A DNA stretch of 64,000 nucleotides from Escherichia coli (GTDB taxonomy: Bacteria > Pseudomonadota > Gammaproteobacteria > Enterobacterales > Enterobacteriaceae). The stretch is taken from NCBI RefSeq assembly GCF_044324875.1, contig NZ_CP172185.1. One strand, given 5' to 3'. This document shows positions 1 through 64,000 of the stretch, piece by piece. A model generated the notes under the pieces. It worked only from the letters and a program-made list of their open reading frames with translations, did not search any database and was not told the DNA's origin. The position numbers were made by a program, and so were the translations under genes. Numbering within the stretch: position 1 is the stretch's first letter; every line of letters begins with the position of its first letter.

Positions 1-2853
1 CCCACGGTTTTCAGCAACTATGTTGATTTTCTCGCGGGCATGTTCCTGTAATGCAACGAATTTAATCTTTTTCGCAATGCCATTAAGTAGCATTAGCGCA
101 ACATCGCTGCCAATATCAGCTAATACATCCAGCCCGGACACCGCCCGTTTATGCTGGGATTCCCCAGGCCAGGCGCGGATAAGCGGGGTTGACTTACGCG
201 CGGTGTCGTCATTGCCTAAAATCCCCAGCGAAGTAAATGCCCAGTTTTCTTTTGCGGGTGCGCCAGCTTCTGTCCATGCGGTATACAGATCCCAGCCAAA
301 GTCAGCCAGTGATTCGCGGGTGAAGGTCTCTTTGATGGTCGCCAGCCCAGCGTAGGCGGTAATGTCGCGTGGAAAGCTCAACATTGTGCCCAGGTGGCGC
401 ATAGCGTCATCTGGCAGAGGCAGGTTGTTACTTTTAAGCCGTGGTCTGCGCCATAAGGTGAACTGATAAAAGCCGGGCGGTGGGGCGATTTTAGCGGGAT
501 ATTCTTCCAGCGGATCGCTATCGAACAATGTTGCCAGCGCAGCTAAAACATCAGGTTGGTTGTATCTCCGGGCGATTTCTTCAATCGTTTCTCGCTGGTT
601 TAATTTCACTAGCAGGCGGAGTGCCTGGCGGGCATATTCCCGATTTTGGCACGGTTTGCCCAGCGCCAAAGGCAGTAGCCCGGCGGTGGCATGGCGCGGG
701 TTATTTGCCAGCCAATTAACGGAATCCTTGTAAGCCATTTTTTTCTGTAACCGCTGCGCCATTGGTAAGGCTAGTTCACTGGCCCCAATAAAGAGGGTGA
801 ATATCCACAGTCGTTGATGATCTCGTTGCAAGCAGGTCATAAACGCAGGAATGGCTGTACTACCAAAAACCGCCAGAATCTCTTTCTCACCTGAATATCG
901 CTCCTCAATGATTATTTGGTTGAGAAATGAAATCGCCTGTTGTCCCGGTAAGTAACAAAGCGCAGATAGATTCCAGCTTTTGTTGGCATTGTTGTGATAT
1001 TTCGCAAACTCAGCTTTTAGTGCTGGAAAATCAAAGCGCAACAACGCATCAACAGCGCTTTGCGGTATATATTTTTTTTCATGTAAGTCATCTTCGCAAT
1101 GCAGCCATTCATTAAAACCTAATTGCCAAAGGATTTGTTGTTCTGGTGTAAAAGGAATGAAAGATGTCTCCCAGCTTTCTTTTTCAATTAGTGGCAGGTC
1201 GGTAAATAAGGTTTGCTGTGATGACTGAAATTGCGCGATTTTACTGAATCTGGATATGTCAGTATGACTGATTAACTCTGTAATTCCTGGCGTGATGTCA
1301 GTGACGGCAGGGATGGGAAGCACCGGTAAATCAAATACGGGTATTACATTCGTTTTCTTATTTATTACCCACGGTGGAGCGACAAACAGCTCCGGCAACA
1401 TATCCGCAGTGGCGTATTCACATTCTTCAGCGACTAACTGAGTACGACATTCAGATAAAATTCCTGCCGCTTTAGCATTAACCCTGGGAATGACGTCAGT
1501 GACTAACTCTGGCGTGGCGGTAATCAGTTTGACAAGCGCTTTACGCCACTCTTTGTCTTCATGTATTGCCAGCAAAGTAGCATAAGCGGCAAGAGCCGCA
1601 GCGGGATGTTTTTGACAGGCTTTGCTTAAGTATTCCAGGTGCTTTTTCTTGCCAATCACACCGAGGATCAGAATTTGAATCGCATCCGGGTGATTCGTTT
1701 TCCATAGCCATTTGACAAGATCTTCAGTCTCGCTGATACGCTCGAAAAGATAAGTGGGATTGTCAGAATGCTCTTCCGTAAACTCAAGAAGTATCCGGCT
1801 TACACCGCGCACCCCATTATTTGCCAGCAACATTGCCAGATAAGCGCGAAAATCATGATACAACGGTGGGAAGTCGTATTTTTCTGCTGTAGTCAGAGCG
1901 GCGTCATCGGTTACCACCAGTCTTAACCAGGTCATCGCCGGAACGTTTTGATCTGCATAACGTAGCGCCATAGCATTGGCAATATCCGGGCGTTCAGGGA
2001 GCAGTAACGCCGCAAAAGGTTGTCGTGCTGGGGATAGCGAGGGAATAGCAGCGAGTACTTTATCTACACAGCGTTGCCACTCATCTTCTGAAGCGAGTGA
2101 AAGATGATGACATAGACGTTGATGCCAACTAGGTAGCGATTCTGCTTCGTGATTAGGTGGAATGATGGTGGTTACTGCGCCTTTTACTGGTTTATATTTG
2201 AGTTGAAGAGCGAGAAGGGCGATTTCAACGGCACTTTCCAGACCACAGCGAATGACTAAGTCATCGACCAGTTCATCTTGAGAGTAAGAGTTCCAAAAGC
2301 CCCAGAGCAATGCTGCATCAGATTGCGCACTCCCTGTCGGTTGATTACCCTTAACTCGAATTTGTAACTCAGCAAAAGCCTGCTGCCAGTTTTCTGGATA
2401 AGAGCGGTAATTGTTGTCGGGATCATATGCCCTGGTGTTATTCGCGATGCGCTTCCATATTTGGCCATCTTTGTACAGATAATTGATCTCTCTGGGGCGA
2501 GAGCGATGAGGAAAAGCAAATCGATTAATATCGTCAGTGACCGGAATGACTGCATCATCAGCCAGCCATGGGCGTTTGTTTTTACTCTCAAGGGAGGTTT
2601 CAACTTCAGGAGTGGCTTTGGTGATGGGGGGGATATGCACGTTTGCTGAAGCATTTTCCACATAGCCTTTTTTCGTTTTCTCTGCGATCAGCTTAAGCTC
2701 CGCTTTTGCCGCTGCCGCAGCATCCGCAAAGCTTTTTACCTGGTTTTGCCCGTTGGTGCCAATTTTTCCCCAACTGATATGCAACTCGTTTCCCTGTTGC
2801 TCCACCGCCCAGAATTTATGTGATTTTTCGTCCTGAAAGATAAAGTGTCTCAT
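1..2853 (-). CDS. molR: Large WGR-domain protein, MolR (molybdate-metabolism regulator) homologue; N-terminal 951 codons only, 3' end beyond window start
   Basis: ATG at 2853-2851 (minus). Hand translation MRHFIFQDEKSHKFWAVEQQGNELHISWGKIGTNGQNQVKSF... (WGR-like). I checked every in-window codon of this frame (plus-strand triplets 1-3, 4-6, ...) and found no stop. Absent from ORF track because it runs off the window edge. Confidence 0.7.
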   Translation of the reverse strand, partial: MRHFIFQDEKSHKFWAVEQQGNELHISWGKIGTNGQNQVKSFADAAAAAKAELKLIAEKTKKGYVENASANVHIPPITKATPEVETSLESKNKRPWLADDAVIPVTDDINRFAFPHRSRPREINYLYKDGQIWKRIANNTRAYDPDNNYRSYPENWQQAFAELQIRVKGNQPTGSAQSDAALLWGFWNSYSQDELVDDLVIRCGLESAVEIALLALQLKYKPVKGAVTTIIPPNHEAESLPSWHQRLCHHLSLASEDEWQRCVDKVLAAIPSLSPARQPFAALLLPERPDIANAMALRYADQNVPAMTWLRLVVTDDAALTTAEKYDFPPLYHDFRAYLAMLLANNGVRGVSRILLEFTEEHSDNPTYLFERISETEDLVKWLWKTNHPDAIQILILGVIGKKKHLEYLSKACQKHPAAALAAYATLLAIHEDKEWRKALVKLITATPELVTDVIPRVNAKAAGILSECRTQLVAEECEYATADMLPELFVAPPWVINKKTNVIPVFDLPVLPIPAVTDITPGITELISHTDISRFSKIAQFQSSQQTLFTDLPLIEKESWETSFIPFTPEQQILWQLGFNEWLHCEDDLHEKKYIPQSAVDALLRFDFPALKAEFAKYHNNANKSWNLSALCYLPGQQAISFLNQIIIEERYSGEKEILAVFGSTAIPAFMTCLQRDHQRLWIFTLFIGASELALPMAQRLQKKMAYKDSVNWLANNPRHATAGLLPLALGKPCQNREYARQALRLLVKLNQRETIEEIARRYNQPDVLAALATLFDSDPLEEYPAKIAPPPGFYQFTLWRRPRLKSNNLPLPDDAMRHLGTMLSFPRDITAYAGLATIKETFTRESLADFGWDLYTAWTEAGAPAKENWAFTSLGILGNDDTARKSTPLIRAWPGESQHKRAVSGLDVLADIGSDVALMLLNGIAKKIKFVALQEHAREKINIVAENRG

Positions 2854-2950
2854 TCTGCATCCCTGTAATTTTATCCAGTTGAATGCAGATGCTACCAGTA
2901 TTTATGCGGGTTAGAGAGAGACAAAATCGCAAGAAAACAACTTTAGGAAT

Positions 2951-2984
2951 TTATAAAGAAAAGGCGCTGTCGATACAGCGCCTT
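2951..2984 (-). terminator. Rho-independent terminator downstream of metG
   Basis: Perfect 10-bp inverted repeat aaggcgctgt/acagcgcctt (2961-2984, 4-nt loop) followed on the minus strand by a U-rich tract. Confidence 0.6.
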
Positions 2985-2993
2985 GAAAGGAGA

Positions 2994-5027
2994 TTATTTC
3001 ACCTGATGACCCGGTTTAGCACCGGCATCCGGGCTTAGCAGGAAAATATCTTTCCCGCCAGGACCGGCAGCCATCACCATGCCTTCAGAGATACCGAAGC
3101 GCATTTTACGTGGTGCCAGGTTAGCCACCATAATGGTGTGACGACCAATCAGTGCCTGCGGATCCGGGTAGGCAGAACGAATGCCGGAGAAGACATTGCG
3201 TTTTTCACCGCCGAGATCCAGCGTCAGGCGCAGCAGTTTGTCAGAACCTTCAACAAACTCTGCGTTTTCAATCAGCGCCACGCGCAGGTCAACTTTAGCG
3301 AAGTCGTCAAAGGTGATGGTTTCCTGAATCGGATCATCTGCCAGTGGGCCAGTTACTGGCGCGGCAGTGGCTTTCACTTCTTCTTTAGAGGCTTCCACCA
3401 GTGCTTCAACCTGCTTCATGTCGATGCGGTTATACAGTGCTTTGAACGGATTCACTTTATGCGCCAGCAGCGGTTGCTGGATACCATCCCAGGTCAGTTC
3501 CGTATTCAGGAATGCTTCTGCACGTTCAGTCAGTTTCGGCAGTACCGGTTTCAGGTAGGTCATCAGCACGCGGAACAGGTTGATGCCCATCGAGCAAATT
3601 GCCTGCAGGTCGGCATCGCGGCCTTCCTGTTTCGCCACCACCCACGGAGCCTGTTCATCGACATAGCGGTTAGCCAGATCTGCCAGCGCCATAATTTCGC
3701 GTACTGCTTTACCAAATTCGCGGCTTTCCCACGCTTCACCAATCACTTCAGCGGCATCCGTGAAGGTTTTGTACAGCTGCGGGTCAGCCAGTTCGCCTGC
3801 CAACACACCGTCAAAACGCTTGTTGATAAAGCCAGCGTTACGGGATGCCAGGTTAACCACTTTATTCACGATATCGGCATTCACACGCTGAACGAAATCT
3901 TCCAGGTTGAGATCGATATCATCAATGCGCGAAGAGAGTTTCGCAGTGTAGTAGTAACGCAGGCTGTCAGCGTCAAAATGATTCAGCCAGGTGCTGGCTT
4001 TAATAAAGGTGCCGCGAGACTTGGACATCTTCGCGCCGTTCACCGTCACATAGCCATGAACAAACAGGTTAGTCGGCTTGCGGAAGTTGCTGCCTTCCAG
4101 CATGGCAGGCCAGAACAGGCTGTGGAAGTAAACGATATCTTTACCGATGAAGTGGTAAAGCTCGGCGGTGGAATCTTTCTTCCAGTATTCATCGAAGCTG
4201 GTGGTGTCGCCGCGTTTGTCGCACAGATTCTTGAAGGAACCCATGTAGCCAATCGGTGCGTCCAGCCAGACGTAGAAATATTTGCCCGGCGCGTTCGGAA
4301 TTTCAAAACCGAAGTAAGGGGCGTCGCGGGAGATATCCCACTGTTGCAGGCCAGATTCAAACCACTCCTGCATTTTGTTTGCCACCTGCTCCTGCAATGC
4401 ACCGCTGCGGGTCCATGCCTGCAACATTTCGCTGAAAGAAGGCAGATCAAAGAAGAAGTGTTCAGAATCACGCATTACCGGCGTAGCACCAGAAACCACC
4501 GATTTAGGCTCGATAAGCTCAGTCGGGCTGTAGGTCGCGCCGCAGACTTCGCAGTTATCGCCGTATTGATCCGGGGATTTACATTTCGGGCAGGTGCCTT
4601 TTACAAAACGGTCCGGCAGGAACATGCCTTTTTCCGGATCGTACAGCTGTGAGATGGTGCGGCTTTTAATAAAACCGTTCTCTTTCAGGCGAGAATAAAT
4701 AAGTTCTGACAACTGGCGGTTCTCTTCGCTGTGCGTCGAGTGATAGTTGTCATAGCTGATGTTAAAGCCCGCAAAATCAGTCTGATGTTCCTGACTCATT
4801 TCGCCAATCATCTGCTCCGGGGTGATACCAAGCTGCTGAGCTTTCAGCATGATCGGTGTGCCGTGGGCATCGTCGGCGCAGATGAAGTTGACCTCGTGGC
4901 CGCGCATTCGCTGGTAACGGACCCAGACATCAGCCTGGATGTGCTCCAGCATATGGCCGAGGTGGATTGAGCCGTTAGCGTACGGCAGTGCGCACGTCAC
5001 CAGAATTTTCTTCGCGACTTGAGTCAT
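2994..5027 (-). CDS. metG: Methionyl-tRNA synthetase
   Basis: 680-aa ORF 2994..5036; class I aaRS HIGH-type motif ([12 protein letters not shown]), KMSKS, Zn knuckles CPKC...CEVC, C-terminal tRNA-binding domain. Start placed at MTQVAKK, 3 codons inside the ORF. Confidence 0.96.
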
Positions 5028-5158
5028 AGTAGGCATTACTTCTTAATAGTGAAAAGGGGTTAGATAGTACCAAATGGGAAAATGTTAAGTAAGTACTTCT
5101 CTATATTCTTCAGGTAAACTATCAGCTGATGGTTTATCTATACAAAAAAGGAGTCGGG

Positions 5159-6268
5159 ATGAACGAACAATCCCAGGCCAAATCACCAGAAGCCTTGCGC
5201 GCAATGGTCGCCGGGACACTGGCCAATTTTCAGCACCCAACCCTGAAGCATAACCTCACCACGCTGAAAGCGTTGCACCATGTCGCCTGGATGGACGACA
5301 CGTTGCATGTGGAACTGGTTATGCCATTCGTCTGGCATAGCGCGTTCGAAGAGTTAAAAGAGCAATGTAGCGCCGAACTGCTGCGCATCACCGGGGCGAA
5401 AGCTATCGACTGGAAACTGTCGCACAATATCGCCACCTTAAAACGCGTGAAGAATCAGCCGGGAATTAACGGCGTGAAGAACATCATTGCGGTCAGCTCC
5501 GGTAAAGGCGGCGTGGGTAAATCCTCCACGGCGGTAAACCTGGCGCTGGCACTGGCGGCGGAAGGGGCGAAAGTCGGCATTCTGGACGCCGATATCTACG
5601 GCCCATCAATACCCACCATGCTGGGTGCAGAAAATCAGCGTCCAACTTCGCCGGACGGTACCCATATGGCACCGATTATGTCTCATGGACTGGCAACCAA
5701 TTCAATTGGTTATCTGGTCACTGACGACAATGCGATGGTGTGGCGTGGTCCGATGGCGAGCAAGGCGTTAATGCAGATGTTGCAGGAAACCTTGTGGCCG
5801 GATCTCGACTATCTGGTGCTTGATATGCCGCCAGGCACCGGTGACATTCAATTGACACTGGCACAAAACATTCCAGTAACTGGCGCGGTAGTGGTCACCA
5901 CCCCGCAGGACATTGCGTTGATCGATGCGAAAAAAGGCATTGTGATGTTCGAGAAAGTCGAGGTTCCGGTGCTCGGTATTGTCGAGAACATGAGTGTGCA
6001 CATTTGCAGTAACTGTGGTCACCATGAACCGATTTTCGGTACCGGTGGTGCAGAGAAACTGGCCGAGAAATACCACACGCAGTTGCTGGGGCAGATGCCG
6101 TTACACATCTTCTTACGTGAAGATCTCGATAAAGGCACGCCAACGGTTATCAGCCGTCCGGAGAGCGAATTTACCGCTATCTACCGCCAGCTGGCTGACC
6201 GCGTTGCAGCCCAGCTTTATTGGCAGGGTGAAGTCATTCCTGGCGAGATTTCCTTCCGCGCGGTCTAA
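5159..6268 (+). CDS. apbC: Fe-S cluster carrier ATPase ApbC/Mrp
   Basis: ORF 5129..6268; P-loop GKGGVGKS, CxxC (CSNCGHH), Mrp/NBP35 family; start taken at MNEQSQAK; divergent from metG. Confidence 0.93.
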   Translation: MNEQSQAKSPEALRAMVAGTLANFQHPTLKHNLTTLKALHHVAWMDDTLHVELVMPFVWHSAFEELKEQCSAELLRITGAKAIDWKLSHNIATLKRVKNQPGINGVKNIIAVSSGKGGVGKSSTAVNLALALAAEGAKVGILDADIYGPSIPTMLGAENQRPTSPDGTHMAPIMSHGLATNSIGYLVTDDNAMVWRGPMASKALMQMLQETLWPDLDYLVLDMPPGTGDIQLTLAQNIPVTGAVVVTTPQDIALIDAKKGIVMFEKVEVPVLGIVENMSVHICSNCGHHEPIFGTGGAEKLAEKYHTQLLGQMPLHIFLREDLDKGTPTVISRPESEFTAIYRQLADRVAAQLYWQGEVIPGEISFRAV

Positions 6269-6298
6269 CGCGCATTAACCTTTTTGGTTGTTTTTCAT

Positions 6299-6340
6299 AC
6301 ACCGCAGAGATGTTACATTGATGCGGTGTATTTGTTTTTG
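6299..6340 (+). terminator. Putative terminator after apbC
   Basis: Stem acaccgca/tgcggtgt (6299-6306 / 6322-6329) followed by atttgtttttg; long loop lowers confidence. Confidence 0.4.
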
Positions 6341-6530
6341 CCGCATTAATGAACACTTATTTAATGCTGCGAATATTCTGCGGACCTTCGTCCGAAACGC
6401 TATAAAGTCGATTGATCGTACAGGCAATGCTTCATTATCATCCTTCGTGGCTGTGTAGTGGATGTACAGCTATAGTTTGTTATGCACTCATTCTATCCAG
6501 GCATAACCTTTACTACAGGGATAACGTTCA

Positions 6531-6812
6531 ATGAATAAGTACTGGCTGTCAGGAATTATTTTTCTTGCCTATGGAATGGCTTCTCCCGCGTTCTCTTCAC
6601 AGACTGCCACATTAACGATTAATGGCAGGATCAGTTCCCCAACATGCAGTATGGCTATGGTTAATGGTCAACCTCAACAGCATTGTGGTCAGTTAACGTA
6701 TGATGTTGATACCCGTCATCAGGTTTCTTCGCCAGTCAAAGGTGTAACGACAGAAGTGGTTGTTGCAGGTAGCGATAGCAAACGTCGAATCGTGTTAAAT
6801 CGCTACGATTAA
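6531..6812 (+). CDS. yehE: Small secreted protein YehE
   Basis: 93-aa ORF with N-terminal signal peptide; position upstream of yehDCBA. Confidence 0.8.
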   Translation: MNKYWLSGIIFLAYGMASPAFSSQTATLTINGRISSPTCSMAMVNGQPQQHCGQLTYDVDTRHQVSSPVKGVTTEVVVAGSDSKRRIVLNRYD

Positions 6813-6843
6813 TTTGCCACCCTGGTTTTTTAATCGAATTCAG

Positions 6844-6883
6844 AAAGCTGAAATCATTCGTGTGAATGATTTCAGCTTTTTTA
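6844..6883 (+). terminator. Rho-independent terminator after yehE
   Basis: 16-bp stem aaagctgaaatcattc / gaatgatttcagcttt with 4-nt loop, then T-run. Confidence 0.7.
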
Positions 6884-7107
6884 TTTATATCAATAATACC
6901 ATTTACAAAAATATGCATTAATTAATAGATGTGATAAATATTTAATATGCTTAAGTATTTGTTGTATTTATATTGCAATAGTTGATTTGTTTTAAATCAA
7001 TAAAACAATATGTTTACATTGCGGCAACTTTTTTGATGTGAGAAATTTGTTTCCAAGAGATACAGACTCTTAACAACCAAAAAATAAATTTTATTAAGGA
7101 ACATATT
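6884..7107 (+). promoter_or_regulatory. AT-rich upstream region of the yehDCBA fimbrial operon (probable promoter, typical of nucleoid-protein-silenced loci)
   Basis: Extended AT-rich tract immediately upstream of yehD; no exact promoter mapped. Confidence 0.35.
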
Positions 7108-7650
7108 ATGAAACGTTCAATTATTGCTGCCGCTGTCTTTTCTTCTTTTTTTATGAGCGCTGGGGTATTTGCCGCAGACGTTGATACCGGAACATTAACC
7201 ATTAAAGGGAATATTGCAGAATCTCCGTGTAAATTCGAAGCGGGTGGCGATTCAGTAAGTATTAATATGCCAACTGTACCAACCACTGTCTTTGAAGGTA
7301 AAGCTAAATACTCGACCTATGATGATGCAGTCGGTGTAACCAGCAGCATGTTAAAAATTAGCTGTCCGAAAGAAGTTGCTGGTGTAAAACTCTCGTTGAT
7401 TACCAACGATAAAATAACCGGAAACGATAAGGCGATAGCCAGTAGCAACGATACCGTGGGGTACTATCTCTATTTAGGTGATAACAGCGATGTCCTGGAT
7501 GTTTCTGCACCTTTTAACATTGAGAGTTATAAAACAGCGGACGGTCAATATGCTATTCCGTTTAAAGCAAAATACCTGAAGCTGACAGATAATTCAGTGC
7601 AATCAGGTGATGTGTTATCTTCTCTGGTTATGCGTGTGGCGCAGGATTAA
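7108..7650 (+). CDS. yehD: Fimbrial major subunit (chaperone-usher pathway)
   Basis: 180-aa ORF, signal peptide MKRSIIAAAVFSSFFMSAGVFA, fimbrial subunit size and composition. Confidence 0.88.
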   Translation: MKRSIIAAAVFSSFFMSAGVFAADVDTGTLTIKGNIAESPCKFEAGGDSVSINMPTVPTTVFEGKAKYSTYDDAVGVTSSMLKISCPKEVAGVKLSLITNDKITGNDKAIASSNDTVGYYLYLGDNSDVLDVSAPFNIESYKTADGQYAIPFKAKYLKLTDNSVQSGDVLSSLVMRVAQD

Positions 7651-7730
7651 TAAATAAAATTTCAAGTTTCTCCAGGTAATAAACATGGCTGCTATCCCCA
7701 TGGCGGCCTTTTAATTTAAGAGGCATTAAG

Positions 7731-8405
7731 ATGAAAGGATTATTTGCTTTACTCATTTCTTCTATGGTCCTTCCTGCACATGCCGGTATTGTTATCTACG
7801 GGACGCGTATTATTTACCCGGCAGAAAATAAAGAAGTGATGGTGCAGTTGATGAATCAGGGAAACCGTTCTTCGCTGCTGCAGGCGTGGATTGATGATGG
7901 TGATACGTCGTTACCACCAGAAAAAATTCAGGTTCCTTTCATGTTAACGCCACCAGTGGCAAAAATAGGGGCAAATTCCGGGCAGCAAGTAAAAATCAAA
8001 ATTATGCCGAATAAACTGCCCACTAATAAAGAGAGCATTTTTTATCTGAATGTTCTGGATATTCCACCAAATAGTCCAGAGCAAGAGGGCAAGAATGCAC
8101 TGAAATTTGCAATGCAAAACAGAATCAAATTGTTTTACCGGCCTGTGGGTATTGCACCGGTAAATAAAGCGACATTTAAAAAGTTACTGGTAAATCGCAG
8201 TGGCAATGGATTGGTGATAAAAAATGAATCAGCAAATTGGGTGACGATTTCGGATGTCAAAGCTAATAATGTCAAAGTCAATTATGAAACTATTATGATT
8301 GCCCCCTTAGAAAGTCAGAGTATTAATGTCAAAAGTAATAATGCGAATAACTGGCATCTGACCATTATCGATGACCATGGCAACTATATTAGTGACAAAA
8401 TTTAA
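7731..8405 (+). CDS. yehC: Periplasmic fimbrial chaperone (PapD-like)
   Basis: 224-aa ORF with signal peptide; RBS aagagg 8-13 nt upstream; no in-frame upstream ATG before a stop. Confidence 0.88.
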   Translation: MKGLFALLISSMVLPAHAGIVIYGTRIIYPAENKEVMVQLMNQGNRSSLLQAWIDDGDTSLPPEKIQVPFMLTPPVAKIGANSGQQVKIKIMPNKLPTNKESIFYLNVLDIPPNSPEQEGKNALKFAMQNRIKLFYRPVGIAPVNKATFKKLLVNRSGNGLVIKNESANWVTISDVKANNVKVNYETIMIAPLESQSINVKSNNANNWHLTIIDDHGNYISDKI

Positions 8406-8420
8406 TTGCAGGAGCTGCCT

Positions 8421-10901
8421 ATGTTGAGAATGACCCCACTTGCATCAGCAATCGTAGCGTTATTGCTCGGCATTGAAGCTTATGCAGCTGAAGAAACCTT
8501 TGATACCCATTTTATGATAGGTGGAATGAAAGACCAGCAGGTTGCAAATATTCGTCTTGATGATAATCAACCCTTGCCGGGGCAGTATGACATCGATATT
8601 TATGTCAATAAGCAATGGCGCGGGAAATATGAGATTATTGTTAAAGACAACCCGCAAGAAACATGTTTATCAAGGGAAATTATCAAGCGGTTAGGCATTA
8701 ATACCGATAACTTTGCCAGCGGTAAGCAATGTTTAACATTTGAGCAACTTGTTCAGGGTGGGAGCTATACCTGGGATATCGGGGTTTTTCGTCTCGATTT
8801 CAGTGTACCGCAGGCGTGGGTGGAAGAACTGGAAAGTGGCTATGTTCCACCGGAAAACTGGGAGCGGGGTATTAATGCGTTTTATACCTCTTATTATGTG
8901 AGTCAGTATTACAGCGACTATAAAGCGTCGGGTAATAGCAAGAGTACATATGTACGTTTTAACAGCGGGTTAAACTTACTGGGGTGGCAACTGCATTCTG
9001 ATGCCAGTTTCAGTAAAACAAATAGCAATCCAGGGGTGTGGAAAAGCAATACCCTGTATCTGGAACGTGGATTTGCCCAACTTCTCGGCACGCTTCGCGT
9101 GGGTGATATGTACACATCAAGCGATATTTTTGATTCTGTTCGCTTCAGCGGTGTGCGGTTGTTTCGTGATATGCAGATGTTGCCTAACTCGAAACAGAAT
9201 TTTACTCCACGGGTGCAGGGGATTGCTCAGAGTAACGCGCTGGTAACTATTGAACAGAACGGTTTTGTGGTTTATCAGAAAGAGGTTCCTCCTGGCCCGT
9301 TTGCGATTACAGATTTGCAGTTGGCCGGTGGTGGAGCAGATCTTGATGTCAGCGTGAAAGAGGCGGACGGTTCGGTAACCACCTATCTGGTGCCTTATGC
9401 AGCGGTGCCGAATATGCTGCAACCTGGCGTGTCGAAATATGATTTTGCGGCGGGTCGTAGCCATATTGAAGGGGCGAGCAAACAAAGTGATTTTGTTCAG
9501 GCGGGTTATCAGTATGGTTTTAATAACTTATTGACGCTGTATGGCGGATCGATGGTCGCGAATAATTATTACGCGTTCACTTTGGGGACTGGCTGGAATA
9601 CACGCATTGGTGCCATTTCCGTCGATGCCACGAAGTCGCATAGTAAACAAGACAACGGCGATGTGTTTGACGGGCAAAGTTATCAAATTGCCTACAACAA
9701 ATTTGTGAGCCAAACGTCGACGCGTTTTGGTCTGGCGGCCTGGCGTTATTCGTCGCGTGATTACCGGACATTTAACGATCACGTTTGGGCAAACAATAAA
9801 GATAATTATCGCCGTGATGAAAACGATATCTATGACATTGCCGATTATTACCAGAACGATTTTGGCCGTAAAAATAGCTTTTCTGCCAATATGAGCCAGT
9901 CATTGCCAGAAGGCTGGGGTTCTGTGTCCTTAAGTACGTTATGGCGAGATTACTGGGGGCGTAGCGGCAGCAGTAAGGATTATCAGTTGAGTTATTCCAA
10001 CAACCTGCGACGGATAAGCTATACCCTCGCTGCAAGCCAGGCTTATGACGAGAATCATCATGAAGAGAAACGTTTTAATATTTTTATATCGATTCCCTTT
10101 GATTGGGGTGATGACGTTACGACGCCTCGTCGGCAAATATATATGTCTAACTCAACGACGTTTGATGATCAGGGTTTTGCCTCAAATAATACGGGATTAT
10201 CGGGAACCGTTGGAAGCCGGGATCAATTTAACTATGGGGTCAACCTGAGTCATCAGCATCAGGGAAATGAAACGACAGCTGGAGCGAATTTAACCTGGAA
10301 CGCGCCGGTGGCAACGGTGAATGGCAGTTATAGTCAGTCGAGTACTTATCGACAGGCTGGAGCCAGTGTTTCAGGGGGCATTGTCGCCTGGTCGGGTGGC
10401 GTTAATCTGGCGAACCGTCTTTCCGAAACGTTTGCTGTGATGAATGCGCCAGGAATTAAAGATGCTTATGTCAATGGGCAAAAATATCGCACAACAAACC
10501 GTAATGGAGTGGTGGTATACGACGGAATGACACCTTATCGGGAAAATCACCTGATGCTGGATGTGTCGCAAAGCGATAGCGAAGCAGAATTACGTGGCAA
10601 CCGGAAAATTGCCGCCCCTTTTCGCGGCGCGGTTGTACTGGTTAATTTTGATACCGATCAGCGCAAGCCCTGGTTTATAAAAGCGTTAAGAACGGATGGG
10701 CAACCATTAACGTTTGGTTATGAAGTTAATGATATCCATGGTCTTAATATTGGCGTTGTCGGCCAGGGAAGCCAGTTATTTATTCGCACCAATGAAGTAC
10801 CGCCATCGGTTAATGTAGCAATTGATAAGCAACAAGGACTTTCATGCATAATCACCTTCGGTAAAGAGATTGATGAAAGTAGAAATTATATTTGCCAGTA
10901 A
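8421..10901 (+). CDS. yehB: Outer membrane fimbrial usher
   Basis: ORF track 8406..10901 starts at a TTG; ATG at 8421 (MLRMTPLASAIVALLLGIEAYA signal peptide) preceded by ggag; usher-size protein. Confidence 0.9.
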   Translation: MLRMTPLASAIVALLLGIEAYAAEETFDTHFMIGGMKDQQVANIRLDDNQPLPGQYDIDIYVNKQWRGKYEIIVKDNPQETCLSREIIKRLGINTDNFASGKQCLTFEQLVQGGSYTWDIGVFRLDFSVPQAWVEELESGYVPPENWERGINAFYTSYYVSQYYSDYKASGNSKSTYVRFNSGLNLLGWQLHSDASFSKTNSNPGVWKSNTLYLERGFAQLLGTLRVGDMYTSSDIFDSVRFSGVRLFRDMQMLPNSKQNFTPRVQGIAQSNALVTIEQNGFVVYQKEVPPGPFAITDLQLAGGGADLDVSVKEADGSVTTYLVPYAAVPNMLQPGVSKYDFAAGRSHIEGASKQSDFVQAGYQYGFNNLLTLYGGSMVANNYYAFTLGTGWNTRIGAISVDATKSHSKQDNGDVFDGQSYQIAYNKFVSQTSTRFGLAAWRYSSRDYRTFNDHVWANNKDNYRRDENDIYDIADYYQNDFGRKNSFSANMSQSLPEGWGSVSLSTLWRDYWGRSGSSKDYQLSYSNNLRRISYTLAASQAYDENHHEEKRFNIFISIPFDWGDDVTTPRRQIYMSNSTTFDDQGFASNNTGLSGTVGSRDQFNYGVNLSHQHQGNETTAGANLTWNAPVATVNGSYSQSSTYRQAGASVSGGIVAWSGGVNLANRLSETFAVMNAPGIKDAYVNGQKYRTTNRNGVVVYDGMTPYRENHLMLDVSQSDSEAELRGNRKIAAPFRGAVVLVNFDTDQRKPWFIKALRTDGQPLTFGYEVNDIHGLNIGVVGQGSQLFIRTNEVPPSVNVAIDKQQGLSCIITFGKEIDESRNYICQ

Positions 10902-10916
10902 TAGTCAGGTGGTTCT

Positions 10917-11951
10917 ATGAAAATTCGCATAATGCTATTTATATTAATGATGATGGTTATGCCAGAGAGCTATGCGGCATGTTATGGCGTGTTGTCAGCA
11001 CAGCATAATTTGGTTGTTCAGGGGGATTTTACGCTAACTCAAAATCAAACAGCAACTCATACATATACTTTTAATGATACTTCTTGCGTCAGTACTAATA
11101 CAATAGCGCAGATAGACCCCTCGGATATTGTGATTGGACTCTATAATGACACCATCAAACTTAAGTTGCATTTTGAATGGGAGAAAAAAGGTAGCATCAC
11201 GCTTTCAAATAACCAAACTAGTTTTACGAGTGGATATAATGTCACTGTGACATCGGCAGCGAGCGATGCCATAGTGAATTTGTCTGGTGGGGGAAGTGGA
11301 TCTCTCATGATTAATAGTGTCGCGACATTAAGCAGTGCTTCATCATCTACTCGTTTGGCTGCTTTTTTACAATTTGCAGGTTGTTTTCTAGGCGGCACCT
11401 CATGGGATACCTGTGTGCAAAACTATAAAAATGCATTATCAAAAAATGCCGGTATCTATTCCTTTAATCTGGCATTGTCATATAACCCGATAACCACAAC
11501 CTGCAAACCGGACGATTTATTAATTACTTTAGAGAGTATTCCCGATTCACAATTACCAGCCACAGGTAACAAAGCAACAATAAATAGTAACAAAGGGGAT
11601 ATTGTTCTGCGTTGTAAAAACTTATTAGGTCAACAAAATCAAACATCACGGAAAATGCAGGTGTATTTATCAAGTTCTGACTTGTTAACCAACAGCAACA
11701 CGATACTGAAAGGTGCGGAAGATAATGGCGTAGGATTTATTCTTGAAAGTAATGGTTCGCCAGTCACACTTTTAAATATCACTAACAGCAGTAAAGGATA
11801 CACAAATTTAAAAGAAATTGCGGCAAAGTCAAAACTTCCAGATACAACGGTTTCAATTCCGATAACAGCCAGTTACTACGTCTACGATACAAACAAAGTT
11901 AAATCTGGCGCACTGGAGGCAACCGCATTAATCAACGTGAAATACGACTAA
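10917..11951 (+). CDS. yehA: Fimbrial adhesin-like tip protein
   Basis: 344-aa ORF with signal peptide, last gene of the chaperone-usher cluster. Confidence 0.85.
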   Translation: MKIRIMLFILMMMVMPESYAACYGVLSAQHNLVVQGDFTLTQNQTATHTYTFNDTSCVSTNTIAQIDPSDIVIGLYNDTIKLKLHFEWEKKGSITLSNNQTSFTSGYNVTVTSAASDAIVNLSGGGSGSLMINSVATLSSASSSTRLAAFLQFAGCFLGGTSWDTCVQNYKNALSKNAGIYSFNLALSYNPITTTCKPDDLLITLESIPDSQLPATGNKATINSNKGDIVLRCKNLLGQQNQTSRKMQVYLSSSDLLTNSNTILKGAEDNGVGFILESNGSPVTLLNITNSSKGYTNLKEIAAKSKLPDTTVSIPITASYYVYDTNKVKSGALEATALINVKYD

Positions 11952-12006
11952 TAACAAGCAAGACGAGCAAGTGACTAATAATAAAAATAATAAGGTATCT
12001 GCATTT

Positions 12007-12034
12007 CCCCCTCTCTTCGAGGGGGCTTTTTTTT
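12007..12034 (+). terminator. Rho-independent terminator of the yeh operon
   Basis: ccccctc(tcttc)gaggggg hairpin followed by T9. Confidence 0.7.
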
Positions 12035-12371
12035 AGCGATGATAAAAAATCTCACCGTCGTAGGCTTTAATGATTTTACCGTCGGTGTCGCTGATCAACA
12101 CGTACGCGCCACCCATATAGGTCCAGTGCGTCCCGGCATCAGGCGCGGGCAGGTTACGTAACTGCCACTGCTTAATGTTGTACTCATCGGTGCGGTACAT
12201 CTCTGGGACGGTATCGCCTGGTTTGAAATGCTTAAAGTCAGCAATGAAACTGCTTAACTCATACTTAGAAATTCCCGAGGTATTGGTCGAACCCGCGGTG
12301 GCTGGTGCGGCCCAGGCGGCACTGGTAACCAGCAAAAGCGCACCCAGCAACATCTTATTTTTAATGGTCAT
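12033..12371 (-). CDS. rcnB: Periplasmic Ni/Co homeostasis protein RcnB
   Basis: ORF track gives 12033..12551; start taken at internal MTIKNKMLLGALLLVTSAAWA (signal peptide), giving 112 aa. Confidence 0.85.
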   Translation of the reverse strand: MTIKNKMLLGALLLVTSAAWAAPATAGSTNTSGISKYELSSFIADFKHFKPGDTVPEMYRTDEYNIKQWQLRNLPAPDAGTHWTYMGGAYVLISDTDGKIIKAYDGEIFYHR

Positions 12372-12589
12372 AAACTCTCCACTTTGGGGATCTGTAATAT
12401 CAGTCGCATATCTTTCCTGCCATACAATATAACTGACAAGCGATATTTTGTTAGTGATCCCATGATTTCGTAAAAAGTGTAAATGAAAGGATGCCTTAAA
12501 AGCATCCTTAGCGAGCAGAGAGTCAGCGGAAATAGCTGATTTAAGAATCATCCTGGGCTGAAGATAACATGCAAGCCTAAAGGATTGAG

Positions 12590-13420
12590 TTATCGCATTA
12601 TGCCCATAAAGCCATGCACACCCATATACACACCAACTAAGCCAATCAACAGACTGGAAAAATAGGGGGCGCGTTTAGCGAGAGTGTTAAATCCGCCCCA
12701 GCGTTTTGCAACCTGCTGAACGCTGATTGCTGCGCCAACGCCTACGGTGACCAGCGTTAACGCCAGGCCGATGCTGAAACTGACGACCAGTGTTGCGCCC
12801 AGTGTCAGGGCTTTCAACTGAATGCAAATCAACAGCACGGTAATTGCTGCCGGGCAGGGGATAAGGCCACCGGTTAAGCCAAATAACAAAATTTGCCAGT
12901 TGGTGACCTCTCTACCATCAAAGCGTCGTTTAATGTCATTGGCATGGGCTCGTGCATGAGCATCCTGATACTCCCAGTGTTCGTGATGGTGATGATGTCC
13001 ATGGTCGTGGTGATCTTCGTGATCGTGATGACGGTGATGATGCTCATGATCATGCCCGTGCATATTCTCCAGCCAGTTGCGTTCGCCGCGCCAGGTACGC
13101 CAGAACATCCAGAACGCGGTGCCAATAATGATCACCGCGGAAATCAACTGGAGCCACGGTTCCGCCGACTGCGCAGTAAAGCGTTTGCTGATCACCATCC
13201 CGCCAAAGGCAATTAACCAGACCACTGCGGTATGCGAAATAGTTGCTGCCAGTCCGAGCATCACCGCCTGTTTAATGGTGCCTTTGATGGCGATGATAAA
13301 CGCCGCCATCATCGTTTTTGAGTGCCCTGGTTCCAGGCCATGAAGCGCACCAAGTAAGATGGTGCTGGGGATGAAGAACCAGGCGTTTCCTTGCTGAAGA
13401 AGAGTGGTAAATTCGGTCAT
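12590..13420 (-). CDS. rcnA: Nickel/cobalt efflux pump RcnA
   Basis: 276-aa membrane protein with His-rich loop HDHEHHHRHHDHEDHHDHGHHHHHEH (NicO family). Confidence 0.93.
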   Translation of the reverse strand: MTEFTTLLQQGNAWFFIPSTILLGALHGLEPGHSKTMMAAFIIAIKGTIKQAVMLGLAATISHTAVVWLIAFGGMVISKRFTAQSAEPWLQLISAVIIIGTAFWMFWRTWRGERNWLENMHGHDHEHHHRHHDHEDHHDHGHHHHHEHWEYQDAHARAHANDIKRRFDGREVTNWQILLFGLTGGLIPCPAAITVLLICIQLKALTLGATLVVSFSIGLALTLVTVGVGAAISVQQVAKRWGGFNTLAKRAPYFSSLLIGLVGVYMGVHGFMGIMR

Positions 13421-13457
13421 GATAATAATTCTTAGTATTAATTCGGCAATCCGATTC

Positions 13458-13472
13458 TACTCCCCCCCAGTA
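13458..13472 (+). promoter_or_regulatory. RcnR operator site 1 (TACT-C7-AGTA)
   Basis: tactcccccccagta in the rcnA–rcnR divergent intergenic region; matches the G/C-tract inverted-repeat operator type of RcnR. Confidence 0.7.
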
Positions 13473-13477
13473 CCTGA

Positions 13478-13492
13478 TACTACCCCCCAGTA
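13478..13492 (+). promoter_or_regulatory. RcnR operator site 2 (TACT-A-C6-AGTA)
   Basis: tactaccccccagta, 6 bp downstream of site 1. Confidence 0.7.
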
Positions 13493-13540
13493 GATTAATA
13501 GTGCTATGATTTTTCATGTTCTTGTTAACCAGGTGTTGCC

Positions 13541-13813
13541 ATGTCTCATACAATCCGTGATAAACAGAAACTGAAAGCGCGTGCCAGTAAGATTCAGGGC
13601 CAGGTCGTGGCGCTCAAGAAAATGCTCGACGAGCCGCACGAATGCGCTGCATTTTTACAACAGATTGCTGCTATCCGTGGCGCGGTAAACGGTCTGATGC
13701 GGGAAGTGATTAAAGGTCATCTGACGGAACACATCGTTCACCAGGGGGATGAGCTAAAACGTGAAGAAGATCTGGATGTCGTTCTGAAGGTGCTGGATTC
13801 TTATATCAAATAA
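13541..13813 (+). CDS. rcnR: Ni/Co-responsive repressor RcnR (CsoR/RcnR family)
   Basis: 90-aa [45 protein letters not shown]... Confidence 0.93.
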
Positions 13814-13884
13814 TTTATTAACGCGATTGTAAAACTGCGGTTTTTCCTCGTTTACAACGCGTGCGCTGGACATTACCATCCTCC

Positions 13885-14035
13885 TCTGCGATTTATCATC
13901 GCAACCAAACGACTCGGGGTGCCCTTCTGCGTGAAGGCTGAGAAATACCCGTATCACCTGATCTGGATAATGCCAGCGTAGGGAAGTCACGGACCACCAG
14001 GTCATTGCTTCTTCACGTTATGGCAGGAGCAAACT
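13885..14035 (+). promoter_or_regulatory. TPP riboswitch (THI-box) in the thiM leader
   Basis: ggggtgcccttctgcgtgaaggctgagaaatacccgtatcacctgatctggataatgccagcgtagggaagtc (13916-13988) matches the thiM THI element; located directly upstream of thiM; 5' boundary approximate. Confidence 0.85.
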
Positions 14036-14824
14036 ATGCAAGTCGACCTGCTGAGTTCCGCGCAATCTGCGCACGCGTTACATCTTTTTCACCAACATTC
14101 CCCTCTTGTGCACTGCATGACCAACGATGTGGTGCAAACCTTTACTGCCAATACCTTGCTGGCGCTCGGTGCATCGCCAGCGATGGTTATCGAAACCGAA
14201 GAGGCCAGTCAGTTTGCGGCTATCGCCAGTGCGTTGCTGATTAACGTTGGCACGCTGACGCAGCAACGCGCACAGGCGATGCGTGCCGCTGTTGAACAGG
14301 CAAAACGCTCTCAAACACCCTGGACGCTTGATCCGGTCGCGGTTGGCGCACTCGATTATCGCCGCCGCTTTTGTCATGACCTTTTATCGTTAAAGCCTGC
14401 TGCCATACGCGGTAATGCTTCGGAAATAATGGCATTAGCAGGCATCGCCAATGGTGGTCGTGGTGTGGATACTACTGACGCCGCCGCCAACGCATTGCCC
14501 GCCGCACAAACTCTGGCAAGTGAAACAGGGGCTGTCATCGTGGTCACTGGCGAGGTGGATTATGTTACCGATGGTCGTCGCACCGTTGGCATTCACGGTG
14601 GCGATCCGCTAATGACCAGAGTGGTAGGAACTGGCTGTGCATTATCGGCGGTTGTCGCTGCCTGTTGTGCGCTACCAGGCGATACGCTGGAAAATATCGC
14701 ATCTGCCTGTCACTGGATGAAACAAGCCGGAGAACGCGCAGTCGCCAGTAGCGAGGGGCCAGGCAGTTTTGTTCCACATTTCCTTGATGCGCTCTGGCAA
14801 TTGACGCAGGAGGTGCAGGCGTGA
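14036..14824 (+). CDS. thiM: Hydroxyethylthiazole kinase
   Basis: 262-aa ORF downstream of THI-box; overlaps thiD start by 4 nt. Confidence 0.93.
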
Positions 14825-15621
14825 AACGAATTAACGCTCTGACGATTGCCGGTACTGATCCGAGTGGTGGTGCGGGGATTCAGGCCGATCTTAAAACCTT
14901 CTCGGCACTTGGCGCTTATGGTTGCTCAGTGATTACTGCACTGGTGGCGCAAAATACCCGTGGCGTACAGTCGGTGTATCGCATTGAGCCTGATTTTGTC
15001 GCCGCCCAGCTCGATTCGGTGTTCAGCGATGTGCGAATCGACACCACTAAAATCGGTATGTTGGCGGAAACCGATATTGTTGAAGCGGTGGCAGAACGGT
15101 TGCAACGTTATCAGATCCAAAACGTGGTACTCGACACCGTTATGCTGGCAAAAAGCGGCGACCCACTGCTTTCACCTTCGGCAGTTGCCACGCTACGCAG
15201 TCGATTATTGCCACAGGTTTCATTAATAACGCCAAACTTGCCCGAAGCAGCCGCCTTGCTCGACGCGGCACACGCGCGCACCGAACAGGAAATGCTGGAA
15301 CAAGGGCGATCGCTGTTGGCGATGGGCTGTGGCGCAGTGCTAATGAAAGGTGGTCATCTGGATGATGAGCAAAGCCCGGACTGGCTGTTTACTCGCGAGG
15401 GAGAACAACGATTTACTGCACCGCGCATTATGACCAAAAACACCCACGGCACTGGTTGTACGCTCTCTGCGGCGTTGGCTGCACTACGCCCGCGCCATAC
15501 AAACTGGGCTGACACCGTACAGGAGGCAAAAAGCTGGCTTTCATCGGCGTTAGCCCAGGCCGACACGCTGGAAGTTGGTCACGGTATTGGTCCGGTTCAC
15601 CACTTCCACGCCTGGTGGTGA
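14821..15621 (+). CDS. thiD: Hydroxymethylpyrimidine / phosphomethylpyrimidine kinase
   Basis: 266-aa ORF, PfkB-like ribokinase fold, operon partner of thiM. Confidence 0.93.
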
Positions 15622-15676
15622 GCACCGTACTATAGCTGCTTTGGTTATTGTCAGCCTTTGGCACTGACATTCAGGG

Positions 15677-16504
15677 ATGAAACCAATGCAGCTAAGAATC
15701 ACCAGTCGAAAAAAACTCACCGCTTTATTATGCGCTCTTGGGCTAATTTCCATCGTTGCGATTCATCCGCGTCAGACGGTGAATTTTTTCTACTCGACAG
15801 CAATTCAGATTAAAGACTACATCCACTTCTACGGTTATCGTCCGGTCAAATCTTTTGCTATTCGCATTCCTGCCAGTTACACCATTCATGGTATTGATGT
15901 TTCACGCTGGCAGGAGCGAATCGACTGGCAGCGGGTGGCACAAATGCGCGATAACGGTATTCGCTTGCAGTTTGCTTTTATTAAGGCTACGGAAGGCGAA
16001 AAGCTGGTGGACCCCTATTTTTCGCGTAACTGGCAACTAAGCCGCGAAAATGGCCTGCTGCGCGGGGCGTATCATTATTTTTCCCCGTCGGTATCCGCTT
16101 CAGTTCAGGCGAGATTATTTCTGCAAACGGTGGATTTCTCACAAGGCGATTTCCCTGCCGTGCTGGACGTAGAAGAACGGGGAAAATTATCGGCAAAAGA
16201 ATTACGCAAGCGGGTAAGTCAGTGGCTAAAAATGGTCGAAAAACGCACGGCAAAAAAGCCGATTATTTACTCAGGAGCCGTTTTTTATCACACGAATCTG
16301 GCGGGCTATTTTAATGAATATCCGTGGTGGGTGGCTCACTATTATCAACGTCGTCCGGACAATGACGGCATGGCATGGCGCTTCTGGCAGCATTCCGACC
16401 GTGGACAGGTAGATGGCATTAATGGTCCGGTGGATTTTAATGTGTTTAATGGCTCGGTGGAGGAGTTGCAGGTATTCGTTGATGGGATTAAAGAAACCCC
16501 TTAA
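15677..16504 (+). CDS. yegX: Glycoside hydrolase family 25 (lysozyme-like) protein
   Basis: 275-aa ORF with N-terminal hydrophobic segment; exact start (15677 vs 15686) uncertain. Confidence 0.8.
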   Translation: MKPMQLRITSRKKLTALLCALGLISIVAIHPRQTVNFFYSTAIQIKDYIHFYGYRPVKSFAIRIPASYTIHGIDVSRWQERIDWQRVAQMRDNGIRLQFAFIKATEGEKLVDPYFSRNWQLSRENGLLRGAYHYFSPSVSASVQARLFLQTVDFSQGDFPAVLDVEERGKLSAKELRKRVSQWLKMVEKRTAKKPIIYSGAVFYHTNLAGYFNEYPWWVAHYYQRRPDNDGMAWRFWQHSDRGQVDGINGPVDFNVFNGSVEELQVFVDGIKETP

Positions 16505-16555
16505 ATAAGAAGCAGTGATATACTCCCACCAGACTCCTTGGCAGGAAAAAGACAA

Positions 16556-17302
16556 ATGGAACAAGCGCATACCCAGCTGATTGCCCAACTGAACGAACGT
16601 ATTTTAGCGGCGGATAACACGCCGCTTTATATTAAGTTTGCCGAAACGGTAAAAAATGCCGTGCGCAGCGGGGTGCTGGAGCATGGCAATATTTTGCCCG
16701 GTGAGCGTGATTTAAGTCAGTTAACCGGCGTTTCGCGCATTACGGTGCGCAAGGCGATGCAGGTGCTGGAAGAAGAGGGCGTGGTGACGCGTTCGCGTGG
16801 TTACGGTACGCAGATCAACAACATCTTCGAATACTCGTTGAAAGAAGCGCGAGGTTTTTCTCAGCAGGTGGTATTGCGCGGGAAAAAGCCCGATACACTA
16901 TGGGTTAACAAGCGTGTCGTGAAATGTCCCGAAGAAGTCGCGCAGCAGCTAGCGGTCGAAGCAGGAAGTAATGTCTTTTTGCTTAAGCGTATTCGCTATG
17001 TCGATGAAGAAGCGGTATCAATTGAGGAATCGTGGGTTCCTGCGCATTTAATTCATGATGTTGATGCCATCGGAATTTCTCTTTATGACTACTTCCGCAG
17101 CCAGCACATTTACCCACAACGTACGCGTTCCCGCGTTAGCGCCCGGATGCCGGATGCCGAGTTTCAGTCACATATTCAGTTAGATAGCAAAATACCGGTG
17201 CTGGTGATCAAGCAAGTGGCGCTTGACCAACAGCAACGGCCTATTGAGTACAGCATCAGCCACTGTCGCAGCGATCTATACGTTTTTGTGTGCGAGGAGT
17301 AG
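16556..17302 (+). CDS. yegW: GntR/HutC-family transcriptional regulator
   Basis: ORF 16538..17302; N-terminal GntR HTH (GERDLSQLTGVSRITVRKAMQVLEEEG) plus UTRA-like C-terminus; start taken at MEQAHTQL. Confidence 0.85.
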   Translation: MEQAHTQLIAQLNERILAADNTPLYIKFAETVKNAVRSGVLEHGNILPGERDLSQLTGVSRITVRKAMQVLEEEGVVTRSRGYGTQINNIFEYSLKEARGFSQQVVLRGKKPDTLWVNKRVVKCPEEVAQQLAVEAGSNVFLLKRIRYVDEEAVSIEESWVPAHLIHDVDAIGISLYDYFRSQHIYPQRTRSRVSARMPDAEFQSHIQLDSKIPVLVIKQVALDQQQRPIEYSISHCRSDLYVFVCEE

Positions 17303-18241
17303 TTCCTCGCGCGTTGGCGCACAATCACCGCCCCGATGCCCGACAACCCACGACGCCACTGCATTGCCCAGTAATACAGCATCCGCCAGTGGCAGACCAG
17401 AGGCCAGCCCGGCAAGTACGCCACCTGCATGACTGTCGCCCGCCCCAATGGTGTCTACAACTTGCGTTGGAAATGCCGGAATGCAGCCAGAAGCGTCGTT
17501 GCTGAAATACCATGCGCCCTCTTTATCGAGACGAATGATCAACGGCGCGGCAAATTTCTCCTGCCATTGCTTGCCAAGTGTTGTTATCTCTGCGGATAAA
17601 GCAAAACGTTCGGCGGCAATCTCAGCCTCTTGACGATTGAGTGATACTAAAGGTCGACAGGCCATGATCCGCGCCAGTAATGCGTCCGGGATATCGCCGA
17701 TACGTGGGCCAAAATCGATAAACGGCGTCACGTCTTGCAGCTCTTCCAGCCATTCCACTAACAATTCGCCGCAGAGCGAGGCCAGTTGATAACCGGAAAA
17801 ATAGAGCAGGCTGCCAGGCGCAACGGTTAATCGTGCCAACCATTGGCGATTCCATTGATTTTCCACGCCGCTGAATGACATAAAAGTGCGTTCGCCATCC
17901 GGCTCAACCAGCGCCAGACACCAGCCGTTATCACCTTCGGCGTTATCGATCAGGCTGATTAAGTCCTCTTTTGCCATCCGGTTGCGAATAATCTCCGCCC
18001 AAACCCCCTGACCGAGCGGCAAGGCATTACCCGCTTCGATGCCGAGGCGCTTTAACGCCACGGCAATATTCAGTGCGCAGCCGCCAACGTTAACGCTCTG
18101 CTGTTTCAGTTCGATATCGCACCCACGCCAGGGGAGAGCATAAGCGTCGGCGATCACATCAATGACCGCCGCGCCAATCACCATAACTGGCTGACGCGTG
18201 GTTAATTCAGGCAGCAGCGTGTGTAATCGAGCGCCGCTCAT
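17276..18241 (-). CDS. yegV: PfkB-family carbohydrate/nucleoside kinase
   Basis: 321-aa ORF; PfkB signature DTIGAGDSHAGG; 3' end overlaps yegW 3' end (convergent). Confidence 0.85.
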   Translation of the reverse strand: MSGARLHTLLPELTTRQPVMVIGAAVIDVIADAYALPWRGCDIELKQQSVNVGGCALNIAVALKRLGIEAGNALPLGQGVWAEIIRNRMAKEDLISLIDNAEGDNGWCLALVEPDGERTFMSFSGVENQWNRQWLARLTVAPGSLLYFSGYQLASLCGELLVEWLEELQDVTPFIDFGPRIGDIPDALLARIMACRPLVSLNRQEAEIAAERFALSAEITTLGKQWQEKFAAPLIIRLDKEGAWYFSNDASGCIPAFPTQVVDTIGAGDSHAGGVLAGLASGLPLADAVLLGNAVASWVVGHRGGDCAPTREELLLAHKNV

Positions 18242-19242
18242 ACCGCCTCCCGTTGTTGACGATATTTCGCCAGCGCTGTGGCATAGCGGTTGAAATCAAG
18301 CTGATTTACCGCATCCAGCTCCGCCTTTAACGCAGGATCGATAGCGTTAATGCCATGCAACGCGCCGCAGATTGCCGTCGCCATAGCACCGATGGTGTCT
18401 GTATCGCCGCCAAGGTTAGCGCACAGGACGGCGCAACGGTTCGGGTCGGTTTGTGCCAGTTCAACCAGCGCAATGGCGCACGGAACGGACTCAATAGTGC
18501 TGGTACCTGCGCCAACGACCTGGTAAAGCTGTTCGCTGGCGGATTCAGTGCCGTCGGCATTGCGCACAATTTTCAGCGCAATCTCCAGCCGCGCCGCCAG
18601 TGAGGCGCTGAACGTGGTCGTGCGTTTTTGCTGTGCATGTTGCGCAATTGAAGGCAGTGAATCAACAATCGCTGACCAGCTTTCTCCGTCAATGGCACGA
18701 GAAATCGCCCATGCGATGACTACCGCACCTGCAACTGCCAGATCGGATTTATGGGTCGGGCTCGACGCCAGCGCCACATCATCAATAAAGGAATCAACAT
18801 CACGCGCCGGAAGCAAACAACCTAATGGCGAGACGCGCATCGCTGCGCCGTTGGTCACGCCGTTGTTTTCCAGTTCAGCAACGGGTTTACCGTCGCGAAT
18901 GGCGTTGAGAGCAATCTTCGAGGTCGGACCTAGTACGTTTTTGTTAAAGGCATCGAAACGCAGCGCCCAGTCGAGAATATTACGCCCAATCAGATCCGGA
19001 TCGATCTTGCCTTTACGTTCCAGTAACGCATCCGCCAGACACAGCGCCATCGAGGTATCGTCGGTGAATTCGGCGCGGTTAAAATAACAGGCCGCGTTAT
19101 TCTCCTTTGGTCCAGGCAGAAAATGGTCAATCCAGCCAAAGTGTGCTTTAACGCGGCTGCGTGGCCAAAGCTCGGAGGGCATCCCCATCGCATCCCCTAA
19201 CGCCTGCCCATAAAGAGCACCGAGAATACGTTCTGTTTTCAT
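18238..19242 (-). CDS. yegU: ADP-ribosylglycohydrolase-family protein
   Basis: 334-aa ORF; 4-nt overlap with yegV start and yegT stop (operon yegTUV). Confidence 0.85.
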   Translation of the reverse strand: MKTERILGALYGQALGDAMGMPSELWPRSRVKAHFGWIDHFLPGPKENNAACYFNRAEFTDDTSMALCLADALLERKGKIDPDLIGRNILDWALRFDAFNKNVLGPTSKIALNAIRDGKPVAELENNGVTNGAAMRVSPLGCLLPARDVDSFIDDVALASSPTHKSDLAVAGAVVIAWAISRAIDGESWSAIVDSLPSIAQHAQQKRTTTFSASLAARLEIALKIVRNADGTESASEQLYQVVGAGTSTIESVPCAIALVELAQTDPNRCAVLCANLGGDTDTIGAMATAICGALHGINAIDPALKAELDAVNQLDFNRYATALAKYRQQREAV

Positions 19243-20516
19243 TTAACTTCCCCTTGTGTCAACGCAATATCGCGATCATCGACCTTGATAGCCGTAATTT
19301 CGTTGTCGGATTCGCGGAAAAAAATCATGAACAGCACGGCGATAATGGCAATCATCACCGCGCCAAAAGTCCACATCCCGGACCAGTTGAAAGTCAGTCC
19401 GTTTACCGGTTCCTGATAAGCGAACATCTTTTCCATCATCACACCGCCAAGACGATAGCCGAGCAAACTGCCGAAGCCCTGGCAGCAGAGTGTGATCAGC
19501 CCCTGCGCGGCGGTACGCATATGCACGGGGGCTTTTTTATCGACATAGATGTAAGCGGTAACGTAGTAAAAATCGTAACTTACGCCGTGCAGCAAAATGC
19601 CGAGGAACAGTAACGCGTAGGTGAAATATTCATCCGCACTACCGTAAATAAAGAAGCCATAGCGGATCGCAGCGGTGACCAGACCAAGTAATAATACCTT
19701 TTTGATACCAAAGCGTTTGGTGAAAAACGGCAATGCCAGCATAAAGAAGATTTCAGAGAACTGGCCGAGCGTCATCCAGCCAGTGGCGTTTTTCATACCG
19801 ACTTCGGTCAGATAACCGTTGGCAAAGATGTAATAGAACGCCAGTGGCATCGCAAACAGGAATGAACAGAAGAAAAAGACGAGGAAGTTTTTATCGCGCA
19901 GCAGGATCAGCGCATCCAGGCCGAGCATGACTTTAATGTCCATTTTGCCGGTGCTTTTTGGCGGCGTGTCGGGCAGGAAAAACGCAAACACACCGAGCAG
20001 AGCAGAACTTCAGGCGGTAATCAGCAGCGGGATGTTAGTCGGAGAGATATCGGCATAACCCAGCATTTGCGGCAAAAATCCACATGCAAGACCGGAGGCA
20101 ATCCAGCCGATAGTGCCCATCACACGAATGCGTGGGAAATCACGCTCCACATCCGGCACGTTGGCAAAAGCGATACTGTTAGTCAGCGCAATGGTCGGCA
20201 TATAGGTTAGCGAGTAGGCCAGCAGTAACGGGAAGAACCCGGCAAAAGTGGTCTGTTGCGCAGCGAAATACATCAACGCCGCACCAGCGAACATCAATAC
20301 CGCCAGCACTTTCTGCGCCGAGAAAAAGCGGTCAGTGATGGAGCCAACCAGAATTGGCGACAGGATCGCCGCAATGGCGGTACAGGCATACGACCAGCCA
20401 ATTTCTCCGGCACTAAAACCGCTTTTACTTAACCACAACCACAATGGCACAAACCACGCGCCCCAGATAAACCATTCAACAAACATCATGAACGACAGCT
20501 TTGCTGTTGTTTTCAT
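19239..20516 (-). pseudogene. yegT: Nucleoside:H+ symporter-family transporter yegT, interrupted by an in-frame TGA
   Basis: Two same-frame ORFs (20010..20516, 168 aa; 19239..19991, 250 aa) separated by TGA (plus-strand tca at 20010-20012); translation reads ...PLLITA*SSALLGVFAFFLPDTPPK... Confidence 0.75.
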
Positions 20517-20772
20517 CTTTTAATTCCTTCATGACAGGTAATGTAAGGTACGCGATGACAATACCATTTAATAATACCTTTTAAATACCTTTGCGGTGAA
20601 AACTTGACCGCGGTAACATTTTTTCTGATGAATCGAGCCAACAGAAAACGCTGAAAAAACATCCAAAAGATGGAAAAACTCGCCTGTAACGACCAGGATT
20701 ATGATTGCCCGCAAAAGGCGGGCCAGGACAATCCATAGCCGATATCCAATCGGAATTTACGGGAGCATAGTA

Positions 20773-21825
20773 ATGACAGATATTGCGCAGTTGCTTGGCA
20801 AAGACGCCGACAACCTTTTACAGCACCGTTGTATGACTATTCCTTCTGACCAGCTTTATCTCCCCGGACATGACTACGTAGACCGCGTGATGATTGACAA
20901 TAATCGCCCGCCAGCGGTGTTACGTAATATGCAGACGTTGTACAACACTGGGCGTCTGGCTGGCACAGGATATCTTTCTATTCTGCCCGTTGACCAGGGC
21001 GTTGAGCACTCTGCCGGAGCTTCATTTGCCGCTAACCCGCTCTACTTTGACCCGAAAAACATTGTTGAACTGGCGATCGAAGCGGGCTGTAACTGTGTGG
21101 CGTCAACTTACGGCGTGCTGGCGTCGGTATCGCGGCGTTACGCGCATCGCATTCCATTCCTCGTCAAACTTAATCACAACGAGACGCTAAGTTACCCGAA
21201 TACCTACGATCAAACGCTGTATGCCAGCGTGGAGCAGGCGTTCAACATGGGCGCGGTGGCGGTTGGTGCGACTATCTATTTTGGCTCGGAAGAGTCACGT
21301 CGCCAGATTGAAGAAATTTCTGCGGCTTTTGAACGTGCGCACGAGCTGGGCATGGTGACAGTGCTGTGGGCCTATTTGCGTAACTCCGCCTTTAAGAAAG
21401 ATGGCGTTGATTACCATGTTTCCGCCGACCTGACTGGTCAGGCGAACCATCTGGCGGCAACCATAGGTGCAGATATCGTCAAACAAAAAATGGCTGAAAA
21501 TAACGGCGGCTATAAAGCGATTAATTACGGTTATACCGACGATCGCGTGTACAGCAAGTTGACCAGCGAAAACCCGATTGATCTGGTGCGTTATCAGTTA
21601 GCTAACTGCTATATGGGCCGCGCAGGGTTGATAAACTCCGGCGGTGCTGCAGGCGGTGAAACTGACCTCAGCGATGCAGTGCGTACTGCGGTTATCAACA
21701 AACGCGCTGGCGGAATGGGGCTGATTCTTGGACGTAAGGCGTTCAAGAAATCGATGGCTGACGGCGTGAAACTGATTAACGCCGTGCAGGACGTTTATCT
21801 CGATAGCAAAATTACTATCGCCTGA
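20773..21825 (+). CDS. fbaB: Class I fructose-bisphosphate aldolase
   Basis: ORF 20701..21825; start taken at [16 protein letters not shown] (350 aa). Confidence 0.9.
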
Positions 21826-21859
21826 TACGCCTTATACGAACAGCACTACCCCGTATGAC

Positions 21860-21890
21860 GGAAAAGGCGTTTACGTCGCATCCGGCATAA
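21860..21890. repeat. REP-like palindromic element
   Basis: gaaaaggcgtttacgtcgcatccggcat resembles REP consensus (gccggatgcgacg...). Confidence 0.45.
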
Positions 21891-21910
21891 AAACACGCGC
21901 ACTTTGCTAC

Positions 21911-21938
21911 GGCTTCCCTATCGGGAGGCCGTTTTTTT
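21911..21938 (+). terminator. Rho-independent terminator after fbaB
   Basis: ggcttccc(tatc)gggaggcc hairpin followed by T7. Confidence 0.7.
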
Positions 21939-21998
21939 GCCTGTCATTCTGATTAATTTTCGAATTGTCGTTTTTGTGATCGTTATCTCGACATTTAA

Positions 21999-24198
<2,200 letters not shown>

Positions 24199-24207
24199 GG
24201 ACGGTAT

Positions 24208-24660
24208 ATGACTAACCTGTTTGTTCGTAGCGGAATTTCTTTTGTCGATCGTAGCGAAGTTTTAACCCATATCGGTAATGAGATGCTCGCGAAAGGTGTG
24301 GTTCATGATACATGGCCACAGGCATTAATTGCCAGAGAAGCAGAATTCCCTACCGGGATAATGCTTGAGCAGCACGCCATTGCAATACCGCATTGTGAGG
24401 CGATTCATGCTAAGTCGTCAGCCATTTATCTGTTAAGGCCAACAAATAAAGTTCATTTTCAGCAAGCGGATGATGATAACGACGTGGCGGTATCGTTGGT
24501 TATTGCGTTAATTGTGGAAAATCCGCAGCAGCAATTGAAACTTTTACGCTGTTTATTTGGCAAGTTACAACAGCCCGAGATCGTCGAGACACTAATCACT
24601 CTTCCTGAAACCCAGTTAAAGGAATACTTCACAAAGTATGTTTTAGATTCAGACGAATAA
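24208..24660 (+). CDS. gatA: PTS galactitol-specific EIIA
   Basis: 150-aa ORF, operon position. Confidence 0.9.
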   Translation: MTNLFVRSGISFVDRSEVLTHIGNEMLAKGVVHDTWPQALIAREAEFPTGIMLEQHAIAIPHCEAIHAKSSAIYLLRPTNKVHFQQADDDNDVAVSLVIALIVENPQQQLKLLRCLFGKLQQPEIVETLITLPETQLKEYFTKYVLDSDE

Positions 24661-24690
24661 ATCCCTCTGTAACAATAAAAAGGACTATTT

Positions 24691-24975
24691 ATGAAACGCA
24701 AGATTATTGTCGCTTGCGGAGGCGCGGTTGCGACCTCTACGATGGCGGCGGAAGAAATTAAAGAGTTGTGTCAGAGTCATAATATTCCTGTTGAATTAAT
24801 CCAGTGTCGGGTTAATGAAATAGAAACCTATATGGATGGCGTGCATTTGATATGCACCACTGCCAGGGTGGATCGAAGTTTTGGCGATATTCCGTTAGTT
24901 CACGGCATGCCTTTTGTTTCTGGTGTCGGTATCGAAGCATTACAAAATAAAATTCTGACTATCTTACAGGGGTGA
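24691..24975 (+). CDS. gatB: PTS galactitol-specific EIIB
   Basis: 94-aa ORF with N-terminal Cys ([11 protein letters not shown]). Confidence 0.9.
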
Positions 24976-24978
24976 CCT

Positions 24979-26334
24979 ATGTTTTCAGAAGTCATGCGTT
25001 ATATTCTCGACCTCGGCCCTACGGTGATGCTGCCAATTGTCATCATTATTTTTTCTAAAATATTAGGCATGAAGGCAGGCGATTGCTTTAAAGCGGGTCT
25101 GCATATCGGGATTGGCTTTGTTGGCATTGGCCTTGTGATTGGCTTAATGCTGGATTCCATTGGTCCGGCGGCGAAAGCGATGGCGGAAAATTTCGACCTG
25201 AATCTGCATGTGGTCGATGTCGGTTGGCCGGGCTCTTCACCAATGACCTGGGCGTCGCAAATTGCGCTGGTGGCGATTCCGATTGCGATTCTGGTTAACG
25301 TGGCGATGCTACTGACCCGTATGACGCGGGTGGTAAATGTTGATATCTGGAATATCTGGCATATGACCTTCACCGGCGCATTGCTGCATCTGGCAACCGG
25401 TTCATGGATGATAGGGATGGCGGGTGTGGTAATTCACGCGGCGTTTGTTTATAAGCTCGGCGACTGGTTTGCCCGCGATACCCGAAATTTCTTTGAGCTG
25501 GAAGGCATTGCTATTCCGCACGGTACGTCGGCGTATCTGGGGCCAATTGCGGTGCTGGTGGATGCTATCATCGAGAAAATCCCAGGCGTTAACCGTATTA
25601 AATTTAGCGCCGACGATATTCAGCGCAAATTTGGTCCGTTTGGCGAGCCTGTCACCGTGGGTTTTGTGATGGGGCTGATTATCGGCATCCTCGCGGGTTA
25701 CGATGTCAAAGGTGTATTGCAGCTGGCGGTAAAAACGGCGGCAGTTATGCTGCTGATGCCACGGGTGATTAAACCCATCATGGATGGTTTAACGCCTATC
25801 GCTAAGCAGGCCCGTAGTCGTTTACAGGCGAAGTTCGGCGGTCAGGAGTTCCTGATTGGCCTTGATCCGGCGTTGCTGCTGGGGCATACGGCGGTGGTAT
25901 CGGCAAGCCTGATTTTTATCCCGCTCACCATTTTAATTGCTGTTTGTGTTCCGGGTAATCAGGTACTGCCGTTTGGCGACCTTGCCACCATCGGTTTCTT
26001 TGTGGCGATGGCGGTCGCCGTGCATCGTGGAAATCTGTTCCGCACCTTAATCTCGGGTGTCATCATTATGAGCATCACCCTGTGGATCGCGACGCAAACT
26101 ATTGGTTTGCACACCCAACTGGCGGCTAACGCTGGGGCGTTAAAAGCCGGAGGCATGGTGGCATCAATGGATCAGGGCGGTTCTCCCATTACCTGGTTAC
26201 TGATTCAGGTTTTCTCCCCGCAAAATATTCCCGGTTTCATTATTATCGGTGCCATTTATCTTACCGGTATTTTCATGACCTGGCGTAGAGCGCGCGGCTT
26301 TATTAAACAAGAGAAAGCCGTTCTCGCAGAATAA
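24979..26334 (+). CDS. gatC: PTS galactitol-specific EIIC permease
   Basis: 451-aa polytopic membrane protein. Confidence 0.92.
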   Translation: MFSEVMRYILDLGPTVMLPIVIIIFSKILGMKAGDCFKAGLHIGIGFVGIGLVIGLMLDSIGPAAKAMAENFDLNLHVVDVGWPGSSPMTWASQIALVAIPIAILVNVAMLLTRMTRVVNVDIWNIWHMTFTGALLHLATGSWMIGMAGVVIHAAFVYKLGDWFARDTRNFFELEGIAIPHGTSAYLGPIAVLVDAIIEKIPGVNRIKFSADDIQRKFGPFGEPVTVGFVMGLIIGILAGYDVKGVLQLAVKTAAVMLLMPRVIKPIMDGLTPIAKQARSRLQAKFGGQEFLIGLDPALLLGHTAVVSASLIFIPLTILIAVCVPGNQVLPFGDLATIGFFVAMAVAVHRGNLFRTLISGVIIMSITLWIATQTIGLHTQLAANAGALKAGGMVASMDQGGSPITWLLIQVFSPQNIPGFIIIGAIYLTGIFMTWRRARGFIKQEKAVLAE

Positions 26335-26499
26335 TTTTTACCTGAGGGGGAGTTTATCCCCCTTAATAATCAGGAGTTTTTATGAAATCAGTGGTGAATG
26401 ATACTGATGGTATCGTGCGCGTTGCCCAACGAGTCATTCCTGAAATTAAACATCAGGATGAGGTGCGGGTAAAAATTGCCAGCTCGGGATTATGTGGTT

Positions 26500-26508
26500 C
26501 CGATTTAC
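26500..26508. repeat. IS1 target-site duplication (left copy), ccgatttac
   Basis: Identical 9-mer abuts both IS1 termini. Confidence 0.9.
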
Positions 26509-26523
26509 GGTAATGACTCCAAC

Positions 26524-27027
26524 TTATTGATAGTGTTTTATGTTCAGATAATGCCCGATGACTTTGTCATGCAGCTCCACCGATTTTGAGAACGACAGCG
26601 ACTTCCGTCCCAGCCGTGCCAGGTGCTGCCTCAGATTCAGGTTATGCCGCTCAATTCGCTGCGTATATCGCTTGCTGATTACGTGCAGCTTTCCCTTCAG
26701 GCGGGATTCATACAGTGGCCAGCCATCCGTCATCCATATCACCACGTCAAAGGGTGACAGCAGGCTCATAAGACGCCCCAGCGTCGCCATAGTGCGTTCA
26801 CCGAATACGTGCGCAACAACCGTCTTCCGGAGCCTGTCATACGCGTAAAACAGCCAGCGCTGGCGCGATTTAGCCCCGACATAGCCCCACTGTTCGTCCA
26901 TTTCCGCGCAGACGATGACGTCACTGCCCGGCTGTATGCGCGAGGTTACCGACTGCGGCCTGAGTTTTTTAAGTGACGTAAAATCGTGTTGAGGCCAACG
27001 CCCATAATGCGGGCAGTTGCCCGGCAT
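26524..27027 (-). CDS. insB: IS1 transposase InsB (expressed as InsAB' fusion by -1 frameshift)
   Basis: 167-aa [61 protein letters not shown]... Confidence 0.93.
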
Positions 27028-27221
27028 CCAACGCCATTCATGGCCATATCAATGATTTTCTGGTGCGTACCGGGTTGAGAAGCGGTGTAAGTGAACTGCA
27101 GTTGCCATGTTTTACGGCAGTGAGAGCAGAGATAGCGCTGATGTCCGGCGGTGCTTTTGCCGTTACGCACCACCCCGTCAGTAGCTGAACAGGAGGGACA
27201 GCTGATAGAAACAGAAGCCAC
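26946..27221 (-). CDS. insA: IS1 InsA (transposition inhibitor / N-terminal part of transposase)
   Basis: 91-aa [45 protein letters not shown]... (zinc finger). Confidence 0.93.
26964..26970 (-). promoter_or_regulatory. IS1 programmed -1 ribosomal frameshift motif (A6C)
   Basis: Minus-strand ttaaaaaactc at the insA/insB overlap (plus-strand gtttttt). Confidence 0.7.
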
Positions 27222-27276
27222 TGGAGCACCTCAAAAACACCATCATACACTAAATCAGTAAGTTGGCAGCATCACC

Positions 27277-27285
27277 CCGATTTAC
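27277..27285. repeat. IS1 target-site duplication (right copy), ccgatttac
   Basis: Identical to 26500-26508. Confidence 0.9.
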
Positions 27286-28298
27286 CCAGAATATTTAAAA
27301 ATGGTGCACATTATTATCCAATAACGTTAGGCCATGAATTTAGCGGCTATATTGATGCTGTGGGATCCGGTGTTGATGATTTACATCCTGGCGATGCGGT
27401 TGCCTGTGTGCCGTTATTACCCTGTTTTACTTGTCCAGAGTGTTTGAAAGGGTTTTATTCCCAGTGCGCAAGATATGATTTTATTGGCTCGCGGCGTGAT
27501 GGTGGATTTGCTGAGTATATTGTCGTTAACCGAAAAAATGTCTTTGCTCTACCCACGGATATGCCTATTGAGGATGGGGCTTTTATTGAACCGATTACCG
27601 TTGGCCTGCATGCTTTCCATTTAGCGCAAGGTTGTGAGAATAAAAACGTTATTATTATTGGTGCCGGAACCATTGGCCTGCTGGCCATTCAGTGCGCTGT
27701 CGCGCTGGGAGCAAAGAGTGTGACGGCTATCGACATTAGCTCAGAAAAACTGGCACTGGCAAAATCTTTCGGTGCGATGCAAACATTTAACAGCCTTGAA
27801 ATGAGCGCGCCGCAAATGCAGAGCGTTTTACGCGAACTGCGTTTTAATCAGCTTATCCTCGAGACGGCTGGCGTCCCGCAAACCGTCGAACTGGCGGTAG
27901 AGATTGCCGGGCCTCATGCCCAGCTGGCGCTGGTGGGCACGTTGCATCAGGATCTGCATTTAACATCGGCAACGTTTGGCAAAATATTGCGTAAAGAGCT
28001 GACGGTTATCGGCAGTTGGATGAACTACTCCAGCCCTTGGCCGGGGCAGGAGTGGGAAACGGCGTGCCGGTTGCTGACAGAACGTAAGTTAAGCCTGGAG
28101 CCATTAATCGCTTACCGTGGAAGCTTTGAAAGCTTCGCCCAGGCGGTGCGTGACATCGCTCGTAATGCTATGCCGGGCAAAGTGTTGCTCATTCCCTGAA
28201 ACCGCGGGCCAGCGTGATGCTGGCCCGGTATTGTGCAAAACAGATCATTCACCAATGGTCCCCCTTCGTTTACACTAGCCACAATTGAATATGGGTAA

Positions 28299-29078
28299 AT
28301 GACGATGAATTCATTCGAGCGAAGGAATAAGATCATCCAATTAGTGAATGAACAGGGAACCGTGCTTGTTCAGGATCTGGCGGGAGTATTTGCTGCCTCG
28401 GAAGCGACAATCCGTGCCGATTTGCGCTTTCTCGAACAAAAAGGCGTGGTTACGCGCTTTCATGGCGGTGCGGCGAAAATAATGTCCGGTAATAGTGAAA
28501 CCGAGACCCAGGAAGTTGGGTTTAAAGAGCGATTTCAGCTCGCCAGCGCGCCAAAAAACAGAATAGCGCAGGCGGCAGTCAAAATGATCCACGAAGGGAT
28601 GACCGTTATTCTCGACAGCGGAAGTACGACAATGCTTATCGCCGAAGGATTAATGACCGCCAAAAATATCACGGTGATTACCAACAGTCTCCCGGCAGCA
28701 TTTGCCCTTTCCGAAAATAAAGACATTACTCTGGTCGTCTGTGGTGGGACCGTCCGCCATAAAACACGCTCGATGCATGGTTCCATTGCCGAGCGTTCAT
28801 TGCAGGATATTAATGCCGATTTAATGTTTGTCGGTGCTGATGGTATTGATGCGGTTAATGGTATTACGACCTTTAATGAAGGTTATTCGATTAGCGGGGC
28901 GATGGTTATAGCCGCAAATAAAGTGATTGCCGTTCTCGATTCATCGAAATTTAATCGTCGCGGTTTTAATCAGGTACTGCCAATCGAAAAAATTGACATT
29001 ATTATTACCGATGATGCCGTGTCAGAGGTGGATAAACTGGCATTGCAGAAGACACGGGTGAAATTAATTACGGTGTAG
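28299..29078 (+). CDS. gatR: DeoR-family repressor of the gat operon, apparently intact
   Basis: 259-aa uninterrupted ORF with N-terminal DeoR HTH and C-terminal sugar-binding domain. Confidence 0.85.
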   Translation: MTMNSFERRNKIIQLVNEQGTVLVQDLAGVFAASEATIRADLRFLEQKGVVTRFHGGAAKIMSGNSETETQEVGFKERFQLASAPKNRIAQAAVKMIHEGMTVILDSGSTTMLIAEGLMTAKNITVITNSLPAAFALSENKDITLVVCGGTVRHKTRSMHGSIAERSLQDINADLMFVGADGIDAVNGITTFNEGYSISGAMVIAANKVIAVLDSSKFNRRGFNQVLPIEKIDIIITDDAVSEVDKLALQKTRVKLITV

Positions 29079-29089
29079 TATTGCTCTGT

Positions 29090-29123
29090 ATGCCGGATAA
29101 AGTTTTTACACCGCATCCGGCAT
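29090..29123. repeat. REP-like palindrome / bidirectional hairpin between convergent gatR and yegS
   Basis: atgccggat ... atccggcat inverted repeat. Confidence 0.5.
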
Positions 29124-29159
29124 TACGGATTCTCCCTGGTTCAAGAGAGAATAGTGTGA

Positions 29160-30059
29160 TTAACGCAACAATGGGCAATCTGGTGGTAATCGACAACGCA
29201 ACGCCGCCGGAAGTATTTCAATATGAAAGTTTTGTCCGCTCAACGGTTCGCCATCAAGATTAAAAGTGATTTCGTGTGGGGCTTGTATATCAAACCACGA
29301 CGAAGCGCCTTCGATAATATTCGGGTTATCTTCGTCAGATTTTAATGTTGATACGAGAGCCGGAAGAATTTCATCGCCGGTAAAAATGCGCAGTTGCAGC
29401 AAGCCATCGTTAATTAACGCGTTCGGGCACAATTGCTGACCGCCACCGGCCTGACGCCCGTTACCAATACCAATGACCAGGGCGTCACCTTGCCAGTGAA
29501 AGTTTTCACCGCGGATCTCACAACGGTCCGGTTGCAGAGTATCCATGCGCATTAAGCCATGAATGATGTAAGAGACGCCACCCAGCGCGGCTTTTAATTT
29601 TTCCGGCGTTTCTGTGGTAATACGCGTCCCAAATCCGCCTGTCGCCATATTAATAAAACAGGTTTGTTTGTTGACCTGCGCCATATCTATCGCAATGGCG
29701 TCACCGGCAATTGCCAGTTTCAGCGCCTTATCCAGTGCCTCAGGAATCCTTACACTGGTGGCAAAATCATTGGCGGTTCCTAATGGCAAAATTCCTAGCG
29801 CGGGTATGTCATCCCCCTCACACTGAATCAACGCCGTAGAAACTTCATTAATGGTGCCATCGCCACCACCGGCAATCACCGTTGCGACGCCCAACTTCCG
29901 GGCCTCCTCTACATATCGTGCGGCATCGCCTTTCTCCCAGGTGACCCGCACATGGATCGTCATTCCTTCCTCACGCAACAGCATAATTGCTTCGCGCAAT
30001 GGTAAATTGTCAGTACTTTTGCCATTAAGAATCAGTAAGCTGGCGGGAAATTCTGCCAT
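29160..30059 (-). CDS. yegS: Lipid kinase YegS (DAG-kinase catalytic domain family)
   Basis: 299-aa ORF; GGDGT motif ([12 protein letters not shown]). Confidence 0.9.
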
Positions 30060-30473
30060 GATCGTATGTGCCTTTATGATTGGTCTGTAGATAGTGTAGA
30101 GCAGAAAAGAAAAGGTGGAGTCAGAACAGGATGAAAGTCGGAGGATAAAAAATCAGTTCAAGTATGGAGGATTCAGTGGTTACCACCAGGAGCTTGCAAT
30201 GGGGACAGTGAATGTTAACGGTAGCCACCGGTAAATTTCAAAAAAGAGCATATACCTAATATTCAACTAAACAGTGGCATCTTCACTATCTTATTCTAAA
30301 TATATTAAAGCCCTCATGGGGATACCTGGGCAGGGCTTCATGTTTGTAATTCCTACTTATGTAGGAAATGTTGTACAGAACATTTATTATAATCCTATTC
30401 AATTATAATAATCATGCCATTATTATATTTTAACACCAGAGCGTGTCGTTGGTATTTAATGGGGGAAGGTAAG

Positions 30474-30791
30474 ATGAAAAAGATAGCTGCTATATCATTA
30501 ATTAGTGTTTTTCTTATGTCTGGGTGTGCTGTACATAATGATGAGACAAGTATCGGTAAATTTGGTCTTGCATATAAAAGTAATATTCAGCGTAAACTCG
30601 ATAACCAATACTACACCGAAGCCGAAGCTTCTTTAGCCAGGGGCAGAATATCTGGTGCAGAAAATATAGTAAAAAATGATGCAGCTCATTTCTGTGTTAC
30701 TCAGGGCAAAAAAATGCAGATAGTTGACCTGAAGACAGAAGGTGCAGGATTACATGGCGTCGCTCGTCTGACATTCAAATGTGGAGAGTGA
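30474..30791 (+). CDS. yegR: Small lipoprotein YegR
   Basis: ORF 30414..30791; start taken at MKKIAAISLISVFLMSGC (lipobox LMSGC) with ggaagg RBS. Confidence 0.8.
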   Translation: MKKIAAISLISVFLMSGCAVHNDETSIGKFGLAYKSNIQRKLDNQYYTEAEASLARGRISGAENIVKNDAAHFCVTQGKKMQIVDLKTEGAGLHGVARLTFKCGE

Positions 30792-30961
30792 GAATATTTT
30801 TTGGTAAGCGTCAAACATGCGCGTTCTGGTTGTGCTTAGCCGGAACCTGTGCGAGCACGATGCCGTTACGTGAAAGGCATCGTGCTATGAAGGGAGATTC
30901 TATCGATGTGGTCAATGGAAGACGGTCACCTGGGATCAATCCGTCTCTATGGTTTATGCAC

Positions 30962-31048
30962 AAAAAATAAGCCCGTGTAAGGGAGATTACACAGGCTAAG
31001 GAGGTGGTTCCTGGTACAGCTAGCATTTTATGGGTTATGTTTTTCAGC
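30962..31048 (-). ncRNA. cyaR: CyaR (RyeE) Hfq-dependent sRNA
   Basis: Minus-strand sequence gctgaaaaacataacccataaaatgctagctgtaccaggaaccacctccttagcctgtgtaatctcccttacacgggcttatttttt matches CyaR as I remember it, including the terminator hairpin and U-tail. Confidence 0.9.
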
Positions 31049-31079
31049 GAAACAGATGATAACCTTAATAAATGCAGCT

Positions 31080-31101
31080 GTATGTGATCGGTTTCTAAGA
31101 A
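31080..31101 (-). promoter_or_regulatory. Probable CRP site of the cyaR promoter (centred near -41.5)
   Basis: tgtgatcggtttctaa (TGTGA half-site at 31083-31087) about 41 bp upstream of the CyaR 5' end; -10 tatcat 7 nt upstream of the start. Confidence 0.5.
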
Positions 31102-31132
31102 TTTTCCATCCGGGAAAAATAATCGAAATTAA

Positions 31133-32494
31133 TCACTTACCGTGGGGGTTACGCGTGGTTTCCCCGGAGAAATTACGCATCAGCAGCGCGTAATTTAGCT
31201 CAAGATCCTGCGGCACCGGGATCCACACAGTATAACCATCGCCCGGTGCGACCGGCATTGCTTCGCCTTTGGCGTTTTCCATGTGCTCAAGGGTAAAGTT
31301 AATGTTCCCTTGCGGCGTCATCAGCTCAAGGCTGTCGCCAACGGAGAATTTATTTTTCACCGCTACCGCCGCGAGGTCGCCCTTGCGCTCACTGGTAAAC
31401 TCACCAACAAACTGCTGGCGGTCAGAAACTGAATAACCGTATTCGTAGTTCTGATAATCGTCGTGAGTATGACGACGCAGGAAACCTTCGGTATAGCCAC
31501 GATGCGCCAGACCTTCCAGGGTTTCCAGCAGGCTGGTATCGAATGGTTTTCCCGCAGCTGCGTCATCGATAGCTTTACGGTAAACCTGCGCGGTGCGTGC
31601 GCAATAGTAGAAAGATTTGGTACGGCCTTCGATTTTCAGCGAATGCACGCCCATTTTGGTCAGGCGTTCAACATGGGCGATGGCGCGCAGATCTTTCGAG
31701 TTCATGATGTAAGTGCCGTGCTCATCTTCAAACGCGGTCATATACTCGCCCGGACGCTGGGCTTCTTCGATCATAAACACTTTGTCGGTTGGTGCGCCGA
31801 TCCCCAGCGTCGGTTCAACGTTTTGCACCGGAATCGGTTCGTACTTGTGTACGATGTTGCCGACGTCATCTTCTTTCCCTTCCTGGACGTTATACTCCCA
31901 GCGGCAGGCGTTGGTGCAGGTGCCCTGGTTCGGGTCGCGCTTGTTGATATAGCCAGAGAGCAGGCAGCGACCGGAGTAGGCCATGCACAGCGCGCCGTGA
32001 ACGAAGATTTCGATCTCCATATCTGGCACCTGATTGCGGATCTCTTCAATCTCTTCCAGTGACAGTTCGCGAGAGAGGATCACGCGGGTCAGACCCATTT
32101 GCTGCCAGAATTTCACCGTCGCCCAGTTCACGGCGTTAGCCTGTACTGAGAGATGGATCGGCATTTCAGGGAAGTGCTCGCGCACCAGCATAATCAGCCC
32201 TGGATCAGACATAATCAGCGCATCCGGCCCCATTTCCACCACCGGTTTCAGGTCACGGATAAAGGTTTTCAGCTTGGCGTTGTGCGGTGCAATGTTGACC
32301 ACGACATAAAACTTTTTCCCCAGCGCGTGGGCTTCATTGATGCCGAGCTGAAGATTTTCGTGGTTAAATTCGTTGTTGCGCACACGCAGGGAGTAACGCG
32401 GCTGGCCCGCATAAACAGCATCTGCGCCATAAGCGAAAGCGTAACGCATATTTTTCAGCGTTCCCGCCGGGGAAAGGAGTTCCGGTTTAAACAT
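31133..32494 (-). CDS. yegQ: Peptidase U32-family protein
   Basis: 453-aa ORF MFKPELLSPAGTLKNMRYAFAYGADAVYAGQPRYSLR... Confidence 0.9.
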   Translation of the reverse strand: MFKPELLSPAGTLKNMRYAFAYGADAVYAGQPRYSLRVRNNEFNHENLQLGINEAHALGKKFYVVVNIAPHNAKLKTFIRDLKPVVEMGPDALIMSDPGLIMLVREHFPEMPIHLSVQANAVNWATVKFWQQMGLTRVILSRELSLEEIEEIRNQVPDMEIEIFVHGALCMAYSGRCLLSGYINKRDPNQGTCTNACRWEYNVQEGKEDDVGNIVHKYEPIPVQNVEPTLGIGAPTDKVFMIEEAQRPGEYMTAFEDEHGTYIMNSKDLRAIAHVERLTKMGVHSLKIEGRTKSFYYCARTAQVYRKAIDDAAAGKPFDTSLLETLEGLAHRGYTEGFLRRHTHDDYQNYEYGYSVSDRQQFVGEFTSERKGDLAAVAVKNKFSVGDSLELMTPQGNINFTLEHMENAKGEAMPVAPGDGYTVWIPVPQDLELNYALLMRNFSGETTRNPHGK

Positions 32495-32695
32495 AATTCT
32501 CTCGTTCTGATGACAGGTCAGATCCGCTTCACCTGATGAAGCGGCCAGGGGAGTGCCCCCACTTTAAGGGCGGGCATTGTAGCGCAATCGTCGGGGTTGG
32601 CTCCAGTGTAATTGTGATGAGCTTTTCGATGCCTGGCGTACAATTGACATCAGAATTGAGTATATTTACGACCGTGAATGCTAAGGAGTTAAAAC

Positions 32696-33301
32696 ATGTG
32701 GATGTTAAAGAAGGGAATCACGCTGGCTCTGTTGGTTCTGTTTTCTCTGCCCGCTACTGCCGGTCTTTCGCTGGAGGAGACTGCTCGTAAGGTGATTATC
32801 GGCTTTCAGCAAAAAGATGCTCAATTAATCAACTCGTTAATTGATAAAAAAACGGGGTTGTATGTTCTCTTCCAGCGTGGCGCTTCGATGGATGTCGAAA
32901 ATTTTAAGTCAATTGATTTTAAAACGCCTGTTCCCGAGTATTTGCTGTGGCCTTCGGCAGGGGAACATATTCCGCGAGATGAAGAGTTTGATAAGAAAAC
33001 TATCCCGGAATTTGACTGTGAACGTGGCTGGAATAAGCACGGATATTTTATTAGCAGCAGCGATACACACCATAAAGTCAGCCGTAATTTGGTCTTCACG
33101 CAGATGTTTGGTTCACCGCGAAACACTATTTCTGATGCGCAGATTGCCGCAGCGCGTCGAATGGAGTACGGGGCCGTGCGTGTGGTCGCTGCGCCAGAAG
33201 GGGGTAGCGATGGACTGGTATTTTATTTAAGTCAACTTTACGGTTATGACCGTGACTGGTATCTGACGGTGGTGGATCAGATTGGTGATTGTGGGGCGTG
33301 A
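32696..33301 (+). CDS. Hypothetical secreted protein (201 aa), unknown function
   Basis: Strong RBS aaggag 7 nt upstream; predicted Sec signal peptide MWMLKKGITLALLVLFSLPATA; two Cys in mature part; not recognised as a K-12 gene. Confidence 0.6.
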   Translation: MWMLKKGITLALLVLFSLPATAGLSLEETARKVIIGFQQKDAQLINSLIDKKTGLYVLFQRGASMDVENFKSIDFKTPVPEYLLWPSAGEHIPRDEEFDKKTIPEFDCERGWNKHGYFISSSDTHHKVSRNLVFTQMFGSPRNTISDAQIAAARRMEYGAVRVVAAPEGGSDGLVFYLSQLYGYDRDWYLTVVDQIGDCGA

Positions 33302-33331
33302 TAAAGATTTATTCGCCCGCAAGCAGTGATG

Positions 33332-34732
33332 CTATTTAAAAGGTATGTAACCCCTTAATCTGTTGTGAAGTTCCGGATTGCGGGTAAAAAGCGCCTGAAG
33401 TTGCTGACGCTGAAGAGCATTCGGTTGAATGCCCGAAAGATTGAAATTGCGTTGCCATATCGCGAGCTGTTTACCTGCAAATTCTTCAGTTAGCTTGTGT
33501 TGCGATTGCAGAAGAAGAATTAAACCGTCCCATTTGTTCAAGTTATGATACAACCGACAATATGCGCAAGCATGTTTAACTGACGGTGCGTTTTCCAGCA
33601 ACTGACGTATTTCCTCGAACGTGAGCGGAACTCGACACCATACACAGATGTTAACCATAAATCGAAGCCCGGAGGCGTCCGGGTTAGCTAGTGTGGTCAG
33701 AATAATCCCTTTGACACCACCATCAGGATTGGCTTTCGCAAGAATATACATAGCGGCTAATCGCAGTGGGAATACATCCTGTGATAATCCCCATTCAGCC
33801 AGTTTTAAAATATTGGCATCATGAATGGAGTCCAGCCCGTATAAAGCTGCCCGGCGCTGTGAGGGAGTATATTCAGTCGAGGTGACAACATGACGCCAGA
33901 ATTGCGCAACATCCATGACGTCATTAAGCATGTTTTTAGCGCGTAGACGGATCAACATATTGTTATCCAGCAGTAATGCGCTGTACAGAGCCGGAGGAAT
34001 TTCTATAGCTCGGTCAGTAAGGCTAAACAACGTTGCTTGTCGAATACGCGGCCAGCGGTCTTTTAACAGACGAGTTAATACCGCTTCGCTTAACGATAAT
34101 TGTTGACGCAGCCAGTGGGTGACTGCCAGCATTCGTAAACCTTCGTCGGGCTGCTTGAGTATTAAAAGCAGCGAAGATTCATCATTAAAGTAGCCATATT
34201 CAATCAGCGTTTGTAATACTGCGCGGGAAAGTTTTTTATCAGGGCAAGTAAGCCAGCACGTTAATTGCGGGCGGTTATTTTCTTCCAGCAAGAAGCTCAG
34301 TATCTCGTTTACAAATGCACGATGATCGTAACGCTGGCATTGGAGAAGGTTACGTATCATGGGAAGATTAACCGCAAATGCCGCTGCATTCTTATCCTTC
34401 TTTAAATGACGTAACGCTATGGTTGCAGCAAGGCGAACCTCTTTTACCCAGTCATTAGCTGCAAGTAATAATTCTTCTATAGCTGCAACATCCTCTTTTT
34501 GTCCCAGACATTGCACGGCCTTTTCTCGTATATATCCATTGTGGTGATGGGTAAGCTGGCAAAGAACCAGAGTATCGTTGAGATCACAATCATGCGCTAT
34601 ATAATTGCCTGGATCGGCTATCATCGCCTGGAGTTGTTGCTGGATAAGAAATAATTCACAGTCAACAGAATTATTCATTTCGACGTTAAACAAAACCCTG
34701 CGTGTAAATAATGTACGCAATCCTTTGAGCAT
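33332..34732 (-). CDS. Hypothetical cytoplasmic protein (466 aa) with HEAT/armadillo-like repeats, unknown function
   Basis: Long ORF with recurring alpha-helical repeat motifs (IREKAVQCLGQ, VRLAATIALRHL, LRMLAVTHWL, QRRAALYGLDSI, LRLAAMYILAKA); aagga RBS; no nucleotide-binding motifs seen. Confidence 0.6.
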   Translation of the reverse strand: MLKGLRTLFTRRVLFNVEMNNSVDCELFLIQQQLQAMIADPGNYIAHDCDLNDTLVLCQLTHHHNGYIREKAVQCLGQKEDVAAIEELLLAANDWVKEVRLAATIALRHLKKDKNAAAFAVNLPMIRNLLQCQRYDHRAFVNEILSFLLEENNRPQLTCWLTCPDKKLSRAVLQTLIEYGYFNDESSLLLILKQPDEGLRMLAVTHWLRQQLSLSEAVLTRLLKDRWPRIRQATLFSLTDRAIEIPPALYSALLLDNNMLIRLRAKNMLNDVMDVAQFWRHVVTSTEYTPSQRRAALYGLDSIHDANILKLAEWGLSQDVFPLRLAAMYILAKANPDGGVKGIILTTLANPDASGLRFMVNICVWCRVPLTFEEIRQLLENAPSVKHACAYCRLYHNLNKWDGLILLLQSQHKLTEEFAGKQLAIWQRNFNLSGIQPNALQRQQLQALFTRNPELHNRLRGYIPFK

Positions 34733-34854
34733 AATTTTCCTTATCAGTTATGAGGAGAAAACTCATTTCATGATTAATAATTTCTTGAGGGATAGTAACT
34801 CTGTGGTGAGAGAAAATAAAGCCGGACGCCAACAACCCACGCCCGGCATCGTAA

Positions 34855-35187
34855 TTACGTATTGTCTTTCACCGTCTGGCTTGTGCCATTGGCTTTAACG
34901 GAGGCAATTCCGGTTTCACGAGATTGCGCGGTGGCGTACATCTGGCTGGAGCCGATAATTTGATGATTGGCGGCTTTCAGATTGAAATAGAATTTGCCGT
35001 TGCTTGCCGTTTTTTTCTCATAGCGTTCTTCTTGCGGGCTGTTGCTACGCACCGATGCGATGCCCTTTTCCGCAGAGGCTTTTGAGGTATACAGCTCGCT
35101 GGTGAGGATAGTCTCACCATTGCCCGCTTTTAGCACAAACCGGAACTGATTATCACTGCTCTTACTGAGTTCAAACCAACCAGCCAT
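34855..35187 (-). CDS. yegP: YegP (UPF0339 / DUF1508 tandem-repeat small protein)
   Basis: ORF 34855..35226; start taken at MAGWFELSKSSDNQFRFVLKAGNGE (110 aa). Confidence 0.85.
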   Translation of the reverse strand: MAGWFELSKSSDNQFRFVLKAGNGETILTSELYTSKASAEKGIASVRSNSPQEERYEKKTASNGKFYFNLKAANHQIIGSSQMYATAQSRETGIASVKANGTSQTVKDNT

Positions 35188-35366
35188 AATGACTCCTTGA
35201 TTGAAATTGCGTATCGAAAACAGCATCTAAAAGAACTGTTTACCGATTAAAGTATGAGCGATTTTCAGGCGGTTGCCAGGGCGGAGAGATAATGTCAGTT
35301 TGCTGACCATGCGCGGGATAATGTTGCCGGATGCGGCGTGAATGCCTTCTCCGGCAGGTAAAAATG

Positions 35367-36089
35367 TTAAACGATGCGGCAGGCGTCGGCTTCCCAGCGG
35401 TAACCGACGCCGTAAACGGCACGGATAAAAGACTGTTCGGCGTCGAGAGATTCCAGCTTGCGACGCAGGTTTTTAATGTGGCTGTCGATGGTGCGGTCGG
35501 TTACTACGCGGTAGTCGTCATAAAGATGATTGAGCAATTGCTCGCGGGAGAACACTTTTCCTGGTTCATGAGAGAGCGTTTTCAACAGACGAAATTCCGC
35601 AGGCGTCAGGTCAAGCATTTTACCGCGCCATGAAGCCTGAAAACGACCTTCGTCGATAATCAACGGGCTTTCGGCATCCTGTTGCTGAAGTTCGCGTTGC
35701 GGTTTGCAACGGCGCAAAATGGTTTTGACGCGCGCTACCACTTCCCGTGGGCTGTACGGTTTGCAGATGTAGTCATCTGCGCCAATTTCCAGCCCCAGCA
35801 GGCGGTCGATCTCTTCGATTTTTGCTGTCACCATCACGATCGGAATGTCAGAAAAACGACGAATCTCCCGGCACAGCGTCAGGCCATCGGTGCCAGGAAG
35901 CATAAGATCCAACAGAATCAGATCCGGTGGTGTCTGGCGTACATATGGCAGTACCTGATCGCCGTGGCTAATCAACGTTGGCGCATAGCTCGCAGCACGC
36001 AGATAATCAATGAGTAACTGCCCCAGCTTCGGTTCATCTTCCACGATCAAAATACGCGGTGTGTTTTCGTCGATTGGTAACTCGGTCAT
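35367..36089 (-). CDS. baeR: OmpR-family response regulator BaeR
   Basis: 240-aa ORF; receiver domain ([10 protein letters not shown]...D) plus winged-helix output; 4-nt overlap with baeS. Confidence 0.93.
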
Positions 36090-37489
36090 ACTTCTCTCTG
36101 TAAATCCCGTTCCAGCGGTAACTCTACTGTAATGCTTACCCCGCCAAAAGGCGAATGGGCAGCAATAATGCGACCATTATGTGCTTCAACAATGTTCAGG
36201 CAAATCGCCAGCCCCAGCCCGGAACCGCCGCTGGCTCGGTTGCGGGAACCTTCGGTGCGATAAAAACGTTCAAACAATTTTTGTAGCTGATCGTCACTGA
36301 CGCCCGGCGCGCTGTCGGCAAAGGTCAGTCGCACCGTTTTGTCGTGCTGCTCGGCAGAGATTTTCAGGCTACCGCCGCTGTCAGTGTAGCGCAGGCTGTT
36401 TTCCAGTAAGTTATTGAATAACTGCATTAAACGGTCGCGATCGCCAAATACGGTAATACTGTCTGGCAGGGAAAATTGCAGTTTCAGGCCACGGCTGGCG
36501 AATCGTTCGCGAAATGCGCCGCCCGCCACTTCCAGCAGTGGGATCAAATCTACCGGTGCTTTTTGATAGGCGAGAGCGCCTTCATCAGACATCGACAACT
36601 GATGGAGATCGTCAACCAGTTTGGTCAGTGTACCGACCTCCGCCTGTAAAGACGCCACCGTCTCCGGCGTGAATTTACGCACGCCATCCTGAATGGCTTC
36701 CAGTTCACCGCGCAGCACCGCTAATGGCGTACGCAGTTCGTGAGAAATATCGGCCATAAAATCGCGCCGCATTTGCTGGTTTTTCTCCAGCGTGCTGGCA
36801 AGCTGGTTGAAGTCTTGCGCCAGTTTGCCCAGTTCATCTTCACTGGTGGGTGTCACGCGGGTAGTGAAATCGCCCGCCGCCAGTTTGTGCGTGCCGTCCA
36901 CCAGCCGTTTGACCGGGGCCAACAGACCACGCGCCAGCAGAAAGGTGGCGAGTGCCGCGAGTAACGTAGCCAGGGCGACAATCAGCCAGCTGGTTTGCCG
37001 CTGTTGTTTATCGAAATTGATATCAGTATTGCGGGTCAGTCGCTCAACAGGGGAGGCAATCACCGCACCCACTTCCGCACCGTTGACCAGAATGGGTCGC
37101 CGTGTACCGTCAGGTGGAATCGGCGCTCGCGGACCAACCAGCACTTTGTTGTTTTGATCGATCACCCAGAACTGAGTACGCCAGCCGTGCGGAGGCATAC
37201 CCGGGCCGGGTTTATCTTCCGAATTATCGTGTTCAAATGAACGCAGGATCTGAAAGACAAAGCGATCGTTGTTGCGCAGGAAGCGCCAGTTGCCATGCTG
37301 CGCATACTGCTCGCCAAGCGCATCACTTAACAGCTGTAATCGCTGTTCATTGCCGTGTTTGATGTAATCAATAAAGCCACGCTCAAAACTGATACGCACC
37401 GCCCAGTGCATACTGATCAGCAAGACAATGCAGGTGGCGAAAATCGCCAGAAACAGTTTGCCGGTAATACCGGGTCGCCAGAACTTCAT
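36086..37489 (-). CDS. baeS: Envelope-stress sensor histidine kinase BaeS
   Basis: 467-aa ORF, two TM segments, H-box (HELRTPL), HATPase domain. Confidence 0.93.
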
Positions 37490-38901
37490 TGCGCGCTCCT
37501 TTTTCGCCGCGAAATAGCTACATTTTGATGCGTATCGTTCGGCACTCTGGCAAAGATGAACGCCGGAAGGGCGATGATAAACGCCATGCTAAGCCAGGTG
37601 TACATAAAGACGGTTTGTGTGGTGCCGCTGTCGACGCTGACATGCTGCGAACCAAAAAGTCCCAGCAACAGCCCGGCGATAGTGACGCCGATACTCATCG
37701 ACAATTGCATAATCATCGACAGCAGGCTGTTTCCGCTGCTCGCCAGATTGTCCGGGAGATCTTTCAGCGTCAGGGTGTTCATGGAGGAGAAACGGGTCGA
37801 GTTGACCATCCCTTGTAAAAACAGGACGAACGGCAAAACGTAGTACCAGCCCAACAGAGCGGTAGTCATAAACAATAGGGTGACCAGCGACAGACCCAGC
37901 GTGGTCGCTACCAGTACCCGACGATAACCAAAGCGATTCACTACCTGTACCACAATTCGCTTCATCCCCATGCTGCCGAGCACCATCGGGATCATCATCA
38001 GTCCGGCATGAAACGGTGAGAAGCCAAGGCCAATTTGCAGGAAAACCGGCGTCATAAAGGGCAACATGCCGCTACCGATACGTCCGGCAAAACTCCCCGC
38101 CAGGCCCAGCGAAAAGGTACGAGTACGGAACAGTTTCAGACTGAAAAGAGCGCGGTTGTTATTTCTGGCGTGCAGCAGATAAAGCACCAGTGCTACCACG
38201 CCAACTGCGACCAGGCCAGCAATCGCCAGCGGCGATAAACCTGTACCTTTACTGCCGTCCAGCGCCAGGGTTAATACCGCCATGCCAACCGCCAGCAATA
38301 AAAAGCCGGAGAGATCGAAGCGCCGCGTCTGCATGGTATAGTTCGGCATTAACATCAATGTGGCGATCGCGCCAATAATCCCCACCGGAATGTTGATTAA
38401 AAAGATCCAGTGCCACGACGCATATTCCACCAGCAGACCGCCGAGCGCCGGACCGAGCAGCGGACCGACCTGACCGGGTAACGTGACAAAGGTCATCGCC
38501 GCCATATACTGCTCGCGCGGTACGATTTTCATCACCGTCAACCTGCCGACCGGCACCATCATCGCACCGCCAACGCCCTGTAACGCGCGTGCCAGCAACA
38601 GTTCGTTCAGCGTGCCGGAAAGCGCGCAAAACAGTGAACCGAGAGTAAACAGTACGATGGCGGTAAAGAAAATATTGCGCACGCCGACTTTGTCCGCCAG
38701 CCAGCCGCTGGCGGGCAGCATCACCGCCACGGTCAGCACATAAGAGACAATGACCATGTGCATATGCAACGGACTTTCCCCGAGGCTTTGCGCCATTGAG
38801 GGAAGGGCGGTGTTTACGATGGTGGTGTCCAGCGACTGCATAAAGAAGCCGAAAGCCACAATCCACAATTGCCAGCGGGTGCTGTCGGGAAGATCTGTCA
38901 T
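37486..38901 (-). CDS. mdtD: MFS transporter MdtD
   Basis: 471-aa polytopic membrane protein between mdtC and baeS. Confidence 0.9.
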
Positions 38902-41900
38902 TTACTCGGTTACCGTTTGTTTAGGTTTACGCGAAAAACGCAGCCGCAGACGGTCGAAAAAGAGATACACCACCGGCGTGGTATACAGCGTCAGAAGCTG
39001 GCTCATTACCAGACCGCCGACAATGGTGATCCCCAGGGGTTGCCGCAGCTCCGAGCCGTCACCGCCCGACAATACCAGCGGCAGCGCACCAAACAGCGCC
39101 GCCAGGGTAGTCATCATAATCGGGCGAAAACGCAGCAGACAGGCCTGGAAAATAGCTTCCTGCGGCGTGAGGTTACCGTGCCGTTGGGCTTCAAGCGCAA
39201 AATCGACCATCATAATGGCGTTTTTCTTCACGATGCCGATTAATAGCATGATCCCTATCAGGGCGATTAGGCTGAACGGGGCATTGAACAGCTCCAGCGC
39301 CAACAGCGCTCCAACGCCCGCCGAGGGCAGGGTGGAGAGAATCGTCAGCGGATGTACGTAACTCTCGTAAAGGATACCCAGCACGATATACACCGTGGCG
39401 ATGGCGGCGATAATCAGGATCACCTGCGAGTTCATCGTCTCCTGGAACACCTGCGCCGTGCCGGCAAAACTACCGCGCACCGTCGAAGGCACACCAAGCT
39501 GGGTCATTGCGCGATCGATCGCCGCACTGGCGTCCGAGAGCGATTTCCCGGTCGGCAGGTTAAACGAAATGGTCGAGGCCGCCGATAATCCCTGATGATT
39601 CACCGACAGCGGAGCATTCGCCGGTTGCCATTTAGCGAAATACGACAGCGGGATCGCTTTTCCTTCGTTATTGATAACGAACATTTTTTCCAGCGCACTG
39701 ATGTCCTGGGTATAGCGCGGATCCACTTCCATCACCACTTTATACTGGTTCATCGGCTGGTAAATGGTCGAGATTTGTCGCTGACCGAAGGCGTTATTTA
39801 ACAGGCTGTTGGCGGCCTGCACGTCGATTCCCAGCCGTGCCATAGTGTCGCGGTCGTAAACCAGATTCATCTCCGCGCCGTTATCCTGCTGGTCGGAGTT
39901 CACGTCCGCCAGTTCCGGCAATGTCGCCAGTTTTTTGCGGATTTTCGGTTCCCATTCGCGCAGTGCCGCCAGGTCGTCGGACAGTAACGTGTACTGATAG
40001 CTGGCGTTCGACTGACGTCCGCCAACGCGAATATCCTGTACCGCCATCAGGAACAGATTCGCCCCTGGTTCTTTCGCCAGCTTCACGCGCAGACGGTCGA
40101 TAATTTGCTGCGCCGTTTCGCTGCGTTCGCCGCGTGGCTTGAGGGTGATAAACATCATCCCGCTGTTCACCCGCGAACCGCCGGTAAATCCGGTGACATT
40201 ATCCACTGCCGGATCGTCACGGATAATTTTCATGAAATCCTGCAACTTACCGCGCATCGCCTGAAACGAAATACTCTGATCCGCCTGTATCCCGCCCATC
40301 AACACGCCGGTGTCCTGCTCCGGGAAGAAGGTTTTCGGGATCGAGATATACAGCCAGATATTCAAAGCAATGGTGCCAAGCAGCACCACGCCCACCAGAC
40401 GGGTATGATTAAGCCCCCATTTCAGCGACTTACCATAGCCTTGTTGCAGGGCTACCAACATGCGACCAAAACCACGTAGTCGCTTTTGCTCGCGCGGCTT
40501 GCTGGCTTTTAGCATCCAGCCGCACATCATCGGCGTTAGCGTCAGGGAAACCAGCAACGAAATCCCAATGGCGACAGAAAGCGTCACGGCAAATTCGCGT
40601 AACAGTCGGCCCGGCAATCCGCCCATCAACAGCAGCGGCAGGAACACCGCCACCAGTGACAGACTCATCGACAGCACCGTAAAACCGACTTCGCGAGTGC
40701 CTTGCAGCGCGGCCTGTAGCGGTTTCATCCCCGCCTCCAGATGACGGGCGATGTTTTCCAGCACCACGATGGCGTCATCCACCACGAAACCAGTAGCGAT
40801 GGTGAGCGCCATTAACGAAAGATTATTGAGACTGAATCCGCACAGGTACATCGCCGCAAACGTACCAATCAGCGAAACCGGCACCGCAACGGCGGGAATA
40901 ATAGTGGCGCGACCCGAGCGCAGGAATAAAAAGACCACCAGAATGACCAGCGCCACCGAGATAATCAGCGTTTGCTCGACTTCCTCCAGCGAGGCGCGAA
41001 TAGTGGGGGAGCGATCCTGGGCAATTTGCAGATCAATCGCCGCCGGAATGGTCTCCTGCAACTCCGGTAATTTTGCCCGGATGCTGTCAACCGTCTGGAT
41101 AATATTGGCTTCCGGCAGCTTGCGGATCATCAGCAAAATAGCCGGTTTGGCGTTGGTCATCCCGGCGTTGCGCACATCCTGCACTGAGTCGGTCACCGTC
41201 GCCACATCGCCCAGACGAACCGCGCCGCCGTTGTTGTAATGAATAATCAGCGGCTGATATTCAGCGGCGGTTTTCAGTTCATCGTTAGTCTGGATCTGCC
41301 AGCGGTGAGTGCCATCTTCCAGCGCCCCCTGCGGTTTACGCACGTTGGCATTGCTGATGGCAGTGCGAACATCGTCCAGCGACACGCCCTGATTAAACAG
41401 CGCCTGCGGATTCAGCCCGACGCGTACGGCGGGCAGTGAGCTGCCGCCGACATCGACATCACCAACACCGTCGATTTGCGAAATCGTCGGAGCCAGCTGC
41501 GTCGAGGCGAAATCGTACAGTTCACCCTGCGAATAAGTATCGGATGTCAGCGTGAGGATCATTATTGGCGCATCCGACGGGTTCGCTTTGCGATAGGTCG
41601 GACGGCTTGGCATCCCGCTGGGCAGCAAACTTTGCGCGGCGTTGATCGCCGCTTGCACATCGCGCGCTGCGCCGTTGATATCGCGGTCAAAATCAAACTG
41701 CAAAATAATGCGCGTGCTGCCGAGCGAACTGCTGGAGGTCATTTCACTGACCCCGGCAATGCGCCCAAGTGAGCGCTCCAGCGGCGTGGCAACGGAAGAC
41801 GCCATTGTTTCTGGTGACGCACCGGGCAGCGAGGCGCTGACCATAATCACCGGAAAATCGACCTGCGGCAGCGGGGCGACCGGCAGCATACGGAAGCCCA

Positions 41901-41979
41901 GTATGCCGCACAGGGTAATGGCGACCGACAGTAAAATCGTCGCCACCGGGCGGTAAATGAAGAGGGCAAAAAACTTCAC
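38902..41979 (-). CDS. mdtC: RND multidrug efflux pump subunit MdtC
   Basis: 1025-aa RND permease. Confidence 0.93.
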
Positions 41980-44900
41980 TTACGCCTCCTCTTCATGACG
42001 AGCAAAGCGGCTTTTGGTCCACAATGCCAGGCGGTCGAATAGCAGATAAATCACCGGCGTGGTGAACAGCGTCAGCACCTGGCTGACAATCAGACCGCCG
42101 ACCATGCCGATACCTAACGGACGACGCAGTTCCGCGCCGACCCCGGTACTCAACATCAGCGGCAGCGCGCCAAGCAGAGCCGCCAGGGTGGTCATCAGGA
42201 TCGGACGAAAACGCAACAGACAAGCCTGGTAGATTGCATCGCGCGGCGACATGCCTTGCTCGCGCTCAGCAGCCAGCGCGAAGTCGATCATCATGATGGC
42301 GTTCTTCTTCACGATACCGATCAGCAAAATAATGCCGATAATTGCAATCACATCCAGTTCGCTACCGGCAATCATTAACGCCAGCAGTGCGCCAACACCT
42401 GCCGTGGGTAGCGTCGAGAGAATGGTGATCGGGTGAATAAAGCTCTCGTACAGAATGCCGAGCACGATATACATCGCCACCACCGCCGCGACAATCAGCC
42501 AGACAGTGCTGCCCAGCGCCGACTGGAAAGCGAGGGTGCTGCCCTGGAACTGCGTGGTGATATCCACCGGCAGATTCAGCGTCTTTTCGGTGTCCATAAT
42601 CGCCTGCACCGCATCGCCCAGCGAATAGTTATCCGGCACGTTAAAGGAGATAGTCGTTACCGGGAACTGATCCAGATGGTTGATGGAGAGCGGCGCAAAA
42701 CGCTGCTCAATTTTGGCAATTGAGCTTAGCGGCACCACGCCGCCGTCGCTGCTGGTCAGGCGAATGGTATCCAGCGCCGCGAGGCCTGGGGTATTTTCGG
42801 TGTTGTGTTCCAGCACCACGCGATACTGGTTAGCCTGAGTATAAATAGTGGAAATCAGCCGCTGACCAAACGCGTTGTACAGGGCGTTATCGACATCCGC
42901 CATGCTGATCCCCAGACGGCTGGCGCTGTCGCGATCAACATTGACATACGCCACCAGCCCTTGGTCCTGCCAGTCGCTGGAGACATCAGAAAGCTGTGGC
43001 AACTGCTGGAGTTTTTCCATCAACTGTGGCACCCAGGTACTGAGCGCATCCAGTGACGTGGCCTGCAAGGTAAACTGGTACTGGGTGCGGCTGACCTGAG
43101 TATCGATGGTCAGGTCCTGCGTTGGTTGCAGGAAGAGATCGACGCCCGGCACTTTATCCACCGCCGTTTGCAGACGGGCGATGACTTTTTGCACCCGGTC
43201 ATCTCGTTCATCCAGTGGTTTGAGATTGATCTGTAAACGCGCACTGTTCAGCGACGGGTTAGTGCCATCAACGCCAACAAATGAGGTCAAACTTTGCACT
43301 GCCGGATCCTGCAAAATCACGTCCGCGACCTGGCGTTGCCGCTGGGCCATATTGGCAAAGGAGCTGGATTGCGGTGCCTGCAAAGTGCCCTGAATAATGC
43401 CGTTGTCCTGCACCGGGAAGAAACCTTTCGGAATGAACACCCACAGCAGCACGCTAAGCAGCAGCGTGCTGAGTGCCACGCTTAAGGTCAGCCACGGATG
43501 ATTCAGCACTTTCGCCAGTCCACGACCATAGGCGGCGATTATCCTGTCGAACATTTTCTCCGAGGCTCGGGAGAAGCGATTCTGTTTACGCAGCGACTCC
43601 TGGCTGAGCATCCGCGCGCACATCATCGGCGTCAGAGTCAGCGACACCACGGCTGAGATCAAAATCGCGACTGCCAGAGTAATAGCAAATTCGCGGAACA
43701 GTCGCCCGACGATATCGCCCATAAATAGCAGTGGGATCAACACTGCAATCAGTGAGAAGGTCAGCGAGATAATGGTAAAGCCGATTTCACCCGCGCCTTT
43801 GAGCGCCGCCGCCAACGGTTTTTCGCCTTTTTCGATATAGCGGGAAATGTTTTCGATCACCACGATGGCGTCATCGACCACAAATCCGGTGGCGATAGTT
43901 AACGCCATCAGCGTCAGGTTATTGATTGAAAAATCGAGAAACACCATGACCGCGAAGGTGCCGATTAACGACAGCGGCACTGCGACGCCGGGAATGATGG
44001 TCGCCGGAATATTACGCAAAAACAGGTAGATAATCATGACTACCAGCGCGATAGCCATCATCAATTCAAACTGAGTATCATCGACGGATGCGCGAATATT
44101 GGTGGTACGGTCAGAAAGTACTGTCACCTTCACCGATTTCGGCAGACTCTCGGTGAGCTGTGGCAGCATCTGCCGGATGCTGTCGGCGGTGGAGATAATG
44201 TTAGCACCGGGCTGGCGCTGAACATTCATCACAATGGCCTGTTCTTTGTTCGCCCACGCGCCGAGCCAGCTGTTTTCTGCTCCTTGCTCTACGGTTGCGA
44301 CATCGCCCAGACGAATCGGCGCGCCGTTCTGGTAGGCGATGATTAGCTGGCGATACTCTTCGGCGGATTGCATCTGGTCGTTAGCGGAAAGCGTAACCGC
44401 ACGGGAAGGGCCGTCGAGGCTACCTTTTGCCGAGTTAACGTTAGCGCCGGTAATGGCGGTGCGCACGGTTTCGCTGGTCAGGCCGAGGGCGGCAATCGCC
44501 TGAGCGTTAAGTTTGACGCGAACAGCCGGACGCTGGCCGCCGGAAAGCGTCACCAGGCCGACGCCGGAAATCTGCGAGATTTTCTGCGCGACGCGGGTTT
44601 CCACCATATCTTCCACTTGCGTCATCGGCATGGCGGTTGAGGTGACGGCGAGCGTCATGATTGGTGGATCTGCCGGGTTCACTTTGCTGTAAACCGGCGG
44701 GTTAGGCAGATCGCTCGGCAACAAGTTGGTCGCAGCGTTAATCGCGGCCTGCACTTCCTGCTCGGCGACATCGAGCGGTAATGTTAGCTGGAACTGCAAA
44801 GTGATAACTGACGCACCGCCGGAACTTTGCGACGACATCTGTTTCAGGCCAGACATCTGCCCAAACTGGCGTTCAAGCGGCGCGGTAACGGCAGAGGTCA

Positions 44901-45102
44901 TGACATCCGGGCTCGCACCTGGGTAGAGCGTGACTACCTGAATGGTCGGATAGTCCACTTCCGGCAGCGCCGAAACGGGCAGGGCTCGATAACCGATAAT
45001 CCCGGCGAGTAAGATCGCCACCATCAGCAGCGTGGTGGCGACAGGACGCATAATAAACAGGCGCGACGGGCCGCCTGTGCTGCTCGGGGGTAACACCTGC
45101 AT
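41980..45102 (-). CDS. mdtB: RND multidrug efflux pump subunit MdtB
   Basis: 1040-aa RND permease; ATGA overlap with mdtA stop. Confidence 0.93.
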
Positions 45103-46349
45103 CAGGAGCGTGCTCCTTTTTTCGCGTATTCGCGGCTGGTGGCTTTCTCTTCCGGAGTGGTGGCGCTCTGGGCTTCCACTACTTCCACTTTCGCCCCTTC
45201 GGTCAGGCGATCAATGCCGTCCGTCACTACGCGGTCGCCCGCAGAAATACCTGCGCGGATCACCACTTTCTGACTGTCCTGAATGCCCGGCGTCACCAGA
45301 TGTTTGCTGACCTTGTTTTCGCTATTCAGCACCCAGACAAAATGGCCTTCGTTGCCCATTTGCAGAGCGGCGGTGGGGATCACCACGGCGTTTTGTTCGG
45401 TGTCGACTAACATACGCGCGTTAACAAACTGATTGGGAAACAGCGCATCATCCTGATTATTAAAGCGGGCTTTCACTTTAATCGTACCGGTAGTGGCATC
45501 GATTTGGTTATCGAGACTTAACAGCGTGCCTTCACTTAATTTCTTCGAGTTGGTGCGATCCCAGGCTTCAACAACCAGCGGTTTTCCGGCTTTTTGCGCC
45601 TGTACTACGGTAGCGATATCGCTTTCCGGCAGGGTAAAGAGCAAATCGATAGGATGCGTCTGGGTGATCACCACGATCCCGGTGGTATCACCACTGGAGA
45701 TTTGGTTACCAACATCAACCTGCTTGAGACCAACGCGACCATCAACTGGTGCAGTAATACGGCTCCAGTCGAGTTGCAGCTGCGCGCTGGCGACGCTTGC
45801 TTCATCAGCCTTAATGGTGCCTTCGGTTTCACTGACCAGCGCTTGTTGGGCATCCAGTTCCTGACGAGATACGAGATTGGTTTTTGCCAGTTGCTGATAA
45901 CGCGCCAGGTCACGGCGGGCGTTGGCAAGCGTGGCTTTATCTTTTGCCAGTTGGCCCTGGGCTTGTGCTAATGCAACTTTGAACTGGCTGGGGTCAATTT
46001 CTGCCAGTAAATCGCCTGCTTTGACCTGCTGGCCTTCCTGGAAATGTAACGCTATCAGTTGGCCGTCCACGCGGCTGCGCACCGTAACGGTATTAGCGGC
46101 GGTAATGGTGCCAAGCCCGGTGAGGTAACGCGGAACTGCCTGTTCTACGGCGGTCGCCGCCTGAACCGGGGCTAATGGGCCGGAACGCATACCACGGCGA
46201 CCACCCGCTGGCGATTGCTGCGCTTGTTTCGTCGCCCCTGGGGCTGCACTCCGGGAGTCATTGCGGCCTTGCCAGAACCAGAATGCGGCGATGGCGGCGA
46301 TAACCACCACGATTACGATTACCCAACGGGATTTATAACTGCCTTTCAT
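45102..46349 (-). CDS. mdtA: Membrane fusion (periplasmic adaptor) protein MdtA
   Basis: ORF 45102..46496; start taken at [25 protein letters not shown] (415 aa). Confidence 0.9.
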
Positions 46350-46401
46350 CGTTAAGAGTTTCTCTTCCTGAAACGTTTCGCGGAATGATACTAGTGTAGC
46401 C

Positions 46402-46419
46402 AGCCAATAAGGGAGAAAA
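46402..46419 (-). promoter_or_regulatory. BaeR box in the mdtA promoter
   Basis: Minus-strand tttttctcccttattggc, close to the BaeR consensus as I recall it (TTTTTCTCCATDATTGGC), about 55 bp upstream of mdtA. Confidence 0.6.
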
Positions 46420-46579
46420 ATGGAGGAATTATGAAACACTGTCGGGAATCGTCTGAATGACGGGCACATTTGCGAGCACGCATCCAGTAATAACACATGA
46501 AACTATTTTATCTACGCGTTAGCGATAGACTGCTTGCATGGCGAAAGGAGGTAAGCCGACGATTTCAGCGGGACGCTGA

Positions 46580-46720
46580 AACGGGAAAGCCCCTCCCGAG
46601 GAAGGGGCCTTAAATAAGGAAAGGGTCATGATGAAGTGGATCATCATCGTGGTGCTCTTAGTGATTAGCTACCCAGCATACTAAGACTACCAGGGCGGGG
46701 GAAACCCCGCTCTACCCTCA
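46580..46720 (-). ncRNA. Putative Sib antisense sRNA, copy 1 (antitoxin of the overlapping ibs)
   Basis: Minus-strand promoter ttgaca-17-tacttt (weaker -10 than copies 2 and 3); terminator hairpin gcccct...aggggc then tttcccgttt; boundaries approximate. Confidence 0.45.
46628..46684 (+). CDS. Ibs-family small hydrophobic toxin, variant MMKWIIIVVLLVISYPAY (copy 1)
   Basis: 18-codon ORF at the same position in the repeat unit as the other two ibs genes. Confidence 0.6.
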   Translation: MMKWIIIVVLLVISYPAY

Positions 46721-46907
46721 CTCCTGAAAGTATGCCTTCACGATAAGATTGTCAATCTGCAGGCTTTGCAGTCTGCGATCCTGCCAGCAAATATTCTTTG
46801 CGAGACGTTACGCAATAATCACACTGGAAACTATTTTATCCGCAAGTCAGCGATAGACTGCATACAGGGCGAAAGGAGGTAAGTCGACGATTTCAGCGGG
46901 ACGCTGA

Positions 46908-47048
46908 AACGGGAAAGCCCCTCCCGAGGAAGGGGCCTTAAATAAGGAAAGGGTCATGATGAAGCTACTCATCATCGTGGTGCTCTTAGTCATAAGCTTC
47001 CCCGCTTACTAAGACTACCAGGGCGGGGGAAACCCCGCTCTACCCTCA
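46908..47048 (-). ncRNA. sibB: Putative Sib antisense sRNA, copy 2 (SibB-like)
   Basis: Minus-strand promoter ttgaca-17-taattt (-35 at 47078-47083, -10 at 47055-47060); terminator hairpin 46917-46936; boundaries approximate. Confidence 0.55.
46956..47012 (+). CDS. ibsB: Ibs-family small toxin MMKLLIIVVLLVISFPAY (IbsB-like)
   Basis: 18-codon ORF; matches my recollection of IbsB. Confidence 0.65.
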   Translation: MMKLLIIVVLLVISFPAY

Positions 47049-47237
47049 CTCCTGAAATTATGCCTTCACGATAAGATTGTCAATCCGCAGGCTTTGCAGT
47101 CTGCGATCCTGCCAGCAAATATTCTTTGCGAGTCGTTACGCAATAATCACAGAGGAAACTATTTTGTTCACGCGTTAGCGATAGACTGCATTCAGGGCGA
47201 AAGGAGGTAAGCCGACGATTTCAGCGGGACGCTGAAA

Positions 47238-47383
47238 CGGGAAACCCTCTCCCGGAGAAGAGGGCTTTTAATAAGGAAAGGGTTATGATGAAGCACGTCA
47301 TCATACTGGTGATACTCTTAGTGATTAGCTTCCAGGCTTACTAAGAACACCAGGGGGAGGGGGAAACCTCTCCCTAACCCTCA
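47238..47383 (-). ncRNA. sibA: Putative Sib antisense sRNA, copy 3 (SibA-like)
   Basis: Minus-strand promoter ttgaca-17-taattt (-35 at 47413-47418, -10 at 47390-47395); terminator hairpin ccctct...agaggg then tttcccgttt; boundaries approximate. Confidence 0.55.
47285..47344 (+). CDS. ibsA: Ibs-family small toxin MMKHVIILVILLVISFQAY (IbsA-like)
   Basis: 19-codon ORF. Confidence 0.65.
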   Translation: MMKHVIILVILLVISFQAY

Positions 47384-47564
47384 CTCCTGAAATTATGTCA
47401 CTCCGCCCTTAGTGTCAATCGACGGCTCTCCGTTCTTGCGAGGCGAATAGCAAAATTTTCTGCGCCGCCGGGCCTAATTCTGAAAGTTGCTTTGCCTGCT
47501 CATATTTCATTGTTGCAGTCGGTATGATACCGGACCTCAATAATTCTCTAAGAAAGGATTTCTT

Positions 47565-48224
47565 ATGAGCGAACAAATCACGTTTGCCACCAGCGATTTT
47601 GCCAGTAACCCGGAACCACGTTGCCCCTGCATTTTGCTGCTGGATGTTTCTGGTTCTATGAACGGTAGACCCATTAATGAACTTAACGCCGGATTGGTTA
47701 CCTTTCGCGATGAGCTGCTTGCCGATTCGCTGGCCTTAAAAAGAGTGGAACTCGGTATTGTGACGTTCGGCCCGGTGCATGTGGAACAACCCTTTACCAG
47801 CGCCGCTAATTTTTTCCCGCCCATCCTGTTTGCCCAGGGCGATACACCAATGGGGGCCGCCATTACCAAAGCCCTGGATATGGTTGAGGAGCGCAAACGT
47901 GAGTATCGCGCCAATGGTATTTCCTATTATCGCCCGTGGATTTTCCTGATCACCGATGGCGCTCCAACCGATGAGTGGCAGGCTGCCGCCAACAAAGTGT
48001 TTCAGGGGGAAGAAGATAAGAAGTTTGCCTTCTTTTCCATCGGTGTTCAGGGGGCGGATATGAAGACTTTGGCACAAATCAGCGTTCGTCAGCCTTTGCC
48101 ACTGCAGGGATTACAATTCCGTGAACTGTTTAGCTGGTTATCCAGTTCGCTGCGTTCGGTTTCCCGCTCCACGCCGGGAACGGAAGTTGTGCTGGAAGCG
48201 CCAAAAGGCTGGACGTCAGTGTGA
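47565..48224 (+). CDS. yegL: von Willebrand factor A (TerY-like) domain protein
   Basis: 219-aa ORF; MIDAS-type motif [11 protein letters not shown] near N-terminus; stop overlaps yegK start. Confidence 0.85.
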
Positions 48225-48982
48225 GCTGGCGTCTGGTCTATGCATCAACCGTTGGAACGTCGCACATCAGCGCGGACTTGCCTTGCCAGGATGCCTGCCA
48301 GATGCAGGTTGCCTGGTTAAATGACCAGCAGCCATTATTGTCGGTATTTGTCGCTGATGGCGCAGGCAGCGTCTCGCAGGGTGGCGAAGGTGCGATGCTC
48401 GCCGTCAATGAAGCGATGGCTTATATGTCGCAAAAAGTGCAGGGCGGGGAATTGGGGCTTAATGATGTCCTCGCAACGGACATTGTGCTGACCATTCGTC
48501 AGCGACTTTTTGCCGAGGCGGAAGCCAAAGAATTAGCGGTTCGCGATTTTGCCTGCACGTTTTTGGGATTGATTTCATCAGCTAATGGCACCTTGATTAT
48601 GCAGATTGGCGATGGCGGCGTGGTGGTAGATTTGGGTCACGGTCTGCAATTGCCTCTCACGCCGATGGTGGGTGAATATGCCAACATGACGCACTTCATT
48701 ACCGATGACGATGCTGTTTCCAGACTGGAAACTTACACCAGCACTGGGCGTGCGCATAAAGTTGCAGCATTTACGGATGGTATCCAGCGACTGGCGTTAA
48801 ATATGCTGGATAATTCTCCTCATGTGCCTTTCTTTACCCCGTTTTTCAATGGACTGGCGTCAGCAACGCAGGAACAACTCGATTTATTACCTGAATTGTT
48901 AAAGCAGTTTTTGTCCAGCCCGGCGGTAAACGAGCGTACGGATGATGATAAAACGTTGGCACTGGCGCTGTGGTTACCATGA
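48221..48982 (+). CDS. yegK: PP2C-family Ser/Thr protein phosphatase
   Basis: 253-aa ORF from GTG (GTGA overlap with yegL stop); acidic metal-binding residues typical of PP2C (VADGAG...DGGVV...FTDG). Confidence 0.8.
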
Positions 48983-50919
48983 AACCCACTTTATATACTG
49001 CTACTGGTGAGTGCGTTACGCCAGGCCGTGAACTGGGAAAAGGTGGCGAAGGCGCGGTTTATGATATCGAGGAGTTTGTCGATAGCGTCGCCAAGATTTA
49101 TCACACGCCGCCACCCGCCTTAAAACAGGACAAACTTGCCTTTATGGCTGCGACAGCTGACGCGCAATTGTTGAATTATGTCGCCTGGCCGCAGGCAACG
49201 CTTCACGGTGGACGAGGCGGAAAGGTTATCGGTTTTATGATGCCAAAAGTTTCTGGTAAAGAACCGATTCATATGATCTATAGCCCGGCACATCGTCGCC
49301 AACGTTACCCTCATTGTGCGTGGGATTTTCTACTCTATGTTGCGCGCAATATTGCTTCATCTTTTGCTACGGTTCACGAGCACGGGCATGTCGTGGGTGA
49401 CGTAAACCAGAACAGCTTTATGGTAGGCCGTGACAGCAAAGTGGTGTTGATTGATAGCGACTCCTTTCAGATTAACGCCAATGGCACGCTGCATTTATGC
49501 GAAGTCGGCGTGTCGCATTTTACGCCGCCAGAGCTGCAAACCTTGCCATCATTTGTCGGCTTTGAACGCACCGCGAATCACGATAATTTTGGCCTTGCGT
49601 TGCTGATTTTTCACGTCTTGTTTGGTGGGCGGCATCCTTATTCCGGTGTAACGCTTGTCTCTGATGCGGGTAATGCACTGGAGACGGATATTGCCCATTT
49701 CCGTTATGCCTACGCGTCAGATAATCAGCGACGTGGTTTAAAACCGCCGCCACGATCTATTCCGCTGTCGATGTTACCGGGCGATGTTGAAACCATGTTT
49801 CAGCAGGCATTCACGGAAAGTGGCGTGGCAACCGGGCGTCCGACGGCAAAAGCGTGGGTTGCGGCACTTGATTTACTACGCCAACAGTTAAAGAAATGTA
49901 CCGTTTCGGCAATGCATGTTTACCCCGGTCATTTGACTGACTGCCCGTGGTGTGCGCTGGATAATCAAGGCGTTATCTATTTTATTGATCTCGGCGAAGA
50001 GGTCATTACCACCAGCGGTGATTTTGTGCTGGCGAAAGTCTGGGCGATGGTGATGGCGTCAGTAGCACCGCCAGCATTGCAACTGCCATTACCCGATCAT
50101 TTCCAACTGACTGGCAGGCCGCTTCCTTTAGGCCTGTTACGGCGCGAATACATCATTCTGATTGAGATCGCACTGTCAGCGTTATCGCTGTTGCTTTGCG
50201 GCCTTCAGGCAGAACCGCGTTATATTATTTTGGTTCCTGTGCTGGCGGCTATCTGGATTATTGGCAGCCTGACAAGCAAAGCGTACAAAGCAGAAATCCA
50301 GCAACGCCGTGAGGCGTTTAATCGCGCGAAAATGGACTATGACCATTTAGTCAGCCAGATCCAACGGTTGGGCGGGCTGGAAGGTTTTATCGCCAAACGG
50401 ACGATGCTCGAAAAAATGAAGGACGAAATTCTTGGGTTACCGGAAGAAGAAAAGCGCGATCTGGCAGCACTTCAGGACACCGCAAGGGAACGGCAGAAGC
50501 AGAAGTTTCTGGAGGGATTTTTTATTGATGTTGCCTCTATTCCCGGCGTTGGCCCTGCGCGTAAAGCGGCGTTACGGTCCTTTGGTATTGAAACGGCGGC
50601 AGACGTTACCCGACGGAGCGTTAAGCAAGTTAGAGGTTTTGGTGATCATCTGACCCAGGCGGTTATCGACTGGAAAGCGAGTTGCGAACGCCGTTTTGTT
50701 TTCAGGCCGAACGAAGCGGTAACGCCTGCAGACAGACAAGCGGTAATGGCAAAAATGGCCGCCAAACGACATCGGCTGGAATCGACGTTGACTGTCGGTG
50801 CGACAGAGTTGCAGCGATTCCGCCTTCATGCTCCAGCACGGACCATGCCGTTGATGGAACCGTTACGTCAGGCGGCAGAAAAACTGGCTCAGGCGCAGGC
50901 AGATTTAAGCCGCTGCTGA
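48970..50919 (+). CDS. yegI: Membrane-anchored Ser/Thr protein kinase-like protein with C-terminal helix-hairpin-helix region
   Basis: 649-aa ORF overlapping yegK by 13 nt; N-terminal kinase-like region (GKGGEGAVYDI, HGHVVGDVNQNSFMV, LIDSDSFQ), two hydrophobic segments, C-terminal IPGVGPARKAALRSFGIETAADV (HhH-like). Confidence 0.8.
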   Translation: MVTMKPTLYTATGECVTPGRELGKGGEGAVYDIEEFVDSVAKIYHTPPPALKQDKLAFMAATADAQLLNYVAWPQATLHGGRGGKVIGFMMPKVSGKEPIHMIYSPAHRRQRYPHCAWDFLLYVARNIASSFATVHEHGHVVGDVNQNSFMVGRDSKVVLIDSDSFQINANGTLHLCEVGVSHFTPPELQTLPSFVGFERTANHDNFGLALLIFHVLFGGRHPYSGVTLVSDAGNALETDIAHFRYAYASDNQRRGLKPPPRSIPLSMLPGDVETMFQQAFTESGVATGRPTAKAWVAALDLLRQQLKKCTVSAMHVYPGHLTDCPWCALDNQGVIYFIDLGEEVITTSGDFVLAKVWAMVMASVAPPALQLPLPDHFQLTGRPLPLGLLRREYIILIEIALSALSLLLCGLQAEPRYIILVPVLAAIWIIGSLTSKAYKAEIQQRREAFNRAKMDYDHLVSQIQRLGGLEGFIAKRTMLEKMKDEILGLPEEEKRDLAALQDTARERQKQKFLEGFFIDVASIPGVGPARKAALRSFGIETAADVTRRSVKQVRGFGDHLTQAVIDWKASCERRFVFRPNEAVTPADRQAVMAKMAAKRHRLESTLTVGATELQRFRLHAPARTMPLMEPLRQAAEKLAQAQADLSRC

Positions 50920-50931
50920 GCCATTTTTCAA

Positions 50932-52284
50932 TTAACGAAACACCACTTCCGCCCAGCGTGCCAGCCCGGCGGTGACGGAGCCAAAGTCATCGCCGCCTGC
51001 AATCGGAATGCCCGGCAACTGTTCTGCCAGCGCTTTTTTAATCAGCGGTGAACGGGCGCTACCGCCGGTCAGATAGATAACATCCGGTTTTTCCTGGGCG
51101 TTATCCAGCGCCAGTTGCACCTGTTCCAGAATCCGCGCCAGTGGCTGGTTGAGGGCGCTTTCCAGCCCTTGCTGGCTAATCAGCGTAGCCAGTTCATCGC
51201 TGATAAACGGCAGTGAGGCGCGGGTTTCCGCTACGCTTGAAAGCGCAATTTTGCTCTCTTCTGCGCTACGTACCAGGCGATAGCTTAAACGCTGACGCCA
51301 GACTTTCTGTAACAGGGCCACTTTTTCCGGTTCGCGGGCATCGCGTACCAGATCGTTAAGCAGACGACCGTTGGCACTACTGTAGAAATCACTTTGCGCA
51401 GGTACGTCGTTGATGGCAACCGCATTCCACCACGGCAGAATCGGCAGGGCGATGCCTTTTTCGGTTTCGCCACCCATGCCCAGTAACGGCATCAGGTTTT
51501 TAAACGCCAGTGCGATATCCAGATCGTTACCGCCAATACGGCAACCACTGTGACCCAGCAGGCTGGCTTCACGATCGAGACGCGAACGCCACTGCGGCCC
51601 CATCAGCAGCAATGAACAGTCAGTCGTACCACCGCCGATATCCACCACCAGCACCCGTTTTTCTTCCTGCAAGGTGGCTTCGTAATCCAGCCCAGCCGCG
51701 ACCGGCTCGTACTGGAATACCACATCCTTAAACCCGGCACGCTTCGCCGCGCGTTCCAGAATCCCCTGCGCCTGGGTGTTTGCTTCATCGCCGCCCAGCC
51801 CCTGGAAGTTGATAGGGCGACCAATCACCGCCTGAGTAATCGCTTCTGGCAGCTGTGCCTGCGCCTGCTGGCGAATGTGCAACATCATTGCGCAGACCAG
51901 ATCCTCAAACAGCGCTACCTGCTGCGGTTTTAAGCCGCTGGCACCGAGGAACGATTTTGGTGATTTCACAAACCACACTTCTTCTGGATCATCAATGTAC
52001 TGTGCCAGTGAGGAAAGACCGAACTGCACGCTTTTCGCCGTAACATCGATATATTCTTCGCGGTTATAACGAATCGCCCGACGCAGCAGCGCCTGCGTTT
52101 CATCGTCGTCTGCCGGAACATCATGATGGCGGTACAGCCATTCGCTTACCGCTTCACGCGTTGGCGCGCAAAGCATTGAAGGCAGCAGCGTGCTGTCGTT
52201 TTCCATTTTCAGTAATTGCGGCTTACCGTCGCGCATGACCGCCACTGAACAGTTTGCTGTACCGTAATCAAAACCAATAAACAC
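50932..52284 (-). CDS. yegD: Hsp70-family (actin-fold) ATPase YegD
   Basis: ORF 50932..52347; start taken at GTG giving (M)FIGFDYGTANCSVAVMRDGKP, which aligns with the DnaK N-terminal phosphate-1 motif; 450 aa. Confidence 0.85.
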   Translation of the reverse strand: MFIGFDYGTANCSVAVMRDGKPQLLKMENDSTLLPSMLCAPTREAVSEWLYRHHDVPADDDETQALLRRAIRYNREEYIDVTAKSVQFGLSSLAQYIDDPEEVWFVKSPKSFLGASGLKPQQVALFEDLVCAMMLHIRQQAQAQLPEAITQAVIGRPINFQGLGGDEANTQAQGILERAAKRAGFKDVVFQYEPVAAGLDYEATLQEEKRVLVVDIGGGTTDCSLLLMGPQWRSRLDREASLLGHSGCRIGGNDLDIALAFKNLMPLLGMGGETEKGIALPILPWWNAVAINDVPAQSDFYSSANGRLLNDLVRDAREPEKVALLQKVWRQRLSYRLVRSAEESKIALSSVAETRASLPFISDELATLISQQGLESALNQPLARILEQVQLALDNAQEKPDVIYLTGGSARSPLIKKALAEQLPGIPIAGGDDFGSVTAGLARWAEVVFR

Positions 52285-52357
52285 GAAATAATCCCCATGC
52301 CGGTGAAGAAGGGGCGTGACTTTAGCGAAATGTTGCCGTCGCGACAACCGGAATATG

Positions 52358-52368
52358 AAAGCAAAGCG
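52358..52368 (+). promoter_or_regulatory. Candidate Ada box in the alkA promoter
   Basis: aaagcaaagcg about 50 bp upstream of alkA; resembles the Ada-binding A/B box as I recall it; unverified. Confidence 0.3.
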
Positions 52369-52417
52369 TAACGTCTGAATAACGTTTATGCTGAAAGCGG
52401 ATTAACAAGGAGATGCG

Positions 52418-53275
52418 ATGTATACCCTGAACTGGCAGCCGCCGTATGACTGGTCGTGGATGTTGGGATTTCTCGCCGCCCGTGCGGTGAACGGTGTGGA
52501 AACGGTCGCTGACGATTATTATGCCCGTAGTCTGGCGGTGGGCGAATATCGCGGCGTGGTGACTGCTATTCCGGATATAGCCCGCCATACTCTGCACATA
52601 AATTTAAGTGCAGGTTTAGAACCAGTTGCCGCAGAGTGTCTGGCGAAAATGAGCCGCCTGTTTGATCTGCAATGTAACCCGCAGATTGTTAACGGTGCGT
52701 TGGGCAAGTTAGGCGCGGCGCGGCCCGGATTGCGTTTACCCGGCAGTGTTGATGCTTTTGAGCAGGGCGTGCGGGCGATTTTAGGCCAGCTGGTGAGCGT
52801 GGCGATGGCGGCAAAATTGACCGCCAGAGTGGCACAGCTTTATGGCGAACGGCTGGATGATTTTCCGGATTATGTCTGCTTCCCCACGCCTCAGCGGCTG
52901 GCAGCAGCCGACCCGCAGGCATTAAAAGCGTTAGGTATGCCGTTGAAACGGGCAGAGGCGCTGATTAATCTGGCAAATGCGGCGCTGGAGGGCACCTTAC
53001 CAATGACAATTCCGGGCGACGTAGAGCAAGCGATGAAAACGCTGCAAACTTTTCCGGGTATCGGGCGCTGGACGGCGAATTATTTCGCCTTACGTGGCTG
53101 GCAGGCGAAAGATGTTTTCCTGCCGGATGATTATCTGATTAAACAGCGATTTCCGGGAATGACACCGGCACAAATCCGCCGTTATGCCGAACGCTGGAAG
53201 CCCTGGCGTTCTTATGCGCTGTTGCATATCTGGTATACGGAAGGCTGGCAACCAGACGGAACGGACGAATTGTAG
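52418..53275 (+). CDS. alkA: 3-methyladenine DNA glycosylase II
   Basis: 285-aa ORF; HhH-GPD superfamily; adjacent to yegD and dgcE as in E. coli. Confidence 0.9.
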   Translation: MYTLNWQPPYDWSWMLGFLAARAVNGVETVADDYYARSLAVGEYRGVVTAIPDIARHTLHINLSAGLEPVAAECLAKMSRLFDLQCNPQIVNGALGKLGAARPGLRLPGSVDAFEQGVRAILGQLVSVAMAAKLTARVAQLYGERLDDFPDYVCFPTPQRLAAADPQALKALGMPLKRAEALINLANAALEGTLPMTIPGDVEQAMKTLQTFPGIGRWTANYFALRGWQAKDVFLPDDYLIKQRFPGMTPAQIRRYAERWKPWRSYALLHIWYTEGWQPDGTDEL

Positions 53276-53300
53276 GCCTGATACGCCGCATCAGGCGATG
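53274..53300. repeat. REP-like palindrome between convergent alkA and dgcE
   Basis: ggcctgatacgccgcatcaggcg. Confidence 0.5.
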
Positions 53301-53312
53301 GGGAAGCACGCC

Positions 53313-56300
53313 TCAGTTAATCGCGAAATAACTGCTATTCACCAGCAAATCCAGCGGTTGGGCATCGGCAAACACATCGCCATAAATCAGATCGACGCCG
53401 ATGCCAGAAAGCGTATCCATCACCAGGGGTAAAACTACTGGCCCGGCGATGGTCTTCATCCCGAGCCGCTGAGCGTGCCCCTGAATGATCGTAATCAGCA
53501 TCTCATCCATCAAATTTCCCTGCACATTGGCGCATAACTCACCATCAAGTAGCAGGTAATCTGCCATATTCGCTTTCAGCGAGTTGAAGATTTGCAGATC
53601 GCGGCCCACCTGACTGAATACGATCCGACATCCCGCCAGCCGCAGTTTTTGCACGCTTTCTGCGTGATCTAAAATCGCGTCTGCCGGAATAATCAGATGT
53701 AATAACCGTGGTGGTAGAGGGCTATTTTCCAGCTGCTCAATTAGTTCATTCACCAGCGTGGCGCTACTCAAACCGGCAACGGAAAGCGGGAGGGCGATGC
53801 TTATACCTTTACTGGCAACCGCTTTGGCGGCCTGCTGGAAAAAATCGTGGAATACCCGTCGGTCAAGAGCATGGCTAAGTGCCGGATCGCTGAAGCTACG
53901 ACGAAATGTTTGTTCATCAATAATCTCGCCTTCGCAACTCCAGAGCTTAAGTGAAATCAGCCACAAATTACGCGCTTGCGGGATCCGCGGCGAAGCGACA
54001 CCGTGGGCGATCATCATCAACTGATTCTCTTTAATCATCCGCCACTGTTCATCAAGCGATATCGCCGCCCGTTCGCTATGTGCGGCAGCTTGCTGCGGTT
54101 CGTAAATCGTCACCCGGCCCCGGCCACCATTTTTGGAGGCATAACAGGCGATATCAGCCTGCGACATCACTTCAGCCGCCTGATGATTGTTGTCATCAAT
54201 CAAGGTAATCCCGGCACTGGCACCTACCCGATGTACACGTCCTTCCCAGATAAAGTGATAGTCATTCACGGCGCTGATAATGCGTGTAGCGATAAAACGC
54301 GCACTTTCGACATTACAATCTGGCAGCAGCAGACCAAATTCATCGCCACCGAGTCGCGCCAGCACGTCGCTGGAGCGCAGCATACTCAGCATCAACGACG
54401 CCAGTTCGCGCAGCAAAGCGTCGCCAGCGGCGTGCCCGGCGCTGTCATTCACCGCTTTAAAGCGATCAAGATCGATAAACACCAGTGCATGTCGCTGATG
54501 TGTACTGTTTACCGTTTGCAGCAGGATACGCAGTTGCTTCTCAAAACTGGCGCGATTGGCGAGATGCGTCAGTGCATCATGGGAGGCGCTGTAGCTCAGC
54601 TGGCGCAGCATTTTGCGTGATTCGGTGACGTCCTGAATCACCAGAACCGAGCCTATATTGCTGCCGTCCAGAGTACTTAACGGCGTAATACTGTAATGCA
54701 CGTCGTAGCTGCCGCCGCTCCGGCAGTGCAACACCACATCTTGTTCAATCGCGGAACGTGAGGTGTCGGCACTGTAAATGTTCTCCATTAATGGTCCGTT
54801 GTCGCCAAAAGTAATATGCAACACCGTCAGGAGTGGAACACCTAACGCTTCTTCCTGCGTCCAGCCGCTCATCTTCTCCGCCACCGGATTCATAAAGGTA
54901 ATTTTCATTGCCATATCAATACAGACCACGGCTTCGCCGATGGAATCCAGCGTTATGTGCAGGCGCTCTTTTTCCTGAAACAATGCCTCGTTAAGATGTT
55001 TCACTTCGGTCATATCCATATTAATGCCGAGCAGGCGTTCGACTTCGCCTTCTTTATTCAGTACCCGGTTAGCGAGGGCGCGGATATGGCGGATGCCATC
55101 TTTCACGGCAATGCGAAATTCCAGCTTAAAGGGCGAGCGTGATTGCAACGAATCACGAATCACTTTTTCGGCATGCTGGCGATCTTCCGGCAGCACGCAC
55201 TCGTACCACACCTGCCAGTTCGGTTTGATATGCGGAGGAATTTCATACAGCTCGAACATCCGCTTATCCCAGCTAAAAATATTCGGCTTTAGCTCCCACT
55301 CCCAGATGCCAATCCCGCCCGCTTCGTTAGCCAGCGTGATGCGCTCCATCAGTTGCTGGTTCACCTGTTCGGTGCGTTTTAGCTCGTTAATGTCTTCAAT
55401 CTGAGCGATAAAATAGAGCGGCGTGCCATCGGTGTGGCGCACCAGTGAGACGGCAAGCAACGCCCAGACAACATCGCCATTGCGGTTGTAGTAGCGTTTT
55501 TCCATGGAATAGGTGTTTATTTCACCGCTGATCAGCTTTTCAACCTGTTGCAGATCTTTATTGAGATCCTCCGGCCAGGTCAGTTGCTGAAAGGTGAGTC
55601 CGCGCAGTTCTTCCTGACTGTAACCGAGAAACTGGCAGAGTGCTTTGTTGGATTGCAGCCATTGCCCTTCGGTGCCCACTAATGCCATGCCGATGGCGGA
55701 ATATTCCATGGCGTTACGAAAACGGGTTTCGCTTTCGGAAATGTGTTTGCGTTCCGCACGAAAGGCATACATCACCATGGTCATGATGTTGGCGGGCAGC
55801 AGGATCAGCAAAAACGGTAGCCACGGCATATGGCTCATCAGGTATGTACGCGGCGTAGCAAGCAGGGAGGGATCAGCGGCCATCATCAGTGACACCATCA
55901 TCACCGTGGTAAGGAAGATCAAAAAGGCTTCCATTCGTGGCAGGCGCACGGCGCTCCACATCAACAGCACAATAATGAAAGTAAAAGGCCACGGCAGATA
56001 CAGCATCGAAAGCCAGCTTAACGTCAGTGTGATGGCTAACGTGAGCAGCGACTCAAAAAGCAACCGTGGGTTGCGATGGCGCAGCAGATAGTGTGGTTTA
56101 AATAACAATCCCAGCGGCACCAGTGCCAGTGCGCCGATGGATTCTGACAGTACCCATATCAAAAATGCCCTGAGAGGATCGTCTCCGGGCGTCAGCAGGA
56201 TAACCAGAACACCCCCCAACAGAGGCGGAACAATGGCGCTGCCGAGTGCCAGACGCAGCCAGTCAGCCAGATTTTGCAATGGGTTATACCACGGCAGCAA

Positions 56301-56630
56301 TTTACGCAGTAGCACTGCCCCGACCACGGCTTCAACAATATTGATGGTCGTCCAGGTCATGTTCAGCGAGCTGGTGGAAAAAAGCAGGATGGATGCGGCG
56401 ATATTTCCCAGCGAGCAGCTCAGCGCAATTCCCGGCCACATGCGCCCGGCATGGCGATAAAACGCCACCATCATGATGGACGTCGGGAACCACAATGGGG
56501 CGAGTTGGGTGCCAAACTGCGAAAGCTCAAGCGAGAAAAGGGTAAAGATAAACGAGACTAAACCTAAACTGACCAGGTGAAGCAGCGGGTGGGGCAGGGC
56601 AATTAATACATGCTGTGATTGTTTGCTCAT
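53313..56630 (-). CDS. dgcE: Diguanylate cyclase DgcE (MASE1-PAS-GGDEF-EAL)
   Basis: 1105-aa ORF; N-terminal multi-TM sensor region, PAS repeats, GGDEF motif (RLGGDEFGLLL), C-terminal EAL-like domain. Confidence 0.9.
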   Translation of the reverse strand: MSKQSQHVLIALPHPLLHLVSLGLVSFIFTLFSLELSQFGTQLAPLWFPTSIMMVAFYRHAGRMWPGIALSCSLGNIAASILLFSTSSLNMTWTTINIVEAVVGAVLLRKLLPWYNPLQNLADWLRLALGSAIVPPLLGGVLVILLTPGDDPLRAFLIWVLSESIGALALVPLGLLFKPHYLLRHRNPRLLFESLLTLAITLTLSWLSMLYLPWPFTFIIVLLMWSAVRLPRMEAFLIFLTTVMMVSLMMAADPSLLATPRTYLMSHMPWLPFLLILLPANIMTMVMYAFRAERKHISESETRFRNAMEYSAIGMALVGTEGQWLQSNKALCQFLGYSQEELRGLTFQQLTWPEDLNKDLQQVEKLISGEINTYSMEKRYYNRNGDVVWALLAVSLVRHTDGTPLYFIAQIEDINELKRTEQVNQQLMERITLANEAGGIGIWEWELKPNIFSWDKRMFELYEIPPHIKPNWQVWYECVLPEDRQHAEKVIRDSLQSRSPFKLEFRIAVKDGIRHIRALANRVLNKEGEVERLLGINMDMTEVKHLNEALFQEKERLHITLDSIGEAVVCIDMAMKITFMNPVAEKMSGWTQEEALGVPLLTVLHITFGDNGPLMENIYSADTSRSAIEQDVVLHCRSGGSYDVHYSITPLSTLDGSNIGSVLVIQDVTESRKMLRQLSYSASHDALTHLANRASFEKQLRILLQTVNSTHQRHALVFIDLDRFKAVNDSAGHAAGDALLRELASLMLSMLRSSDVLARLGGDEFGLLLPDCNVESARFIATRIISAVNDYHFIWEGRVHRVGASAGITLIDDNNHQAAEVMSQADIACYASKNGGRGRVTIYEPQQAAAHSERAAISLDEQWRMIKENQLMMIAHGVASPRIPQARNLWLISLKLWSCEGEIIDEQTFRRSFSDPALSHALDRRVFHDFFQQAAKAVASKGISIALPLSVAGLSSATLVNELIEQLENSPLPPRLLHLIIPADAILDHAESVQKLRLAGCRIVFSQVGRDLQIFNSLKANMADYLLLDGELCANVQGNLMDEMLITIIQGHAQRLGMKTIAGPVVLPLVMDTLSGIGVDLIYGDVFADAQPLDLLVNSSYFAIN

Positions 56631-56947
56631 TACCGCTTTATCCGCAAGACCAGGTCGCCAGTATTCGTTTCTGTGTTTATGCTAGTACAAAAGTTTTACA
56701 TTTTATATGCGAATTGCTCATAAAGTGACGTAAAGGCGGATAATTTGCGCAACTTCGTATAACAATTTTTACCTTGCATTAAAACTGAACAACGTAATTT
56801 GCCACCGGGAATTATTCGTCAACAATTACTCTGAGCGCGCGGCAACGCTATTCGACTGGTATCAGGCGGATGAAATCCCTATAATTGCCGCGTTTGGCGC
56901 TTCGTCGCCCCCTTCCTAACATCCAGGTTAATCAGGTCGCTAAATAT

Positions 56948-57589
56948 ATGACTGATCAGTCTCATCAGTGCGTCATTATCGGTATCGCTGGCGCATCGGC
57001 TTCCGGCAAGAGTCTTATTGCCAGTACCCTTTATCGTGAATTACGTGAGCAAGTCGGTGATGAACACATCGGCGTAATTCCCGAAGACTGCTATTACAAA
57101 GATCAAAGCCATCTGTCGATGGAAGAACGCGTTAAGACCAACTACGACCATCCCAGCGCGATGGATCACAGCCTGTTGCTTGAGCATTTACAAGCGTTGA
57201 AACGCGGCTCGGCAATTGACCTGCCGGTTTACAGCTATGTTGAACATACGCGTATGAAAGAAACGGTGACGGTTGAGCCGAAGAAAGTCATCATTCTCGA
57301 AGGCATTTTGCTGCTAACGGATGCGCGTTTGCGTGACGAACTTAACTTCTCAATTTTCGTTGATACCCCGCTGGATATCTGCCTGATGCGCCGCATCAAG
57401 CGTGACGTTAACGAGCGTGGGCGTTCAATGGATTCAGTGATGGCGCAATATCAAAAAACCGTGCGTCCGATGTTCCTGCAATTCATTGAGCCTTCTAAAC
57501 AATATGCGGACATTATCGTGCCGCGCGGCGGGAAAAACCGCATCGCCATCGATATATTGAAAGCGAAAATAAGTCAGTTCTTTGAATAA
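56948..57589 (+). CDS. udk: Uridine/cytidine kinase
   Basis: ORF 56885..57589; start taken at [22 protein letters not shown] (P-loop); 213 aa. Confidence 0.92.
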
Positions 57590-57680
57590 GCTTGATAAAT
57601 TGTGTACCGTTCAGTGATAACCTGGTATGCCCTTGACGTAATTGGCGTTAAGGGAGTGATGCACGAAAGGAGAAAATGCC

Positions 57681-58262
57681 ATGCGTCTGTGTGACCGAGA
57701 TATTGAAGCCTGGCTTGATGAAGGCCGTTTGTCGATCAACCCACGTCCGCCAGTGGAGCGTATTAATGGCGCGACGGTGGATGTGCGCCTGGGCAATAAA
57801 TTTCGTACCTTCCGTGGTCACACGGCAGCGTTTATCGATCTGAGCGGTCCCAAAGATGAAGTGAGCGCCGCGCTTGACCGCGTGATGAGCGATGAGATCG
57901 TACTCGATGAAAGCGAGGCGTTTTATCTTCACCCAGGAGAGCTGGCGCTGGCGGTGACGCTGGAGTCGGTGACGCTGCCAGCCGATCTGGTGGGATGGCT
58001 GGACGGTCGTTCCTCACTGGCGCGTCTGGGGCTTATGGTGCACGTCACCGCGCACCGTATCGATCCGGGCTGGTCTGGCTGTATTGTGCTGGAGTTCTAC
58101 AACTCCGGTAAGCTGCCGCTGGCGCTGCGTCCGGGCATGTTAATTGGTGCGCTGAGCTTTGAGCCGCTTTCCGGCCCGGCGGCGCGACCTTACAACCGCC
58201 GTGAAGATGCGAAATATCGCAACCAGCAGGGCGCGGTAGCCAGCCGAATCGATAAAGACTAA
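57681..58262 (+). CDS. dcd: dCTP deaminase
   Basis: 193-aa [26 protein letters not shown]... Confidence 0.93.
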
Positions 58263-58283
58263 TTCAGGCCCATTGAGGATACC

Positions 58284-60137
58284 ATGAGACGATTTCTGAC
58301 GACGCTGATGATACTCCTGGTCGTGCTGGTGGCCGGGTTATCTGCGTTAGTGTTGCTGGTGAATCCGAATGATTTCCGCGACTATATGGTCAAGCAAGTT
58401 GCTGCACGTAGCGGTTATCAATTGCAGCTCGACGGGCCACTGCGTTGGCACGTCTGGCCGCAACTTAGTATCCTCTCCGGGCGAATGTCTCTCACTGCCC
58501 AGGGCGCGAGCCAGCCACTGGTTCGCGCAGACAACATGCGTCTGGACGTGGCGCTTTTACCACTGCTGAGTCATCAACTGAGCGTTAAGCAGGTGATGCT
58601 AAAAGGGGCAGTGATTCAACTGACGCCGCAGACGGAAGCGGTGCGCAGTGAAGACGCTCCGGTTGCACCGCGCGACAATACCTTGCCGGATCTGTCAGAC
58701 GATCGCGGATGGTCGTTTGATATATCCAGTCTTAAGGTGGCGGACAGCGTGCTGGTGTTCCAGCATGAAGATGACGAGCAGGTGACAATCCGCAATATTC
58801 GCCTGCAAATGGAACAAGATCCCCAACATCGTGGTTCATTTGAGTTCTCCGGGCGGGTTAATCGCGATCAGCGCGATCTCACGATATCCCTTAACGGTAC
58901 GGTAGATGCTTCTGATTATCCGCATGATTTAACGGCGGCTATTGAACAAGTTAACTGGCAGTTGCAGGGTGCAGATTTACCAAAACAAGGTATTCAGGGG
59001 CAGGGGAGTTTCCAGGCCCAGTGGCAGGAGTCACATAAACGCCTTTCATTTAACCAAATTAGTTTGACCGCCAATGACAGTACGCTGAGCGGGCAAGCAC
59101 AGGTCACACTGACAGAGAAACCGGAATGGCAGCTGAGACTGCAATTTCCGCAACTGAATCTTGACAACCTCATCCCGCTTAATGAAACAGCGAACGGTGA
59201 AAACGGTGCCGCGCAGCAGGGGCAGAGCCAATCAACGTTGCCGCGCCCGGTCATTTCTTCGCGTATTGATGAACCGGCCTATCAGGGACTGCAAGGCTTT
59301 ACGGCTGATATTTTGTTGCAGGCCAGTAACGTGCGCTGGCGCGGAATGAATTTTACAGATGTTGCCACGCAAATGACCAACAAGTCGGGTTTGCTGGAAA
59401 TTACTCAACTGCAGGGCAAACTTAACGGTGGACAGGTTTCACTGCCGGGCACGCTGGACGCGACATCAATAAATCCGCGGATAAACTTCCAGCCACGGCT
59501 GGAAAACGTTGAGATTGGTACCATTCTGAAGGCGTTTAACTATCCGATTTCGTTGACCGGAAAGATGTCACTGGCTGGTGATTTCTCCGGTGCTGACATA
59601 GATGCCGACGCATTCCGCCATAACTGGCAAGGACAGGCACATGTCGAAATGACCGACACGCGCATGGAAGGGATGAACTTCCAGCAGATGATTCAGCAAG
59701 CGGTAGAACGTAATGGTGGTGATGTGAAGGCCGCTGAAAACTTCGATAACGTAACGCGTCTTGACCGCTTTACCACCGATTTGACGTTGAAGGATGGCGT
59801 CGTGACGTTAAACGACATGCAAGGTCAATCGCCCATGCTGGCGCTTTCCGGGGCTGGTACGTTGAATCTGGCGGAGCAAACCTGTGACACCCAGTTTGAT
59901 ATTCGGGTCGTGGGGGGCTGGAACGGGGAAAGCAAACTGATTGATTTCCTCAAAGAAACGCCAGTACCGCTGCGGGTTTATGGCAACTGGCAGCAACTCA
60001 ATTACAGTCTGCAAGTGGATCAGTTACTGCGCAAACATCTACAGGACGAAGCGAAACGTCGCCTGAATGACTGGGCCGAGCGGAATAAAGATTCCCGCAA
60101 TGGCAAAGATGTGAAGAAGTTGCTGGAGAAGATGTAG
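58284..60137 (+). CDS. asmA: Outer membrane assembly protein AsmA
   Basis: 617-aa ORF with N-terminal TM anchor; follows dcd. Confidence 0.9.
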   Translation: MRRFLTTLMILLVVLVAGLSALVLLVNPNDFRDYMVKQVAARSGYQLQLDGPLRWHVWPQLSILSGRMSLTAQGASQPLVRADNMRLDVALLPLLSHQLSVKQVMLKGAVIQLTPQTEAVRSEDAPVAPRDNTLPDLSDDRGWSFDISSLKVADSVLVFQHEDDEQVTIRNIRLQMEQDPQHRGSFEFSGRVNRDQRDLTISLNGTVDASDYPHDLTAAIEQVNWQLQGADLPKQGIQGQGSFQAQWQESHKRLSFNQISLTANDSTLSGQAQVTLTEKPEWQLRLQFPQLNLDNLIPLNETANGENGAAQQGQSQSTLPRPVISSRIDEPAYQGLQGFTADILLQASNVRWRGMNFTDVATQMTNKSGLLEITQLQGKLNGGQVSLPGTLDATSINPRINFQPRLENVEIGTILKAFNYPISLTGKMSLAGDFSGADIDADAFRHNWQGQAHVEMTDTRMEGMNFQQMIQQAVERNGGDVKAAENFDNVTRLDRFTTDLTLKDGVVTLNDMQGQSPMLALSGAGTLNLAEQTCDTQFDIRVVGGWNGESKLIDFLKETPVPLRVYGNWQQLNYSLQVDQLLRKHLQDEAKRRLNDWAERNKDSRNGKDVKKLLEKM

Positions 60138-60157
60138 GTTACCAGGTGACCTGTCCT

Positions 60158-60195
60158 GTAGGCCTGATAAGACGCGTAAAGCGTCGCATCAGGCG
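60158..60195. repeat. REP element
   Basis: gtaggcctgataagacgcgtaaagcgtcgcatcaggcg, classic REP palindrome. Confidence 0.7.
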
Positions 60196-60429
60196 TTCGT
60201 GGCGGCACCATTATATTCTGAATATGTAAGATCGAAGGCTGTTCCGTTCACTTGATGTTCCTCGCTACTATGGAACGCTCAAGCCGGTGAACGTGCCAGG
60301 GTGGCTCAATCTCCACCACCCTGGCAACCCGGACCCACACCCCCGCTGTGATGTCCGTTTACCACAGACAATGCTTCATTGCTGAAGTTATAAGGCGTTA
60401 CGCAGCATTGGGTAAAATGGCCGATACCA

Positions 60430-62013
60430 TCACACCTCGTACTCCATCTCGCTATCCTTACGCAGCGGTATAATCTGCACCTTCTGCACGCGATGGCTTT
60501 CCACCTGCAACGTTTTAAGCAAATAATCCCCCACCTGAACTTCTTCGCCAGGTTTTGGAATACGCTGCAAATATTCCATCAGCAGCCCGGCAATGGTGTG
60601 ATATTCGCGTTTCTCATCCAGCGGTAGCGGCACATATTGCACCAGATCTTCCAGTGGCATATGACCATTCGCCGTCCAGGAACCGTCGGCGTTTTTCTGA
60701 ATATCATGGCGGGCGTCGATCTCTTCCACTTCGTTCGGCAAGTTACCGGCAATAGTTTCCGTGACGTCACTTAATGTCACAATCCCTTCCACCGAGCCAA
60801 ACTCATCCACTACAAAAGCAAAGTGCGTGCGGGCATTACGGAACTGCTCCAGGGCAGGTAACAACGGCAAGGTTTCCGGGAACACCAGCGGCTGGCGAAT
60901 CAACACCCGCAGGTTGAGCGGTTCGCCGCGCAGAGACTGTTGTAGCAGGTCGATAACGTGAACAACACCGAGCAAATCTTCTGCGTCATCACCGTCGGTA
61001 ACCACCAACCGCGTATGCTGATTTCGCTCCAGCAACTGGCGGATTTCTTCTTCCGGCGCGTTGAGATCGATATGCTCAATATCGTGGCGCGACGTCATAA
61101 TGCTGCTGACGGTACGCTGGTTAAGATTAAGTACCCGCTCAATCATCCGCCGTTCCTGCGGATTAAAGATCTGCTGGTTACCATGATCCACCAGCATGGA
61201 CGCGGTTTCGGCGTCCAGTTCCGCATCTTCTTTTTGCCCGCTAAGCAGGCGCATTACCGCTTCGGTAGTCCGCTGGCGCAGCGTCTGGTTAGCGGAAAGA
61301 AAACGTCGCCGGTTAAAGATAGCCAACTGATTGAGCGCCTCGATCATCACCGAGAAACCAATAGCAGCGTACAGGTAGCCTTTCGGAATGACGAAGCCGA
61401 AACCTTCTGCCACCAGGCTAAAGCCAATCATCAACAGGAAGCTTAAGCAGAGAATAACGATCGTCGGGTGACTGTTAACAAATTGCGTTAACGGCTTGCT
61501 GGCCATCAACATCAGGCTAATAGCGATAACGACGGCGGCCATCATGACCAGTAAATGGTCGACCATCCCGACGGCGGTAATCACCGAGTCGAGTGAGAAG
61601 ATGGCGTCCAGTACCACAATTTGTGTCACCACCCCCCAGAACTTCGCACCTTTGCGTTGCGTGGGGTTATTGCTGTCTTTCCCTTCCAGCCGTTCGTTCA
61701 GCTCCATCGTGGCTTTGAACAGCAGGAAGAAACCACCAAACAGCATGATTAAGTCGCGGGCGCTAAAGGTAAACGAGCGAAAGCTGAATAGCGGTTGTGT
61801 CAGGGTGACCAGCCAGGAGATTGACGCCAGCAGTAACAGGCGCATTAACATCGCCAGCAGCAGCCCGGTAACCCGTGCGCGGTCGCGCTGCTTCGGCGGT
61901 AGTTTTTCGGCGAGGATGGCAATAAAGACCAGGTTATCAATGCCGAGGACCAGTTCGATCACAATCAGCGTGATTAACCCGGCCCAGATAGACGGATCGG
62001 CAATCCATTCCAT
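60430..62013 (-). CDS. yegH: Inner membrane protein YegH (TerC-like membrane domain, CBS pair, CorC/HlyC-type C-terminus)
   Basis: ORF 60430..62079; start taken at [34 protein letters not shown] (527 aa); domain assignment from memory. Confidence 0.8.
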
Positions 62014-62481
62014 AGTAAGTACAAAACCTATTCGTTGTATGACAAATGTCACAATTCGATCATGGATAAATCGGGGCAAAAATGCAATGTTGCAGCACTA
62101 TTTATCTCATATTATTTGAGGGTAATAACCTCACATTATCCCTGAATTAAAAGTGGTAATAATAAAATATTATTTAAGAAATATCGCATGTGGAGACGCA
62201 ATATTAAATATTGTCAACCTAAAGAAACTCCTAAAAACCATATTGAATGACACTTAATATAATTCTTAAAAATAGCCAATTGCCGAATTGTTACCTTGCC
62301 TGCTATTCCGTTAGCTGTAACACTTCCTCCTGCATTATTGGAGAGCCAATATTCAATTACCATAATGTCACCTTATATTCGGAAGTTAATTTCCGTAATA
62401 ACCCTTTCTCATCAACGACTGCATGCTGAGAGGGTGTGAAAAATTAAACTAAATCAGTGTATTGGTAGCTAAAAAGCCAGG

Positions 62482-62493
62482 GGCGGTAGCGTG
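62482..62493 (+). promoter_or_regulatory. ops element (RfaH recruitment site) within a JUMPstart sequence upstream of wza
   Basis: ggcggtagcgtg matches ops consensus GGCGGTAGnnTG; in the long 5' leader of the colanic acid cluster. Confidence 0.8.
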
Positions 62494-62671
62494 TCTGGAT
62501 GCCTGAAAGACCAGTCTGAATTATTCTGTCAATAGCCTGCGGATGAAATCAATTTTTTTAGGACTGATGCCAGTTAAATTTTTATTCAATTAACTGCAAG
62601 GTAAATGTGCATGGCGACATTGCTATTAATAGTGCACAGGATAATTACTCTGCCAAAGTGATAAATAAACA

Positions 62672-63811
62672 ATGATGAAATCCAAAATGAAATTGATGCC
62701 ATTATTGGTGTCAGTAACCTTGATAAGCGGTTGCACAGTACTTCCGGGCAGCAATATGTCGACGATGGGTAAAGACGTCATCAAACAGCAGGACGCTGAT
62801 TTCGATCTCGACAAAATGGTGAATGTTTATCCGTTGACCCCGCGCCTGATTGATCAATTACGTCCACGACCCAATGTAGCGCGCCCCAATATGACGCTGG
62901 AAAGTGAGATCGCGAATTACCAGTATCGCGTCGGGCCGGGGGACGTTCTTAATGTCACCGTCTGGGATCACCCGGAACTCACCACGCCAGCCGGTCAGTA
63001 CCGCAGCTCCAGCGACACCGGCAACTGGGTACAGCCTGACGGCACTATGTTTTATCCGTATATCGGCAAAGTTCACGTGGTGGGGAAAACGCTCGCTGAA
63101 ATCCGCAGTGATATTACCGGGCGCTTAGCGACGTACATCGCTGACCCGCAGGTGGACGTTAATATCGCCGCCTTCCGCTCGCAAAAAGCCTATATCTCCG
63201 GCCAGGTGAATAAATCCGGCCAACAGGCGATCACCAACGTGCCACTGACCATTCTCGACGCCATCAACGCCGCAGGTGGCCTGACCGACACCGCTGACTG
63301 GCGCAACGTGGTGTTAACACACAATGGTCGTGAAGAACGCATTTCATTGCAGGCGCTGATGCAAAACGGCGACCTCAATCAGAATCGACTGCTTTATCCT
63401 GGCGATATTCTCTACGTGCCGCGTAATGATGATCTGAAAGTGTTTGTGATGGGTGAAGTGAAGAAACAGAGCACCCTGAAAATGGACTTTAGCGGCATGA
63501 CCCTGACTGAAGCCCTTGGTAATGCTGAAGGCATCGACATGACCACCTCCAACGCCAGCGGCATCTTTGTCATTCGTCCGCTGAAAGGCGAGGGTGGGCG
63601 TAACGGCAAGATTGCCAATATCTACCAGCTGGATATGTCCGATGCCACGTCGCTGGTGATGGCGACAGAATTCCGCCTGCAACCTTATGACGTGGTGTAT
63701 GTCACCACCGCACCGGTTTCCCGCTGGAACCGTCTGATCAATCAGTTGCTGCCAACTATTAGCGGTGTCCGTTACATGACGGATACAGCCAGCGACATTC
63801 ATAACTGGTAA
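62672..63811 (+). CDS. wza: Outer membrane polysaccharide export lipoprotein Wza
   Basis: 379-aa ORF; lipobox LISGC; first gene of colanic acid cluster. Confidence 0.93.
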
Positions 63812-63816
63812 TCGTC

Positions 63817-64000
63817 ATGTTTAACAACATTTTAGTTGTCTGTGTCGGCAATATTTGCCGTTCCCCGACGGCGGAACGCTTACTGCAACGTTATCACCCG
63901 GAGCTAAAAGTGGAGTCCGCTGGACTCGGCGCGCTGGTCGGAAAGGGCGCTGATCCTACCGCTATCAGCGTCGCCGCAGAACATCAACTGTCTCTGGAAG
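63817..64000 (+). CDS. wzb: Low-molecular-weight protein-tyrosine phosphatase Wzb (5' part; continues beyond window)
   Basis: MFNNILVVCVGNICRSPTAERLL, CX5R P-loop of LMW-PTPs; truncated by window end. Confidence 0.85.
   Translation, partial: MFNNILVVCVGNICRSPTAERLLQRYHPELKVESAGLGALVGKGADPTAISVAAEHQLSLE

Follow-up and report, generated by a model that had tools for sequence, protein, structure and literature searches.

A perfect hairpin between asmA and yegH of Escherichia coli is probably the relic of a dispersed, structured TwoAYGGAY-like repeat

In the 64,000-nt stretch of Escherichia coli DNA that was analysed here (contig NZ_CP172185.1, hereafter the window), a perfect hairpin sits between the convergent genes asmA and yegH, which raises the question of what it is and whether it does anything there. 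The asmA coding sequence (58284..60137, plus strand), assigned from the ORF list and from the RefSeq annotation of orthologous loci, has its stop at 60137. That of yegH, which codes for a TerC-family protein on the minus strand, has its stop at 60430 and is placed at 60430..62013, its start being deduced from the length of the orthologues (1584 nt for RefSeq yegH in K-12 and other strains). The spacer of about 290 bp with a REP that had been reported in the first-pass annotation is indeed there: it is 292 bp long (60138-60429), and the REP occupies approximately positions 60161-60198. The 10-bp hairpin had also been read correctly, with the arms gccagggtgg (60295-60304) and ccaccctggc (60316-60325) around the loop ctcaatctcca (60305-60315). 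A T-A pair (60294/60326) lengthens the stem to 11 Watson-Crick pairs (60294-60304 with 60316-60326), and folding of the minus strand adds an inner G.U pair (60305/60315), which makes 12 pairs and a 9-nt loop. This hairpin, which we call H2 (60294..60326, minus strand), is defined by its sequence, its fold and its homology to the H2 of 79 elements described below. Its local fold is predicted at -24.4 kcal/mol on the minus strand (z -4.8) and -22.0 kcal/mol on the plus strand (z -5.7).

As a stable, G+C-rich stem-loop located 3' of a gene and between convergent genes, H2 is reminiscent of an intrinsic terminator, but no T-run follows the stem on the plus or the minus strand, and the loop of 9-11 nt is longer than typical. 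Since in addition a terminator scan of positions 59900-60700 returned 0 sites, the hairpin is not a canonical intrinsic terminator, as had been proposed. As a bare inverted repeat, H2 is within chance. Counting hairpins with 10 or more perfect pairs and a loop of 3-20 nt gives 6 in the window, against 1.19 +/- 0.96 in 100 dinucleotide shuffles, and the significance of H2 must therefore rest on homology and covariation. The other five perfect hairpins are found at 2961-2984, 6297-6331, 6844-6879, 30384-30411 and 30854-30886, the one at 6844-6879 having 16 nested pairs.

The Rfam scan of 60138-60429 that the first-pass annotation had put forward as a check gave no match for the hairpin. Ranked by E-value, scans of the spacer and of its full-length allele (see below) returned REP/naRNA4 noise only. 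The naRNA4 model is derived from a REP and was used as a proxy for the REP consensus; its match at the spacer REP is sub-threshold (33 bits, compared with 59.5), and the naRNA4 matches span 60161-60233 and miss the hairpin, so that H2 does not belong to the REP/BIME class by this measure. The REP (60161..60198, no strand assigned) is a repeat in its own right, separate from the element to which H2 belongs, as indicated by these sub-threshold matches and by its retention in a 67-bp allele of the spacer. It directly follows the asmA stop and is the sole part of the spacer that this short allele, found in strain AVS0096, has kept.

The link to a known RNA family surfaced only when paralogous copies were scanned. 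With the full-length asmA-yegH allele as a query and at about 80% identity, E. coli genomes contain 1-10 copies (median 3) of a repeat element of about 305 nt, of which H2 is the second-last stem-loop. The paralogues are located in the spacers of proX (proX-MFS), putP-efeU, alx-sstT, aqpZ-lysO and dusC-yohP. They align end to end with the Rfam model of TwoAYGGAY (RF01731), on the strand equivalent to the minus strand of the window, with scores of 28-37 bits (28.2-36.6) for a gathering score of 43. The TwoAYGGAY motif dates from 2010, when it was reported in gut metagenomes, Clostridia and gamma-proteobacteria as an RNA of orphan function with a long P1 stem and two AYGGAY loops (PMC2864571). 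Intact copies of the element have the same architecture, namely a long closing P1 stem (AAAAUCGCC/GGCGAUUUU, with covarying extensions) around two hairpins with AYGGAY-type loops (CAUGGAUG and ACAGGGAUG). Among 102 extracted elements, loop 1 reads CA.GGATG in 102, which is a consequence of the search pattern, and loop 2 reads CA.GGANG in 83. A copy from Pluralibacter that aligns with those of E. coli reaches 51.9 bits, above the 43 required, so that the element family in its wider sense overlaps RF01731, whereas the window copy falls outside it. As the 3' limit of the Rfam model is immediately 5' of H2, both H2 and the hairpin that follows it, H3, are outside the model. In Weinberg's alignment, the Psychromonas copies, which are also multi-copy, show a hairpin of 13-14 bp directly after the core and then a second, short one, indicating that the three-part layout reaches beyond the Enterobacterales.

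Evidence that H2 belongs to this element comes from covariation. In an alignment of six loci, the pairing of H2 is kept and its sequence varies (GGTGG/CCACC, GGCGG/CCGCC, GGAGG/CCTCC), and two further hairpins behave alike. We then used alignment A3, which comprises 58 distinct full-length copies and has an RNAalifold consensus of 49 pairs; the long-flank alignment was built by MAFFT with fast settings. In A3, 97.6% of the cells are paired compared with 85.9% in shuffles, none of 500 shuffles reaching the observed value. Double-sided changes affect 27 pairs, as opposed to 7-11 when the partners are slid by 1-3 columns, and the covariation score is 0.354 against 0.138 in shuffles. Compensatory changes are found in 6 of the 7 counted pairs of H2 (helices 10 and 11 of A3), in which 98-100% of the cells are paired, and in 4 of the 7 pairs of H3 (helix 12), with for instance CGUUCAC/GUGAACG versus GCGCUCC/GGAGCGC. 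The 79 elements contain 42 distinct H2 sequences, nearly all of which form an uninterrupted stem of 10-15 bp with an 8-nt loop starting with GGCG. There are 89 G.U pairs for 18 A.C pairs in total, and 28 for 1 in H2 alone, showing that the folded strand is the minus strand of the window, sense to yegH, although G.T wobbles are tolerated in single-stranded DNA too and the asymmetry cannot separate RNA from single-stranded DNA.

Both hairpins of this 3' module are present in the window. H3 is an imperfect long hairpin (60245..60293, minus strand), identified by its fold and equivalent to helix 12 of A3; in the RNA sense, its outer stem reads CGUUCAC...GUGAACG, then GAAC. It follows H2 as in the other copies, positions 60245-60251 pairing with 60287-60293 and running into GGAAC in the RNA sense. 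A covariance model of H2 and H3, R1, was made from 55 copies, with the asmA-yegH orthologues left out. It has a single match in the 64-kb window, at 60239..60343 on the minus strand, which covers the full model (positions 1-103) with 67.7 bits and E=2.3e-12. In K-12, R1 finds three intact copies, these paralogues scoring 84-98 bits, as well as a truncated asmA-yegH copy. With 12 pairs on the minus strand, H2 of the window conforms to the 10-15 bp stem of the module, for which the loop is of about 8-9 nt and of GGCG type. The loop of the window copy in the RNA sense is GGAGAUUGA, one substitution away from the GGCGAUUGA of the full-length allele and the paralogues; where the family consensus loop begins with GGCG, it has GGAG. 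A fortuitous inverted repeat, which the shuffles would have allowed, with about 1.2 perfect hairpins of 10 bp expected in a 64-kb window, is refuted by the covariation of H2, with its 42 covarying variants, and by the R1 match (E=2.3e-12). The position of H2 within the element is moreover conserved across genera, and we give practically no credit to chance.

Comparison of strains explains why the window copy escaped detection as TwoAYGGAY. Across the 5426 complete E. coli genomes searched by megablast, the spacer between asmA and yegH exists as alleles of 451 bp (strain 98212), 292 bp (the window, 18KM2445), 273 bp (K-12) and 67 bp (AVS0096, a natural isolate), the last having the REP only, with neither H2 nor H3. 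Aligned with the full-length 98212 allele, the window lacks 159 bp, starting seven bases past the hairpin. The junction, at 60329..60332 (no strand assigned), was located by alignment with the 98212 full-length allele and K-12 and displays CCGG microhomology. The lost segment contains the long P1 stem and both AYGGAY hairpins, in other words the entire TwoAYGGAY core. A junction of the window type occurs in 236 of the 5426 genomes, and about 1485 have kept the full-length element. The K-12 deletion at asmA-yegH is different from that of the window and overlaps it, and H2 and H3 are retained in both of these independent deletion alleles. On the other side of the junction, a remnant of the 5' leader, including the base of the 5' strand of P1, is found at 60333..60388 on the minus strand according to alignments A2 and A3 and to the 5' conservation profile, its outer 5' boundary being approximate; in the RNA sense it reads UUCAGCAAUG...CACAGCGGGGGUGUGGGUCCGG. 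The remnant of the element is thus in the 3' flank of yegH and on the same strand. The ends of the deletion fall at the base of the long palindrome of P1 or close to it, which suggests that the deletion arose by replication slippage across P1, between CCGG repeats.

Accordingly, the window has no match to RF01731 at E<=10, and the TwoAYGGAY pattern is absent from it even with three mismatches, since P1 and the two AYGGAY hairpins were lost with the 159-bp segment. Neither of the two AYGGAY-loop hairpins is found in this copy, and only the base of the 5' strand (GGGUCCGG) survives of the long closing P1 stem. As the three features of TwoAYGGAY are lacking with the core, the hairpin should not be filed as a TwoAYGGAY RNA. 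No Rfam TwoAYGGAY match at E<=10 was obtained for the full-length asmA-yegH allele either. The E. coli copies differ from TwoAYGGAY as it stands in being below the curated threshold and in having a 3' module, H2 and H3, that is not modelled. Furthermore, Rfam labels the motif cis-regulatory, whereas the element shows no consistent gene association or orientation. TwoAYGGAY is the closest known family, and we class the hairpin as what is left, after truncation, of an enterobacterial variant of it that is extended and dispersed and whose 3' module made up of H2 and H3 is newly defined here.

Altogether, we consider it very probable that the hairpin is H2 of a non-coding, structured repeat of about 305 nt whose core has been deleted at this locus, and hence a relic. 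It is not a stand-alone feature of the spacer, as the element is multi-copy and dispersed and the window copy is a deletion derivative. In the RNA sense, an intact copy comprises a short leader, P1 enclosing two hairpins with CA-N-GGA-Y-G loops, then H2, with a G+C-rich stem of 10-15 bp and a loop of about 8 nt that usually begins with GGCG, and lastly H3. The 159-bp deletion between CCGG repeats at the base of P1 has left only the leader stub, H2 and H3 in the window. It is tempting to speculate that, in intact copies, H2 and H3 serve as the structural 3' module of a single-stranded molecule, most likely RNA. Located directly outside P1, very stable and devoid of a U-tract, they would suit a role such as a 3'-end or exonuclease barrier, or a module for contacts with proteins. 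With the core lost, the window hairpin presumably has nothing left to serve, and it would at most give the yegH transcript a stable 3' structure with a passive effect, like the adjacent REP. REPs stabilise upstream mRNA, and the relic may similarly protect the yegH 3' end in a passive manner.

The suggestion that the hairpin might be part of an unannotated small RNA was the closest of the initial guesses, in that H2 is one conserved stem-loop of an unannotated structured element of about 305 nt; the other two, an RNA stability element and a protein-binding site, would be speculative. An independent small RNA gene in the asmA/yegH spacer would account for the structure of the region (z -2.9 for 60237-60345 on the minus strand) and for its conservation in most E. 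coli. Nevertheless, scans for promoters and terminators in the window spacer, the full-length allele and two paralogues revealed no conserved signals, and no sigma-70-like promoter or intrinsic terminator. In addition, the region has no Rfam family, it is a truncated fragment of a larger element, and the spacer is highly polymorphic, with its alleles of 67, 273, 292 and 451 bp. We deem such a gene very improbable.

How the element is distributed bears on whether the relic has acquired a local role. Of 56 elements whose context was established, 31 are in convergent spacers, 12 in each of the two co-directional orientations and 1 in a divergent spacer. All but one of the 56 (55/56) are thus in spacers containing gene 3' ends, for which the family has a clear preference. 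The absence of an orientation preference in co-directional spacers (12 vs 12) argues against an obligatory cis role in 3' UTRs. It is nonetheless possible, if rather doubtful, that H2, with the help of H3 and the REP, now functions as a 3'-end-forming or exonuclease-blocking structure without a U-tract for yegH, and perhaps asmA, having been co-opted and kept by selection after the loss of the core. The convergent genes have no canonical intrinsic terminator here, the stem is very stable on the yegH strand (-24.4 kcal/mol), and the enrichment of the family at gene 3' ends (55/56, of which 31 convergent) is in line with this idea. The survival of H2 and H3 in both the window-type and the K-12-type independent deletions makes a local function possible and keeps the hypothesis of co-option alive. 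However, H2 has no U-tract, its loop departs from the family consensus (GGAG in place of GGCG), and the natural allele with only the REP does without H2 and H3. The same hairpin is also found in the copies at aqpZ-lysO and putP-efeU, where it is antisense to both neighbours, which indicates that the conservation of H2 belongs to the element and not to the locus. As for transcript ends at yegH or asmA, a literature search found none.

The relic interpretation leaves the nature of the intact element to be considered, and its mobility in particular. H2 could be a recognition hairpin or palindrome at the DNA level for a transposase or recombinase acting in trans, the element being MITE-like or REPIN-like and its structure operating in single-stranded DNA, as in REP/RAYT systems or the subterminal hairpins of IS200/IS605. 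Its multi-copy, dispersed nature, its presence/absence polymorphism, the existence of tandem and nested copies, the lack of a promoter or terminator of its own and the lack of orientation bias in co-directional spacers are compatible with such a scenario, as are the spacer niches that it has in common with BIMEs and REPs. The G.T/A.C asymmetry would also fit strand-specific single-stranded DNA. On the other hand, there is no target-site duplication or clean filled/empty junction, entire spacers differing between alleles. No associated protein gene was seen, and the element is found neither on phages nor on genuine mobilisable plasmids. In addition, the sequence of the stem varies freely with pairing kept, unlike that of a sequence-specific site in double-stranded DNA, and the family that the core matches is one of RNAs, with loop motifs of the kind that RNA-binding proteins typically recognise. 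We therefore regard a DNA-level role for H2 as unlikely.

The proX-MFS spacer illustrates how alleles differ (L004, 1300-1790, compared with L123 and L124). The element is present there in about 10% of E. coli genomes, and most others have one or two BIME/REP units instead; the entire spacer is swapped between the element and BIMEs, without target-site duplication. No target-site duplication was found at proX or at asmA/yegH, and a clean filled/empty transposition site was discarded at both, as the proX spacer is swapped whole and what the shortest asmA/yegH allele has lost goes beyond the element. At proX, the element and BIMEs are thus alternative occupants of one spacer, and both are short, G+C-rich extragenic palindromes that are multi-copy, strain-variable and located at gene 3' ends. 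Yet H2 has no sequence similarity to REP, the REP of the asmA/yegH spacer being a separate unit (60161-60198). H2 is one module of a composite structure of about 305 nt with approximately 3 copies as opposed to hundreds, and its stem covaries freely and follows no consensus. With the MITE-like ERIC/IRU repeats, the element shares its non-coding nature, its size of a few hundred bp, its foldability, its intergenic location and its variability between strains, but no terminal inverted repeats or target-site duplications were identified in it. To our knowledge, ERIC sequences bear no resemblance to the element. The 'RSA' repeat of E. coli K-12 (about 150 bp, few copies), from the Bachellier/Blattner-era literature, might be this element; our literature search found no description of RSA with which to compare it.

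What the core of intact copies might bind is suggested by its loops. The CsrA SELEX consensus, RUACARGGAUGU, is bound best in hairpin loops (PMC4347634), and the intact-core loops UUACAGGGAUGU and CACAUGGAUGU are near-matches to it. CsrA binding had been proposed earlier for TwoAYGGAY by RMfam (PMC4333381), and the motif is a member of Rfam clan CL00106, a point of likeness with RNAs of the CsrB/CsrC type. Like CsrB and CsrC, intact copies present GGA motifs in hairpin loops near the CsrA consensus, but the element has two putative sites rather than many, and it has no promoter. Judging from the loop sequences, it is plausible that a CsrA dimer bridges the two core loops in intact copies, whose paired GGA loops would then form its binding site. 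In the window copy, both GGA-loop sites are gone. A gene table of K-12 CsrA CLIP-seq lists no peak for the flanking genes ybjE, efeU', dusC, alx and sstT, a result that weighs against CsrA binding but is weakly informative, the table being at gene level. K-12 itself has no copy at alx-sstT. The substitution in the apical loop of H2, at position 60311 (t on the plus strand), is common to the window and K-12, the 98212 full-length allele keeping GGCG. It creates a GGA triplet, which is the minimal CsrA-type motif and may be a coincidence.

One might go further and imagine, as a long shot, that the intact element, with its core, H2 and H3, is an RNA-structured module that recombines or moves non-autonomously and so brings a two-site decoy for CsrA dimers into transcribed spacers, H2 and H3 acting as its mobility or 3'-end part. 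The decoy would have been lost repeatedly at asmA/yegH through deletions driven by the palindrome, and H2 and H3 would have been kept because they now shape the 3' end of the yegH mRNA. If so, E. coli strains would differ in their number of decoys (1-10).

Beyond E. coli, a search of reference genomes with a degenerate pattern of the core returned 114 stretches, mostly from several genera of Enterobacteriaceae, with a few chance matches in unrelated taxa. The genera concerned are Escherichia, Citrobacter, Enterobacter, Pseudescherichia, Kluyvera, Pluralibacter, Mangrovibacter, Shimwellia, Klebsiella and relatives. There are often 5-10 copies per genome, and from several to about 13 in Klebsiella, Enterobacter, Kluyvera, Pluralibacter and Mangrovibacter; in one Klebsiella pneumoniae chromosome, the element occurs in 13 places. 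No copies were found on phages or on genuine mobilisable plasmids, the 'plasmid' matches being large, non-mobilisable and mostly megabase-sized records that are likely chromosomal.

For the locus itself, these results mean that the hairpin need not count as an independent regulator, being a fragment of a decaying repeat. The feature is an ordinary one, and the family is moderately interesting because E. coli K-12 offers intact copies of it together with natural deletion alleles. Since 2010, TwoAYGGAY has remained an orphan motif, and K-12 turns out to hold three intact sub-threshold relatives, at dusC-yohP, aqpZ-lysO and putP-efeU. With these copies and the natural knock-out alleles, the function of the motif, including the CsrA proposal, becomes directly testable in E. 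coli K-12, the bacterium that has been studied best. This class of structured intergenic repeats has been overlooked by RefSeq annotation, which does not mark the element in any of the E. coli records that we examined.

Several observations on individual copies are worth recording. In K-12 MG1655, the intact, unannotated copies at dusC-yohP, aqpZ-lysO and putP-efeU correspond to L126 1529-1789 (minus strand), L128 2538-2785 (plus) and L125 approximately 2357-2620 (minus) in our set of loci. This strain also carries the truncated asmA-yegH copy, and it has no copy at alx-sstT, though other strains have one there. In one of the latter, EC261, RefSeq reports a 100-aa 'hypothetical protein' across the alx-sstT copy (L006 1392-1694, minus strand), which is probably an artefact of ORF calling on the structured repeat. 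The copies of Pseudescherichia vulneris (L020) and Pluralibacter gergoviae (L034) have an additional domain of about 90 nt within their core, with its own AAAAUYG/CRAUUUU stem and a hairpin with an AGGGAU loop, which resembles a nested mini-copy or an expansion segment. In two loci (L060 2183-2330 and L099 5670-5733, both plus strand), the main element is accompanied, about 50 nt from its 5' end, by a second and divergent TwoAYGGAY unit that runs on the opposite strand; the 49.2 bits of this unit exceed the gathering score and come from model positions 46-112 alone. Finally, Enterobacter-like and related copies (L011-L016, L095-L097 and L111) share a hairpin CUGAGCCGCAUGUUCCCCCUCACCC...CCCUCUCCCC-N-GGAGAGGG located 3' of H3, which indicates that the repeat is composite in some genera, and the proX copy of E. 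coli keeps a fragment of it.

Follow-up and report, generated by a model that had tools for sequence, protein, structure and literature searches.

Organization of the yegH-wza locus

At the end of the window (the whole 64-kb stretch of E. coli DNA that was analysed), the genes are arranged in the order dcd-asmA-yegH, with yegH on the minus strand, followed by a 658-bp intergenic region and by wza and wzb on the plus strand. Based on the open reading frames and on megablast searches against complete E. coli genomes, this order corresponds to the start of the colanic-acid cluster. Of the operon, the window includes all of wza but no more than the initial 183 nt of wzb, the remaining genes being located past its end. 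The features that frame the leader are as follows.

60430-62013, minus strand: yegH, divergently oriented gene bordering the 658-bp intergenic region on its upstream side (open reading frame and annotation)
62455-62493, plus strand: JUMPstart, 39 nt (Rfam RF01707, full length)
62482-62493, plus strand: ops, GGCGGTAGCGTG (exact match; found in 76/79 orthologous leaders)
62672-63811, plus strand: wza, 379 aa, with which the colanic-acid operon begins (open reading frame; annotated as wza in the closest genomes and in K-12)
63818-64000, plus strand: start of wzb, 183 nt, running off the window end (sequence; directly after wza in the matching record L001)

The first-pass annotation had assigned the element to a capsule cluster; however, the polysaccharide made by this cluster is colanic acid, i.e. 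an Rcs-induced exopolysaccharide, and not a serotype capsule.

Over its 658 positions, the intergenic region differs from that of K-12 MG1655 at six and from that of the closest complete genome at three, and none of these differences is in JUMPstart; the K-12 copy of ops is at 2137422-2137433 (complement) of NC_000913.3. Of 5426 complete E. coli genomes, 4817 contain a 71-nt segment around the element with at least 95% identity, and the RefSeq records among the matches listed have no annotated feature at the JUMPstart/ops site. The GC content of the intergenic region is 0.28-0.41 vs. ~0.5-0.58 in the flanking genes, and this AT-richness fits H-NS binding. Taken over its full length (62014-62671), the intergenic region is ~92% identical to that of the E. 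coli species representative (L002) while the two Wza proteins are 100% identical, and in a search with 901 nt the E. coli genomes fell into two bands, one at 99% identity or above (1836 genomes) and one at 95-99% (2991 genomes). Because of this disparity and the two identity bands, the alignments suggest that there may be divergent leader alleles or recombination at the yegH-wza locus.

Elsewhere, the window contains three tandem Sib antitoxin RNA genes on the minus strand (46613-46755, 46941-47083 and 47270-47418; Rfam RF00113, 139-150 bits) as well as two ordinary known elements, the CyaR/RyeE sRNA (30965-31050, minus strand, 100.7 bits) and a TPP riboswitch (13905-14001, plus strand, 71.2 bits).

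An exact ops element at the 3' end of a complete JUMPstart

The 12-mer ggcggtagcgtg, which is ops GGCGGTAGCGTG, is located at 62482-62493 on the plus strand and is the sole exact copy in the 64-kb window, for which equal-base arithmetic gives an expectation of ~0.008 copies on both strands. It conforms to the 12-nt consensus GGCGGTAGnnTG with the 8-nt core GGCGGTAG, and all the bases for RfaH contact and hairpin formation (C3:G8, G4, G5, T6 and A7) as well as T11 and G12 of the pause are present. RfaH needs ops in the non-template strand (PMC9765446); here, the plus strand is the coding (non-template) strand for wza, and the element and the gene share the same sense. The element is intergenic, outside translated genes, and 190 nt before the wza ATG. 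Moreover, a complete 39-nt JUMPstart, CAGTGTATTGGTAGCTAAAAAGCCAGGGGCGGTAGCGTG, ends with this 12-mer; it occupies 62455-62493 on the plus strand, is non-coding, lies 179-217 nt before wza, and is on the same strand as the polysaccharide cluster. The 39-bp JUMPstart element itself was reportedly described by Hobbs and Reeves in 1994.

In the comparison with known JUMPstart sequences that the first-pass annotation had suggested, the element matched Rfam RF01707 over model positions 1-38 of 38 with 57.3 bits, i.e. above the gathering score of 35 (E = 2.3e-12 in the local scan and 1.6e-10 over the whole window), and the same 12-mer with the same -190 spacing is found in CFT073. Thus, the exact 12-mer together with the full-length RF01707 match bears out the original placement of an ops/JUMPstart element at 62482-62493 before wza.

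The general ops consensus GGCGGTAGNNTG has two matches in the 64 kb vs. 0.11 expected from dinucleotide-preserving shuffles, and at least two matches were obtained in 0 of 100 shuffles. The second match, GGCGGTAGCCTG at 36365-36376 on the minus strand, is inside a 467-aa open reading frame for a BaeS-like sensor kinase (36086-37489, minus strand), where it is on the coding (non-template) strand and without JUMPstart context; GGCGGTAGCCTG is also the variant used before wza in Phytobacter and Kosakonia. Because intragenic ops sites in CFT073 gave no RfaH signal (PMC9765446), this match is probably inert. An ops-like sequence, GGCGGTAGTTTT, with the 8-nt core and T11, occurs at 61895-61906 on the plus strand, antisense in yegH and ~590 nt upstream of the true ops. 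It recurs in no loci other than those of Escherichia and Salmonella, so that constraint on the coding sequence of yegH is its probable origin.

Conservation of ops across orthologous wza leaders

A Wza protein scan of species-representative genomes gave 80 loci from ~25 Enterobacteriaceae genera, 79 of them with upstream DNA. The arrangement of yegH on the minus strand followed by wza-wzb-wzc was found in 74/80 loci, the remainder being mostly truncated contigs; considered separately, yegH is upstream on the opposite strand in 76/80 loci, and wzb and wzc follow wza in 78/80. By regular-expression search, ops is located 186-199 nt before the wza ATG in 74/79 leaders; distances near -217 came from protein matches starting at residue 10, and the corrected value is -190. 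Counting also L005, whose ops has a G2A change, and L045, which has an insertion downstream of ops, brings the total to 76/79. The latter, from Citrobacter amalonaticus S646, has ~120 nt inserted between ops and wza, placing ops at approximately -308, and its JUMPstart is intact (59.1 bits).

Among the 76 leaders with ops, GGCGGTAGCGTG is the form in 62, forms ending in CATG, CCTG, CGTA and CATA occur in seven, three, two and one, respectively, and GACGGTAGCGTG occurs in one. Positions 3-9 and T11 are invariant in 76/76, changes being confined to position 10, which is one of the two positions free in the published ops consensus, and position 12, plus the single G2A; G12 is kept in 73/76. According to mutagenesis, RfaH recruitment requires C3, G4, G5, T6, A7 and G8 while T11 and G12 make the pause (PMC5995543), and all six recruitment bases are among those invariant in the orthologues. 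Compared with the window, the orthologous leaders have an average identity of 0.95 in ops and of 0.82 in the 5' part of JUMPstart, whereas the 129 nt preceding JUMPstart reach 0.35 and the 62 nt that follow it 0.64. As judged from the alignment, this pattern is what would be expected for a functional site that is read base by base, and not for neutral sequence.

No JUMPstart or ops was found in the whole 7-kb locus of the three remaining orthologues (L035, L036 and L039), which are Pseudescherichia vulneris, 'Escherichia sp. ESNIH1' and the MAG UBA7338 and make up a Pseudescherichia group. In these leaders, the sequence from approximately -260 to -150 relative to wza has been swapped for unrelated sequence, and the flanking conserved blocks and full-length wza-wzb-wzc have been kept. 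The Pseudescherichia clade represents a natural loss of the RfaH site, and because the group keeps an intact wza-wzb-wzc without JUMPstart, JUMPstart is dispensable for retention of the operon.

Promoter region and transcribed leader

All of the conserved promoter-like sequence in the alignment is upstream of ops, with a sigma-70-like block ~150 nt upstream. Three candidate features were identified in this region.

62175-62188, plus strand: candidate RcsAB box TAAGAAATATCGCA (mean identity 0.70; 9/14 positions shared with the K. pneumoniae box TAAGATTATTCTCA, with the TC core in register)
62255-62268, minus strand: second candidate RcsAB-like box, reverse complement TAAGAATTATATTA (9/14 positions shared with the published TAAGATTATTCTCA)
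62296-62324, plus strand: candidate core promoter with -35 TTGCCT (62296-62301), a 17-nt spacer, extended -10 TG (62316-62317) and -10 AACACT (62319-62324)

The candidate core promoter is the best-conserved block upstream of ops, with a mean identity of 0.84 and with most hexamer bases found in 73-79 of the 79 sequences; the -10 reads AACACT in the window and AACAAT in 73/79 orthologues, and the extended -10 TG is invariant. From this sequence pattern, we infer that 62296-62324 is the wza promoter, in which case transcription would start at ~62331-62334, ops would be at approximately +150, and the leader would be ~340 nt long. The consensus promoter scan reported one site vs. 3.6 in shuffles and did not report the candidate at 62296-62324. 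Its single site, 62339-62366 (TGGAGA-16-CATAAT), is not conserved in the orthologues and was rejected as a promoter.

With respect to the candidate RcsAB boxes, the commonest form of 62175-62188 in other genera, TTAGGA(A/T)ATATCGCA, resembles the flhDC RcsB site TTAGGAAAAATCTTA, and the second box is within a block at 62253-62272 (mean identity 0.86), ~70 nt upstream of the putative start. The cps promoter is said to have been mapped by Stout in 1996 and the RcsAB box by Wehland and Bernhard in 2000. Between both boxes, there is a conserved block at 62212-62236 on the plus strand, TTGTCAA...TCCTAAAA, possibly serving as a second promoter or for binding of a regulator. A 49-aa open reading frame at 62214-62363 on the minus strand runs antisense over the conserved wza promoter blocks. 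The RefSeq annotations of many E. coli genomes include it as a "hypothetical protein"; located in regulatory DNA that is AT-rich, it is probably an artefact of annotation.

In the CFT073 study, the wza transcription start is given as NA because the operon is silent in the wild type, and a sigma-70 peak was detected upstream of wza in the data from the hns stpA strain (PMC9765446). Because RfaH loads only on a transcribing polymerase that exposes ops, the ChIP signal at the orthologous site (PMC9765446) indirectly supports that ops is within the transcribed leader. Together with the conserved promoter-like block, this provides strong but indirect support for a position of ops within the transcribed wza leader.

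An intrinsic terminator scan of the leader gave 0 sites, and the leader downstream of ops shows no unusual folding (z = -0.03). Because there is neither a terminator-like site nor a special fold in the leader, the termination that is countered would be Rho- or H-NS-dependent and further downstream.

The wza start region

The region immediately before wza has the following feature.

62636-62671, plus strand: wza translation-initiation region without Shine-Dalgarno sequence, highly conserved (mean identity 0.93)

These 36 nt before the wza ATG are more conserved than the first 20 wza codons (0.93 vs. 0.89). The wza anti-SD duplex has an energy of -1.6 kcal/mol, which puts it in the weakest 5% of the 40 long open reading frames in the window, compared with -8.7 kcal/mol for dcd and -7.9 kcal/mol for the baeS-like gene. 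The lack of a Shine-Dalgarno sequence before wza agrees with the published recruitment of 30S subunits by RfaH to leaders without one (PMC5995543). A long operon with such a leading gene, which is typical of the family of RfaH targets without strictly defining it, is also what is found here, with wzb and wzc following wza.

A leader block at 62556-62580 on the plus strand has an identity of 0.91 across ~25 genera, also above that of the first wza codons (0.89). Possibilities for the blocks at 62556-62580 and 62636-62671 are a regulator site, an sRNA site or a ribosome-loading platform. More tentatively, and with a probability that we regard as low, the near-constant distance from ops to the ATG (~186-199 nt), the start without Shine-Dalgarno sequence and the block at 62556-62580 might together form a module of fixed geometry that serves as a platform for RfaH-coupled ribosome loading or for another leader function. 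Were this so, the Pseudescherichia clade, in which JUMPstart is swapped and the blocks are kept, would be a natural experiment that separates the two.

RfaH at the wza ops and proposed mechanism

ChIP experiments in CFT073 gave an RfaH signal at the wza ops (GGCGGTAGCGTG, -190) in cells without hns and stpA, and this signal was gone upon deletion of rfaH (PMC9765446). In wild-type CFT073 in rich medium, the operon was silent and there was no RfaH signal (PMC9765446), from which it follows that the site is conditionally used. By analogy with this orthologous site, RfaH would also occupy ops in the strain analysed here; the rfaH gene is outside the window, and we assume its presence in the genome. 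In addition, colanic acid synthesis has been described as being under JUMPstart-RfaH control with reference to Stout 1996 (PMC9976346; also PMC3101779). The established mode of action of RfaH at ops involves the pause at U11, the C3:G8 hairpin, exclusion of NusG, and 30S recruitment via S10 (PMC5995543; PMC9765446). Of note, folding of the 12-mer as DNA gave a register of C3-G10 and G4-C9, unlike the published C3:G8, and was disregarded because the motif is too short.

We conclude, with a probability of roughly 0.9, that the element is the ops of the JUMPstart with which the E. coli colanic-acid operon (wza-wzb-wzc-wca...) is equipped in its 5' leader and that it operates by the following mechanism. 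Transcription would start at the Rcs-activated, H-NS-silenced upstream promoter, at the putative start at ~62331-62334. Approximately 150 nt further on, the polymerase would reach ops and pause at U11 (T62492), G2, T11 and G12 fitting the consensus pause. In the paused bubble, the non-template (plus) strand would form a hairpin closed by C3:G8 that exposes G5 and a flipped-out T6 for contact with the RfaH N-terminal domain. Freed from autoinhibition, RfaH would then remain on the polymerase and keep NusG off, and would suppress pausing, Rho-dependent termination and H-NS/StpA roadblocks along the ~20-gene operon, while its refolded KOW domain would bind S10 and aid ribosome loading at the wza start that lacks a Shine-Dalgarno sequence. 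That this sequence of events takes place in the present strain is predicted from the site and from the work on its orthologue.

Alternative explanations

We considered that JUMPstart might mainly be a structured RNA in the wza leader, with a role in stability, processing or folding, and that the ops match is secondary. In Rfam, JUMPstart is listed among the cis-regulatory RNAs and is drawn with a 5-bp hairpin, and a corresponding feature is found in the window.

62462-62480, plus strand: potential stem-loop of 5 bp within the 5' JUMPstart half, with 62462-62466 pairing with 62476-62480 (Rfam consensus structure)

The stem-loop includes an upstream GGTAGC (62464-62469) that repeats the GGTAGC of ops (62485-62490). 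Consistent with a kept stem, pairing is possible in 99.1% of cells when 44 distinct orthologous variants are compared, and the loop varies in length and sequence. However, there are no compensatory changes, with 0 double-sided changes among these variants, and the covariation score was matched by 207/500 shuffles, a comparison that is uninformative because the stem hardly varies. Moreover, the highest conservation is in the unpaired ops 12-mer and not in the stem, the 56-nt region folds ordinarily (z = -1.07), and the invariant ops bases match the requirements for contact between DNA and RfaH (PMC5995543). We therefore consider a mainly structural role of JUMPstart improbable.

Marginally less probable still is that ops persists as a conserved pause signal or as an evolutionary remnant without appreciable effect on colanic-acid expression and that expression is set at initiation by RcsAB and H-NS. 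The silence of the operon and the absence of RfaH from it in wild-type cells in rich medium (PMC9765446) would be compatible with such a scenario, as would the intact wza-wzb-wzc in the three loci without JUMPstart. It is at odds with the invariance of positions 3-9 in 76 leaders from ~25 genera while the adjacent leader falls to 35% identity, with the presence of RfaH at the orthologous site upon derepression of the promoter (PMC9765446), and with the description of colanic acid as RfaH-regulated (PMC9976346; PMC3101779). Finally, although ops-consensus 12-mers occur within genes too, as at 36365-36376 in the window, a chance 12-mer in intergenic DNA has a negligible probability and was excluded by the shuffles (0.11 expected per window for the degenerate consensus), by the full 39-nt JUMPstart in which the motif is embedded (E = 1.6e-10) and by the conservation of its position in 76/79 orthologous loci.

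Significance and comparison with known systems

As an ops element that recruits RfaH, the site would explain the full-length transcription of a ~20-gene, AT-rich, H-NS-silenced operon once Rcs activates it as well as its translation without a ribosome-binding site. Marking the site is useful for annotation and bears on the engineering of colanic-acid overproduction; current understanding is unchanged.

The 12-nt GGCGGTAGnnTG in the non-template strand of a 5' leader is shared with the validated RfaH targets rfaQ/waaQ, rfb/wzx, hlyCABD, kps and tra, which are long operons for surface or secreted structures, and the 12-mers of the rfaQ and wzx ops in CFT073 are identical to the GGCGGTAGCGTG of wza (PMC9765446). 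In the CFT073 targets, ops is ~60 to 634 nt away from the first gene (PMC9765446) compared with 190 nt here. These operons are transcribed and bound by RfaH in ordinary laboratory growth, whereas wza needs derepression or activation, i.e. removal of H-NS or Rcs induction. In group 1 capsule loci (E. coli K30 and Klebsiella cps), the same element precedes the homologous wza-wzb-wzc; however, the order in those loci is galF-JUMPstart-wzi-wza-wzb-wzc, whereas here JUMPstart is between yegH and wza and there is no wzi, which is the colanic-acid arrangement. The element has nothing new in it and is the already-known colanic-acid ops/JUMPstart, as the first-pass annotation had also recognized: it is identical to the element in the colanic-acid (cps/wca) leader of E. 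coli K-12 and CFT073, with no substantive difference (Hustmyer et al. 2022, PMC9765446).
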